Shown piece by piece: positions 1 to 64,000 of a DNA stretch of 64,000 nucleotides. This stretch comes from Caecitellus pseudoparvulus (taxonomy: Eukaryota; Protista; Bigyra: Bicosoecida), in assembly GCA_965644315.1 (NCBI GenBank), contig CBFFRQ010000067.1, forward strand, positions 744,001-808,000. Direction: 5' to 3'. The number at the start of each line of letters is the position of its first letter. Position 1 is the first letter of the stretch. The position numbers were made by a program, and so were the translations under genes. Under the pieces are notes generated by a model. It did not search any database and was not told the DNA's origin. It saw only the letters and a list, made by a program, of their open reading frames with translations.

Positions 1-2734
1 CGTCCCTGCTACGGTCGCCGACGAACACAACGGAGCTTCCAAACTGACTGATCTCAGCAGCGGGGGTGCTTGACGTTGTGTAGATCAAGTCCGGCGCCCA
101 GATGGTCTGGTCCAGGAGAAGGACTTGGGAGGACAGTTGCAGAGTCCCGGCTGATGGGGCTTCCAAGCCAAACACGGTGACTTTACCACCTGAGCTCTCA
201 CCTGGTGCTCCAACAGCAAGCTCAGCCTCAAACTGGGTGCTTGGTCGGAGGAACGCCGGCGCAACCGCAATTGCAGCGCCAAACCTATCATTCGCGGAGG
301 GTGTGAATGGGCCGAAAGAATCACCTGCCCCGAATTCGAACACAAGTGATGGAGCTGCTGGCGAGGAAAAGTCAACAATCATCACTGATCCCGCGTAAGT
401 CATAGTACCCGGTGCTCCGACAAGCAGCGTGGGCTGCAACTCTTCGCTGGCATTTGCAGACTGCAACCAAGCCAGCGCTGAGCCGATGTGAACAGTGTCT
501 ACAGCCTCAGCCAGGGTGGATGAGATGTTGTGCGTTCCCGACAGAGAAGCGGGTTGGACGAAGCGCCGTGGCTGTCCCGGGTGCACAAGGTCTGAGCGAT
601 CCCAAGGCGCTGACGAGTTGATGGCAAAGAGGCGTCCAGGAGGGCCACCTTCGATTTGCTCCACCACCCACCAGGCAAGCCCTTCTCCGAGGTGCCCGGG
701 AAGTGCGAGCACAGCTTCGCCAAAGCCAGAGCCAAAGCCAGCCCCAAAACCACCTTGCCCGTTTGGTCCTGGATGCAGCACTTCGTACCCTTGCTCGACG
801 ATCACCGAAGGGTCTCCGCCGTCCCACTGGAGGTCAACCGTCCAAACACGACCTTCCCTGCGGTCGCCCTGGCCATCTGCTGTGTAGTTTGCTGCAGAGA
901 CAAGAAGGTCTGCGACACCGTTTCCTGCACTGTCCCCCATGCTCGCCAGGGCCGAACCGAACCTTCCGTACGGCTGCAAGTTACCAGCCAAGCCGCCAGG
1001 CTGCAGAGATGAGATCAGGTGCGCTGTCAATGGCGCCCCAGATGGCATGGATAGCTCAACAAGCACAACAGCCCCGTCTCGTGCATGAACGCCTGAAAAA
1101 CCGGGAACACCCACCGCCAGAAGACGCAGAGCGTTGTCTGGTCCACTATACAAGGGGGCCAGGGAGCTCCCGAACAGGGGCTTGTCGCTTGTCGGCAACC
1201 ACGATGAAAGGTTTGTGTTTGTCTCCCCCGACACCTCCTGCCACGGCTGCTGCGGACTCGGCTTGCCGCTTTGCTCAAGGTGAACGATGGCCACAACGCC
1301 CCGTCCTTTGGACGCAGTAACAATGCTCGCAGGCGAGTCTCCGCGGGGTGCCCCGATGGCCACGTCTGGCACTCCGTCGCCACTCAGATCCCCGACCGCC
1401 GTCACAGCAGCACCAAACCACGTCGCAACATCTGCATGCACTGATAGGATACCAGCGGCTCCATGACCCCAGTCTATTCGTGTCAAGGGCTCACCGCCAG
1501 CAGTGAGGCAGACAACGACAACCCTGCCTTTTGCGCCGGCCTGCGGGACTGCCGGAGCGCCAACAATGATATCCTCTACCCGGTCGCCGTTCACATCACC
1601 CACCAGCGCGACGCTGGCTCCAAACTGCAAGTTGTGCCAGTTTGGCGTGTTGGCCGATCCTTGGGGCGTAATTCGCTTGCAGCTTTGCACGCTACCGTCG
1701 TTGCCGGTGAATAAAATGGCGACGCTGCCGATGAACGGATGCCCGGTGAAAAAGTTGAACTTCGGGTTCCCAATCACAAGTTCAGGGTTGCCATCACGGT
1801 TCAGGTCTCCCGCATATGCCAGCCCCGTTCCCACCGCATGAGTCAAGGAGCAGAGCCCCATGTTGCCCAGGTCTGTCACATGGAAGCCCTCCACGCCAGC
1901 TTCGAGTCGACGCCGGCCAAGCGAGCCAGGGATCATCGCATCTTCAGAGACAGGCAGAAGGCTGCATGCTGAGAGAGCGTGGTCTGGGTCGAGTGGGAGG
2001 CAGTCAAGGCTGGCTGCGTGCGAAATCAGGGGGGGCTCCTCATCCTCTCGAACCACACCACGCCGCGAATCTGGCCCAGCCACAGACCTCGCCCCTGATT
2101 CAGCCTCAACGCGCACAGATCCCCCTTCGGAGTGGAAGGAGCATGTGAAACAAATAGGTTGATCGTTGTGGTTCTGCGCTCCGTCTCGTCCTGGTCGTTC
2201 AACGGCGGGCTGGGCGTAGTGGCGTTGCGTTGGCGTTTCGCAGCTGCCGAAGCTGGCACTCCATGCTCCATCTACCCATCGTAAGTGCTCCGAGACACGG
2301 CAGCCTTCCACATGAGACTGGTTGCCTTGCTCGAAAGGCTCAACACGCAATGCATACCAGCCATCGGCGGCTGGTGCGGCGCGAACCTGCTGAACTTTGT
2401 CAGCCGGCGACCTCGTTGCCTCGCGTTGAACATGCAAGCCATTGTCGGTTGTGGGCCCGTGCGAGAGCCGCAAGCCCACCCAAAACCCACCCATTCGGTT
2501 GATTGGCGAGCTTGACTGTTCTACTGCATCAAAAACCACGCTGGGACCGGCTTTCGTGCTGCTGCGCTGGGTGGCCCATCCTCCAGCGGCACACCCTCTT
2601 TTCACCTCCACGCCAAGCTGGCAGTGCCCAAGCTGCCCCCCAAGCCCGGTAGAACGCCGCCTAGCGCTCAGGAAGCTGGTTGATCCCGCAGCCAAGGAGC
2701 AGATGCCAATGAGGGCTACCAGGGCGCGCCCCAT
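1..2734 (-). CDS. Integrin-alpha/FG-GAP repeat surface or secreted protein, paralog A (3' end beyond the left window edge)
   Basis: Not in the ORF track because it has no stop inside the window. Manual translation from ATG 2734 is open to base 1 (at least 911 codons). Starts MGRALVALIGICSLAAG (signal peptide-like). FG-GAP/Ca-binding repeats include AGDLNRDGNPELVIGNP, FGASVALVGDVNGDRVEDIIVGAP, FGAAVTAVGDLSGDGVPDVAIGAP and FGAAIAV...LAVGAPG. Confidence 0.88.
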   Translation of the reverse strand, partial: MGRALVALIGICSLAAGSTSFLSARRRSTGLGGQLGHCQLGVEVKRGCAAGGWATQRSSTKAGPSVVFDAVEQSSSPINRMGGFWVGLRLSHGPTTDNGLHVQREATRSPADKVQQVRAAPAADGWYALRVEPFEQGNQSHVEGCRVSEHLRWVDGAWSASFGSCETPTQRHYAQPAVERPGRDGAQNHNDQPICFTCSFHSEGGSVRVEAESGARSVAGPDSRRGVVREDEEPPLISHAASLDCLPLDPDHALSACSLLPVSEDAMIPGSLGRRRLEAGVEGFHVTDLGNMGLCSLTHAVGTGLAYAGDLNRDGNPELVIGNPKFNFFTGHPFIGSVAILFTGNDGSVQSCKRITPQGSANTPNWHNLQFGASVALVGDVNGDRVEDIIVGAPAVPQAGAKGRVVVVCLTAGGEPLTRIDWGHGAAGILSVHADVATWFGAAVTAVGDLSGDGVPDVAIGAPRGDSPASIVTASKGRGVVAIVHLEQSGKPSPQQPWQEVSGETNTNLSSWLPTSDKPLFGSSLAPLYSGPDNALRLLAVGVPGFSGVHARDGAVVLVELSMPSGAPLTAHLISSLQPGGLAGNLQPYGRFGSALASMGDSAGNGVADLLVSAANYTADGQGDRREGRVWTVDLQWDGGDPSVIVEQGYEVLHPGPNGQGGFGAGFGSGFGEAVLALPGHLGEGLAWWVVEQIEGGPPGRLFAINSSAPWDRSDLVHPGQPRRFVQPASLSGTHNISSTLAEAVDTVHIGSALAWLQSANASEELQPTLLVGAPGTMTYAGSVMIVDFSSPAAPSLVFEFGAGDSFGPFTPSANDRFGAAIAVAPAFLRPSTQFEAELAVGAPGESSGGKVTVFGLEAPSAGTLQLSSQVLLLDQTIWAPDLIYTTSSTPAAEISQFGSSVVFVGDRSRD

Positions 2735-3023
2735 CGCGCCTGGCCAGGGAGAACGGCAGAGTGCAGTTTGCGCTCGGCCAAGTGAACAAGGTAGCGCAAG
2801 CACGAGGCCGGAGCTGAAGCCTTCTCTGCATCAAGTTGCAGCCTGGAACATTTAAGAGTGCTTTTTCGGTTTATCTGCCCGCCAATTTTGATGCCTCGTG
2901 GGTGGAGAGAGGTTTGGGGCAGTCGAAATGTGCGAGAGTGGCAGTCTTGCGAGTGCGGCGAGTTGGCCCCCGTTGGCCATGGGGAGATTGGAAAAGGACA
3001 GTGAATTCACAAGAAAGCACGGA

Positions 3024-6000
3024 TCAAAGCAGAAGTTTTGACGTTGATGCCTTGTACACCCCCGCACTCTTGGAGCGCTCGACGCTGTCAGCTCGCAGTG
3101 ACTTGCTGGACCGAGACTGCTGACGGTGACGGCTTCGGGAGGTTTTAAATGACCTAGCAGAAGGACGCTGCGCCTGCAGCAACGCAGAAGTAGCGCTGGA
3201 CATGTAACTGGATGTCCTGCTATCGACAGCAGCTTTGGCATCGGCGCTCAAGTCCTGGCGGCCAGTGGACGGCGCACGTTTCACAAGCAGGGTGGAAGGT
3301 ATGCGCTTCGTCGCATCGATGGACAACATGCGTCTGGAACCACGCTCGCCACTTACTCGCCCGCAGATGACCAGCGAGAGCAAGAAGTGGATGGCCCGAG
3401 CGACAGCAGCTGGAAACACAGCAGCTGCCAACGCGAGGAGGAGTGGCAGCCAAAACCCGATTGCGACAAAGAAATCAACCAGGGCGTGCACAGTCGGTGT
3501 GTGCGTGGACACGGGGGACACGTGGGGGTTTGCACGTCCCGTGCCTTGGAAGAAGGCCCCTGACTCCCATGCAATGAGCACGTAAGACGCAGCCGCCTGA
3601 AGCATCTGCCCGACTTGAACGCAGGCAACGAGGGTGTCGTGGGTCGCGCTGGCCAGCACCAGGCGACGCAGGCCGGAAACAGAAGACTTCGCGAAGGGGG
3701 CATACTTGAGCGCCTCTCTTGACATGAGCATCGGGCGAAAGTAAAAGTGCAGGAACGCGCCGACAAGTGTCACCACCATGGCGGCGTACGCGCGCCCCAG
3801 AAGGGTGGGGGACACAGATGCAACAAGGGCCAGGGCCAGACACTGCCCGACCCACATCGCACAGTACCACCATGTTGTGGGAGTGAAGACACCCCACACC
3901 CAGCCCGCACCGCTCCAAACGACGCGAGTCCAGCCAGCTGCAAGCGACGTCAACGAGTCCGCCCGCATCCCAACAGCGGCCTTGCCCTGTGACTTGAGCG
4001 CCGGGTTCGAGCCAAGGATGGGAACAGCGTCACTGTTTATGCCTTGCTCAGTCGGGCGGGCAGTGCGAAGCAGTCGCGGCAAGGTCCACAGCACAGCAAA
4101 CAGAGCGAGTGACACCCAAGCCAGGCCAAGCAGCGCAGAGAAAACTTGCAAGGTGACGTGTTGTGCTGAATCTGCCGGAGTGGAGAAATCTGCCACCATG
4201 AATCGCTCGTGCTGCGATGCTGGAAGAGTGAGGAACACTGACACCATGGACAGCAGCGAGCGTGGCACGGTCATGAAAGCGGAAATGGCCAGGGCAGCCA
4301 CGCTTGCTGTCCTCCACGCCCCACCTGCAACTAGGCGGGCTGCAACCTGTCCCGCGCAAAGGGCGAGTACACCGCCAATAACGGGAAGAAGCACAGCCAG
4401 TGCAAACACCACTACGGGGTCAGCATCTGATCCCAGCACGCAGCTCGTGTATGGTGCATGTATGGGAAGTAGGGACGCGGTGTGGGCCAAGAAACTCACG
4501 CTGGAGCTGGCCACTCCCCTACCAAGTCGAAACGAATCCAATTGTGAAGACCACTGTAAGTGCAGCAGCAGGGCCCAGCATGCGACAAAGCGCAGCAGGG
4601 CAGCCGTCGGGCGATTCAAGTGGAATGCCTTCACTGCACGGGTGGTTGCCGGTGAGTCTATCGAAGTGGTGCACAGGGATGTATCCTGAAGAGAGGGCGC
4701 AGGAGAAGGCGCCTGCAGCCACCACACTTGACTGGAGCTTGGCTGGGTGCGAGTGAGCCACGCGAGGGGAGAGGCGGTGGACTCCACCCACTGCAACCAC
4801 AAAATGGTCATGCCAACCAGCAGAGCGAGGCCGAGAAGCATCGCAAAGGCCAAGGCCAGCCCTGGAACTGCCCCGCAAGGCAAGCAGTCAACCGACGCCC
4901 CGCCTGACGGGGGTGCATACGTGTGGTCACTCGTGCAAGACGCACACAGTTCGCCTTCGTGCCCTGCCGCACACCCAGTCAGCTGCACAGTGCGGTTGAA
5001 GGCGGTCGCCCCGCCCGATGTGTCGCCTGGCAGGCAAGCAAGAGGGTTCGGGCACAGCAAGATTGCTTGGGAGAAGGCAGCCTCCGTGGCACCGCGGGCC
5101 ACCCCGCTGCCGTCCCACACCCCGCTGGAGTGCGCCAGGCCATACCCCTGCAGCAGGCTGACCCTGCCGTCCACACAAACAGCCCCCAGGGGGCAAGCTG
5201 AGCAGGTCACTGCGCCTGGGAAGCTGAACCCGCCCTCACCACACCTGACACACACTGAAGGAGAGCTGGCCAGCCCAAGTGTCGGCTTGGGTCCGAACGT
5301 GCCGGCGGCACAAGGTGTGCAGTGAAGGGAGTGAGCTGTCAGCGTACCCGGCACCTCCACACGGCCATGCCCTGCCTTGCACCGGCAGGCGATGCTCCCG
5401 TCTCGCTCGGCACCCTCTGGGCAGCTTGCAGGTGTCGCGGTGAGCTGCGGGAACGGCAGCGAAACCAAAGGCCCGCCAACAATCAGCAAAGATCGCGCCT
5501 CGAGGGTCGGCTGCAGCGTTTCACCCGGCTGCAGCCTTCGAGCAAACTCCAGCGGAAGAAAGATGCCCAGTACTGGTGTGGCAGGGTCGGACGCGCCCAG
5601 TGATCGCTTCACATTCACTGGTAGGAGAGCTCGCTCCGTGCTGCTAAGAGCACGAACAAGCAAAGTCGCACTGCGTTGCAGCCGGCGCCGCGTGACATTT
5701 CCTGAGCCAGACAGTTGAGCGGCCAGAATGTTCTGCCCCAGCAAATGCTCCCTTCCCAATGCATCCCGCAGCACTGCCAAGCCCAGCACGACCCCATCAA
5801 CAGTGAACAGCGTCCCGTCTGGTGCTGCAAACGGCGATGGAATACTGGCAAGGTCTGGAAGTTGGAGGGGCACGTACAGTCCACTGACATTTGGGCTAGG
5901 GACAACCAAAGACGAAGTGAGCAAACTCGCACTGCCACGCAGCATGTCAACACTGACAACGCTGGACAGCAGCTCTGTTCGCCGCCGCGCTGTGTCATTC

Positions 6001-9000
6001 ATCAGCATCACCAGCGTCGCCGTGTATGGGCCAGCGTTTCGCGTGGCTTGCCGGTTCAACTTCACAAGGAGGGGCACCTGCCGCTCAGCGAACGCTTCCA
6101 CCATAAGCGGCTCTCCCAAAATCAGCGAGGTGTCCAGCCAAGCTGTTGCTGTCGCGTTGAGGGAGCTTTGCAGGGTTGCAAACTGCGCAGCGGGATCCAT
6201 CGTGCTGCCGCCACACTGCCCTGAAGCAGTCGGCTGCATGTGTCCGGGCAACACCAACGCATCTTGAAGCAACGCAGGTGTCGAGCCCAGGTTTCGAACA
6301 GACAGCTTCGACACAAACACTTCCAATGAGTTCCCCTCAGATGGAGCCAGTGGGTCTAGTCGCAGGAACTGCGGGCAAGGCTGCACGGTGGCCACGAGCA
6401 GCTGCACATGCAGTGGGTGCTGGCGTCCGCCGACGTCATCCAGGGCCACCACGAGGTCCGACACGTGCAGTCCAGATGGGAGCTGGGAGAGGTCGAAGCG
6501 GACAGTCACTGTATCGCGCGTCTGAGCTGCCGTGCGCCCTTGAACCAGGGGGGTCAGACCCTGCGTGGCGAGCTGGGTTAAGTCGATGGCGGTTGCAGGT
6601 GCAAGACCTGTCCCTGGAACCATTGCCGCGCCAAGGGGCAGGGAAGCGCTTACCCAGCAGGTATCAGAAGTTGGCGCCAACAAAATCCACGTCAAATCTG
6701 CGCTTCCGGTGGCAGATACACTCAAAGTACGCTCCATGAAACCCGACCCGCCACCTGAACCAGGCACTGCGTAGGCTGTGATGTCTGAGGGGCTCACAGA
6801 GCCCTGTGGAGCCAGGACATTCACACTCACTGGCAACGCCGCAGCCACTTGCCCTGTTGCTGTGTTGATGACAGTGACGTTGAAGAGGAACAGGCCTTGC
6901 ATGGAGAGTGGATCATCGCCAGACGAGCCGTCGAGAGCAGCTTGCAGGGCAAGGATGTTTACAGAGAACGCGATGCTCGAGTCGAATGAAGTGTACGAAG
7001 ACAAACTCAAAGTGGAAGATAGTCGAGGAACAGCAGGCAGTGCTGAAGGAGGAATGCCCATCGGCTTGCCAGCTGCTGCAAGGGTGGCCTGCGTGTACGA
7101 TGTCACGCCTTGTGCCTCGCTTGGACTCAAGCGACCCACCGGGACGACACCCAGCGAAATGCTGGTCAACTGTCCCAGCGCAGCAACTCGCACAGGCAAG
7201 TTCACTGATGCACTCCCTGTCCGCACGTGCAGAGTCTGCGGCGGGAATGCTGAAGGGAAGAATGCCACCTGTGTCACGTGCGGCCCAACAAGGCTAGAGG
7301 TGCCACTGCCAGGGGAAACGGAAGGGTTTGGAGACCGCGTCGCTGCAGGGCTGGAAGTAGGAGAAGGGCTCGCCGAAGGAGAAGCGGTGGGGGGTGCGGG
7401 GCATGCCGAAGGAACGACGGCGCAGAGAGGGAGGGAACCCGGTGACGGCCGCAGCACAGTTTCCAGCGTCCAGAAGCCACCAGACTGAGTCGTGCCGACG
7501 GCACTGGCAAAGGGCGCTCCAGCCAGGATATTCAAGGCACCGTCTGATCCATGCTGGGGTGCCACTGCCACGCTCCTCCCCAGTGGAGGGGCTTTCTCGA
7601 TTTCAGTCCTGTTCACGCCAGCTTGGCCACCTTGCAGGGCAACAGCTCGGAGGGGAAACCCGCTGCGAGCCATGTACAGCAAGGCAAAGGCTCCTCTTGG
7701 CAGCGGGCTGCTGCCGGCACCTACCCCAACGCCAATGAGCAGGTCGGGAACAGCGTCACCGTTGACATCCCCAAGCCCGACAGCACTGTAGCCAAACCTA
7801 GACCCCACCCCGAGCGAAAGCACAGCGGCACTCCCGTCAGAAATGTGGCGCCAATCAATCAACTGGGTCTGCTGGTCCAGGAACCACAGGAACACAGCGC
7901 CGAAAGTCCCGGTGCCTTCACAAGATTCACAACCAACTGCCAAGTCCATGAAGCCATCCCCATTGATATCACCGGCGGCCGCCACTGCTGAGCCAAGCTG
8001 GTGCACAAGGCCGCCGTACGAGAAAGCGCCCAATCCTTGCGAGATACGAGATGCGAAGCTCCACGTGCCGCCTTGTTGCAGTTGGATCATGTACACGGAG
8101 CCATTCCCTGACGCTGAGCCAGGTGCGGACACGGCCAGCTCTGTCGCCCCCTCCCCGCCGAAGTCTCCAATCCCTGCCACAGCGAAACCAAAATTGGAAG
8201 CAGGGTCCACGACCAAACCAGTACCGCTACTTATTTCGACCCCGGGGGTCCACTCATTGTGACCACCCCACAACAAGAACACGCCTCCTCGATCCCCGCC
8301 TGAATACGAGGGAGCGCCCACTGCAATGTCATCCAGGGAGTTGCCCCCAACGTCGCCAATTGGGGCCACAGCGTAGCCAAACTGTGAATGTGCGATGCTG
8401 CTTGTCGCAAACATGTCGAGGTGATGTGCAGGGAATCGGTTCGGAGGGAAACCGCTGTCGCAAGGGGGGTCTGAAAAGTCCCTGAACAGAACCACGCTGC
8501 CGTTTGTTGCCATCGGCTGCTCCCCAGGGGCTCCCAGTGCAAACACTGAGATGGCATCATCATACCCAACCCAAGCGACTGCTGTGCCCAACGCATCACC
8601 GCTGACTGGGTCTGTGTTTAGGCACGGAGCTCCTGGCTCTGTCAGTGTCGTGCGGACCACAACCCGTTGTGAACAAAGGCTCGTGCCAGCCGCAGAATCG
8701 AGCGTCCCACTGAAATCTTCCAGCGATGTGCTGAACTTGACCACTTCGCCAGAGTGCCGGTAGCCTTGGCGGGGAAGCCCCACCATCAGCCCCACGCGCG
8801 ACTCGGGCTCCGGAAAGGCAGCAAGTGCAGCTCCAAAATGGCTGGCGACGTTGCCCCGCTCCCATGGCTCACCATCAATGTGAGCCAGCACACCCTTGAC
8901 TGAGCCGTCCACCTGCAGCGCCAGAACCTGCACTGCTCCTGTGTTAGTGTCCTCTCCTGGCTCAGTAAATCGCTTGGCCCCCACTGTGATGTCCGGGATG

Positions 9001-12000
9001 CCGTCTCCGTTCACGTCGCCGACATGGACGAGGGAACTGCCTCCGCCAGCCTGGTCCTGGAAGAGATTTGCTGTTCCCAATCCCCCTGTGCCCACAATTA
9101 CTTGCCCACCAACCGGGAATGCTAGTCTACTTAGGAAAAGAATCGTGACGGCCCCCCCAAGGTCGGTCTCCAAATTGGAACGCGGAGATCCCACCGCCAA
9201 ATCACAAGACCCATCAGCATTGACGTCTGGAAGGTGAGCGAGCGATCGACCGAAGGCCCCCTCGGGATCCAGTGGAACAAACGTGCTGATTTCGGCCGCG
9301 GTGTACCACGTAAGTGTTGCGAGATCATGTCGGGAGAGGTCGAGGATAGCAATGGCCCCCTCTGCATACTCGTCATCGCTAGACGTGAGTGAGTCAGCAT
9401 AGTAGTCGTCTACAGGGGGACCTTCCGGCCAAAGATTCGTGTGGTTACTCGCATCCCCAAGCGCGACGGTCGCGTTGCCCCTTCGAGCTCCCAGCGCTGC
9501 CACAGCTGTGCCAAGCAAGGGGGAATTCCTGGTAAACCAGTACGTTGCTACAGACGTGCCAAACTGAAGGTCCCCATCTAGGCTCAGCCTGAAGACCCCA
9601 CCACCGGTACCGCTGCGGCGCATACCTACGGCCAACTCAAAGGTCCCATCTCCATCTGTGTCACCAAGCGCGGCCACTGCTGCGAAGAATACGTCAGAAT
9701 GCATGAAGTCGCTCATTTCTCGAATACTCTGCGGAGTTTGCGAGAATGTATGCATGCCCTCCAGTGTCCCATCTTCTCCCCCGCTGAACTGCAGCACGAA
9801 TAGCTTCGCATTCGAGGGGCTTGAGTCGATGGGACCTGGGGCGCACACGGCGAATGCCAAGGGCCCACCGGGAAAGTCCGATCCAAGCCAGGCGATGTCA
9901 GATCCAAAGAAGCCGTCCTCCAAGAGCACTCCACCCGGCAAGGTGTCGTTGTTCAGCACATCTGTCCCTGCAACTGAAGCTGAGGGTACAGACGAAGGAG
10001 TGGGAAAGGGGGTGCTACTCACTGACGTTGACGCAGATGGTGATGGTTGCGGAGCTGGGGAGTCTGAGGCTGAGGTTGAGGTGCACATTGTAGTCCCCAT
10101 ATACCCTGGACACCCACATACAGGAAAAGGTATGCAAGGATCAATCATCGGATCTGAAGGTGTTGTAGAAGGTGTTGGCGTGGCAGACTGTGTCTGCGCC
10201 GCCGAAGCAGACGGGGTGGTACTCGTGGACGGAGTTTGTGTGGCGGCTGTGGTTGGCGACGGGAACATTGTTGCTGACGGAGAAACAACCAAGGTCGGGC
10301 TGGCAGTCGGTGACGGGGAGGGCGACGGGAAGGCTGAGACAGAGGGAACCGGCGACGGGGAGGACGAGGTTGACGGAGTTTGCGACGGGGAGGAAGAGGT
10401 TGACGGCGAGGCTGAGGCTGAGGCTGAGGTTGAGGGAGACCATGCGATGGGTGGCACGGCACCAGTGACAGGTGCGGTCCACAGGCCGCCCCGATTCTCG
10501 CCAGATTGCCCATCACTTGTGTACCCGGGAGCTCCGATCGCGAGCATGACTTGTGAGGTCAATGCGTCATGATACAGGGCTGCTCCAAGTCCAAGGTCGG
10601 AACCAGCATCAAAGACAAAATCAGTGAAAGGAGGAAAGGCTCCACCTTTCGTGTTCGACACGGTCGCTTGAAGCAATGTCGGCGCGTCTGCAGAAAACAG
10701 TGACACGAAGTGCAACGCACCAGCAGCGGAAAGTCCGTCGGATTCGAAGGGCTGTGCCACGAGCAAGTCTGGAACGCCATCCCCGGTGATGTCGCCAGAA
10801 CAATGGACTCCCGGTGGGGGCATGGGGGCTGCGCCTGTGCTGCCGCCAAAGAGTGCAGCTTCAGTCAACCAGGTAACGTTCAAGAAGGCTTGCCCAGTGA
10901 CGTTCACCGTCGCAACCCACACGAGTGTGGCGTTTTCCCCGAAGCCCCCCACAGCACCACCAGCAAGGCCTGGGACTCCACTGGAATCCAGCTCTGGAAC
11001 AGCCGTCAGCGAAGCACCAAGGAAGAATGTGGGCTGTGTGAGCCAGGGCAAAAAGCTGAGAGGATTGCAAGGGGCTGAGTCATCGCCGGCCGCCGCGCTG
11101 ACTGAGCAGGCAGAAACATGCCCCTTGCTGCTATCATGCAAAGGTGCTCCGACAAATACGGTGTGCCTGGATGGCCAAAACATGCCCAGCCCGCCTGATG
11201 CCAAGGCCTGGCCAAACCGTGCTTGAGCTCCGACGACCAAGCCGCTGGGGTTCAAACTGGAGACGTTCACGAAAGCATCCACAGCGACTCCCACGCTCCA
11301 CAGAGAAGTTTCCGCAGAAGTGTTGGGAGCGCTGACAAGCAAGTGCTCTGTGAAAGGCACATCACTAAACTCCCCCAGCCAAAGCAAGGCTGTCCCGAAC
11401 TCAGAACCGGCGGTGAGTCCAGGCAATGGGCCTGGGGGCAGCGTGAGGAAAGCGCCTGTATCTGTAGGCTCAAGGCCCAACGACCGAACTTGCACTGCTC
11501 CAACAAATGCAAAGCCAGTTCCTGGCACGCCGACTGCAAGGCGAGCGCTAGCTCCAGATGGAGCAGGAAGCGAGGCGATGCTGCGCCCCAGAAAAGATTG
11601 GGGCTGTGCCAGCCCGAGCACCAGCGTGGCTTCGAGCGTGCCAAGCGCTGGGTGAACACCAACTGGCATGCCAGGCGGAGCAACTGCACCAGGTTTCGCA
11701 GCCTTGCTGGACCTCTTCAGAATGATGCAAGCCCCGCCCGGCTTCGCGCAGGATGAGGGTGCTGAGGCTGCCGTGTGAGATACTCGGGTGTTGGGGTCGA
11801 AGTGTGCAGCAACTGCAGTCCCGAGCCCAGCGCCATTGAACGAAGCGACACCTTGACCAGCGGGGGAAGCTTCTGCAAACGCAAGCCCCACACCAGGGGC
11901 TACATGCAGCGTCAGAAGAAGGCCTTGTGTGTTCCCTTCCCCAACATGAAAGTTGGGCAGGCCAGCTACCAGCATGGCGCAGCCATCGTACTTGCACGAT

Positions 12001-13975
12001 GGGCCGGCGGCTGACAGAGAATGCCCAAGCAATTGTACAGTGGATGGCACAAGCTTGGATGTCTCGGTGAAGGTGGGCATTCCTCCGTGAACGGTGAAGA
12101 TAGGGTCATAACTGAGAAGTCCGCGTGAAGCTCCCATTGATAAAAACAAGACAGCTCCTCTCGTCCCTTGCGGGCCGGGCAAAGTCGAGGCTCCTACAGC
12201 AAGGTCCGGGAATCCGTCTCCATCCATGTCTGGAACGCTTGCGACGGATGACCCGAACTGGTTGCAAGACGGCATTTCTGGGTACTGAACTTGCACGCCC
12301 TTGATGGTTTCTGAGGCTTCGTGTGGGAGCACAGAGATATTCCCGGTAATGTGCAGCACAAAAACGGAGCAGGAATTCAACCCTGGCGCTCCAACTGCCA
12401 CACTTGTCGTGGCGCCTCCTCTCTCGCTCGTCGGCAGACGAGCAAGCGACGTCCCGAACTCTGCGTTCGAAGCAACATGGTTCCCGGCGTCGTCAAACGA
12501 AGTGAGCAACTCCTTGCTTGCAAGGACTTGGCCATTGAGTCTCAGCAGCAGCATGATCACAGTCCCAACTCTCTCACCCCCGTGCATCCAATTCGGGGCG
12601 CCCACGATTAGGTCTGCAATGCCATCTCCGTTGACGTCCCCGGCAGGGGCGAGCGAGCGCCCTGCCCTGTCACTTGAAGTGGCGTTTGTGTACAATGGAG
12701 TTGGGTTTAACATGTTGATGCGCACTGAGTGCAGAGGGCGATTTCCCACAGAGAGAAACACGAGGCTCACTTCAGATGAAGTCATCGTGTAGTTTGAAAT
12801 GGCAAGGTCGGGCCCCCACGAACCGTCCAAGTTGTCCAACCACGCAAGACTCGCACCAAACCCATTCCCTGGCTGCGCTTCCGCAGGCACCACTTCACCT
12901 TGGCTGCCAAGTGCGATACCTGGTTCGTCCCATGACGCCATGGGCGCGTAATGCAGAGTGGTGGGCAGCAGCCATGGGCCAGCGGGCTGCATCCCAAGCA
13001 TACCAGACAGCACGAAAGAGACGGTGCTGGAATTCCCGAGCCTTCCCACCGAACCGCTCAGGCCCAATTCTGAGTACCCTGCCTTCGAACCCGGAATGAC
13101 CGTCGAGGGCATGCCTTGGTTCGCAAGGCTGGCACGCGAAAGCAGCAGCCCCGCTGTCGGGCTGCTGAAATTGCGTTCGAAGTTTAGCAGAAGCAAGCTG
13201 CCGTTGTGCATACCAGGCACACCATAGCCAGTGCAACCCACAATGAGTGAGGGCACCTCAGATCCATCCATCGCGCCGACGAGGGCCAAGCTCTCCCCCA
13301 TACGAGCACCTGGAGGCATGAATGCCAGCTGAGGATGGGTTGACGAAAGAAGAACGCTTCCGTGGCTCGACCCATCAGTCGAATTCAGCAGCAAAATGAG
13401 CACTGCGCCTGCTCCAGCCATTCCGCCGTAGTCTGGCACACCTGCAGCCAGATCAGGCGTGCCATCGCCGTCGAAGTCGGGCACACCACTGACGCTCGTG
13501 CCAAGCTTCTCACTTCCCAGAGGCAATCGTGGGTCATCGCCGGTGGTCATGTATGAGCCACTGGGAGTGCCATTTGACTGCAGAGTGACCACTAGCACGG
13601 CGCCTTGCGGGGCATAGTTCGGCATCGCAATAACTGCGTCAGGCACGCCATCCACATTGACGTCGCCCAGTCCGCTTACATCTGCGCCAGCTCGTGATGA
13701 GGAATATGTTGGCATACCAAAAGTGCCCGAACGCAGCTCGACAGTAAAGAACAGCCCCTGCGGGCCAAGTGAGGCGATCACTGCCCCATCGAAGCTCGGG
13801 CCAGACGCGCCGATGATGAGGTCACCGTATCCGTTGCCGTCAATGTCGCCCAAGCTCGCGACGGACCGACCGAATCGCACCGACGCATCGTAGTCAGAAG
13901 CCAGGTCGAAGTCATAGCTGCCATGCAAGCTCCCTTCAGCGTCCATGAGGAACACCTGCACCAGCCCGTGATCTG
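3024..13975 (-). CDS. Giant FG-GAP/integrin-alpha beta-propeller membrane protein, paralog B, 3' portion downstream of the piggyBac insertion
   Basis: ORF 3024..13961 has many FG...GD(V/I)NGDG.PD(L/I).VGAP repeats, Ser/Pro/Thr linkers, a beta-rich stalk, Cys-rich CxxC repeats (CTPCAAGTF, CVRCGEGGFS, CSACPLGAVC, CAAGHEGELCASC) and several hydrophobic TM segments. It joins in frame to 17621-20528 once the transposon is removed. Confidence 0.9.
9960..10440 (-). repeat. Ser/Pro/Thr-rich mucin-like linker (SPSTSASASASPS..., includes (GAGGCT)n) between propeller blocks
   Basis: Low-complexity SPS/TPS repeats in the translation. A second, shorter linker lies at about 7290-7400. Confidence 0.8.
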
Positions 13976-13979
13976 TTAA

Positions 13980-13993
13980 CCTCCTGGGGACTC
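13980..13993 (+). repeat. piggyBac left terminal inverted repeat
   Basis: CCTCCTGGGGACTC directly after TTAA; exact reverse complement of 17607-17620. Confidence 0.95.
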
Positions 13994-13998
13994 ATGTC

Positions 13999-14029
13999 CA
14001 AATTTGGCAGCTCTCGCCTGCCAAATTTG
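13999..14029. repeat. Subterminal perfect hairpin in the left end of the piggyBac
   Basis: CAAATTTGGCAG (13999-14010), a 7-nt loop, then CTGCCAAATTTG (14018-14029). Confidence 0.85.
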
Positions 14030-14195
14030 AGGCGCGATGTCTATTCAATGAGGAATGCATTTGACCATGTGTCACACACCCCAATTAAAAGGATTCAGTA
14101 CTCACCGTCGATTGAGTCAAGTCCCTTTTCAGCTCGCTTCACATCTTTCGCACCTGCGCGACGGGTGGTGCTCACATCTCAGCACCCTGCGGAAA

Positions 14196-16898
14196 ATGGC
14201 AGCTGCAAACAAGACGCTGCTCGTCTTGTCTCCTGGACAAGCTGAAGCACACCAACAGCTCTTTTTGGCTTCTTCCGATGACTGGGACACTGATGCATGC
14301 AAGAAGGAGCTGTTTGTGGGTCTGACAGTAGGTGTGTGGTCAGACAGCCGTCTTGTGGTTGCGTGGGTGGGATTTGAAAGTTTGGAAATGACTTGGGGGG
14401 ACGTGGACCCCACCAATGAGTGGGCAGACGGCGCGAGAATCGACGCTGATGCCCTCACAATGGTCCAGAGGGACATAGTTCACTCCTCGTGGAGTAAAGC
14501 CGTGGAGTTCGTCCGTGGAGAGGCGCAAGAGCTGCCTGGAACAGAGGTGGTGGCAGGGTCTGTAGAAGCAGTTCAGCTGGCCATTGCGGGACGTCCAACG
14601 CAGAAGGCTATGGCGAGCCGTAAACGCACAAGGCAAGACGGAGACGAAGCGGACGAAGACTATGAGAACCACAGCGACCTCGACAGCGAAGAAGAGATGG
14701 GGGCAGGAGCGACATCGACTGTTGGTGCGCAGTCAACTCCTGCGCTTCATGCTCCGGTGGCTCAACACGCCAATCCGCGCCAATTGGCCCCTGTGCATGC
14801 CCAACGCAAGATGGTAAGCAGTAATCGCAAGCTACAGAGTCCTCCTGATCCACACGATCCATCAACATACTCTTACGTAGCATGTACGCCTGGCGTACGA
14901 AGCCAGGCGACTCCAACCACAGACACTGCCTTCACCCCTGGACCAATCACGGCGCGAGGCAGACAGTACGGTATCAAGGACGCCATTCAATTGTTCCTGT
15001 ACGCAACGATCAACGTAGGTGGCTACGGTCGTCCGCATACTTGGGGGGAAGATGCACGTGAACGTGAAGTCCAGCTGCTACCGTGGTTGGCAGAGCTGGC
15101 GGACGAAGCCAGGGAGGAGCAGCTTCAGCGCGGTGTTTGGAAAGGACAAGACTGGCTGCGCTACGCGAGCCACCCCATCACAGCACGAGAACTGGAGGTA
15201 TACTGGGGCATATCATTGCTGATGGACACCAAAGACATCGGTGGCAGTATGAAAGCGTACTGGAGCAGGGCAGATGGCGTCATGCAGGTTAGATGCAGTG
15301 GCATGCCTCGCACGCGATGGGCAATCATCCGCCTGTGTCTGCGCGGATACAGCATTCGTCAGAGACAGGAGGCCCGTGACACTAGCAACACGACCAGCAA
15401 AGAGTACAGATCAGCCACATCCTTGCCACTGGAACTTGCTTTCAACCAAATGATGCCGCCGCTGTGGGAGATGTCCGAGTTCATGGCCGTCGACGAAAAC
15501 ATGTCAGTCTGCACGTCGTCTCTCTGTCCCTACAAGGTACGCATGCCCCTCAAGCCGGTAAAGATGGGTATAAAGACGTTCTTCGTCACTGACAGTCGCC
15601 AGCGATTCACCCCGCGGATCGCATTTTACAATGGGCAGCTTCTGTGGGACAGGCTAAAGGCTCTGCGGGGCTTTGAACATCACACAACCAGCATTGCGGC
15701 ACTATTGCACTACCTAGCAGGCCCTTTCATGCGCCCCAAAGGAAGCACGCGAGATCGGGTGTGTGTTGTCGACAATTGGTTCACCTCTGCAAAGATCTTG
15801 ACGAGTTTGTCGGCCGTGAAGGCGCCAGGACCGGTGCGAATCTTGGGCACCCTCCGTGCCAACAGCCGCCCGCTAGCAGTGAAAGACGCCATGGAGGCGT
15901 TGAAAAGGGACAAGAAGAGCACCACAAGAAGTACACCGTGCTTGGGTTTCTTTCCCATCACGAAGACCCCCCGTGGGCAGCTGTGGATAGATGCCACTAC
16001 TGTACCAGGCTGCCCTGCGGTGTTTGAGCCAGGAATCAGCAACCGTCTATCTATCTTCGTTCTCTGCGACCCACAGCCCTTCTCACTCATTACCAACAGT
16101 AGTCGATATAGTGCCTGGCATGGAAGTCGTGACATCCTGACAAAGCAGCCCGATGGCTCCGTACAGGCCATGAAGGGGCATGAAGCGCTCCGAGACTACC
16201 GCAAGAGCTACGGAGGGGTGGATCGCATGGACGCAGCTCTCGGGACGTACTGCCGCAACACACGTTGCGGAAAGTGGCCCCTACGCTTCTACAACCTAGT
16301 GATGTCACTTGTTTTCCAAAACATGGTCACGTGGCTGGACGCGTTGCCGCAGGCCGCTTCTTCGGTGCAGAGAAGCAGTCGGCTCTCCATCCTGAAGTGC
16401 CTCGCCATGGCACTCATCTACGGTGGAGACGAACCAAGCGCAACTCAAGAGACATACAGTAATCGCCTTGAGGGTGTTCTGATGAGGGACATAGAGGCCT
16501 TACAGGCCGGCTTTCGGGTGCGCATGCAGGAGGCAAGAGGGGGACGTGCGCCGTCTCCCCGGCCCGCGAGCCCACTGCAGCAAGCCATGGCATCGCCAGT
16601 GCTAAAACGAGCATTGCAAGCTGCTCTGGACCCCGCTATGCGCACTGCAGTGAAGCATAAAAAGAGCCCGGGACCATCGAAGTGCAAGCAACCGCGGTGG
16701 AGTAACTCCTTCAGTGTGCGTGGTGTTGGGGAGAAGCTATTCATTAGCATCACTAGGGGTACAGGGCAGGATGCAGTAGCACCACCTCAAATGCGTTGTG
16801 GAGAGCAGGACTGCAAGAAGAGGTCATCATCAATGTGCATGACCTGTGAGGCGGTGGTGTGTGTCGCATGCATGGCAGAGCATGGCTGCGTGAAGTGA
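14196..16898 (+). CDS. piggyBac (PGBD/DDE_Tnp_1_7-type) transposase, 900 aa
   Basis: Motifs MAVDENM (D at 15492), KPVKMGIK, VVDNWFTS (D at 15771), GTLRAN, YGGVDRMD (D at 16221) and KWPLRFY, plus a C-terminal Cys-rich domain RCGEQDCKKRSSSMCMTCEAVVCVACMAEH. The likely start is ATG 14196 (MAAANK); an in-frame ATG also exists at 14055. Confidence 0.95.
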   Translation: MAAANKTLLVLSPGQAEAHQQLFLASSDDWDTDACKKELFVGLTVGVWSDSRLVVAWVGFESLEMTWGDVDPTNEWADGARIDADALTMVQRDIVHSSWSKAVEFVRGEAQELPGTEVVAGSVEAVQLAIAGRPTQKAMASRKRTRQDGDEADEDYENHSDLDSEEEMGAGATSTVGAQSTPALHAPVAQHANPRQLAPVHAQRKMVSSNRKLQSPPDPHDPSTYSYVACTPGVRSQATPTTDTAFTPGPITARGRQYGIKDAIQLFLYATINVGGYGRPHTWGEDAREREVQLLPWLAELADEAREEQLQRGVWKGQDWLRYASHPITARELEVYWGISLLMDTKDIGGSMKAYWSRADGVMQVRCSGMPRTRWAIIRLCLRGYSIRQRQEARDTSNTTSKEYRSATSLPLELAFNQMMPPLWEMSEFMAVDENMSVCTSSLCPYKVRMPLKPVKMGIKTFFVTDSRQRFTPRIAFYNGQLLWDRLKALRGFEHHTTSIAALLHYLAGPFMRPKGSTRDRVCVVDNWFTSAKILTSLSAVKAPGPVRILGTLRANSRPLAVKDAMEALKRDKKSTTRSTPCLGFFPITKTPRGQLWIDATTVPGCPAVFEPGISNRLSIFVLCDPQPFSLITNSSRYSAWHGSRDILTKQPDGSVQAMKGHEALRDYRKSYGGVDRMDAALGTYCRNTRCGKWPLRFYNLVMSLVFQNMVTWLDALPQAASSVQRSSRLSILKCLAMALIYGGDEPSATQETYSNRLEGVLMRDIEALQAGFRVRMQEARGGRAPSPRPASPLQQAMASPVLKRALQAALDPAMRTAVKHKKSPGPSKCKQPRWSNSFSVRGVGEKLFISITRGTGQDAVAPPQMRCGEQDCKKRSSSMCMTCEAVVCVACMAEHGCVK

Positions 16899-17043
16899 GT
16901 GCAGTTGAATTGTGGAGGAAGGACACCATCACCCACGGCACGCGCTGGGATCAGTATCACCGAATACATCAGGGAATGCACGCAAGCTTGATATCGCACC
17001 CACCGCTTTCTTCCAGTTGCCCACCCCACCCTCAGGTGCTCCC

Positions 17044-17442
17044 CTATGTACGCGAGTGGTGGTGATTCTGGCACGGCACAAAGGACAGGAAGGAATTGCA
17101 ATTTGGATATACACTCACCTCGACTTCAACATCTGGAAATGCCGCGCGCACAGCCGCCACGAGCTCCTCTGGCAGGTCAGTGCGTGCCTTGCAGCCAGTC
17201 AACCCCGCCAGGGCTGTGTAGGCACCAAACCTGTGACTTGCCGGACAGTCCACATACTTTCGTCCAGCACGCTTAGTGCGTTCCTTGGCGACCGCAGGGG
17301 CACTTGACAGGGCTTCGTCTAGGATATCCTCTGCGCAGCGTCGGGAGTCAGGCAGTTTGGTCAGCTGCAGGCGGTATGGAAGACAGGGTGGTGAGCGGAA
17401 ATCGAAATGCACTCCTACCAAGCGCCTTTGCACCCAGCCCAT
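17044..17442 (-). CDS. Transposon accessory ORF2, KolX/P2X7-ballast-like small protein (about 97 aa if spliced)
   Basis: Lies inside the element, convergent to the transposase. Predicted exons are 17442-17419, 17364-17119 and 17067-17044. The predicted introns are in frame: GTAGGA...CTCAC...CTGCAG (54 nt) and GTGAGT...pyrimidine tract...CCAG (51 nt). Core sequence: HRFGAYTALAGLTGCKARTDLPEELVAAVRAAFPD. Confidence 0.6.
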   Translation of the reverse strand: MGWVQRRLVGVHFDFRSPPCLPYRLQLTKLPDSRRCAEDILDEALSSAPAVAKERTKRAGRKYVDCPASHRFGAYTALAGLTGCKARTDLPEELVAAVRAAFPDVEVEVSVYPNCNSFLSFVPCQNHHHSRT

Positions 17443-17606
17443 TGAAGACCATATCGGCCGGCAAGCTGGTTGTGTTTGAAGAAGCCATGTCGATCGGTCT
17501 TGGGTTCCTCCCTGAGCGTGATTACTATGTGAATTATGAATTATGAATTTGTAACAGAGCTCAGTGTGCGAGAAGCTCAACAGATCCTCAAATCCTCCTG
17601 AGAGCC

Positions 17607-17620
17607 GAGTCCCCAGGAGG
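17607..17620 (-). repeat. piggyBac right terminal inverted repeat
   Basis: GAGTCCCCAGGAGG directly before TTAA. Confidence 0.95.
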
Positions 17621-20528
17621 TTAAATTGCCCTGGGTAAAGAGAGGGCAGCCAACAGCAAAAATAGACAAGCCAGTCTCGGCGGGCCAATGCTGGGAAACA
17701 GCTGTGCCCTGGCCACATCCACTGCCTGGCGGAACATGCCTCAATCCAATCGTGGAAGTGTTGATGCGAGCATGGTCGTAGCGGTCTCCCGTGTACAGCC
17801 TCTGGGGCTGTGAGGCTTGAAGGTTTGTGTCAAGCAGCCACAGCTCGGGTTCGATCGCGTGTGGACGAACGGAGGTCAGCAGGTGCATGCGAGTTTGAGC
17901 GGAATCGGGAAACGCCAGCATGCTTCCGGCAAAAGAGTCGTTAGTGCCTGAGAATCCAACTAATCCGCGATCAGCACCGGAAATAACACGAGCAGCCTTC
18001 ACAACCACGTGTGTTCCAACTGCGTCAATGTTCACGTCGAGAATGAAGACTACACCTGCTCCAGGAAAAGCTGAGTTGTTGCGAGGGGCAGACACCGCAA
18101 TGGGCAAGTGGATCGTCCAGTTCTGGGGAGGCAGGACTGCTACAGCGCTGCCGAATCCGCAGTCTGGGGTGAGTACAGTGGCCAGAAGAAGCGTCGTGTG
18201 GGACATCTGCTTGGCTGACGACACTGCTAACGACCCAGGCGTGATGAAGAGCAACAACAAGAGTTCTTTGACACCAACCTCAGTTTGCACGGTGGACAAG
18301 ATCAAATGCTCAGGAGATCCTTGGAAACCAAGCGAGTGCAGCGAAGACCCAAGCCTGCTGTTCTGGCCACCGGCCGGAACGTTTGCATGTGACGTATCGT
18401 TGAACAAGTTCAGAGTGGGGGAAACCCATGATCCGCCTGAGCCCGGTCGCAAGAACACGAGGCAGCCCCGCTCGGCATCGTTATCAACAGTACAGCCAGG
18501 CATGGAGATTGCAAGGCCAGGAAACGCACCTGCGGTTGCTTCCATGGCCGCGATGCCCGTGCCGAACCGGCCTTGATCTACAAATGGCACTCGAGGGGTC
18601 ACTGAGCTCAGCGTCCGGTTGGACAGCTCCGCAGAAGCGTTGACACTGCCTGTGTCAGTCAAGTACAGTACATAGACAACGCCGACCCCGGCCTGGCCGT
18701 CGTCTCCACCTCGGTTTGGAGCTCCGACCGCGAGGTCGCCCACTCCATCCATGTTCCAATCCGCACTCGCCAAGGAACTCCCCCACCCGTCATCCGCATT
18801 CGGGCGCAGGGTTATGGCATCGAACGTGATGTTTGCGAAGAGCTCCGCCGTTGGGCCTCCTCCTTCAACCCCATCGCGTAGCCGGATGAGCATGACGAAC
18901 GCACCCTCCTCAGAGTAGCCAGGCAAACCAACTGCCACAAGCGGAGGGCCAAAGGGGCGAACTTCCATGTGAATGTTCGCAAGTGCAGTCCCTGGCCGCG
19001 AAAGGGCGGGCCAGCTCTGTGAGCCTCCCTCTGCCAAAGAAGTGCCAGTGATGGGATGCACACGGCGGACAAAATCATCTCCCCAGCCGGTGGTGAGCGG
19101 GGAGTCCTGCACGGAAGGCGACAGCGTCGTATTTGCGAGGTACATGCCACCAGCATCAGGAAGACTCCCGCCACCTAGCAGTCCGCGTGCGCCGAACAAC
19201 AGCTGCATGCCGCCCGCCCCGGGAATCGGTTGTTGCAGTGCCAAAATGCTGCTCCCGAACCCAGCACCAGAAGGGACCCCAGCGCCCTGGCAGTCAAGTG
19301 GGCTGAAGGAGGAGATCTTTCGGATAGTACCCCACTTCCCCAACAGGACAGTGTGCACGGTGTGGCTGGAAAAGCTGGGGGCCCCCGACAAGAGGTCCGG
19401 CACGCCATCGCCATCCACATCCCCCGCCGGCGCCAGCGTGTCCCCGAACAACCCTGTGATGTTTGGCAAGGAGAGCCCAAGATCTGCAGAGTCTAGGATT
19501 CGGTAGTGGGCAATGTGCAAGTCTGTGGTGAGGAACAGCAGCACCACTCCACCATTCGGCGCAGTCTGCTGCCCATCCACACCAACCGCCAAATCAACCA
19601 CCGAGTCTCCGTTGACGTCGCCCAGCGCAGCCAAGGAGCGGCCGAAGCGCCAGCTCTCGTCATTTGGAAATGGAACCCCGTCACTTCCTGTGCCATTGCG
19701 CACCAAGACATCATGCCAGGGCTCGCCAGTGTTCTGGAGCAACATCAGGAGGACAGCACCTGTCCCTGCGCCAGGCGCTGTGCCAGCCAAGTCAGGCACT
19801 CCGTCCCCATTCACGTCCCCCAGAGCAGCAAGATCTGAGGGGAACAATCCCGTGAATGAAGGTAAGTTGGGGGTGGATGAGACCTGCTTCTGGGAAGCAA
19901 CTGTCCCGTCCGGTCTAAGAAAGAAAAAGTACAGGTGGCTGGAGCTGGATGTCTCGTTTCCTGGGGCGCCCACGGCTAGGTCGGGGGTACCATGCTTATC
20001 CCCGTCCAAGTTCCCCATGCTGGCCAGGCTAGCACCGAACAGGGCGTTGGCAGCAGGGGGTGGCGAGGGGCTGATCACCTCGGTGAGTTGGGTGTACCCA
20101 ACCGGCGACGATGCGTTGGAGAACCAGAGGTACACAATCCCAGAGCCGGAGTCCACACCAGGCGCACCAACAGCGAAATCCAGAATGAAGTCACCGTTGC
20201 GCCATCCCAGGTAGGCAACAGAGGAGCCCAGCCTGCTGTGTGCCACAGGCGAGCTCGTCAAGTTTGCGCCTGGACGGAGTGCGGTCCAGCGCGTAATGTC
20301 CGCGCATGTAAGCTCTCCGACACCTGGACCGAGAGCAGGCGCACTCAAGGCGCGAGCATGGTGGTCACTCTGTCCGACTGAAGCCTCTATTTCCAGCTGC
20401 TGGGTGCTGCCTGGTGCAGGGTTGGAGGTTGGAGGTAGCGGGGAGAGCGGAAGGGACGCAGGGCACACCGCGAGACACGCCAGGCAGCTCAACAACGTCA
20501 GCAGCCGCATGGGGCTTGGTGGGGGCAT
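17621..20528 (-). CDS. Giant FG-GAP protein paralog B, 5' portion upstream of the piggyBac insertion
   Basis: ATG 20528 (or 20510) gives MPPPSPMRLLTLLSCLACLAVCPA, a signal peptide, followed by FG-GAP repeats (LGDVNGDGVPDLAG, GDVDGDGVPDLLSGAP, ADWNMDGVGDLAVGAP). With the insertion present, the frame stops at 17577 inside the element. The reconstructed CDS is 2908+10952=13860 nt (4619 aa). Confidence 0.9.
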
Positions 20529-21565
20529 TGTTTGGTATGCTCGATGTTTCGAGCTGAAGCTTGCAGTGGGGCACGCCAGGGGACGGCTAGGAGACCACTC
20601 GCGGCAGCGTGGCGAGGCCAAGTTCCGCAGCACCCCGCAGCACATTCACTTGCCGGCCCGGGTCCTCCTGCCGCCTTGAACGACCACCACAGAGGGAGGA
20701 CTGACTATGATGCAGTGTGCTGCAGCCTTGCTCAGACACGTGACTCGGACTGAGCCCTTTGAGCCCGCGGCGTGCCGGTGCAATGCAGCCGCCCAACTCT
20801 GACGGCAAGCTCGCACGAGCCGCGGCAGAGCTGCAAAGCTCTACGCACGCCTGCGAGGTAAGGCGCGGCCTCCAGATGGGCAGCACCAAGAGCACAAAGT
20901 TTTGTCGCTTTGGTGCGCAGTTCAGAGATGTGGATTCAGTTTTACACCCGTCAGCACATCGTGCAAAGCGGCGGTGCAAGCTGGGCACTGGCCGCAAAAT
21001 CGCTGGCGCTGCGCATTGCGATAAAGAGACAGTCGCAGCGTACAATGAAGGGAACCTGGAGAGCTTCCGACCGGAAGTTCATTTGACCTCCCCATCGCGC
21101 CACTTCTTCCGGTGGATCGCCCAGCACCGCTGGCAGAGCGTGGAACCTGCAGGTGGTTCGGCAAGGGCTTCGCTCCTGCGGCGTTTCTCGGCTCAAAGAA
21201 TGCTCTCTCAACGCAAGGCAAAGGTGCCTGAGCAAGAACACTCAGTTTGGGGAAAGGAAAGGGGTAGATTTCAGTCCCCGCAGCAGGCGCATGAGGTCAG
21301 ACGTGCCTCCTCGACGAGGCTAGGGGGCGCAAGGTGTGCTTCGGCAAGTGGTTGCCTTCGTTTGTCGGCGCCGCTCGTCCCCCTTGCAAGCGCGACGCGT
21401 GCACACGAAACAGCCTTCCACACTCAAACACTCAAGCAGTATACAGCAAGCTAGCAGGGTTTACTCTCACTTCTTTCCAAGTTGCCTGCACAGCAGCTCG
21501 CTGAGCTTTCAGCACTCCTACACCGAAACCCTGCCCGTTTCGCCTGCGTTTCAACCCACTCCACC

Positions 21566-21964
21566 ATGGCGACGGCGCAGGGCTCTGGGGACTTGGTGGA
21601 CGCTGCCGCCAAGCGGCAGAGCGCTGCCATTGAGAAGCTTGTCGCCGCCTTTGCAGCTGTGGACGACCTTGCCTTCCCCTTCAGCATTGTGGAGCTGTGC
21701 GAGTTGTTGGAGCACGGCTGCTTGGTGGTGGCGGCGGCGGATTCGGGGCAGCCTCTCAGCCTGCGGAGCGACGAAGACATTGTGCGGGATGGTGCCCTGC
21801 AGGCTTCCCATGAGGCGCTGGTGTCCCAGATCTGCTCCCAGTTGCAGCAGCAAGGCATGGTGGTGGTGCGGAACTTGGCCACTGCGCTGTCTAGCGATGA
21901 TGACGCTGAGATGGCTGGCGTGGACGGCATCGCGAAGCTGGTGCACATTGCGCTGGGCCGGTGA
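21566..21964 (+). CDS. Hypothetical acidic helical protein (132 aa)
   Basis: ATG in a CCACCATGG context with protein-like composition (MATAQGSGDLVDAAAKRQ...). No domain recognised. Confidence 0.55.
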   Translation: MATAQGSGDLVDAAAKRQSAAIEKLVAAFAAVDDLAFPFSIVELCELLEHGCLVVAAADSGQPLSLRSDEDIVRDGALQASHEALVSQICSQLQQQGMVVVRNLATALSSDDDAEMAGVDGIAKLVHIALGR

Positions 21965-22405
21965 TGCAGCTAGAACCTGGGGTGGCTCATGGTATGCCCA
22001 GGCCGGAGGGTCGGCGTGCTGTGCTACCTGCGTCGCTGCTTTCGCGCAGCGCATAGTCGCCATGAGCATGCCACTAGGCGGCCAGGGCGAGCCAGCCAGC
22101 ACTACGGACAGGACTCGAAGCGCTATGCCGCCTTGTGGAGGTGCCTGGCTCGGCATCTTCAGCGCTGCACAGGCCCCGCGGCCCCACCTTGAGACTGGGC
22201 GCAAGCCACGAGCGTTGCGCAGCACTAGAGGATGCAACTCCAAAATCACACACGCAAGCAAAGCACTCGATTCATCCACTGCGCTTGTCGAATTCTTTCC
22301 TCTCCGCCTTCCTCCTTGCTCCGAATTCCGCGCACGCAGAGGCATCTGTTGGTCAGGCGTGGTGCGGAAATTGCGCCGCCTGCCCGCCAAGTCAGTTTCT
22401 ACAGC

Positions 22406-23383
22406 ATGGGGCAGGCTCAGCCAACCCTCAAGGAGCAGATCCGAGAGAATAAGCGCCAAATCAATCGTGCCATTCGAGAGATTGACCGGGAACGGGTGGC
22501 CCTGGAGCGCCAGCAGGGTGTGAGTAAACTTCGCGGCAACGGGCTGAAAACGCTGCCTTCGGGATTGCTCCAGCGAAGCCCCTGACGCTGGAGTGCGGCG
22601 GCTGTGCTGAGTTGTCCGCATCTCAAGGCTGGCATGCTATGACATGCCCCCACACCCCTCGCTGGGACTCAGTGGCTCTCTGCTTGCCGCTGGCCTGGGC
22701 TGTGAACCCGTCCATGCACACCTCCCACACGGTCGCCGGCACCGCAGACACTGGAGGTGAACTTGAAGAAGGCCGCAAGGGAGAACCAGATGGCCACGGT
22801 GAACATCATGGCCAAGGACTACGTGCGGACGAAACGCAACATCCAGCGCTTTTACCAGATGCGCACCCAGATGCAGGGTGTGGCGCTGAAGATCCAGACC
22901 ATGAGCAGTGTGGAGGCGATGAACACGGCCATGCGCGGCGCCACGACGGCCATGATGCGCATGAACAAGAGCATGAACCTGCCCTCCATGCAGCGCATCG
23001 CGCGCGAGTTCGCCATGCAGAGCGAGCGCATGGAGATGAGTCAGGAGATGATGTCAGACGCGGTGGACGACGCGATGGAGGGGGACGAGGACGACCTGGA
23101 GGAGGACGCACTTGTCCAGCAAGTGCTCGGGGAACTCAACATCGACACCATGAGCACCCTGGGCAGTCTGGATGCCCCCACGGCGCAGCCAGCCTCGGCT
23201 GCCGCCGCCACCGCAGCGCCTACTGCGGTCGGCGTGGCCGCAGCGCCCTCGACACAGCCATCCCCTGGTGGTGCAGGCGGAGGTGGGCCCACCCCGCCGC
23301 CCCCCGCTGCTAGCGGTGGCGGCGGTGGGGGTGACTCCGGCATGAGTGACCTGGAGCGGCGCCTGAATAACCTGCGCAAGTGA
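22406..23383 (+). CDS. CHMP2A: ESCRT-III subunit CHMP2A/Vps2 (Snf7 family), 2 exons (22406-22519, 22748-23383), 249 aa
   Basis: The spliced product ...IRENKRQINRAIREIDRERVALERQQG|TLEVNLKKAARENQMATVNIMAKDYVRTKR...MMSDAVDDAMEGDE...QVLGEL... ends in a MIM1-like DLERRLNNLRK. Phase-0 intron GTGAGT...CGCAG at 22520-22747. Confidence 0.93.
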
Positions 23384-23475
23384 GGCACACATTCCACTCA
23401 GGACGGTGCCCAGCAATGCATGCTGGGCCATGGCGGAGGTGGGCACAGAATGCATTGCGCGCACAGTACAGGCAC

Positions 23476-26400
23476 TCAGCCGTTCAAAATGCCGCCGCCC
23501 AGCGTCACCGCTGTCAGCAGCTTTGACCGAAGCACCTCCTTGCTGGGGTACTCAGGCAGGTCAATGCTGAAGAAACACGTGTGTGCTTCGGGGAGGGCGT
23601 CCACCTTGCCTCGCGCCTTGTCGATGCCGTGTTTGTCCACGCCCACCCAGGCGGCATCGGATGGCGGAATGCGGCCCCGGCCCCAGGCGAAGCGGATGTA
23701 CAGAGTGCGCTCCTCGTCAGACATGTCCTCGAACACCTCCCAGAACCACTTGATGATGGCGTCTTGGGACGTGTAGCCGCTGTACACGGTGTTCCGCTTC
23801 AGCAGCTCGACGTCCACGGTGGACACGCCGGCCACCAGCACCTCCAGCTCAGGAGCTGTGACCAGCTGCAGAATGCGCTCTGGGATGACGGAACGGAAGC
23901 CCTGCACCAGCGCCTGCAGCCCTGTGTCGTACTTGTGCAGGTGGTGGTGCAGGAGGGCCTGCGCAAACTCTGCGCGGTTGGCAAAGGTGACTTGCTTGGC
24001 TGCCCCGCCCGGCACCAACTCCACGACGCTGCCGTCTGGCTCCGTCATGCTGAACGTGAGGGGTCCCTGGCTCGTCGTGAAAGCCTGGGCGAAGTCGGCT
24101 TCGCACGTGATGGGTTCTCGGGGCTTGCCCCTCGCGTCGAACTCCGCATCGCAGTCCCGCACACTGATGGCGAAGTCGTGAGCTGTGGATGAAATAAGAA
24201 GCAAGTCGTGCTCATCCGGCTCGTCCCCCAGAATGGCCTTGTACACGAGAGGGGGGAAGCAGAACGGCACTGCAGCCCCAGAGCGCAACGACATGGCCAT
24301 CCACTGTCCAATGAACCTCAGCATGCTCAGCGCACGCGGTGACGTGGCGGTGGGGTTGGGCAGGAACACAGCCAGCTCCCCGCCCTCCCCACGTGCAGCG
24401 TTTGGAGTGGGCAGGAGAAGCTCGAACTTGGAGCTAAAGAGCTCCTCAGTGGCGCGTGTCATGCCCTCGCGGAAGACGCCGCCCTGGTCAATGCCCTGCT
24501 CTCCTTCAAACTTGATGTTGCCGACAGCCGCGGAGCCCTCGCCGAACAGCAAGTTCCTATTGGAGCTGCCACCTGAGCGGAAGGCGACGGGGGACACGCT
24601 CTCCCAAGACTCAAACAGCTGCACAAAGATGTTCTCGCTCTCTGCGACACTGGTCAGGCCCTCCTCCTCGCTGCGCGTGGCGGTGAAGTTGCTGAGCTTG
24701 CCCAGCGGCATGTTGAACTCAGATGTCGTGTACCTTCCGTCAGGGCACTTCCACACAGGAATGGGGGCGGGCAGGGCACAGCCCTGGTCGCTGTCGAAGC
24801 CAACGGGGAGAATCACCTTGGTTTTGCTGTACGCGTCTGGCTTGACGTTCTCGTTCACTCGCAGGAGCTTGCGCTCCAGCATCTGCAGTGTCTGCAACTG
24901 CCCTTCCAACACATCCTGCTTGACATGCGGGAATGTGAAGCGGGAAGCTGCCGCAAGCTTTCCAGCGATGCTCGTCGGCACGTCGCTGGACAGCGGGACC
25001 GCCGCCACGGCCTTCCGCAGCACTGCGTTGAACACCTGCAGGGCTGCCAGGCGGGCCCGCAGGCGCTGGAGGGGAATGCCCGCCAGGCGCCGGAACTTCA
25101 GCGCGAGGTTGGGCGGGATGTGCACCGCGCAGGGTGGCAGGGAGGTCGCCGTGACCTTGACGGCGGCGCTGGCAGCCATGCCGTACACGCGAGAGGCCGG
25201 CTCGGGAACCTTGTTGCGTTTCTTCTTCGCCAAGCCTCGCCACTCATCGCGTAGGGACTCCTGCGACGTGCCCAGCGCAGACACGCGCTTCGCCAAGACG
25301 TTGGCCAGCTCCACAAGGTCAGCATCCTCCTCAGCTGACCATGCGCTGGCAGACGACGCTGTGAGGCCTGCTGCCTTGGCCGTGCTTGCCATGCTATGCA
25401 GGCCGCCCCACAACAGGGCATCCAAGCACCGCAGCGGAATCATGCTGGCAAGCTGGTGGCAGCAGGTCTCGTGCTTGGCCACAGACCCTTCGATGGCACC
25501 AGGCGAAACAGTGAAACCGACACCCCACAGACCAGGTGAAACGTCCGCACCTGCGGGCACCTGCAGGGAGTACGCCACGCTGCTACCTTGAATAATGATC
25601 GTCTCGCCCTCTGACAGGCTTGACAGGTATACCCCCTCCTCTGCAGCTGCCTTGAGCGCAGCAGCCTTGTCTGAGGCCTTTGCCTCTGTGGTGGGCGCCA
25701 AAGCCGGCACCCTGTGCGCATCGCGAGGCGACACACCTGTCACGGCCAGCACGCGGGGCCTGTCGTCGCCCTTGGCGCTGCTGACGCCGTGCGCCTCGAT
25801 GCCACAAGAGGCAGAGGCGCTCAAGTACAGGACGGCACCGGCGCCCAGAGACGTGTTGGGGTCCAACGTCACAGCGAGGCTGGTGGCCCCCGGAATGCTA
25901 ATTGCGCCACACAGACGCTCGCCTGCTCGGTAAGGGTGGTTGCTTTCCACGTGGCGGCTGAGGCCAGCCACTGGCAGCCACGTGCTGGCAACGAAGGCGT
26001 CGCTTGCATCAACGCCCAAAGTCAGCGTCTCTGCCATGGCCTGCGCAGTGGACATGATGTCCGCAATCTGCACGCCCCCGCTTCGTGCAGCCGCGACGGT
26101 GGGAAGGATGGTGCGGGACGCGAACGCACTGGGGTGGCTCATGGGCTGCGGCACGCGGGGGTCTTTGATGCCCTTGCCTGTCGTCGCCAGCTGCCTCCCG
26201 CTACGCCACAGGGCCAGTCCTCCCATCAATCCAGACTTGTCCCCAGCTGCTGCTTGCAGTGCCTTGGCCGCACGCTTCTCCCGTGCGCGCTTGGCAGCAC
26301 GCGCCACCATGGTGGCCGCCCCACCAGCCAGCAGAGCAAACGCACCCCCCTTGCTTGGGGCAGCCTCCCCACTGGCCTCTTCCGTGGTAGCCTGCGCAGC

Positions 26401-29400
26401 CTCCTCAGCAATGAGGCCTGCAGAGCGACCTGCGGCAGCGACAGCGGCCTCTGCTGCGGCAGTCAGCTTCCTCGCAGCACTGGGTCCGGCGAGCAACAGC
26501 GGAGTGTTCGTCACGACAGTGGGCGGCACACCCTCGTCGCGCACCTCCTCATCAGCGGCATGCTCGCTCCCTGCCTTGGCATCTGCTCCCGGCTGCTCCC
26601 GATGGTAAGGCACCAGGCAGGACACCTTGGTGCCCAGGGCAGCCATGCCTTCAGAGGTGCCGATGAGGGCGGCCAGAGAGGACCCGCCGTCGCTGGCAGG
26701 GGGGGACACTACCCCGCCTTCCTCCAGCACGACGGCTGCAGGGCGCTGCGCGACAACACCCTTGAGCACATCGCGAAGGGCCTCTACTGTGGTCGCTGCG
26801 CTGCGAGTCACCAGCACCACCTTGCCGAAGAGGGGCGGCAGCATGCCTGTGCTCTCCAACACGCGGCCGGCGTACACCGCAGTGGCCGTGTCGCTGGCTT
26901 CCACCACGCCGACGTCTTTCAGTGCTTTGCCTGTGTACACCGTCTGCCCCTGCTTGCCTGCGAGCGAGGCGGCCCGGGCGAGGGACTTGCCAGTCTCCAA
27001 CAGTGCCTCCTCCACCGCTGACAGGCCTGCAACATCCTCCACAGTCTGACAGGACGCCAAGCTCAGCGCATGCGCGAGGAGGAAGGCACTGGGGTCGCCC
27101 CCAGCCCCACCAGCACCCGCCGCCACCTCGGGCAGCTGGAAGGCACCTGGCCGGTCTGCAGACACGATGGCTACTTCCCCTGCGATGCCTTCTGCAGTGC
27201 CATCCAACTTCTGCACCTTGGGCGTCCATACAGCACCCTCGTCAGCCTTCTCTTGCCACTTCGCAAATGCAGCGGCCAGGGCGCGCGAGTGGCCGATGTA
27301 CGACAAGGCCACCTCGGACGGCACGCTGCCTTCATTCTTCACCTGGACACGAAGTGGCTTCGGGACACAAGCTGGAGCCGCGCTGGCCTTCACGTCTGCT
27401 GCTTCTCCTTCTGCTGCTGCTCCATCTTCCGCTGTGGGTGAGCCGCCTTCCTCCGCAGCCGTCCGGGCCGCATCAGAGCTGGTCCACTCAGTGTCCCACG
27501 GCTTAGGGCAGCGCGGCAAGTGCAACGAGGCAAGCAAGGACAGCACAGGCGGGGTCAACAAGTTCAACACCCACTTCTGCACATAGTCAATGCTATCGTC
27601 TGGGCGGGGGTCCTTCAAGTCCTTCACCTCCAACTCCATCAAACTTCCAGAGTCGCAGCCTTGCTCTGCGCACACGATGTCGGCCAGAGCGCCGTCCACC
27701 ACCTCAATGGCCCTGCTTGCAAAGGCGCCTTGGCCTGCCTGACTCAGCAGCACGTCTGCGAAACCCCAAACAACATCCCACAGGTCCACGACGGCGCGGC
27801 CTTGTCCCAACACAAGCTGGTGAGCCAAAAGGTTGGTGAAGATAGCCGCAGCCCGGTCGCCGTGTTCGTCCTCTGTCAGCGTCGCAAAGACGTCTTGCAC
27901 TGCGATGGAGTCGGAAAAGTTGCAGCCCACGATGCCCTGTGCAGCGAAAGACAGCTGCGCCCAGAAGCTAGCGAGCAGCGCAGCTCCCGCAGACTCATCC
28001 ACGCGCCCAGACAGCGTACAGTCAAGCTCACTGCTGCCACCAGGCACAGTGGACAGCGGCGGGTCGGCGTCTTCGCCCACTCCCAGCACGAGGGAGAGCG
28101 TGGTGAGCTGGCTGCTGGACAGCTGCTGCAGCACAAACACCAAGACTTGGGCCGCCGACACCTCTCCGTCCGCAGGACGCCCCTCCGTGTTCTGAGGCCG
28201 CACCAACTGCACACCATGCCTGTAGTCTGCCATCTCAGGCAGGCCATTGGCGACCTCCTCGTCGCTGTCCGAGCCTGAGTCTGCATCACTCGCATCGTCG
28301 GTCGAGGGCGTCGCCTTCTTGGACCCGCTCGACTTGTCGTGTGCTGCGGCATACTGAGCTTTAAACGACGCCAGCGCCTCCTCCTGCGCTTTTTCAGAGG
28401 ACTGGGCAACAGCTGGGGGCAGGAAGGCAACACGAGCTCCAGCCAGGCGCAGAGCCACCCCATCCACTCGCCGACCTTCACCCAGCCGCCTCGCAACCGT
28501 TGCCCACGCTGGAGCTGACTCTGGCAAAGCCGCAGAGCTCACTGCTGCTTCTTCGACTGCCTCGGCGCTATGAAGTGTCTGCACAACGTCCACTGCATCC
28601 CGCGAAACGCCGCCCAACGCGGCTACCTTGTCGATGAAGTCTGCCGAGCTGTGCGCTGCATCGGTGCCGCCTTGTTCCAGCGCTTTGGCAGCTGCAAGCA
28701 AATCCATGAGCGCCCTCAAGCCCGCGGGGACTTGCAGTCCTCGCTGCAGTGTTGTGGGTAAGCTCGTGTGCGCGACATGGCCCCCTGCCAAGCGCAACAC
28801 GCCGCTCTGCTGCTGCTGCAGGCTCTTGAGCAGAGCCATGGTCTGCGAGGTGGCCACACCCACTGCACCGACATCACGCAGCACGTCGGATCCATTGGGT
28901 AGCTTGGCACTGCCCAACTGGACCTGGACGCATGTCGCCATCGCAGCGGCTGCGTGGGCCGGTGCATACGCCAAGTGGTCCGTGCAGGGGGGATGCTGAG
29001 GGTGGAACAGGTGGCCCGTCGAGAGGATCTGGGAAGCCAGCTGCGTCAGCGCAGCTTGCAAGCGGCCAGGCACACCTGGGTGGCGGGCGTGCCGCAGGAG
29101 CGCAAGCACGGTCCCGTTGTTGTGCAGACCCTCCAACGCCTGCCCTTGCACAGGCAGCGACGACAGCACCCTGTTCAGGAGGAATGCCAGCAACCAAGCG
29201 CCCCAAACAGGGGAGGGCGTGTCCGCTTCTGCCTCGCTCTTCCATCCTACATGCACGGGTGCGGCGGACAATCCCACAGATACCCCAGCTGGAGCAAGCG
29301 CGTCCCCGCCGTCCTTCTGCTCGCAGGCGGAGGACTGCTCGGCAGCGCCATCTTCCTCTTTGTGCTCTGCACCACTTGCCGCAGCACCTGGCCACTGAAC

Positions 29401-32400
29401 CGCAGACAGGTCCACGTACACGTGCGCTGAAGAGGCCGGGATCGAGACGCTCTGCCAGCGAAGGTCCACCGTGAGCGGTGTGGGCTCCTTGTCCTTGCTA
29501 CCCGACTCGTCATCTTTCTCTTCCTCGGGCGCGGTGGTAGAAGTGCCTTCAGCGTCTGCTGCACCAGCAGCTGCACCAGCGGCATCAGCACGACTGGCGG
29601 GGGTAGACTTCACCCCCTTGGGCCCAGCGCCTGTAGGTGTCGGCTGGGGCGTCCAGCCATACCCCACCGCCACGCCCTTGTGCTGCGCCGCGTTCAGCAA
29701 ACGGCCCTCAGAATCCCACACGGCAAACACAGTGGGAACCTTGGGCTGCTCAGACTCATCGCTCTTAGCCTGTGTGTCATCACCAGTGTCTTCCACGGGC
29801 ACACACCAGTCATCTGACAGTCCACTGGGGGGCGGCGCAGACAACAAAGCAAGCCGTGCCCCGGAGGGCAGTGACTGGGCGCTGTTTGAGAACGACACGA
29901 CCATGCTGCTGGCGTGCATCACGCTCAAGTCGCTCCCCACGCCCTTGCGGCCCGACAAAGCCACGCCCGGCGCTCGAAGAGCCACGCCCGACTTGGCCCT
30001 CTGCTCAGTGGAGGCATGCAGGTGCCACAGCGCCTCCACCAGCAGCTTATCGGCAATGCTGGAGTGCTTGGCGCTGCTCTGCGCAGCTTCCACGGTCACA
30101 GCCTGGTGCAGCGCTGTGGACAGCTCCTGCAGACCCGCCCGTGCCTCAGTGCTCGCCTGGGGGGGCTTGTCGCCCACACTCGGGAGCTGGCACGCGCCAA
30201 GGGCCGGGTCTCGCACAGCCATGATGCGCACCAGGCGAGAGAAGTCTTGGGACGTGCACAGCACCATGAGCAATGCTGTCGCCGCCTCGCAGTCTCCCAG
30301 AGCAGAGGAGGCGTTGAGCGCCCCCAGCAGGCAAGCTCTCGCTGCCCGCACACACAGCACGGTCATGGCATCCTCCAGCACCGTGCGTGTGCCATCCCTG
30401 TCTCCCTGTGCTAAACCCAGAACTGCGTCGATCGTGTACGCGCTCGTCGCAGGCACAAGCTGCACCAGGGCGAGCCCTCGCTCAGTGTCGTGGACGCGCA
30501 TAGGGATGGCCTGAGACAACGCTGTGGACACCTCCTTCGCCAGCAAACCGTCAGGCAGGGTCACGGGATCAGCCGAGATGCCAGATAGCAGCTGTGGCAG
30601 CCCGCTTCCCATCGCACTGATGCCTTTTCCCACACAAGCCCACGCTGGCTTGTCCCCTGCAATGTGCGTGGCCAGGGACTTGGGCACCAGCGCAAGAGGG
30701 ACACCTGCCCGCAGGTCGGCAGCACCCGGGCCAGCCACATTGAGGGAGTGCAGGAGCAGGACAAGACGCGAGGGAATGAGGTCTGGGAAATTCGCAGTGC
30801 GCTTTGCAATATCGTCCTCAGACTCTCCCTCGTCGTCGTCGTCTCGATCGGTCGCAAGCCGCCGGCCCTTTCCGAGGGCTGGCGAAACTTCCACCTGCAC
30901 TGTCAGCTGATCCACGGAATACACTGACAAGGACAGGGGCCAGCTTGCACCCACGCAGTCGAGAGCAGGCAAAGAGGCCAGGGTGACCCCGTCGCCTTTG
31001 ATCACAACGCGTACCACGTATCCCAGCCTCACAGGTGGGGTCAGAGGCGTGTGGAAAGTGCACTTCAAGTCGCCCTGCACGTCTGGTCCCAGCAGGCCTT
31101 CATCGGACAGTCCCAGCACGCCCTCGAGGTGAGACCACTGCCTGCCCAGCGGCATGGTCAGTGTTCGAACGACCTTGAAGTCGCGCCGAGTCACGAGGTC
31201 CACGACATCTGATGAACCGTCCCCGTAGGTGGCCGCTGCAGCTTTGGCCAAGCTCGCAATCTTGCTCTCTGCCTTCAGTTTGCCATCAGACGTGCAAGTT
31301 TTCGAGGCCACTGCCGCGTGTTCCGGGTGTGCCACCGCTGCGGCATCGGGCAGCTCGAAAGGCACAGCAAGGACACCGGTGGCTGGGCAAGCGACACCAG
31401 CCACGTTGTAGCTGGTGGAAGTTGCAGGCGCCTCACCAGCTGGCAACACTAGGGAAACGCTCACAACCTCTTCCTCTTTCTCAGCCACAGCGCTCCCGCC
31501 AGTCTTCTCCAGTGGACGCTTGAAGGAGCCCTGAAGCTCGGCATCAGACACAACGACACTGGCAAAAATAGAGGCTTGTGCGCCTTCGCCGCTCGGCGCG
31601 TCGCCACCGAAGCCAGCTTGGTCCAGAGCCGTGGCTGCCTTGCGGTCGGTTGCGACAGCATCCAGGCGCGCCTGGGCGGCGCCCAAGCGCTGCTCTGCTC
31701 GGAGCTGAGCATGGGCTAACATGCACGCCAGCACAGAGCCACCGTCGGCTCCACCCTGCACCATGTTGGCAACTATCTGCCAACTGCTCAACGTTTGATC
31801 ATGTAACATTGGCAAGAAGCGATGCAAGAAGGGATGACCGAGCACTTTCTCCGGCGCCATGCCGTCCCATGAGAGACTCTTCACCTCCGCCTTCAACATA
31901 GCACACTGTAGTCCGCCCTTGGCCTCGCTGCCGTACTTGGAATTTCGCTTGAGGCCGAGGCCAGGAGTGCTGCCCACGGTCTCAAAGGCCGCCTCGCCTT
32001 CAGCCGTGTAATCCTCGGGTTGATCGCGCGCACGGCGTGCATCCTGTTCGCTGGGCTGCCATGTCCGGTTCTTGTCAGCAAACCTGAATGGAATGTCATC
32101 CCCAACGATCTTCAGCTCCTCCCACACTTGCTTGTTAGTGAGCTTGGCGCCAGGGTCCGCAGCGACCTTCTTCTGCCAAGCAGAAGCCATGACAACCTCC
32201 GTCACATGCAACTCGACGTTCTCGCCTCCGGATAGCCACATGACAGGGAACAGCGGGCCTTCCACCCCAGTAAACTTGTTGTCTGAGCCGACTTCGCCCC
32301 CCTTCCACCACCAACGCAGGCTGCCGTCGGGCATGTGGAGCACCTTTGCCTCAACCTCTTCATCTTCGCCTGCCGGTGCCGAGAAGCCACTCACCCAATT

Positions 32401-35400
32401 GGCGCTTGATGCGTGGTACAAGCACTGGTCATTAAACGCAAGTGCCCAGGACGCAGGACAGCGTCCAGGCAAGGTTTTGGGGTCTTTGCCGCCTTGTGCA
32501 AGTCCAAGAGACATTCTGACATCTTGCCAAGTATCCACTGAGCCCTTCTTCAGCAGGAAGCTTACGCCAACGACTCCCATCGCTTCCTCGCCACCCGTCC
32601 CAGTGGGGTCCAATGGAACCTCAACGACGTCTGCTTTGGCTAAGCTGGCAGAACTGGCGGCTGGCATGAGCGCGGAGCAGCTGACAGCACGCGGCCCGCG
32701 GCTCCGTGCGCCTTTTTCGTCGGCCGGTAAGGCCTGCGGCAACAGTGGGTCCAGCATGCCCAACGCAGCCAAAGATGACACAGCACTGAGGTGCTCATCA
32801 GCAGAGCCGGGCAACTTTGTTTCAGAGGCAAGCTGCAGGCCCTTTTCACCCGGCAAATCTTGGAACACCCAAGCTGGGAGACCAGCGAGAGCACGCTCAC
32901 TTGTGTGCAGTGAGGACCCGGTAGTTGCAGTCTGCAGAGCTAGTGCCGCTGACGATAGCCCTTGCTGGGGGAGCAGCAACTTGTCACCTTCAATGGGGCG
33001 ACGGAGGGCTTCTGCCGCAGCCACTGCTGCGCGGGCAAAGGCTGGAGTGGCTGCTGCTGTGTCCACAGCAACGCGGGCGGGACACGGCTTCAGTGCTGAC
33101 GCTGGGAGTGCTGCGAAAGCTGTCAGACCCAGGTCTAAGGACACTGCGCCAGCCGACAGCAAAAGCGAGGCCCCAGCAGCCGCCCACGAGACCGACACCT
33201 TCCCAGACTTTGCAGGTACACACACCTCACCCATCTCCCCAGCCTCGGAGGTCAAAAGCGCCAGTGTGCAGCCATCGCGGGTTGCCACATGTACAGGGGA
33301 TGAAGCATCAGCTGGGAGAGCGGGCAGTGTGGCCAAGGGCACAGCGATCGATGAGGCTGCGCAGGCCGAAGCGCAAGAAACGGACAGCACGATCGCTGCT
33401 CCCTCAGCACCGTCGCTGTGCACGGCCACCCGGCCGCTCTGTTTCGTCAATGCAGCGGGGATGTGAGCAATGAAAGCGCCAGCGTCCCAATCAGTGATCT
33501 CTGCACACAGCTGCTGGACCACGTCAACAGGGGCTTCCGCAGACCACACGGCTTGTGGAGGCAAGCCCTGCAGTGCGGCTCCGGAGTCGGATTTCAGTAG
33601 CGCCTTCGCGTCGTCAACTTTGCCGGAGGACAGCATGAGGGCGGTCCTCGCTGAAACCACGTCGCAGGTACAGCTGGATGCCACCTCGCGAAGAGTGCTG
33701 TCGGAGGTGCTGCCGGGTGTGTCAGCTGTGGCGGCTGCGGGTGTTGTCGGAGAGGAAGTGGGGCTGCATGCCGGCGACACGCCGCCCATGCCTCCGCTCA
33801 GGACAATCCCTTGGTCCAACACGCTAAGAAGCGTTGCATCAGGAGCGTCGATGTACGCGGCAGCACTCTTGCTGAGAGGCTTCAGGGCGCCTTCGTACAG
33901 GGCGGAGACGAATGGGGGGAGAGACCCAGGAGCACTGCCGTGCATGATGGCCTCAATGAGGGGTTTGGCCAGAGCTTGTTTCTCCAGCAGGTGCTGCACA
34001 GTCCCCAATGCGTGCATGGCGAGGAACAAGCCCGGTAGACTGGACGCACCTGCGCCCTGTGCAAGGGAAATGAGGCTGTGTAGCACTGGGGCGTCCAGCC
34101 GGACGAGCTCGGCGGAAGCAGGCGGATGCAGCGCAGGAGTCAGGTCAGTCGGTGAGTAAGAAGCCGTCCTCATCGTCGAAGTCAAGGTAATTCCTTCCGC
34201 AACCAGCACAGTGCACTCACTACTGCTGCTTGTGGAGCCAGTGGCAGGGGTGGCCCCGGAAGGGAGCATGCCTGGCATAAAGAATGTCCGCAGAAGGTCC
34301 CCATCGGCACCTTGCACAGTATGAGACAAGGACAGGACAGTGCCGGTTTTGGTGTCCCCAGCACCAGTGCCTGGGAGGGCGACACGCGCTCCGACGAACA
34401 AGCCACCGTCGGCAGCTGCAAGGAATCGCATGCAAGCCAAGATGCGGGCGAGGGCGTGCTTGTCAGCTTGCACATCAGCACCATCTTGCAGCCATGCGGC
34501 AGCCTCGTTGATGGCGGCAGGCACAAGCCCAACCAAGTGCTTTGCCCATGGCCCGTGCACGTCCAAGGCGAGCCGGCGAAGAAGCTGCAGCGCCAAGGAC
34601 GCCAGCGCCTGGTCGCATTCAGGGGTGGAAGCAACGGGAGCATCAGGGTGTTGCACCCCAGTCCAAGCCAGCGGCAGGTGAGCCCCCCAGGACATGGCCA
34701 CCGGGGCTGCCACCATATGCAGCAGCCACCCTAAAGCCACGCTTGAAATGGTGGATGTGTCGCCCCCCACAGCGCTGCCGCCAGCTGCGACGTGGTCGCC
34801 TGCATACACGGCGCTCCACATGTCAATGTCTGCCGCTGCGGGCCACGCACTTTTCAGTGCCGCGCCCACGAAGCTGGGGCGCAGTTCGTGGGCACAGCTT
34901 CCCAGCAACAGAAGCACCGCGCGGCGCAGGCGCAGGGAGCCGAAAGCAAAAGCAATCACCATGCGCTCCAGCCAGGCGGCTGTGACGAGTGCTTCGCGGA
35001 CTGTAGCTGACCCAGCTAAAGACAGCAGCTCTCCAAAGTGTCCGTTCAGGGCTGCTTCAGCAGCTACGTGTTCGCCACACCTGTCCGCCCGCAGCTCCGC
35101 AACGTATGCATCAATGCCCTTGCCAAGGGTGGCCAGCGACTCCCTCTGTAAGCAAACAAGCGGCTCATGATCTGTACCTGCAGCACCCTCCATACCGGCA
35201 GGCTCGCCTGCTGTGCTGTTCACGCGGCTAAGCTGCAGAACAGAGCTCTGCACGCTGCGGGTCGAATCCGCTTCGGGTGAGGCTGTGCGCTTGAGGCCCT
35301 TGCTATCCAGCGGCTGTGCCCCAAAGGCAAGCTTCGTGAGCACACTGGCAACAAGGCTGGCAGGTGAGGCGAGCTTCAGCTCTGTTTCTGGGACTGGTGT

Positions 35401-38400
35401 TGGGTCGAAGGTCTCAGATGCGCCCCCTGTAATGCTGGAGATGCCGTTCGATACCTCGCCGGCAACTGTGTCATCAGTCCCTGGTGGGGCGGTGGGCAGG
35501 CTGGCAGAGGAAGCGGTAGGCAGGGCAGCGGTGAGGCACTTGCTCATGGCAGTGTTCAACGCATTCACCCGTGCAACAGCGCCAGCCCGACCGCTCCCGC
35601 TGCATGCATCTTGGACCTTCTCTGGGGCCAGCGCCTCGCTGAACGCAGTGTGCATGGCCTCAGTCAATGCAGGGGTGTCACTCTGCCCAGAGCACTCCCA
35701 CAGCCGCCGCAACGCGCCGGCTTGCTCGGGAGCAAAGAGTTCACCCAGGCCCTTGAGAAACTGCACCTTAGCCGGATCAATGGCCTCCAGGAAGAAGGTG
35801 CCGGTCTGAATGCTGTTCTTGCCGGCACGCTTTTCGTGTCCTTGCAACGGGTTCCGCAAGGACACCTTCACCTTCAAGGGCGAACCTTCCTGCGGGATTT
35901 CTAGCCACTTCCGCGCATACATCTGGTACACCCTGTCATCACCGTACATCTCACACATGTAATCCATGGACTTGACACGGTCAAATCCGAGTGCCAGCAT
36001 GAGCTTGTCCGTGCACTCTGGGACTTCGTACGTGTAGCAGCGCACGGCAACCCAAATACGAACAGGCTTCGTGACATGGAATGTGACAGAGTTGTCATTT
36101 CCATTCACCCAGTCTTCCTTAAACAGAGCATGTGCCATGCGAGACCCAGCTGCCTTGAGGGCTGCGGGAACGCTCTTGACGGTGCAGTCGGAGTTGCCCC
36201 AGAGCTGGCCGCCGCCAACCTTGGGCACACCAGGATGCACCTCCAGCTCCCAATTCTCGGAGCCGCCGTGAAACTCCACGGGTCCATCGAACAACGAGCT
36301 CACGTCAACGCTCTCTGTAATCGGCAGCACTTCAAACTTGAATGGTAGGTTGCTGTCTGCTGGGAGCTCGTGGCTGTAGTTGTCCTGTGTGCGCTTCCCA
36401 TGATGAGCTGCCCACTCAGCATGCAGGGAGGACATGCTTTCGCTGGCCTTGCGCAGGGCGGCTACGTACTGGGTCGAGCCAAGCAGCGAATCAGCGCCGT
36501 TGATGCCAGGGATGCCGTGCACCTTGCCGAAAACAGCATACTTGAGCAACACCTCTTGCAGTGTCAAGTTGCGGGCGACCACTTCTGCATCCCCTGAGAG
36601 TCCCGCCTTGTCGCACCACTCCGCTGTTGTCGTGATTCGCTGCCCCGCAGAAGCAAGGAAGCCATCTGGGGCGCACTGCATGTGACGAATGATGCTGGCT
36701 TTGGGCAGCTGTCCAAGAAGAGCGAAACGCTTCACATCCTCGAACCGCCAGGGTGCCCAGCCAGACTTGCCAGGAGGAGGGGCAACCCTGGCACCACAGC
36801 CCATGTGCAGCAACTGAAGAAGCCCTGTGGACTGCAGCACCGGCCAGTCTGATTCGTTCCAGCCCTGGGCGACGTACGCAATGCACATGTTCTGCAGAGC
36901 CGTGACAGGCTCGGAAAGGCTTTCGTGGCCTTCGCCTCCAAACGACTGCCGCAGGAGTGCCATGACGCTCTTCAACAGACCCACCGCCTCACCTTGCAGC
37001 TTCACCATGGATGCTTGTGGGGCGGCCAGAACGCCGTGTGTGTGGTGGTGTAGCAGTGGCCACGTGCAGAAAGGCCCCTCCTCCAGCGATGACCACAGCA
37101 AGAGGTCTGGGTCCCGAGGAGCAAGGCTGGAAGGTTTGTCTTCCTCGCCTTCGTCTCCAGACTGCTTGCCCTGGTCCTTCGCCAAAGCCTGCTCAGTGGC
37201 TTTTGCCGTCGCAGCCTCCAAAGCCTCGGTCACGCTGCGCAGGCCTGCGCGGGCATGGCGCAACAAGTCGCACCGCAACAGCACGAGCAAGCTCTGGTCT
37301 GCTCCCCCTTGCATGTCTGCTTGGGGCAGCTCAGACAGCCCAGAATGCAGCGATGCCAAGCCGAAAGCGCGGGCATCCGCTCGAACCCGGCGCCACCATA
37401 GCAAGCGATGCAGGACATCTGCACGAACCGCAAGCTTTGCGAAGCCCAGTGTGCGCATGGTGGCTGCTTTTGCTTTGCCTGGCGTGAGAGTGCTGACTGC
37501 AGTGCCTTGGGATGGAGGCATTGGGGGAAGCGGGATGTCGCTCTCAGGGGCGCCCTCATCAGCCTGCTCCCCCTCATCCCCGACAGGCCGATGCCAGGAC
37601 CTCTGCCGAGCAAGCATGGTCAGCATCCCGTCCAAACCAGACGAAGGGGGCGGGGGGGGCGGGATAGCGCCCCCCTCGCTTTCCGAGCTGGGGAGCAAGG
37701 CAGTTCGAGACTTGACACCAGCGTCACTGAAGCGTTCTTCCAGTGTGGAAAACTCGCTCGTGCCCTCCACGCCACTGCCCGCCGTGGCAAGACCTGTGCC
37801 TCCAGGGGCACCTTCCTGCTCTCCAGGCTGCAAGGTCAACAGCAGCCGAACGCGCTCTTGCATCTGGCGAAGGAGTTCCGCGAAGCAAGTGCTGCGCTGC
37901 GGCTCAAGTACGCGACGCTGCCCGCCCCAGCTCCACGGGGTGGACGAAGTGCTGGGCTGTAACACTGGTGCGGCCGCGTCACTCTCGGAATCGCTCTCGT
38001 CTTCGTCGCTGCTTTCATCACTCTCGTCTGTTGAGCCACTCGCACTCGACGCATCAGACAAGGTGGAGGCTTCTGACTCCTGCCGCTCTGCAGCGGGCTC
38101 GCTTTCTGTGCTGCCAATGCTAGAACTGCGCTGTCTGGACGGAGTGCTCTCGGTGGGGATACCCGTGGTTTCAGCGGGTGCTTCCTGGTCGGCCGCGAGG
38201 TCAGAGGTAGAAGGGGCGTCGCCGGAAGCAGCAGCCCCCCCAGTGTTGCTTGATGCATCTTTAGGTGCCTCCTCGTCAGACATGGCAGCCTGTTGTGTCA
38301 CCAAGTACGTGCGCAAAGAGCGTACATCCTTCCACGCGTCGAGCAGGCAGTCCGATACGACTGCCGCAGCTGCCGCTTCGTCAGCTTCTTTCAGCGCACG

Positions 38401-41400
38401 CACACAGGCTGCGACGCTTGCCACTGCGCTGGCTCCGGAGAGCTTCACAATGCTAAGCCACACAAGAAGCTCGACTTGGGGAAACTTTGCCTGCTTGGCG
38501 AGCTTGCGCTTCTGGGCCACAGACTTTGGGAGGCGCTGCTTGCAGAGCCATGCGAACAGCACTTCGGCTGAGCCTGTGAGTGATTCACTCTGCACAGTTT
38601 CCGAGTACAAGGTGGACAAGCAGCCGTCTACATCTCCTGGGATGACCAGGGGATCTGACACTTGAACCGGCTCGTCCTGTGGGGGGAGGAAGCTGTCCAC
38701 CCACTGTGCTGCCGGCGCAGGGGCAGCCATGAAAGCCCCTGCAGGCTTGCTGCGAATGTGCTGCACGGCCGCGTGGAAGTCCAGGTCGGCGAAGGGGCTC
38801 CCTGCCTGGCCTGTGGACGCGGGGCAAGCCACCCCTCCCGCAAGCAGCTTGGAGCCGAGCAGGGGGGCCATTTCCACCTCCTCGTACGACACCAGGGATC
38901 CTCGGAGCAGCCCAGCTGCCAGACGAGACATCGCCACAGAGCACTGACGCTGTGTCCGCTGCAGCCAGTTAATGCCAAGAAGTCCCGACAGGTGCCCTCG
39001 CAGAGCAGTAGCCAGGTGGTCTGTGGCTGTCTTTCCATGCTGCATGCTTCGCAGCGCTCTGAGCATGCTGACAACGCGGCCCTGCACAACACCTTCCAGT
39101 GCCTCACGCTGAGCAGTCGCCTTGTCCTCTGCACTTGGTGGCGTGCCCAGCGCCACTGATGGGGGGCGATACCCCTCCCCCGGATCATCAGGAGCAATGT
39201 CCGGCGCCAGAACTGACAGGGGCACCAGCTGCAACGCCAGTGACGGTGCACCCACACTGCTCAAGGCCCCCGCTGTGACGGCTGAGTCGGCCAGAGTTGG
39301 GTGTGTGTGCAGAGGTGTGTCCAGCGAGACAAAGCAGTTTTCAGGCAGCATCGCTGTGGCACGCTTGCCTGCGGAGGGAAACTGCCCTGGCAAGCACTGC
39401 CGTGCGTCAGCGGTGTTCAACGCTGACATGGGGTGAGTCAGAGCGAGTGCGGGCACTGCCACGCGCGCGCCCGATGTCACGAGGGTCTCCCTCGTGGCCT
39501 GCCCAGCAGCACGGAGGGTGGACAAGGACACCGCCGACTTGTACTCGGTCGACTGCTGCACCTGAACCCGATCTGCCATGATGACCATAGCCGAGCGGGG
39601 TTTCCCTGCATCCTCCGCGCTGCAGGGAGGCAGCATGATAAAGAAGTCTCCTGCTTCACTGGTGCCGAAGCCGATGAGAGTGCCATGCACCTCAGCCTTG
39701 GGGGCTGCAGCTGCCTCTTCAGTGTGCTCCTCGCTCGGCTCGTCGTCCTTGCTCTCAACCACACCAGCACCTGCACCCTCCTCCTCCTTGCTCTCCAAGG
39801 GCTCCCCTGCAGCGGCTCCTCCTGCCTGCTCAGCCTCCTCCGCTGGAGAGGCGGCTGACCCGCCATCCTCCGAGCCATCACTGTCCGATCCTGATGCGAC
39901 AGACCCGTCATCACTGCCGTCACTGCCACCTGAGCCCTTGGAGCTCGAGCCTGGGCTTTGCACGCCAGCGATGCCTACCACAGCTGCGGCGTGCTCGGCA
40001 AGCAGCCATACCCACACAGAGAGAGGCTGTGCACCGACAGTCCCCAGCGTGCCACGGAACAACACTGGCACCTTCGCTTCTGCGGCATGAACAGCATCAA
40101 GCTTGGAACGCGCGGAGGAGGGAACGCTGAGCACGCCAGAAGCGAGGGCGGCCTGCGCCAGTCCGCCGCAAGACAACAAGGCCGCGTCGGGGCCCACAGT
40201 CAGCGACAGCTCCGAGGCGCTGGAGCCCGTCAATGCGGCTTCTCGGCCAAGCAGGGATGCCCAAGCAGTGCCCTGCATAATGCCCGACAGCTGCGGGGGG
40301 CTCGCTCCCAGCTGCCGGGGCCCGAAGGCGCCCGCCGCCGCAAGAGCGGCATCAGCGGTGTGCAGTGCCAGCAACACGTGATGCAGTGCCGGCAGCACTT
40401 GAGTGCTGAAAATGGGCAGGTGCCGCAAGGCTCGGTGCGCACACAGCGCAAGGAGCAGGGGGAGGAGGTCCCCCACCACCGACACACGCAGGACGTCGTG
40501 GGCTACCACTCCCTCCTCTGCACTGCCGCGCGCAGCGAGGCACACCTCGCCCAGCACGTCCCGCACTGCATCTAGCACAAGCAAGGCCACTTTTGACGCC
40601 AGCTGCACTCGAGGAGCACGTGCGAGTGATGATGTAGCATCCCAGTGGGGACCCACGAGCACGGAGTCTGTGACGCCTCCTGCAGCGAGGGAGGAAGAAG
40701 CAGCCCGCTCACGGGCAGCTGCCTCGACGTCAGTGATGACGCCCGTGAACACTGCGTGCAGGATGGTGCACACGAGCTTCATGCTCGTTGTGAACAAAGG
40801 CGTGCAAAGTGGCGCGGCATCCTTGGCCTGCAGGCACTGCTTCGCCGTGGCGTTGTGACGCACGAGGAGCTGCTGCACCAAGCCGAATGCCAGGGCGGCC
40901 TTGCTTGCCTCCGGCTCGAGCGCAGCTTTCGCGTCCTCAGTCGGGCCACAGGCAGTCAACGCCTGGGATGGAAGTGCTCGCAGTTGGGAAGGCAGCAGCG
41001 AGGCCACTGTGGCCCCGCGGCAGAGGCGGTTCAAAAGTGCTGTCGCAAGGTTTGTGCCCGCTTCACCCGCATCGGCTTGCAGGACGGCAGTGAACAACTG
41101 CACCTGCTGTCCAGTGGTGGCGAAGAGGAAGTCCAGCCCATCAATCAGCAAGCCGACAGCGGCAGAGGTGAGAAGGGCAGGGATGGTGCCAGCAGCAGCC
41201 GCTGCAGCCACGGCCTGCACCTCTGGGCTGACAACCACATCCTGCTTCAAGCCCAACAAGCCAGCCTGAACCAGGAACATCAACTCCTCGGCGACAGGTG
41301 TCAGACGGCCATCTGGCAGCAACACGCCGATGCTCGCGCCGGACACCCGAGCGGCGGCTGCGCGGCAGAGGCTTGCTCGCACGATGACGAGTACACTCAA

Positions 41401-43539
41401 CGTGCTCTTCAGCGCATGCTCGTCGCCTTCTGTGATCCGGGGAAGCAGCACGAGCAGCAGATGCAGGGCTGCCTTGAACAGAAGTGGGGAGGCCGCCACA
41501 GCGAAAGGCTCCCGCAGGGGCAGCGACTTGGCTGCCGACGTGACGCCCAGTGCAGGGAGTGCCTTGGTGGACGAAGGGGGTTTGAAGCCAGACATGGACA
41601 CAGTGGCCTGTGGCGCGTACTCTTGGGCCAAGCGTGCGATTGCGTACAGCAGAGCATGATGGCCAGGGCTGTCCGTCGGCGCAGCGGGAGCAGACAGGAG
41701 CTCTGCCACAGTCTTGGACAAGCCGCTGGGAAGCGGGGGTGGAGCCACCACTCTGCGGGAAGCCACCCGCTTGATGCGCATGCCCATGCCAGCAGGCCGG
41801 AAGGCAAGCCTGGCAGGGCCGCGCACCAGCCCCGACAGGACGAGCGACTTGGTCGAGCCCACCCGCGCGTGCATGGTGCCATGCAGCGTATCGATGCAGA
41901 GAGTAATGGTGGCACCTTCCTCTGGCCACTTCACTGAGCGAGTGGGCTTGCTTTGGTAGTTCTGGGGGTTCCCCCCGTACAGGTCAAACACTTTGCCTGC
42001 CCCCTGCCAGCGCAGAGGCGTGTCCACTTTCTCGAAGTCGGAGTGGGACACATCCTCCTGCAGCGCAACTTGCTGCTGCAAGACAGTGCAGCAGCCGTTG
42101 TCGTTGTCAGTGGTCGGAGCCAAAGTCACCTCCAGGTCGATCTCGTGGATGGAGTCACCTTCGAGTAGTTGCTTGGTGGCCACCCAGCACTGGGAGCCGT
42201 ACCGCTCCTTCATCACAAACGCCGAGTCACCGTCTGAAAACACCAGTTGCTGCTGCACGTACGAGTCCCCTCCGTGGGCTGCCTTGGCCATCCACTCACA
42301 GGAGCCCAGGCGCCAATGCAAAACATCACTCTCCGCCGCAGCGCCTTCACACAGCGCACTCTGGCGAGCGGCAGCCGCTGCCAGCATGGGCTTGCTTGCC
42401 ACGTGCCCAGCCAGGGCGCCCATGGTCTGCTCCACTTCAGCCTGCGGCTGCTTTAGCACGAGTGCTGCCGCTGCCAAGAGGGATGCAGAGTCTGCCGTGG
42501 CTGCGGCTGCTGCCATGACAGCTGGGAGCAGGCTGGCGTCCGTGGCGGCGGCATCCAAGCAGCGCTCCAGCAGGCGCAGAGGGGAAGCAGGCGGGGGTGC
42601 AAAGATAACAGGTGAAGTGGAGGCTGCTTCCGCTTCTGTGGGCGTCTTGGGAGCCACCAGCGCCGACACACGCCCCACACTTACCACGCCCGGCTCGCCC
42701 GAGCTGACGGTGGGGAACGACAGTGTGAAGGAGCCAGTCTCCATGCCGAGAGCTGGCAGGACAACAAAGCTTGCACCCTCCGGTACCACAAGTGTGGGGC
42801 CCACCTGCATCATGGCCCCACCCGGTCCGATGGGCAGGGACAGCGCCACCCTACTGGGGGGGTGTGCTCCAGCCATCGTCACTCGCACCCCTCCCAAGCA
42901 AGCCTTGGGCTTGAGGTCGAAGGAAGCCTTGGTGTCGCGGTGGGCCAAGGAATACCAGTGAGGAGAGCCAGCCTTGGTCAGCCCCTCCAGCTTTGCACCA
43001 GGCCCGGAAGATGCGGAAGTGACTTGGAGGGTGCCAGGGAACTCCACCAGCGCACGGTGGTTCAGGGACAGGTCAGAGTCCGAGAACAACTGACCCACGG
43101 GGACTGAGCCGAATTCTTGGGCGAAAAGGCTGGCGAGCAGCTCAGCTGGGAGGCTCCCCGACTCCAGCGCCGCGACAGCCACCGCCGCAGCAGCTGACGA
43201 GCCAGGCGTGGTGGGCGCCAAGGTCGGCAGCAGCGTCAGATCCGTGGGTGCTTCTGCCGCGCTGCTGCCGCTGGACGCTGTGGCAAGCTCGCAAGCTGAC
43301 TCGACGTAGGCCTCAAAAGCGTCCTCTTCGTTGACAGCCTTCGCAAGTGCCCCCAGGTCCGCATGCAGCCCCGGTGAGTTGTCGCTGGTCGGGTCCGCTG
43401 CCATTCCCGCAAGCATGGCGGAACGCACGACGCTGTCATCCTGCTGTTTGGATGCCGGGGCAGGCGGGGCAGCCATGCCCATTTTCAGGGCGATGGGTGC
43501 ATTTCCAGGCTGGTTCAGGATCTGCAACACCCCCTCCAT
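23476..43539 (-). CDS. Giant HECT-domain E3 ubiquitin ligase (6687 aa, uninterrupted ORF)
   Basis: C-terminal HECT domain (IKFEGEQGIDQGGVFRE, LLLPTPN, LRFIGQWMAMSLR, WFWEVFE, LPEAHTCFFSIDLPEY; catalytic Cys codon 23575-23577). Also SPRY-like segments (about 42250-41760 and 32520-32200), a UBA-like segment (about 33690-33590) and an ESNHPY beta-sandwich motif (about 25950). Confidence 0.93.
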   Translation of the reverse strand: MEGVLQILNQPGNAPIALKMGMAAPPAPASKQQDDSVVRSAMLAGMAADPTSDNSPGLHADLGALAKAVNEEDAFEAYVESACELATASSGSSAAEAPTDLTLLPTLAPTTPGSSAAAAVAVAALESGSLPAELLASLFAQEFGSVPVGQLFSDSDLSLNHRALVEFPGTLQVTSASSGPGAKLEGLTKAGSPHWYSLAHRDTKASFDLKPKACLGGVRVTMAGAHPPSRVALSLPIGPGGAMMQVGPTLVVPEGASFVVLPALGMETGSFTLSFPTVSSGEPGVVSVGRVSALVAPKTPTEAEAASTSPVIFAPPPASPLRLLERCLDAAATDASLLPAVMAAAAATADSASLLAAAALVLKQPQAEVEQTMGALAGHVASKPMLAAAAARQSALCEGAAAESDVLHWRLGSCEWMAKAAHGGDSYVQQQLVFSDGDSAFVMKERYGSQCWVATKQLLEGDSIHEIDLEVTLAPTTDNDNGCCTVLQQQVALQEDVSHSDFEKVDTPLRWQGAGKVFDLYGGNPQNYQSKPTRSVKWPEEGATITLCIDTLHGTMHARVGSTKSLVLSGLVRGPARLAFRPAGMGMRIKRVASRRVVAPPPLPSGLSKTVAELLSAPAAPTDSPGHHALLYAIARLAQEYAPQATVSMSGFKPPSSTKALPALGVTSAAKSLPLREPFAVAASPLLFKAALHLLLVLLPRITEGDEHALKSTLSVLVIVRASLCRAAAARVSGASIGVLLPDGRLTPVAEELMFLVQAGLLGLKQDVVVSPEVQAVAAAAAAGTIPALLTSAAVGLLIDGLDFLFATTGQQVQLFTAVLQADAGEAGTNLATALLNRLCRGATVASLLPSQLRALPSQALTACGPTEDAKAALEPEASKAALAFGLVQQLLVRHNATAKQCLQAKDAAPLCTPLFTTSMKLVCTILHAVFTGVITDVEAAARERAASSSLAAGGVTDSVLVGPHWDATSSLARAPRVQLASKVALLVLDAVRDVLGEVCLAARGSAEEGVVAHDVLRVSVVGDLLPLLLALCAHRALRHLPIFSTQVLPALHHVLLALHTADAALAAAGAFGPRQLGASPPQLSGIMQGTAWASLLGREAALTGSSASELSLTVGPDAALLSCGGLAQAALASGVLSVPSSARSKLDAVHAAEAKVPVLFRGTLGTVGAQPLSVWVWLLAEHAAAVVGIAGVQSPGSSSKGSGGSDGSDDGSVASGSDSDGSEDGGSAASPAEEAEQAGGAAAGEPLESKEEEGAGAGVVESKDDEPSEEHTEEAAAAPKAEVHGTLIGFGTSEAGDFFIMLPPCSAEDAGKPRSAMVIMADRVQVQQSTEYKSAVSLSTLRAAGQATRETLVTSGARVAVPALALTHPMSALNTADARQCLPGQFPSAGKRATAMLPENCFVSLDTPLHTHPTLADSAVTAGALSSVGAPSLALQLVPLSVLAPDIAPDDPGEGYRPPSVALGTPPSAEDKATAQREALEGVVQGRVVSMLRALRSMQHGKTATDHLATALRGHLSGLLGINWLQRTQRQCSVAMSRLAAGLLRGSLVSYEEVEMAPLLGSKLLAGGVACPASTGQAGSPFADLDFHAAVQHIRSKPAGAFMAAPAPAAQWVDSFLPPQDEPVQVSDPLVIPGDVDGCLSTLYSETVQSESLTGSAEVLFAWLCKQRLPKSVAQKRKLAKQAKFPQVELLVWLSIVKLSGASAVASVAACVRALKEADEAAAAAVVSDCLLDAWKDVRSLRTYLVTQQAAMSDEEAPKDASSNTGGAAASGDAPSTSDLAADQEAPAETTGIPTESTPSRQRSSSIGSTESEPAAERQESEASTLSDASSASGSTDESDESSDEDESDSESDAAAPVLQPSTSSTPWSWGGQRRVLEPQRSTCFAELLRQMQERVRLLLTLQPGEQEGAPGGTGLATAGSGVEGTSEFSTLEERFSDAGVKSRTALLPSSESEGGAIPPPPPPSSGLDGMLTMLARQRSWHRPVGDEGEQADEGAPESDIPLPPMPPSQGTAVSTLTPGKAKAATMRTLGFAKLAVRADVLHRLLWWRRVRADARAFGLASLHSGLSELPQADMQGGADQSLLVLLRCDLLRHARAGLRSVTEALEAATAKATEQALAKDQGKQSGDEGEEDKPSSLAPRDPDLLLWSSLEEGPFCTWPLLHHHTHGVLAAPQASMVKLQGEAVGLLKSVMALLRQSFGGEGHESLSEPVTALQNMCIAYVAQGWNESDWPVLQSTGLLQLLHMGCGARVAPPPGKSGWAPWRFEDVKRFALLGQLPKASIIRHMQCAPDGFLASAGQRITTTAEWCDKAGLSGDAEVVARNLTLQEVLLKYAVFGKVHGIPGINGADSLLGSTQYVAALRKASESMSSLHAEWAAHHGKRTQDNYSHELPADSNLPFKFEVLPITESVDVSSLFDGPVEFHGGSENWELEVHPGVPKVGGGQLWGNSDCTVKSVPAALKAAGSRMAHALFKEDWVNGNDNSVTFHVTKPVRIWVAVRCYTYEVPECTDKLMLALGFDRVKSMDYMCEMYGDDRVYQMYARKWLEIPQEGSPLKVKVSLRNPLQGHEKRAGKNSIQTGTFFLEAIDPAKVQFLKGLGELFAPEQAGALRRLWECSGQSDTPALTEAMHTAFSEALAPEKVQDACSGSGRAGAVARVNALNTAMSKCLTAALPTASSASLPTAPPGTDDTVAGEVSNGISSITGGASETFDPTPVPETELKLASPASLVASVLTKLAFGAQPLDSKGLKRTASPEADSTRSVQSSVLQLSRVNSTAGEPAGMEGAAGTDHEPLVCLQRESLATLGKGIDAYVAELRADRCGEHVAAEAALNGHFGELLSLAGSATVREALVTAAWLERMVIAFAFGSLRLRRAVLLLLGSCAHELRPSFVGAALKSAWPAAADIDMWSAVYAGDHVAAGGSAVGGDTSTISSVALGWLLHMVAAPVAMSWGAHLPLAWTGVQHPDAPVASTPECDQALASLALQLLRRLALDVHGPWAKHLVGLVPAAINEAAAWLQDGADVQADKHALARILACMRFLAAADGGLFVGARVALPGTGAGDTKTGTVLSLSHTVQGADGDLLRTFFMPGMLPSGATPATGSTSSSSECTVLVAEGITLTSTMRTASYSPTDLTPALHPPASAELVRLDAPVLHSLISLAQGAGASSLPGLFLAMHALGTVQHLLEKQALAKPLIEAIMHGSAPGSLPPFVSALYEGALKPLSKSAAAYIDAPDATLLSVLDQGIVLSGGMGGVSPACSPTSSPTTPAAATADTPGSTSDSTLREVASSCTCDVVSARTALMLSSGKVDDAKALLKSDSGAALQGLPPQAVWSAEAPVDVVQQLCAEITDWDAGAFIAHIPAALTKQSGRVAVHSDGAEGAAIVLSVSCASACAASSIAVPLATLPALPADASSPVHVATRDGCTLALLTSEAGEMGEVCVPAKSGKVSVSWAAAGASLLLSAGAVSLDLGLTAFAALPASALKPCPARVAVDTAAATPAFARAAVAAAEALRRPIEGDKLLLPQQGLSSAALALQTATTGSSLHTSERALAGLPAWVFQDLPGEKGLQLASETKLPGSADEHLSAVSSLAALGMLDPLLPQALPADEKGARSRGPRAVSCSALMPAASSASLAKADVVEVPLDPTGTGGEEAMGVVGVSFLLKKGSVDTWQDVRMSLGLAQGGKDPKTLPGRCPASWALAFNDQCLYHASSANWVSGFSAPAGEDEEVEAKVLHMPDGSLRWWWKGGEVGSDNKFTGVEGPLFPVMWLSGGENVELHVTEVVMASAWQKKVAADPGAKLTNKQVWEELKIVGDDIPFRFADKNRTWQPSEQDARRARDQPEDYTAEGEAAFETVGSTPGLGLKRNSKYGSEAKGGLQCAMLKAEVKSLSWDGMAPEKVLGHPFLHRFLPMLHDQTLSSWQIVANMVQGGADGGSVLACMLAHAQLRAEQRLGAAQARLDAVATDRKAATALDQAGFGGDAPSGEGAQASIFASVVVSDAELQGSFKRPLEKTGGSAVAEKEEEVVSVSLVLPAGEAPATSTSYNVAGVACPATGVLAVPFELPDAAAVAHPEHAAVASKTCTSDGKLKAESKIASLAKAAAATYGDGSSDVVDLVTRRDFKVVRTLTMPLGRQWSHLEGVLGLSDEGLLGPDVQGDLKCTFHTPLTPPVRLGYVVRVVIKGDGVTLASLPALDCVGASWPLSLSVYSVDQLTVQVEVSPALGKGRRLATDRDDDDEGESEDDIAKRTANFPDLIPSRLVLLLHSLNVAGPGAADLRAGVPLALVPKSLATHIAGDKPAWACVGKGISAMGSGLPQLLSGISADPVTLPDGLLAKEVSTALSQAIPMRVHDTERGLALVQLVPATSAYTIDAVLGLAQGDRDGTRTVLEDAMTVLCVRAARACLLGALNASSALGDCEAATALLMVLCTSQDFSRLVRIMAVRDPALGACQLPSVGDKPPQASTEARAGLQELSTALHQAVTVEAAQSSAKHSSIADKLLVEALWHLHASTEQRAKSGVALRAPGVALSGRKGVGSDLSVMHASSMVVSFSNSAQSLPSGARLALLSAPPPSGLSDDWCVPVEDTGDDTQAKSDESEQPKVPTVFAVWDSEGRLLNAAQHKGVAVGYGWTPQPTPTGAGPKGVKSTPASRADAAGAAAGAADAEGTSTTAPEEEKDDESGSKDKEPTPLTVDLRWQSVSIPASSAHVYVDLSAVQWPGAAASGAEHKEEDGAAEQSSACEQKDGGDALAPAGVSVGLSAAPVHVGWKSEAEADTPSPVWGAWLLAFLLNRVLSSLPVQGQALEGLHNNGTVLALLRHARHPGVPGRLQAALTQLASQILSTGHLFHPQHPPCTDHLAYAPAHAAAAMATCVQVQLGSAKLPNGSDVLRDVGAVGVATSQTMALLKSLQQQQSGVLRLAGGHVAHTSLPTTLQRGLQVPAGLRALMDLLAAAKALEQGGTDAAHSSADFIDKVAALGGVSRDAVDVVQTLHSAEAVEEAAVSSAALPESAPAWATVARRLGEGRRVDGVALRLAGARVAFLPPAVAQSSEKAQEEALASFKAQYAAAHDKSSGSKKATPSTDDASDADSGSDSDEEVANGLPEMADYRHGVQLVRPQNTEGRPADGEVSAAQVLVFVLQQLSSSQLTTLSLVLGVGEDADPPLSTVPGGSSELDCTLSGRVDESAGAALLASFWAQLSFAAQGIVGCNFSDSIAVQDVFATLTEDEHGDRAAAIFTNLLAHQLVLGQGRAVVDLWDVVWGFADVLLSQAGQGAFASRAIEVVDGALADIVCAEQGCDSGSLMELEVKDLKDPRPDDSIDYVQKWVLNLLTPPVLSLLASLHLPRCPKPWDTEWTSSDAARTAAEEGGSPTAEDGAAAEGEAADVKASAAPACVPKPLRVQVKNEGSVPSEVALSYIGHSRALAAAFAKWQEKADEGAVWTPKVQKLDGTAEGIAGEVAIVSADRPGAFQLPEVAAGAGGAGGDPSAFLLAHALSLASCQTVEDVAGLSAVEEALLETGKSLARAASLAGKQGQTVYTGKALKDVGVVEASDTATAVYAGRVLESTGMLPPLFGKVVLVTRSAATTVEALRDVLKGVVAQRPAAVVLEEGGVVSPPASDGGSSLAALIGTSEGMAALGTKVSCLVPYHREQPGADAKAGSEHAADEEVRDEGVPPTVVTNTPLLLAGPSAARKLTAAAEAAVAAAGRSAGLIAEEAAQATTEEASGEAAPSKGGAFALLAGGAATMVARAAKRAREKRAAKALQAAAGDKSGLMGGLALWRSGRQLATTGKGIKDPRVPQPMSHPSAFASRTILPTVAAARSGGVQIADIMSTAQAMAETLTLGVDASDAFVASTWLPVAGLSRHVESNHPYRAGERLCGAISIPGATSLAVTLDPNTSLGAGAVLYLSASASCGIEAHGVSSAKGDDRPRVLAVTGVSPRDAHRVPALAPTTEAKASDKAAALKAAAEEGVYLSSLSEGETIIIQGSSVAYSLQVPAGADVSPGLWGVGFTVSPGAIEGSVAKHETCCHQLASMIPLRCLDALLWGGLHSMASTAKAAGLTASSASAWSAEEDADLVELANVLAKRVSALGTSQESLRDEWRGLAKKKRNKVPEPASRVYGMAASAAVKVTATSLPPCAVHIPPNLALKFRRLAGIPLQRLRARLAALQVFNAVLRKAVAAVPLSSDVPTSIAGKLAAASRFTFPHVKQDVLEGQLQTLQMLERKLLRVNENVKPDAYSKTKVILPVGFDSDQGCALPAPIPVWKCPDGRYTTSEFNMPLGKLSNFTATRSEEEGLTSVAESENIFVQLFESWESVSPVAFRSGGSSNRNLLFGEGSAAVGNIKFEGEQGIDQGGVFREGMTRATEELFSSKFELLLPTPNAARGEGGELAVFLPNPTATSPRALSMLRFIGQWMAMSLRSGAAVPFCFPPLVYKAILGDEPDEHDLLLISSTAHDFAISVRDCDAEFDARGKPREPITCEADFAQAFTTSQGPLTFSMTEPDGSVVELVPGGAAKQVTFANRAEFAQALLHHHLHKYDTGLQALVQGFRSVIPERILQLVTAPELEVLVAGVSTVDVELLKRNTVYSGYTSQDAIIKWFWEVFEDMSDEERTLYIRFAWGRGRIPPSDAAWVGVDKHGIDKARGKVDALPEAHTCFFSIDLPEYPSKEVLRSKLLTAVTLGGGILNG

Positions 43540-44002
43540 GGCAATTCAAGTGCAGGCAGTGAGACGCTCAACACGCCAAAAACCGCACCACGCCGAGGAC
43601 CGGTGTAACTGCGTCGCGGGCGCAGCACATGGTTTGCACAGACTGTAGGGGGGAATACTGTTCGGGGGGGGGATTTTGATAACGTCCTCGGTTCAAGCGT
43701 GGGTGCCAGAGGGCATGTTCAGCCGGCTTCCAGAAAGAGCGGGCACGCTCACCCCGAGCAAGGCGAGGCAAGCTCGTGCGCATCTTCTGCGAGCGCGGAG
43801 GAAAAATAAAAGCACAGCGATCCTAGCGACCTCTCCTGCTGTCGGACACTGCATTTTCCAGGCGTGCCCATCGCAAGGACTCCTCTGAGTGCTTTCGTGC
43901 GAGGCAAGTCGGAGCGGGTGGTGGTGCTGGCAGCACCAACCACTGCACCTGGCCTGGAGCGGCCAGTGAGTCCCACCCACACGAACAGCGTGGCGCGGAG
44001 GT
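43540..44002. promoter_or_regulatory. Short divergent intergenic region, probably a bidirectional promoter
   Basis: 463 bp between the head-to-head ATGs of the HECT ligase (43539, -) and the cNMP-like protein (44003, +). Inferred from position only. Confidence 0.45.
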
Positions 44003-47000
44003 ATGGCGAGCATCTTCCAGAACTTGTTTCGTGGAGGTGGAGAGTCCCGGGCAGGCAGCCAAGCTGCGGCAGAGCAGGAAGGCGACGGGGACGCCGTGCT
44101 TCGAAGCACCAGTGGCGTGCTTGCAGGAGCAGCACAGCGCGTGCGGAAACACTCTGTCGCCGATGTGGAGGACAGCGACGATGAAACCTTGCAGAGCCTT
44201 GACAAGCAAGAAATCATTGAGCGGCTCCGGAGAGCAGAGCTTGCGCGGGATACAGCTGTTGTGAGTGACAGCGCCCCGCTCACGTGCTGCACTGCACTTT
44301 GCCCCGCACCTTCCCGAGCGTGCTGCTGTCTGCTTTGGTCACCCCACGCCACCGCTGTCCGCAGGCGGAAATGATGGACGCGGCATCTTTGCATGCCCAG
44401 GTATCGGAGCTGCAGCAGCAACTTTCACAGTGTCGGGCACAATCGCTGGCACGGGAGGAAACGCTGGCTGCTTGGCAGAGCCAGGCAGTCAGCGTGGCCG
44501 CCATGGTGCAGGCTGTGCGCGACGCATTCGAGGCGCAGCGCCCCAAGCAAGCAGGCAGGAGTGTGCAGGTTGGCGTGGAGGGAGGGAGCAGCCCCAAGTC
44601 CCAAGCCTCCTCGACAGGGACGCCAGCAGCCTTTGCTGGCTCCCGGGCGGAGGGTGCGCTTGTGGTGCCTGTTGACGACGCTGATGTGAAAGTTGATACA
44701 AGCGAGCCGTCTTGTCTGGAGGACGTCTGCTCTGCGCTGGTAGAGGTGAAGGTGCACATTGCTGAGATGGCGTTCACGGCAGAGGAGGCCAAGTCAGGCT
44801 TGCGGCGGCGAGAGGAAGCGGCGAAGGAGGCGGCCGCTGCAGCCGTCGCTGAAGCAGAGAGCCTCACCACCCAGCTCATGAACGCGCAGTCCAGGATTAC
44901 GGAGCTGAACTCGGCCCTTGCAGCGGCCCGCATTGAGGCGCAGGCACTGGAGGGCGACGTGTCCAAAGCCAAGGTGGAGCTGCTCCGCGTGAAGCGCCGC
45001 TCAGCCGCCGTGTCCAAGTACAACACGTGGGGCTCACTGCCCCGCAGCGCTGGCGAATCCGTGCCCCTGGACATGACCTTTGACCAGTGGAGTGCTGGCG
45101 GCGAGGGCAGCACTCCGAGCCCCTCCGCCACAGCGACTTCCAGCGGTATGGACACGGCCGCTCCTCCGGCGGAGGAGGAAGACGGCGCTGGCGCGTCCCC
45201 CTCCCATGACAGCGGCAGGCGGCGATCTGTGAGGTTCTCCATGGCAGCAGTTCCTCCTCCGGAAACAGATTGTGGGACACCGCTGTCCAGGGGCGGCAGC
45301 ACGCCGCCCTCTGAAGCCCGCGCGCCTCGCCTGTCTGTGCAAGGGTCAGGCGGCCGCAGCCACTCCCTGTCGGCAATCAAGGCCAAGGGCCGCGTCAGTG
45401 TGTCCTCTGGCTCGTCCACACCCACCCCCAGGCAGAGCACGGTCTCGGCAACACCGCCCGCTCCTCAGCAGGCTCGCACACCCTCAGCCCCCCCCCGGTC
45501 AGCGGCAGCCACGCCAGGCTCCGCCCCCTCTGCCGCTACTGGCAGCGGGGAGAGGGGCCCATTGCCAGGGCGTCGCCGGGGGGGACACCACCGGGCTGGA
45601 TACAGCACGTTGCCGAAAGGCTTCAGTCTGGCAGGCGTGGGCCCTGAGGATTTCCTGCCGGAAGGGGCGGCGGCGGAGGCGGCCACCCCCTTCGAGCAGC
45701 CGGAGGAGGGCGGCGCGCAGCACGGCGAGGGGGAGGCAGTGGCAGCCATCATGACCAAGGTGCCCCTTTTCAGCAGCCTGGACCATCGAGAGCAACAGGT
45801 GCTGCTGGGGCGCATGGAGAGCATGCGGTTCGGGAACCAGGACATCGTGTTCAACGGCCAGGAGGGAGGCGGCGAGGCGTGGCGCAAGTGGCTGGCCATG
45901 CACGCCCATGGACGGGAGGTGGACGTGACGGGGGACATGTCAGATGCCCTGTTCCTCGTCACGGTGGGCGCTGTCACTGTCTATGCCGCCATCAGCTCTG
46001 CCACAGGCCCATTCGACATGGCGGCCAGGGCGCCCGAGCAGTCCCTGGACAGTGCCGCGGACACGGCGGCTGGCAGTGCACAGGTCAGCGCTGGAGGGAA
46101 GCCACTGCGCCCTGGTGTCGTGCGGTATGCAGCAGGATCGTGCTTCTCTGGTGCAGACGTGGGCGGGGGCGTGGCGGTGGCGCTGGGCGACACTGTGTGC
46201 CTGGCCCTTCGACCCGGCGTGCTGCCCCAGGTTCTGCAGTGGCTGGACTCTGCGCGTCACGTCGCGGAAATCAATGCCCTGAACAAGAGTGCAGACCCGC
46301 TCCAAGTGGCGCGTCTCGCTCATGTCGCGGAAGAGGTCGTGGCTGCAGGTGACTCTGGACGAGCGTACCTCGCAGCCCTGCGCCGACACGCTGACGCAGT
46401 GCAAGACCTGGCTCTCCCAAACCTGTCTCAAGACTTGTACGCCAAGTCCTCCGACTTTGCAGCTGTGTTTCAACCTGGCGCTGACTTTGAGAAGGGCGAC
46501 ATCAACCCAGAACCAACCATCCCCGCCCCACGCCCAACAGCGCCACTCGTGTCTCAGTGGACGGTATTGGGAGCCGAGATTTGCGAGGCGGCCTCCCAGG
46601 CGGTGCGAGATTTGCAACGCGAAGCAGCGGTGTATTTGAATGGTATACGGTTTGACTTGGGCAGTGCTTCTGCAGTTCTGCGCTTGGCAGTCGGCATTGC
46701 CACAGAGGCAGAGCGAAGCCTGCCGACGCTACTTGCAGCAGTGGTGGCAAACCCACACACGACGCCCGCATGTGCCATTCACACCATTACGCGTGATGTG
46801 CTGCTCGCCTGCTCCCGCACACATTCCGGCGGGGACAGCTTCGCACAGTGCTGCACGGTGTTCGGCTCACCTGGTCGTGTTATCATCACACCAGAGCCTG
46901 GCTCAGCCCCACCCATCAACGTGAACATTGCAGACGACACCGTGGAAATCAGCACGCTCAACATCTACCGCGTGACCAACGTCGAACTCGCTGGCGTGCA

Positions 47001-47514
47001 ACCGCTCTCTGCGACTGAGAGGCCCCGAGGCGCAACCAGTGCCAACCTGGGCGACGACTTCCCCGGCACGCCCCACTCCCGCGCAACAAGCCGCGCATCT
47101 TTCGACGACGTGGGCCTGCTTGCTGCTGCCACAACGCTTGCTGCTGAGGACGGCTCAGCTGAGGGGCTTGCTCTGGCCGTTCTGCGCTCTGAAGTTGCCG
47201 AGACGCTGCAATACGCGCCCTTGGCGGACCCTGACGCGATTGTGGCTGAGCTGGCGCCGGGCGAAGCAGCAGCTGCGGCAGCACCGCCCCAAGATACCCG
47301 GAGCTCCATTGCACCCAACCTGTTTGCCAGGCTTTCTTCCGCCTTTGGCGGCAAGCGAGGCAACAGCCTGACACGACGTCGCAGCCTGCGACAGCTGCCC
47401 GTCGGCGAAACCACCGCGAAAACCCCCCCTTCGCTGCTCTGCCCAGCAGTGCTGTCTGTTCGATCTGAAAGGCGCCTTTCCGTCACAGTGCATGTCCTGG
47501 CAGGGGCCTCGTAG
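44003..47514 (+). CDS. Coiled-coil protein with a degenerate cyclic-nucleotide-binding-like domain and a globular C-terminal domain; 2 exons (44003-44260, 44365-47514), 1135 aa
   Basis: A phase-0 intron GTGAGT...CGCAG (44261-44364) joins ORFs 44003 and 44284 in frame. cNMP-type motifs: KVPLFSSLD..EQQVL, DIVF, DALFLVTVGAVTVY, YAAGSCF, AVALGDTVCLAL. Confidence 0.75.
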
Positions 47515-47612
47515 CCCACTCCTTGCATTGCCTGTCCAATCACGCAAGAACCAGACACGAAGAAGACGCTTGCACAAATACACTGCACACAGACACCCAC
47601 AACGCGAAACGC

Positions 47613-48557
47613 CTAAAACTTCTGGCCTGGGAGAATGGGCGCATTCGGGTCCCGCTTCCAAGCCATGCTGTGAATCACGTGGCGAGCTGGGAATGGCGCG
47701 TTTGCCTGCGGTGGAAAGTATGGTGCCACAGCCGTGTCCAGAATCCAGTACATGGGCCAGTGAGGGATGTCCACGTCAGGCGCGTGCCGCGCTTCGTAAA
47801 AGCAACCGTCCACTCCAAACGCGATGGTGGACGCATTCCACAAAACCTGAAATGTGTGGGGCGTGGAAAAGTCCACTTCGGCGCCGTGCCCCAGGGGCGG
47901 GAACAAGCCCCCAGGCAGCACCTGCTCGTCCTCGCCACAGGCCCGCCCCCAACGATACGATCCCGCGATCGCATTTGCGAATGGGTTCCCAATCATCTCC
48001 ATGATGTCGATTTCCCCTCCAACTGGCCAACAGCACCCGTCGGCAGCCGTGCATGCGGATGGCTCTGGCATCAACCAGTGAGCCGGCCAAATGCCAGACA
48101 CGTTGTTCCCGGGAAGGGATGCCGTCACTTCAAACAGCCCATATCCCAAGGCCACTCGCCCTTTTGTGTCCACCCACCCTGACGTGTAGTTGTACACTTG
48201 CTTCCGACCACCACCATCTGGAATCGGCCCCACAGTCGGGTTCCAGGCGGTCGTCAGGGTCAGGTCGCCGCCACCGACAGCAACAGAGTCAGCAGTGTAG
48301 AGCTGTAGTTCAACAGGGCAGCAGTGGGACTCGTTATTCCTCACATTCCACCGAGTCGCATTCAGGCGATCACCTGAAAAGACCTCAACCCAAGAAGTGT
48401 CCCACTGCGACCCCTCCACGTCCAAACATGTCGCCCCGTTTGCCGTCGAAGACAGAGAGGACAGCGGACCCGACAGGGAACGTGCACTCATTGCATTCCA
48501 CATTGATGCAAGGCTCAGGACCACCAACGCATGCTGCAGCTGGGCCCGCACTGCCAT
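47613..48557 (-). CDS. Secreted glycoside hydrolase family 16 (laminarinase/beta-1,3-glucanase-like)
   Basis: Signal peptide from ATG 48557. Motifs ELQLYT, YTSGWVDTKG, YGLFEVTASLP and WPAHWLMP, with the catalytic WPVGGEIDIMEMIG (ExDxxE). Confidence 0.92.
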   Translation of the reverse strand: MAVRAQLQHALVVLSLASMWNAMSARSLSGPLSSLSSTANGATCLDVEGSQWDTSWVEVFSGDRLNATRWNVRNNESHCCPVELQLYTADSVAVGGGDLTLTTAWNPTVGPIPDGGGRKQVYNYTSGWVDTKGRVALGYGLFEVTASLPGNNVSGIWPAHWLMPEPSACTAADGCCWPVGGEIDIMEMIGNPFANAIAGSYRWGRACGEDEQVLPGGLFPPLGHGAEVDFSTPHTFQVLWNASTIAFGVDGCFYEARHAPDVDIPHWPMYWILDTAVAPYFPPQANAPFPARHVIHSMAWKRDPNAPILPGQKF

Positions 48558-48891
48558 CGCGGAAATTGCTGACCTCACGCCCAACTGCTAAAAGTCTCAA
48601 TCCCAACGTCAAGCGACAAGGCCCGCACTCTGCATTCCATTCATTAGATGCCAATGAAAAACTTAAGGAAGTTTTGTTGAGGGATTCTAAATTGCCATTC
48701 TCCTACGTTTCATCTGCAGCTCGAAGGAATTCAGTTGCTTTGCGTTTTAGTCAAAGTCAAGGAATCTACACGAGCCACGCCCACAATCTGGCACCTGAGT
48801 GTGGAATACGTTGCCAGCCTCTGTTCGTACAAGTACTGACGCGACTTTGTCCTGGGGGATACTTCAAGACAGTTTTACATCGGGAACTACT

Positions 48892-49329
48892 ACCATCCCA
48901 GGCGACGCCACAACCCCTAACCCTGCCTTTGCCCCCCCCCACGCGCCAGACCCTCTCCAATCCCCACCACAAAATGGCTCACATCACACGTCGAACTTCA
49001 CCCCACAACTTCCCTGCCACACACATACAGTCAAGGATGCACACCTCGCCGCAGCTAAGCGACGCAGTTCACAGGAAGCCCCACACTTGCCAACGCAGAG
49101 CCAGAGACAGACCCACGCTTGCCAGGTCAGGCGGTACCAAGCCACGGATGACACAGAACGCACACCCATGCAGCGTCTCTCGCGCAGGCTGCACCGCGTG
49201 CATATGGGCTGAGTTGGATCAGGGCAGGCACTCTCGTGTGTGAGCCCTCTCACGATGGGACAGCCTGAGTGCGAGCCCTCACAGGACTGTACAAGAGACC
49301 CAAAGACTAGAACGTGGCTGGGCGTGCTG
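48892..49329 (+). repeat. Left arm of a 438-bp inverted repeat
   Basis: ACCATCCCAGGCGACGCC...GAACGTGGCTGGGCGTGCTG is the reverse complement of 51329-51766. By manual alignment there are about 29 differences in the outer ~385 bp, and the inner ~50 bp are more diverged. Confidence 0.95.
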
Positions 49330-51328
49330 AAGTATCATGATGGTGAGGCAATGAAGGTGTCCATCGCTTCATCAACCGAAGAGTAGCGGAGTGAAGCTGT
49401 TCCGCATCAAACGGCGTACATGAACCGCAACCAACAAAATATCTTCAAGCACTCTCAACAGATTCCGTAAACCCATTCCGTTTGCAAAAGTACAACTTGA
49501 TACGTCCTTCGCCATGTTGTAGGCCACAAAAGCCTCGCAGGACAAGAGTAGCAAGTGCAGACGACCAAAGACATCGCGAATGACCCTTCTGTTGGATTGA
49601 GATCCAAATATGTAGCTAATGACTGTGGAGGTACAAAACCTCATGCTCATCCACTCTCGTCCCTGTTCTTCAAAAGAGCACGTTATCATTCAAGTATGAA
49701 AACCTGTGGAGTATTCCGGCCCAGTTGTCGTTGATGATGCGCTCTACCTACACATATCGAGATCGAACTGTCGGCAAGACAAAGGTATATGTGGCACACG
49801 CACGACTTCTCAAGCGTGCACAAAACGTTCTCTGTTCTGAATAGCCCATCTAATATCAGAACTTATCAATCGCAGGCAACTCTCGCAACAGTACTTGATG
49901 CTGCGAATTCTTAAGTCTCTGACATTCTGGTTGCTTTCCTTGTGTTACGTTGCGAGGCAACATGCAAGTACATTCTACACACAAGACTGCAAGACCACAC
50001 GATTGCAGTTTTTGCCTGATCTAAGAATCACGCAATGTTTGGCAGTGTCTGAATGCGTCTAGTAGAGCACAGTGCGCAGATGTGCTACTTTGGCGTACGT
50101 TGCTGAGAAATTTGCAAGAATACATTCATGTTTACATGCGCTCAGGATGAAAGCTTGCTCTGAAAAACAAATATTTGAAGAACTCAGCTTTACTGTGGAG
50201 ATCGCATGAGAGTTTGAGCCAAGCAAAGTCTTTCTTAGCTCAGATGTATGTGCAAGTCAGGTGTGCGGAAAGTGTGCCTGAAATTCTGTGCTTTGCGTTT
50301 GCAACAAATGTTTTCATGGTTATGAATTTTGTGATCGTGTTCGACAGCAAAGGCATAGAAGGGTGTATCGCGTGTATTCAAGTTGTTGCGGATGGCGAAC
50401 GAGAGCTCCAAGAGAATCTAATGCGTTTCAAGTTGCGTCAACTGTTCATGTTAAGAGGAGTTGCCTCTTTCATTGATATGTTCGTTTCTGATAGTAGAAC
50501 TTTTAGTATTCTGCGAAGGTCCTACAAGAGTTCTATTTGCTTCACGTTCTTTTTGAATCGTTTTGGGACTACTTTCCGTCTGTGTTTGGATGTCCAGTGG
50601 CAGGCTAGACATCAACGGGTTCCGGTTGTGGCATACATTTGGGACCTCGCTTTGTTTGGAACTCATGCCAAAGGCCTGTCATATGGAAACATGCTAGCGA
50701 AAGGTTGAGAAGAATGATGTAGGCCACGGTGTCATCTGAAAAGGGGCCTTGAAGTGTCGCCGTTGACGTAGACAAGCTCAATACAAAGGAGGGCGCTTAA
50801 TTGGACTGGCAACTCTGTTGCAAGGATTGCATCCGCGTTTTAGTTCCCATTGACCCTTCTCGGTGCAGAATGTGAAAGTATTCTCATAGAGCAGGGATTC
50901 ATACATAGAGGAGCCATTCGTTGATGGTACAGAATGGCAATGCTGAGGGTTGTCACAGCCTGCAGTTGATCTTGAAGTCGCCTCGCAGTCAACGCGAGCG
51001 GCACTCCTTCACCTTGAGCGGACTTTGGTTGGGATCCAAAGCATGGTACTTTCGTTGCTTTCTTTCAGTGAACGTTAGTAGATGACCACAGCTCTTTCCC
51101 GACAAGTGATTCAAAGTAGTTTGGATTCAGAGCAAGGCTTTTCGTCCCTTTTCCTGTCTTGGCGTCGCTCGTATGGTTCTGGCCCAGCCCGTCAATCCAG
51201 AATACGTGGGGCTTTCCTTCTCTACATGGGGAATGTCAGTGACCTGCCAAAAAAGACTCCAGCGATTCGTTGCTTTTGGTTGTCAAACTGCACGCTCTGT
51301 TGACTTTTCATCGGTTCTTTCCTATCCA
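49330..51328. other. 2.0-kb low-GC, apparently non-coding core between the inverted repeats (centromere candidate or decayed foldback/TIR element)
   Basis: Sampled 60-mers run from 33% GC (50281-50340: 20/60) to about 50%, visibly lower than the genic flanks. Only short unrecognisable ORFs. Confidence 0.6.
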
Positions 51329-51766
51329 CAGCGTGCTGGACCACGTTCTGGACTTTGGCTCTCTGTCGCAGTCTTTCAACGGCTCTCACTCAGGCTATCC
51401 CATCGTGAGAGGGCTCATATGCGAGAGTGCCTGCCCTGATCCAACTCAGCCCATGTGCACGTAGTGCAGCCTGCGCGAGAGATGCTGCATGGGTGTGCGT
51501 TCTGTGTCATCCGTGGCTTGGTACCGCCTGACCTGGCAAGTGTGGGTCTGTCTCCCTGGCTCTGCGTTGGCAAGTGTGGGGCTTCCTGTAATTTGCGTCG
51601 CTTGGCCGTGGCGAGGTGTGCATCCTTGACTATAGGCGTGTGGCAGGGAGGTTGTGGGGTGAAGTTCGACGTGTGATGTGAGCCATTTTGTGGTGGGGTT
51701 TGGAGAGTGTCTGGCGCGTGGGGGGGTAAAGGCAGGGTTATGGGTTGTGGCGTCGCCTGGGATGGT
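51329..51766 (-). repeat. Right arm of the 438-bp inverted repeat
   Basis: Ends ...GGCGTCGCCTGGGATGGT and matches the left arm. Confidence 0.95.
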
Positions 51767-52006
51767 CGAAGCAATGAGTGTCGGACAGAGCCGCATTGTG
51801 CTCGATGTGTGATGGTTTGGGTTGAGTGCTGGATTGCACTGCACTTTGGCAGGATTTGTCTTGGGTCAAACTCATCTGCACGGTCGTGGTGGGCCATCTT
51901 CCCAACCAGCGTCGTGTCCAATTCGGGTTGTGTTGTTTGCCGTGGGAGCAGCGCTGGGCAGTGTAGGTGGGCGTTTCGTTTTTGCGTTTCGCCGTTCCCG
52001 GGCGCC

Positions 52007-54066
52007 ATGGCGGGGATGGGCGTTTACGTACCTCCGTTCAAGCTTGCCCGGCAAAAGGCTGAGGAAAGCAAGAAAAGCGATGAGGAAGTTCAGAGGGCTG
52101 CATGGGAGACGCTTCGGAAGGGCATCAACGGTGTCATCAACAAGGTGAACGTTGCCAACATCGGCTCGCTGCTGCCGCAGTTGTTTGCGCACAACCTTGT
52201 TCGAGGCCGGGGGTTGTTTTGCCGGGGTGTGATGAAGGCTCAGCAGGCGTCTCCTGGGTTTACACACATATATGCGGCAATTGTGGCCGTTGTGAACACA
52301 CGGCTGCCTGAGAACGGCGAGCTTTTGCTCAAGCGTGTCATCATCCAATTCCGCAGAGCCTTCCGGAGGCGAAACAAGGTGTGTGCTGTGACTTTCGAGG
52401 ACTCCATGGTGCGGTGACACCCTCCCAATTGTTTTCACAGATGCAAGCCGTTGCGTTGGTGAAGTTCATTGCCCACCTGGTGAACCAGCAGGTGGCTCAC
52501 GAGGTGCTGGCGCTGCAGGTGCTTTCGTTGCTTCTGGCTCAGCCGACGGCGGATAGTGTGGAGATCGCCATTTCTTTCGTGAAGGAGTGTGGGCAGCTTC
52601 TGGCTGACGTCAGCCCAGCAGGTTTGAACGCTGTCTTTGAGCGGTTCCGGTCCATCCTGCACGGCGGCGGAGTGGACAAGCGTGTGCTGTACATGGTGGA
52701 GGCTCTGTTTGCAGTGCGCAAGGGGGGCTTCGAGCAGTTCCCTCGCCTGCTACCGGAGTTGGACTTGATTGAGGAGGGCGAACAGATCACCCACGAGCTG
52801 GGCTTGACCGACGCTATGGACAAGGAGGATGCGCTGGACGTGTTTCGCGTGGACCCAAAGTTCAAGGAGAACGAAGCGTTGTGGGGGCGCATCCGGCAGG
52901 AGATTATCGGCGACAGCGACAGCGACGGCGACAGCGACAGCGGTGAAAGCGACGGCAGCGACAGCGACAGTGCCTCTGGGTCGGACAGCGGAAGTGCAGC
53001 GCAGCCCCCTGCAGCGGCGGCCGCTGCGGTTGGGGCAGGTGCTGCGCCCGATGCTGTCGAAGCAGAGCCTATCGACCTGGCACAGCTGCGTCGGACGATT
53101 TATCTGGTGATGATGTCCAGCTTGGACTTCGAGGAGTGCGCTCACAAGTTGTTGGGCCTGCGCATTCCAGAAGAACACGCCATCGAGGTGTGCAACATGA
53201 TCGTCGAGTGCTGCGCACAGGAAAAGACGTATCGCAAGATGTTCGGGCTGCTGGGGCAGCGGTTCTGCATGCTGCGAGGGCCATACAGGGAGTTGTTTGA
53301 AGAGGTGTTTGCCCGGCAGTTCGCTAACGTGCACAGCCTGGAGACGAACAAGTTGCGGAACGTGGCCAAGTTTTTTGCACACCTTCTCAGTACCGACGCC
53401 CTGCCGTGGACTGTGTTTGAGTTTGTGCGGCTGTCGGAAGAAGACACCACCAGCAGCAGTCGCATCTTCTTGAAGGTTTTGCTGCAGGAAGTCATGGGCG
53501 CAGTGGGCATGGCAACGCTGAAAACACGGCTGCATGACCGCTCCATGCGGCAGGTGTTTGAGGGCATGTTGCCCATGGCAGACCCGCGGGCCACGCGCTT
53601 TGCCATCAATTTCTACACCAAAATTGGGTTGGGCGCTTTGACTGACGAAATGCGGCATCACCTGGCAAACGCCCCTGCACTGCTGGCTGCTCAGCGGGCC
53701 CGCGCTGCTCAGCTTGCATCAGACAGTAGCAGTGATAGTGGCTCAGACAGTGACTCATCGTCTGGTAGCTACAGCAGTCGCAGCTACAGTAGCCGCAGCT
53801 ACAGCAGCAGGAGTCGAAGCTACAGCAGCCGCAGCCGCAGCTACAGCAGCCGCAGCCGCAGCTACAGCAGCCGCAGCCGTAGTCGGAGCCCCAGTCGTCG
53901 CCGGGATCGAGGGAGTGATAGGGATCGCTCGCCGCCTCCCCGCAGCCGCCGAGGTCGGTCAGCATCGAAAGAGCGCCGTATGACAGCGCGCAGCCCGACC
54001 CCTCCTCCTCGCGCGGCTTCGACAGCTGCAGCAGCTGTGTGTGCTGCCCCCCCTGACCGGCGATGA
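52007..54066 (+). CDS. CWC22: Pre-mRNA splicing factor CWC22 (MIF4G + MA3), 2 exons (52007-52378, 52441-54066), 665 aa
   Basis: GVYVPPFKL, QRAAWETLRKGINGVINKVN, NLVRGRGLFCR, KFIAHLVNQQVAHEVLALQ, LRRTIYLVMMSSLDFEECAHKLL, ETNKLRNVAKFFAHLL, TTSSSRIFLK, RFAINFYTKIGLGALT. Phase-0 62-bp intron at 52379-52440. Confidence 0.97.
53767..53890 (+). repeat. Coding minisatellite (AGCCGC/AGCTACAGC units) encoding the SRSYS/RS repeats of the CWC22 tail
   Basis: SYSSRSYSSRSYSSRSRSYSSRSRSYSSRSRSYSSRSRSRSP. Confidence 0.85.
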
Positions 54067-54176
54067 TGTCAATGCAGTGGTCGTCGGTTTGTCAAGGCAC
54101 GTGATTTTGGTCTACCATGACGGGTCAGATCATGCACTGAGATGGTCATATAGCTTAGATCTGCCTCCCCTGGCAT

Positions 54177-54249
54177 GTCCGGTTGGCGCAATTGGCAGCG
54201 CACTTGACTACGGATCGAGAGGTTGCGGGATCGAGGCCCGTGTCGGACT
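54177..54249 (+). tRNA. tRNA-Arg(ACG)
   Basis: Cloverleaf: acceptor GTCCGGT/GTCGGAC, D arm GCGC-AATTGGCA-GCGC, anticodon arm CTTGA-CTACGGA-TCGAG (anticodon ACG), T arm GCGGG-ATCGAGG-CCCGT. 73 nt, followed by a T-run. Confidence 0.88.
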
Positions 54250-54253
54250 CTTC

Positions 54254-54258
54254 TTTTT
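54254..54258 (+). terminator. RNA polymerase III terminator (TTTTT) of the tRNA gene
   Basis: T5 starting 5 nt after the tRNA 3' end. Confidence 0.7.
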
Positions 54259-54356
54259 CCCCCTGCTTGTGTAGAGTGCAGACTGTGCGTCGGCGACAGT
54301 TTAGCGGCAAAACAAACACCTCAACCTTTTTCTCACTGACTTTCAAAATTAGAACT

Positions 54357-54876
54357 ATGGCAGGTGAGGGCAGTGAGTTGCCCTCTGAGCTCAGGGCTGC
54401 TGCTGAGCGAGAGGGCTGTCGTGTGACAAGCAGCACTCAGCAGAGCATGCACTGGGTCAATGGCCAGTCAAACTGGAGCAAAGACGTGACGTACTACAAA
54501 GAATGTCCAGGCAAACATCCTGAGCGCATCTTCCGTGCCAGTGAGCATGGGAGTGGCGGGGCTCAGGCCCAAATGCCTCAGTGCGTGTTGCGTTTTGGCT
54601 GCGTTTCTGCTGCCTGCGCACCGATGTTTGTGTGCCCTTCCGATTCACAGAGGGACTCCTGACGGCGATCTTGGGCAGCAGATGCAGCAAATGGAGCAGC
54701 AAATGAGGTCCATGTTGGAGGCCTTCGGTGGGGGGTTCGGAGGAGATGGCGGTGGAGGATTGTTCGGTGGCGTGCCGATGCTTCCTCCTGCGGCGCAGAT
54801 TCCCCGCAGGCAGCAGCTCCCAGAGGCCAGCAAGGTCCCGCAAAAGCCACCATCTAGTCACAGTGACTATCTGTAG
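54357..54876 (+). CDS. Small hypothetical protein (149 aa), 2 exons (54357-54580, 54651-54876)
   Basis: A phase-2 intron GTGCGT...TCACAG joins ORFs 54183 and 54535 in frame. N-terminal two-Cys beta-type segment (GCRVTSS...YYKECPGKHPERIF), then an M/Q-rich helix and a Gly/Phe/Pro tail. Confidence 0.7.
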
Positions 54877-55235
54877 TGTGTAAAAATGGTGATCTGCGGC
54901 GTAGCGGGTGCAGAGTGTGCTGTGGTGATGTGCAAGATGCTCTCTGCTGCCACGCCACGTTCGACTTTCGCGCTGCGCGAGGACCCTTCGACGCTTTCGA
55001 TTCAAGATCTGCGCCTCTTTGCCTCAGTTTTGTCGCAAACGTGGCCGCCAGGCCAGCCATGGCATGGACTTGCAGCTCCTCTGAGCCTCGCTCAAGCAGT
55101 GAGGAGCTGCTGCAGGCAGCCTTGCCCGTGTGTCAATTCACCATGCAGACTCGATCCCGAAGCAGTGTACAGGAGGTGTTCCTCCACGGGTGATCCCCCC
55201 GGCTGACAACAGCGTCGCGGTGGTACGGGGACGGT

Positions 55236-58200
55236 ATGCAGAGCGTGGTGGACCAGCCATGCGACGCGGGCGCGGTGGGGTCCGCTGCGCTGCACTTGCA
55301 GCTTCATGGCGTGGTCAGCGACGCAGCAGAGATTCTAGCGAGGCGCAGCTTGGATGTGTCTCTCCTCTGCTCCCTGTGCTGCAGCGCGGCAGGGCAGGAG
55401 GACGTAGGCGGGTTGACAGCGGCGAAGTTCGGCGCTGTGCCGGGCTTTGCGCACAGCGTGCGGGTTTCCCCAACTCATGTCATGGCTGCTTGCCAGACAT
55501 ACGGGATTGACACAGCTCATGCTTCTCAGTGCGTGGGCCGTTTGAGCATGGCGTCCTTGCTGCGAGCTGTCGCTGCCGCTGGTGCCAGCGTCGCCGCGAC
55601 GCCGACGCTGCATCCGCGCACTACTTGTTCCCTCACAGGCGGCCCTTTGTCGAGTGGTGTCTGCAGAATGGCGCCATGACATGTTTCTACGACATGGTCA
55701 CTGATGCGCAGCTGCAGACTGCCCGCTCCGTCACTGCCTCCGGCGATGCTTGCATGTTGGTGTGTGCGCTGGCTGGCCGGGCGCTGGGCCACTTCGTGCA
55801 CACTTGGCACAGTCTTCGAGAGAGCGCCACTGCTGATCCGCGTGTGGGTGGGCTGACAAAAGAAGCGCGCAGTGCTGCACCGCTGCTGGCCCTGGCTGCC
55901 GTGCTGCCCCCCGCCTCCACCTCAGCCATCTCCCAAGATGCGCACCTGGCGCTGCGGCGGTGGGTGGCAGGGGGAGCGGGCATCGTCCCTCCTGCCTCGC
56001 CTCGAAAGGGGAGCATATTAAAAGAGTCTGGATCGACCAGTCCAAATAGACACCGGGTTGTGGAGGTGCGGTCTGGGGCTCTGGACACTGCAGCTCTGCT
56101 GTCATGGATCCTGGCGGAAGGCCCCGCGCCACCGCTGGGCGCGGCGCTGAGTGACTTTGTGCGCGAGGCTGCAGCGGCAGCCACAGCTCCAGTGACAGTG
56201 CAAGAGCATGCGTGGGTGGTGCTGATTGCCGCCTGTGTACTGCACGTGGTGGCAGGGCAGGTGTGGCGTGCGGCTGCTGCAGCTGTGCTGGAGCAAGGCG
56301 CCGACGCCATTCAGCCCACCCATGTCGTGAGAGGACTGCTGTGGGGCAAACTGCTGCACGGCAAGGCGGGGGATGCGTCCCTTGGCTGCCACATGGCGGG
56401 CTCCCGCCGCTCATCTGTGCCCAACGTGTCCACACGGGGTGGTGCGCTGGCTGCTCTGCGGGAAGCGGCGGGCTCCTCCCACACTGCCACTGCGCTGGGC
56501 TTGGTTCTGCTGTGGGATCACCCAGGCGGCGCAGCCCACGTCTTGCACAGGTGGGAGCTGGCTCGGGTGCGCCACGCTGCTCTGCGCATCGCGGCTGCCA
56601 GCCCTGCCCTGCTGCCGCCACAGTGGAAGGTGTGGCTGGGCGCTGTGGGGCGGGTGGCCTCGGGCATCGTGCGGGTGCCGGTGCTGCTGTCTTCCCCGGC
56701 ACCCTATGCCCCCTTACCTGCATTCCCCACTACCGCCGCCAGCGACCTGGCACTGTGGCTTCGCTGCGTCCTGCCAGCCACCCTCACCCGGCACAAGGCT
56801 AGTCTGCCCCCTGGCCAAGGCAGCTTGGAACCCAACCATGCGCTAGTAGCCAAACGGCCCGCCGCCCGTGGTGCAGCCAAGCCGCCGCCTCCCCAGGGCA
56901 AGGTTGCCGCGTCAGGCTCGCCGGGGGCAGTGCCCGCAGCTTCGGGCCTGCCTGTGCTGCTGCAGCAGGGTGTGGATGGGGAGGTGTTGGGGCGAGTGTC
57001 GGTGCTGTGGCGCCGGCTGCACTTCGTGACGGCCCTGGCTCAGGCCGGCGCCGGCGAGGCCAGTGCCTCTGGATCTGGTTTGGCTGAGTTGGCGGCGAGC
57101 CAGCCCCGGAGCGTGTGGGAGGGACTGGCCTCGGAGGTGGGGGTTGAGCTCGCTGAGCAGTTGAGGGGAGAGGTGGAGGCGTTGTCGGGGCGAGGGGGGG
57201 ACACTGTCGCGGCACTGTGCACAGCTGCAGGTGTCGGGTGTGTTTCGGGCTCCGCTGACCGCGCGCTCACCGCAGCGGTGCAGGCTGGGCTGCCTGCCTT
57301 GGCGGGCTGCATGGAGGTGCAGGCACTGCGCGTGCTGCCGTGGTCCTTGCGAGGCGCGCTCGGCGCAGATGCAGAGCAAGTGCCTCCCATCGGCTTGGAC
57401 ATCGAAGCACGCCACCGCGACAGCGTGCCATGTGATGCAACCGTTAACCCCGCCCTGTCTGCACTGACGCTGGCGTTGCAGGGCAGCACCATGCCGGGGG
57501 GGGCAGTGGCTCCACATCAGGTGTCATCTCCCGCCGCGCCGCCCCACCTCGCCTCCATGCTGCAGGTTCTGTGGGGAGGGGGCCCCCCTCCCAACCCTGA
57601 GCAGCTGCACGTGGAGCTGCTGGGTGTAGCTGGGCTGCAGGAACACCTCACGCCAGAGGCAGTGGGCGCAGTGGAGGCGGCTGCTGCAGCACAGGCCGCC
57701 GCGGAGGCAGACTCTGGCCGTGCCAAGTCCGGCAGTTTGTACGGCCGCATCAAGCGCAGCATCTTCGGCCGCAAGCAGTCCTCAGATGCGCCTGCCGCCG
57801 ACAGTGCTCCCTCGACGTTGCCAGCCCCCCCACCCCCCGCCCAGCGCAGCGCCGGCTCGCGGCCGCGTCGCACTGGCACTGGGGCAGGTCGAGGCAAGTC
57901 GCCGTCACACCAGCGGCACTTGGCCAGTCTAGCTCGGGCGCTGCTGTCCACTGAACGGGCACGGCGCGAGGCTAAGGCTGCGGCGCTGCTGGCTGGCGTG
58001 AAGGGGCCAGGTGCCACGGCGAGCCTGCCGCCTGACCCGGCGTGGCTGTGGTGGGCACACCTCATGCCACGACCCCTGGCAACTCCACCCTCAGCGTTGC
58101 CTGGGTACTGCGCCGGGCTGCCGGCTGACGCCCTGACCACGGCGCAAGTGCAGCCACTGCAGGCATCTCCCTTCCTGCTGCCTGTCCTGGGGTCTGGGCG

Positions 58201-61200
58201 GTACAGAGCTCTGCAGCTGGTGCTGGCGGCACACATGCCCCCCCTGGAGAGGCTGGTGGCAGAGGCTGTGGCGCTGCACTGTGAGGAGGATGTGCCCTTC
58301 GCCTGTGGTGGCTGCGGGCAGTGGGTGCACCTGGCTGCAGCTGTGCAGCGGACTCTCACGGGCCTGCCACCATCGGGGGTGGGGCACCTCCTGCCCTTCC
58401 TGAACGTGCAGGAGGCCTTCCCTGCCCTGGCCGCCGCCCCCCCCTCCGCGGCCGAGGCAGGCCCACCCCCCCTCCCTCAGCTCTGCACAGCCTTCATGTG
58501 TCACATGCTGCCGCTCATCGCCGCGACGCAGAGCGTGTCAGGGGGGGCAGCGGGTGTGACGCTGCAGCGCATGCAGGAGTTGCAGCGGGTGTGGGGCGAA
58601 GTGGCGGGGGCATGGATGGTGCAGGAGGGGTGGGTGGAAGCCCCTGCAGCGGCTGGGCGCCGGGTGCCCCCCCCCGCACCCCCCTCAGACTCGCCCGCCC
58701 TCACCCTGGCCTGTCTCCTGTGCATGGCAGTGCAGGGGGGACAAGCCCAATCGACGCTGGACGTGAATGGGGCCACCTCCCCCGAGCAGGAGGTCGCCCT
58801 GGCCAAGGCTGGTACACTGGGCAGCACGGCGCTGGGCAGCTTCGCGTGGGCTGTGTCGCCCCTGCTGCAGTGGGTGTGGGGCACGGTGTGTGCGCCGCCG
58901 CGCCACAGACAGTGGCGCCGCTTCGGCCTGGGGGACTTCACAGAAGACACGGCGCCCCTCGCCCTGGCGGCACGCAGCGGCGCACCTGAGCCCCCAGCGC
59001 CCCTCCCCTGGCCCTTGCTGGCCACTCTGCACGGCAAGGCTGCGGCGCCGCCCAGCACGTCATCCGTCAAGCAATTGCTGGGCGAGGTGCCACTGCCAAG
59101 CTCCCAGGCAAGCCGGGTGGCCAAGCTGACCACCATGTTGGGCAGCGAGGCTGAGGGCGCTGCGAGGGAGGCGTCGTGGAGCGAGGAGGGGGCGAGTCGC
59201 ACGCGCCGACCCAGCGCGAGCAAGGCCGCTGCCATGCTCGGCATCGGCGAACCGTCCCCCGACACGACAGAGCCGCCGCCCTCCCCCACCCGCTCTGTCC
59301 TCCGCCGCTTCTCCCTGACCCGCCGAGCTGCCACGCCAGACCCTGCCAGCCACGTCACTGAGCGCAAGCGAGGCGGAGGTGGATCGGCTCGGCGCCTGTC
59401 CCTCAAGGCAGCGGCACTGCTGGGGCACCCCTCTGCCGCCTCCGGCTCTTCAGGCGAGGGGGGGCAGACAGCGACAGCAGCGACACGGGCAGGGGGCAGC
59501 GCGGGCGGTGGGCGCGGCACGGGCTCCTTGCGAAGTGACGGCAGCGGCGGGGTGGAGGAGCAGTCCCCCGTGCAGCTGACCGACGCGCCAGGCTTCGCGC
59601 CGCCCTCCCCCTCGCACGAGCCGGACCCGGCCGGCCTGCGCAACCGCAGCATCAGCGGACACAGCCTGGCCTCTGGAGGGGAGTACGTGTGTGTGGAACG
59701 CACACCACCCAAGCCCACGCTGCCCGCCCCCGTGGGCCAGTGGCTGGCCGGTATCCTGCAGCGCATGCTGCCCCACGCGTCAGCGGCAGATCTGGGCCTG
59801 GGCAGCGGACCCAAGGCCCCTGGCGGCCTCCCTGCAGCCGACCAACGCATGCAGCTCACGGCGTGCATTGGTTCAGCCAGCCACGTGTGGTGGCGCGACG
59901 CGGCAGAGTGCGCCCCCAGCAGCATCGTGCCGGCGCTGCAGCAGGCCTTGGAGGCGCTGCAGCCTGCCGCCTTGCGTCACACGCTGCGCTGCGTGCAAGA
60001 GTGGGAGGGGGACATTCCTGCTCTGCTGGCTGCGACAGCAGAGGCGCCGGACGTGCCGTTGGCGACGTCAGGCGGCGCGGCGGGCCAGGCGGGGGACGGC
60101 GACAGCAGCGCCGACGAGAACGCAGGGGCAGTGGACACGGCCTTCCAGGACAGGTGCCTGCGCGGCATCCCCGCCGCCCCCACACTGCCCTTGCTCGCGT
60201 TCAAAGTGCTGTGCCAGAGCCCCCCCCCGCCGCTGCGCAGCACTGTGCGGCACCTGCCTGGGGGTGCGGGGTGGCAGATGCCGCAGGGGGCGCTGCTGTT
60301 CAGCACGGCGCTTGACCCGCACCGCCCCACTGACAATATCTTGCTGCTGAGTGCAGGGGACGGCCCGCCCACCTGCACCAGCGAGGCAGGTGCCCAGCTG
60401 TCCCTGTGGCAGCAGTGGCAGCTGGCGCGTCTGACCAGCCTCGTGCGGAGTGGGCTGCTGCTCACGCCACAGCTGGTGCCAGGCACGGGTGGCCACTTCG
60501 CAGCGCACGTCTCTGCCGCAGCGGGTCTCTTGACGGCGCCCTTTCCAGACAACCCCACTGGGAATGCCATCGCAGCTTGGCTCACGGCAGCAGGTGCTGG
60601 CGCCGCTGAGGCGCTGGGCCAGGCAGCAGGCACGGCTCGTGATGGGTCGGGCTGGGCGGCGGACCTGACTGCAGCGGCGGCTGCGGGTGTGACTGACGGG
60701 CTGGCCCTCACAGGGGACTCCACCGCCATCACCCCCCAGCAGCTGCTCGTGCCGCCTCAGCAAGGCTACGCCACTGAGCTGAGCCAAGCAGTGTGCCGTG
60801 TCGGCTCGACGCCCCCACCTGTGCAGCGTGGGTTGGTGCGGGCTATCGCATCCTGGGCGGAGGGCGCGGCGAGTCTACGGGTGGGTACCGTGCACCTCAC
60901 ACAGTGGCTGGCCGTGCGGGCGCAGCTGTGGGGGGCAGCTGTGGGGGGTGACGGGTCTCTGTCGGCCACAGCTGTGGCGCTGGGCGGCCTCACCTCCCGC
61001 GGACCCACCCTTGCCTCGCATCGTGCTGAGCGCCTGTTGACGACGCTGCACAGCCACTGTGACATGGCGGCGCAGCACCTTGCTCCAGCACCCCCTGCCC
61101 CCCTTGCAGCGGGCATCCTGACCCCCCCTTCCGGTGACACCCTTACCCCCCTCGCAGTGGCGCAGGGCAAGCCTCTGGCCTCCCTACCCCCCTCTGCGCT

Positions 61201-62635
61201 GCCTTTCCTGGCCCAGCACACATTCGGACCTAAGTCCTTGCCTGCCGCCCAGCAACCTGACTTGCTGCCTGCCGTGCCCCGGGCAGCCCGTGTTGGGGGG
61301 GGCCCTGCGCCCCCCAGCAAGGCAGCTGCCCGACCCAGGCCGCCTGGCTCAGCCAAGCCGGGGTCGCGTGCGCCCCCTCCCGGAATGCCCAAGGGCGCAG
61401 CCTCGAAGCCTCCCTCCGCGCAACCTTCCGCCCCACCAGGCCCGAGTGACTCCTCACCGGCCACATCGCCCGAGTTGACCGCTGCCGCTGATGCTGTGCA
61501 GTGGCTGGCAGCAGTGGGCGGCCAGCCACTGGATGTCGCAGCACCGGCGGTGTGGCAAGCACACCGTGTGCAGCTCACAGAGCTCTTCCACGCCCCCGCA
61601 GCCGACGCCCCCCTGCACCACGCCCTGACAGACGTGTGGGCTCAGGTTGGGAGCTTTGAGGCGGCTGCCGCGGCAGGTGATGGTGCGGCCCCCCCCCTCC
61701 TCATCCACACCACTGTGGGGGGCAGCGTCACTGCCGAAGCGCTGGCAGAGGGCATGGCATCAGCGTCTGCGGTGGCGTCCAGCTCATCCGGCGCATCACC
61801 AGGGGGGGGTGGGCCCACCCCGCCCTCCCCCTCCCCTGCCGTGCTGCGAAAATCCCTCACGCGACGGCAGGCTCAAGCAGACGCCGTCGCAGCCAAACTC
61901 CTGCAGCGGGATGGCTGTGTGGCGTGTTGGATGGCGCCCGGCACAGGGGAGGGCAGTGCAGGTACACTCGTCCTGACTCGCGATTTGACTCACGTGCCGC
62001 CGCCGCCGCCCAAGCCTGGACGAGCAAGTGGCAGCGCCACGAGCCCCAAGGGCACTCGCGCCAGCACCCTGCAACTGGGCCAGCTGGCAGTGGGTGTGTG
62101 CGTGGAAGATGCCTGGTCAGCCAAGCCGCCGCCGGGTCTCGCTGGCACTCTGCGGGTGGCACTTGAGAGCCAGCAGCAGGGTGAGGGGGCTGGTGGCTGT
62201 GGAGCGTTCCTGCCGAGCATCGGCGCGGCATTTGCTCGAGCAGCATCTGCCTGCCCACGTGTCACTGTCGTCGAAGCAGCTGGAGTTGCCTGTGACGAGC
62301 TGGGGCGGGAGGAGGGTGTGCTGCACGTGGTGGCGGGTACGCCCCGCACTTCCCATGGTGATGCTCTGTGGAGTCACCCGCTGGATGCGGTGACGCAGCT
62401 GGTAGGTGCCGGCGGCCCGGCAGGGAAAGCGACCTCCGAAGGGGCGCCTGCTGCCACACTTGCCGTCCTCGTGGAGCCACAGGCAGTGCTGGCGCTGCAG
62501 CGAGCACTGCAGGCTCGGCTGGTCAGCGTGCTGGACCTGGCAGCGCGAGGGGCGGCCAGTGCGGGAGCCGGGCTGGCGGAGGGAGTGACCATTACACCTC
62601 GACTGTTGCATGCTGCAATTGTGTGTGGGCAGTGA
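55236..62635 (+). CDS. Large Ala/Pro/Gly-rich hypothetical protein (about 2429 aa), at least 2 exons (55236-55528, 55639-62635)
   Basis: A phase-2 intron GTGCGT...CTCACAG (55529-55638) joins ORF 55236 to the 7-kb ORF. The start may lie further upstream. No domain recognised. Confidence 0.7.
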
Positions 62636-62779
62636 GTGCGTGGCTGCTGCAGCAAGTGCGTGGGCGTGTGATTGTGCCGTGCAATGCAGTGCGAAGCAGT
62701 CGCCACTTTCTACTCACCACTCAATTCCCTTGCCGGCCGCTCCTCAGCCTATGCCACCAGCCCCCCCCCTTCGATTACC

Positions 62780-63384
62780 ATGGCCCTCGCCCGCCGCCTG
62801 GCGGCCCGCGTCACCACCACGGCCATGGCGGCCGCAGCTGCCGTCGGCGGCGGCGCCGTCGCCGCTGCAGCGCCTGCCACCACGCAACTGCGCCCGGCCT
62901 CCACAGCCAGCGGAATCCGCGTGGAAGCTGACACCATGGGCGAGCTGCAGGTGCCTTCGGACAAGTACTGGGGCGCCCAGACTCAGCGTTCTCTCATCAA
63001 CTTCCCCATTGGCAACGAACAAGACCGCATGCCCAAGGAAGTCATGCGTGGTGAGTGTTTCGAGGCACGCTGCGGAAATACGCGCACAGCCCGCGCCATC
63101 ACCACGCCTGGCCTTTCCTGTCCCTGCAGCGTTTGGCATCCTCAAGAAGTGCGCGGCCAAGGTGAACATGGAGTATGGCCGCCTGCCCAAGGACATTGGC
63201 AGCGCCATCGTGCAGGCATGCGACGAGCTCATCGCCGGCAAGCTGGATGAGCACTTCCCGCTGGTTCGTGCCTGGCTCAGGCGGCGCTGGCGCCAGCACA
63301 CCGCAGGGTGGCACGCAGGCACGCCTCTCCTCTGTCGCAGGTGACGTTCCAGACGGGCTCTGGCACGCAGAGCAACATGAACAG

Positions 63385-63427
<43 letters not shown>

Positions 63428-64000
63428 GAGCTGGGCTCCAAGACCCCCGTGCACCCCAACGACCACGTGAACATGGGCATGAGCAGCAACGACTCCTTCC
63501 CCACCGGCATGTACATCGCCGCGGCGCTGGAGGTGCACACCAAGACCCTGCCCGGCCTGCGCCACCTGCACGCCTCCCTCGTGGCCAAGGCTGATGAGTA
63601 CAAGGACATCATCAAGATCGGCCGCACCCACACGCAGGACGCGACGCCCCTCACCCTGGGCCAGGAGTTCGGCGGCTACGCCCACCAGGTGGAGAAGAGC
63701 ATCGCCCGTGTGGAGCGCGCCCTGCCTTCACTCTTCGAGCTGGCACAGGGCGGCACTGCTGTGGGCACGGGCCTGAACTCAGTGGAGGGCTTCGACGTCA
63801 AGATCGCGGCTGAGATCGCAGCCGAGACAGGCCTGCCCTTCATCACCGCCCCCAATAAGTTCGAGGCTCTGGCCGCCCACGACGGCATCGTGGACGCGTC
63901 AGGCGCCCTGAACACCGTCGCCGTGTCCCTCATGAAGATCGCCAACGACATCCGCTTCCTGGGCTCTGGGCCCCGCTGCGGGCTGGGGGAGATCCAGCTG
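62780..64000 (+). CDS. fumC: Mitochondrial class II fumarate hydratase (3' truncated by the window); exons 62780-63050, 63130-63263, 63341->64000
   Basis: Arg/Ala-rich presequence [13 protein letters not shown]; motifs [83 protein letters not shown] and [19 protein letters not shown]. Two GT-AG introns (79 and 77 bp) restore the frame. Confidence 0.97.

Follow-up and report, generated by a model that had tools for sequence, protein, structure and literature searches.

A piggyBac element carrying a second, convergent gene (ORF2) is present in Caecitellus pseudoparvulus, within the stretch of 64,000 nucleotides analysed here and referred to as the window. ORF2 is very probably homologous to the C-terminal half of KolX, a protein of Kolobok transposons, and of the P2X7 ballast, as judged from a shared motif, bridging relatives and a predicted fold. 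Considered together, the data are best explained, with a confidence only a little above even, by a protist piggyBac with two convergent genes, in which ORF2 would be an accessory of transposition and its gene would be shared with Kolobok elements.

The element (positions 13980-17620) has TTAA on both flanks and perfect 14-bp terminal inverted repeats (TIRs) starting with CC, and is an intact, autonomous piggyBac as far as the open transposase frame and the perfect TIRs allow it to be judged (Table 1). It lies inside a host gene for an FG-GAP-repeat membrane protein and, once the element and one TTAA are removed, the frame of this gene is continuous over 4658 codons, which argues for a clean and probably recent insertion. 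DNA, protein and family searches of the host genome (30.6 Mb, GC-rich and intron-bearing) found a single copy. Just inside the left TIR, but not at the right end, perfectly inverted 12-bp arms enclose a loop of 7 nt (13999-14029), and three short AT-rich repeats (17525-17545) between the right TIR and the ATG at 17488 are a possible promoter element of ORF2.

The earlier note on this DNA had placed the stop of the transposase at 16898 in a piggyBac with CC-terminal TIRs; the inverted repeats and the match of the frame 14055-16898 to PF13843 (E 4e-20) bear this out. Translation likely starts at 14196, according to the sequence context and the starts of relatives. The catalytic Asp codons are at 15492, 15771 and 16221, and the Cys-rich C-terminal domain begins at 16797. 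The TTAA duplication with precise insertion, the short CC-terminal TIRs, the three Asp and the Cys-rich C-terminus are all shared with canonical piggyBac elements, whose transposases act alone. The window element differs from them in its second gene and in a transposase of about 900 aa with an N-terminal extension (14196-14560) that can be aligned with the extensions of its relatives P0002 and P0004; a Pfam search of this extension gave no match, and it is a candidate partner surface for ORF2. Kolobok elements are defined by 5'-RR..YY-3' termini and a DDD/E transposase with C/DxxH (PMC9587614), whereas the window element ends in CC..GG and its PF13843 transposase groups among piggyBacs.

Table 1. 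Features of the two-gene piggyBac in the window and copies of the Kolobok-type element of the same genome.
Feature	Position	Strand	Basis or remarks
Host FG-GAP-repeat membrane protein gene, element inside	3024-20645	-	frame continuous after removing the element
Left TTAA target-site duplication	13976-13979	none	repeat/TSD comparison
Left TIR, 14 bp, starts with CC	13980-13993	+	100% complementary to 17607-17620
piggyBac transposase	14196-16898	+	about 900 aa; frame open from 14055; PF13843
ORF2, end of the coding sequence with stop (exon 3 in case intron 2 is spliced)	17044-17067	-	frame translation
Possible ORF2 intron 2	17068-17118	-	predicted; 51 nt, in frame, stop-free; donor perfect, with pyrimidine tract; no counterpart in relatives
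ORF2 exon 2, minimal ballast/KolX core of three helices	17119-17330	-	homology; predicted fold of the L007 relative
KolX-type motif	17131-17235	-	pattern from published alignment
ORF2 intron 1, corrected	17331-17418	-	predicted; 88 nt, phase 1; same position and phase in L007
ORF2 exon 1, corrected	17419-17488	-	ATG 17488 or 17452; exon comparison with relatives
Right TIR, 14 bp	17607-17620	-	inverted-repeat comparison
Right TTAA target-site duplication	17621-17624	none	repeat/TSD comparison
Kolobok-type copies	L039 695-5556 (G000:C1); L037 (C211); L038 (C31); L040 (C58)		4862-bp family

The transposase core, used as query in an exhaustive profile search, returned three near relatives (P0001, P0002 and P0004). 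P0002 lies within a complete 3.5-kb piggyBac with 26-bp TIRs (L007), in which the transposase is 31% identical to that of the window and a convergent ORF is 34% identical to ORF2 in an ungapped alignment (E 8e-12). P0004 and its variants lie within another complete element (L029-L032), with a transposase that is 21% identical and a convergent ORF2 that is recognised by the two-sequence profile (for L029, probability 88 and E 3e-6) and keeps the longer KolX spacing and the xGF tail, while the contig of P0001 is too short to show presence or absence of ORF2. The four transposases form one clade, supported at 100/99 in a maximum-likelihood tree for which 31 rows were selected among the transposase matches and at 99 in a 117-row quick tree, fragments and very long rows being left out of the trees. 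ORF2 is present in the same place and orientation in all three complete members known, the DNA of which is unalignable, and the residues R, F, Y, R and P are invariant among the ORF2 proteins. The two-gene lineage that had been proposed from the window alone is thus recovered, together with the co-conservation of ORF2 in relatives that was to be looked for, including the position and phase of the predicted intron 1 shared with L007.

Among seven piggyBacs outside the clade, six showed no such ORF, although split or diverged genes could escape detection. In the seventh (L050/L051; L050 2708-6709), the transposase is preceded, in tandem on the same strand, by an upstream KolX-like frame that keeps the motif Cys and matches the ORF2 profile (probability 86, E 5e-6); a 1-kb element with the same ends (L050 1622-2649) is found just upstream of this piggyBac. 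The left flank of the P0004-type element is 28S rDNA (Rfam RF02543; L029 1-195 and the 5' flank of L030), and other contigs show several different flanks. The rDNA-side TTAA is the site used by Pokey and R2, and the P0004-type element is possibly a second rDNA-inserting piggyBac, or the contigs could instead join different insertions. Word-index searches with the transposase core and ORF2 found nothing new, ESM feature searches gave no usable match (two of the queries in these two kinds of search were the unspliced frame 17047-17442, with intron sequence included), and scans of metagenome and viral contigs found no relatives. Three further matches were discarded as chance: a DNA-pattern match on contig C65 and a profile match on contig C69, both antisense to another reading frame, and a profile match on contig C90 with E 0.07-7.

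ORF2 is read from the minus strand and its stop is only 146 bp from that of the transposase. In the earlier note it had been modelled as a 97-aa product with introns of 54 and 51 nt, both of which are multiples of three and stop-free, so that the sequence does not force them. The comparison with L007 favours a different first intron: in that element a CGCAG acceptor is followed by AG GAA ATG, homologous to the window at 17331 (CGCAG, then AG GAT ATC), and in both elements intron 1 follows a TTG/GT donor in phase 1. In the resulting 88-nt intron, a branch-like CTGAC precedes the end by 21 nt. With the acceptor at 17331 the last nine residues of exon 1 score +35 against three relatives, a value reached by 1 in 10,000 of the 9-mers of the window, versus -26 in the frame read earlier. 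The ATG at 17488 has a good context and is the first after the TIR, with 17452 as an alternative, whereas the acceptor 17365 combined with ATG 17488 leads to a stop within a few codons. Intron 1 therefore keeps the donor at 17418 that had been claimed for it but, from these comparisons, probably extends to 17331 with a start at 17488 or 17452, the acceptor 17365 and ATG 17442 being probably wrong. The second claimed intron (17118-17068) has a perfect AG/GTGAGT donor, one of only 2 in the window, but is without counterpart in the relatives and affects only the tail of ORF2. The product would be roughly 100 aa long, arithmetic on the predicted introns giving 101 or 118; its exons were each compared with the relatives separately.

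The minus-strand motif had been described with LPEEL in place of LPxC and without a Cys cluster, and it stands as described. It conforms to R-x2-AY..R..LP..IR-x2-FP and scores 13 with a position pattern taken from the published KolX alignment, while the next best score in the six frames of the 64-kb window is 8 and none of 1000 shuffles of the element exceeded 9. This pattern was picked after the motif had been seen and is supportive only, so that the independent evidence comes from the relatives. As read by eye from the published alignment, the motif contains the equivalents of the P2X7 residues R546 (17232), Y550 (17220), P570 (17172), R578 (17148) and F581 (17139), together with those of L569 and P582, whereas H547, R574 and K583 are not kept and the equivalent of C572 (17166) is Glu. 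The ORF2 product further differs from the P2X7 ballast (PF20478 P2RX7_C; PDB 6U9V, 9E3P) in being a free small protein without the zinc-binding part and without a Pfam match.

From a structural perspective, the AlphaFold model of the L007 ORF2, computed with the window ORF2 as second row, consists of three helices (pLDDT 90) and superposes on P2X7 residues 512-584. Among ESM Atlas entries the P2RX7_C cluster matches this model best (TM 0.83, rmsd 1.9 over 66/66 residues; next match 0.54), and in a second structural look P2X7 512-584 ranked first (Z 6.2, rmsd 2.7). The agreement is weaker in Foldseek against the PDB, where P2X7 chains have the highest probability of all matches (0.63) but E-values above 1, and in a wide structural search, where P2X7 came sixth (Z 3.7); three-helix folds match easily in searches of this kind. 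The single-sequence model of the window ORF2 is poor (pLDDT 56) and gave no structural match. Pfam PF20478 and P2X7 sequence-profile searches gave no match, PF20478 being silent at E 10 for any ORF2, and a search of the host genome with PF20478 and PF20700 was blank, with controls likewise silent. The relationship to KolX and the P2X7 ballast put forward in the earlier note is thus upheld by the predicted fold and by the bridging ORF2 proteins but not by a sequence profile.

With KolX of the Kol0 lineage of Kolobok, compared here only visually and with a short pattern, ORF2 shares its place as second gene of a TTAA-duplicating DNA transposon and the R-x2-AY, R-x3-P and IR-x2-FP pattern. It differs in its carrier, which has CC termini and a piggyBac transposase instead of RR termini and a C/DxxH transposase, and in the lack of the N-terminal zinc cluster (seven zinc-binding Cys) and of the YxGF tail. 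The window ORF2, without zinc cluster, motif Cys and terminal YxGF, is not a full member of the KolX/ballast family; the tail is also absent in L007, while xGF is present in L029, L050 and the ORF2 of a Kolobok-type element of the host. The GDP site of P2X7 comprises R546, H547, R574, R578 and K583; of these five, distant ballast domains, outside deuterostomes, retain R546 and R578 only (PMC7016195). The window ORF2 keeps the equivalents of both, but the loss of the R578 equivalent in the L029 and Kolobok-type ORF2 and the missing xGF tail in the window and L007 make GDP binding doubtful.

The Kolobok-type element was reached by searching the host genome with the three-sequence piggyBac ORF2 profile. 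It is 4862 bp long, with TTAA and GG..CC termini, and in its transposase frame of 1190 codons the motifs DG, DxD, DxxH and TNxCES, known from published Kolobok transposases, are recognisable by eye; a Pfam search of this frame gave no match. The convergent ORF2 of this element is Cys-free, agrees with the profile of the piggyBac ORF2 proteins (probability 95, E 2.5e-8) and has the same RFxxY and LPxEL state as the window ORF2. The four copies start with basic NLS-like stretches and show 1-5 synonymous and no replacement differences at the codon level. This gene needs a phase-1 intron to stay in frame, four codons before an aromatic residue, and at the same position an intron is predicted both in the L029 ORF2 and in a third gene of the host, on contig C50. 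Since the derived motif and the intron position are shared, the piggyBac and Kolobok-type genes would descend from one gene, and at least one transfer of ORF2 between the two TTAA superfamilies, in either direction, is probable. The module exchange suggested earlier thus gains a homologous Cys-free gene in a host Kolobok-type element.

The third, minimal-KolX-like gene (L048 about 8395-9541, at the end of G000:C50) follows a possible terminus starting with GG, and the end of the contig truncates its partner gene. The C31 copy of the Kolobok-type element (L038) is cut by telomere repeats, beyond which an AT-rich stretch (354-1334) contains a frame resembling a D5-type primase-helicase and is possibly a piece of an endogenous virophage or Polinton-like element. 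On contig C58 (L040) there is a head-to-tail junction over one TTAA.

Whether a piggyBac with such a gene had already been catalogued was a question of the earlier note, and the pairing is indeed on record. Kojima and Bao (2022) mention two piggyBacs with a KolX-like protein without most cysteines, piggyBac-2_GrCh and piggyBac-14_PI, in one sentence and a two-sequence supplement (Data S6), and put KolX forward as the origin of the ballast in P2X7 (PMC9587614). The window element fits this description, a piggyBac with a protein similar to KolX's C-terminal portion without most Cys, and the surprise of the pairing is accordingly limited. The comparison with these two families covered the KolX-like proteins alone: the published ones do not show the RFxxY form but retain both the motif Cys (PxC) and part of the upstream Cys, whereas the window ORF2 has Glu at the Cys site and a motif four residues shorter. 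A literature search that placed most subscription journals and Repbase Reports outside its scope found nothing beyond that paper on the piggyBac/KolX pairing and no paper assigning a function to KolX. Not found described in it were the clade, its conserved convergent layout and intron, the Cys-free RFxxY...LPxEL form and the sharing of this form with a co-resident Kolobok-type element.

As is established for piggyBac, the DDD transposase would cut at the 14-bp TIRs and insert at TTAA, here indicated by motifs. ORF2 would be a spliced gene whose product has the three C-terminal helices of the KolX/P2X7 ballast fold but no zinc cluster, and the retention of ORF2 beside the transposase over long divergence suggests that it serves the element. 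Second proteins assist transposition in MuDR, Harbinger and CACTA elements. By analogy, and with a confidence just short of even, ORF2 may be a nuclear accessory factor acting directly in transposition, its invariant Arg/Tyr face binding either the transposase or a phosphate-bearing ligand, which would be the DNA backbone or a nucleotide. The contact between MURA and MURB is a precedent for such a pairing of transposase and second protein (PMC12973397).

The main rival arises from the occurrence of the module beside two unrelated transposases, of piggyBac and Kolobok types: ORF2 would act on the host, as an anti-silencing protein or as an adaptor to chromatin or host factors, and would help any element that carries it. 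VANC of VANDAL elements is the model for such an anti-silencing role. The presence of the module in both orientations fits a role independent of the transposase, and the NLS-like stretches of the Kolobok-type copies also speak for it. However, no chromatin-related domain or match was found and the TTAA target common to both carriers points to the transposition step; action on the host is regarded as rather unlikely. A lower probability still is given to ORF2 being a brake, in which the protein or the convergent transcript would limit transposase output and keep copy number low, as the closely spaced convergent stops and the single copy of the element would allow; conservation at the protein level disfavours a pure antisense role, and the tandem arrangement in L050 and the several different flanks of L029-type elements also argue against a brake. 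That ORF2 is a captured KolX fragment, passively carried and decaying, is suggested by what the window and L007 proteins have lost, namely the Cys cluster, four motif residues and the xGF tail, but is very improbable in view of the open frames, the conserved intron and the same invariant residues in elements with transposases 21-31% identical and unalignable DNA. Convergence of a conserved accessory gene on a KolX/ballast likeness, for which the short helical fold and the lack of a significant PF20478 match could be cited, deserves equally little credit given the clear gap below the best ESM Atlas match and the L029 and L050 proteins, which bridge to the published KolX pattern through longer spacing, the xGF tail and, in L050, the Cys.

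On the preferred reading, a two-gene piggyBac with ORF2 as an accessory of transposition, the ballast core can persist without the zinc cluster, and accessory genes can be common to transposon superfamilies within one host. Moreover, a compact and intact piggyBac with a conserved KolX-like gene of 100 aa makes the function of KolX directly testable, as excision and integration assays are routine for piggyBac. A more tentative, and on balance doubtful, extension is that TTAA-directed transposition in the clade needs the minimal, zinc-free ballast protein as an exchangeable cofactor, and that passage between Kolobok and piggyBac occurred more than once in protists (convergent in this clade, tandem and Cys-keeping in L050, and the two published families). 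If true, this would be the first piggyBac to need a second protein, and no system would be simpler for finding out what KolX and the ancestor of the P2X7 ballast do.
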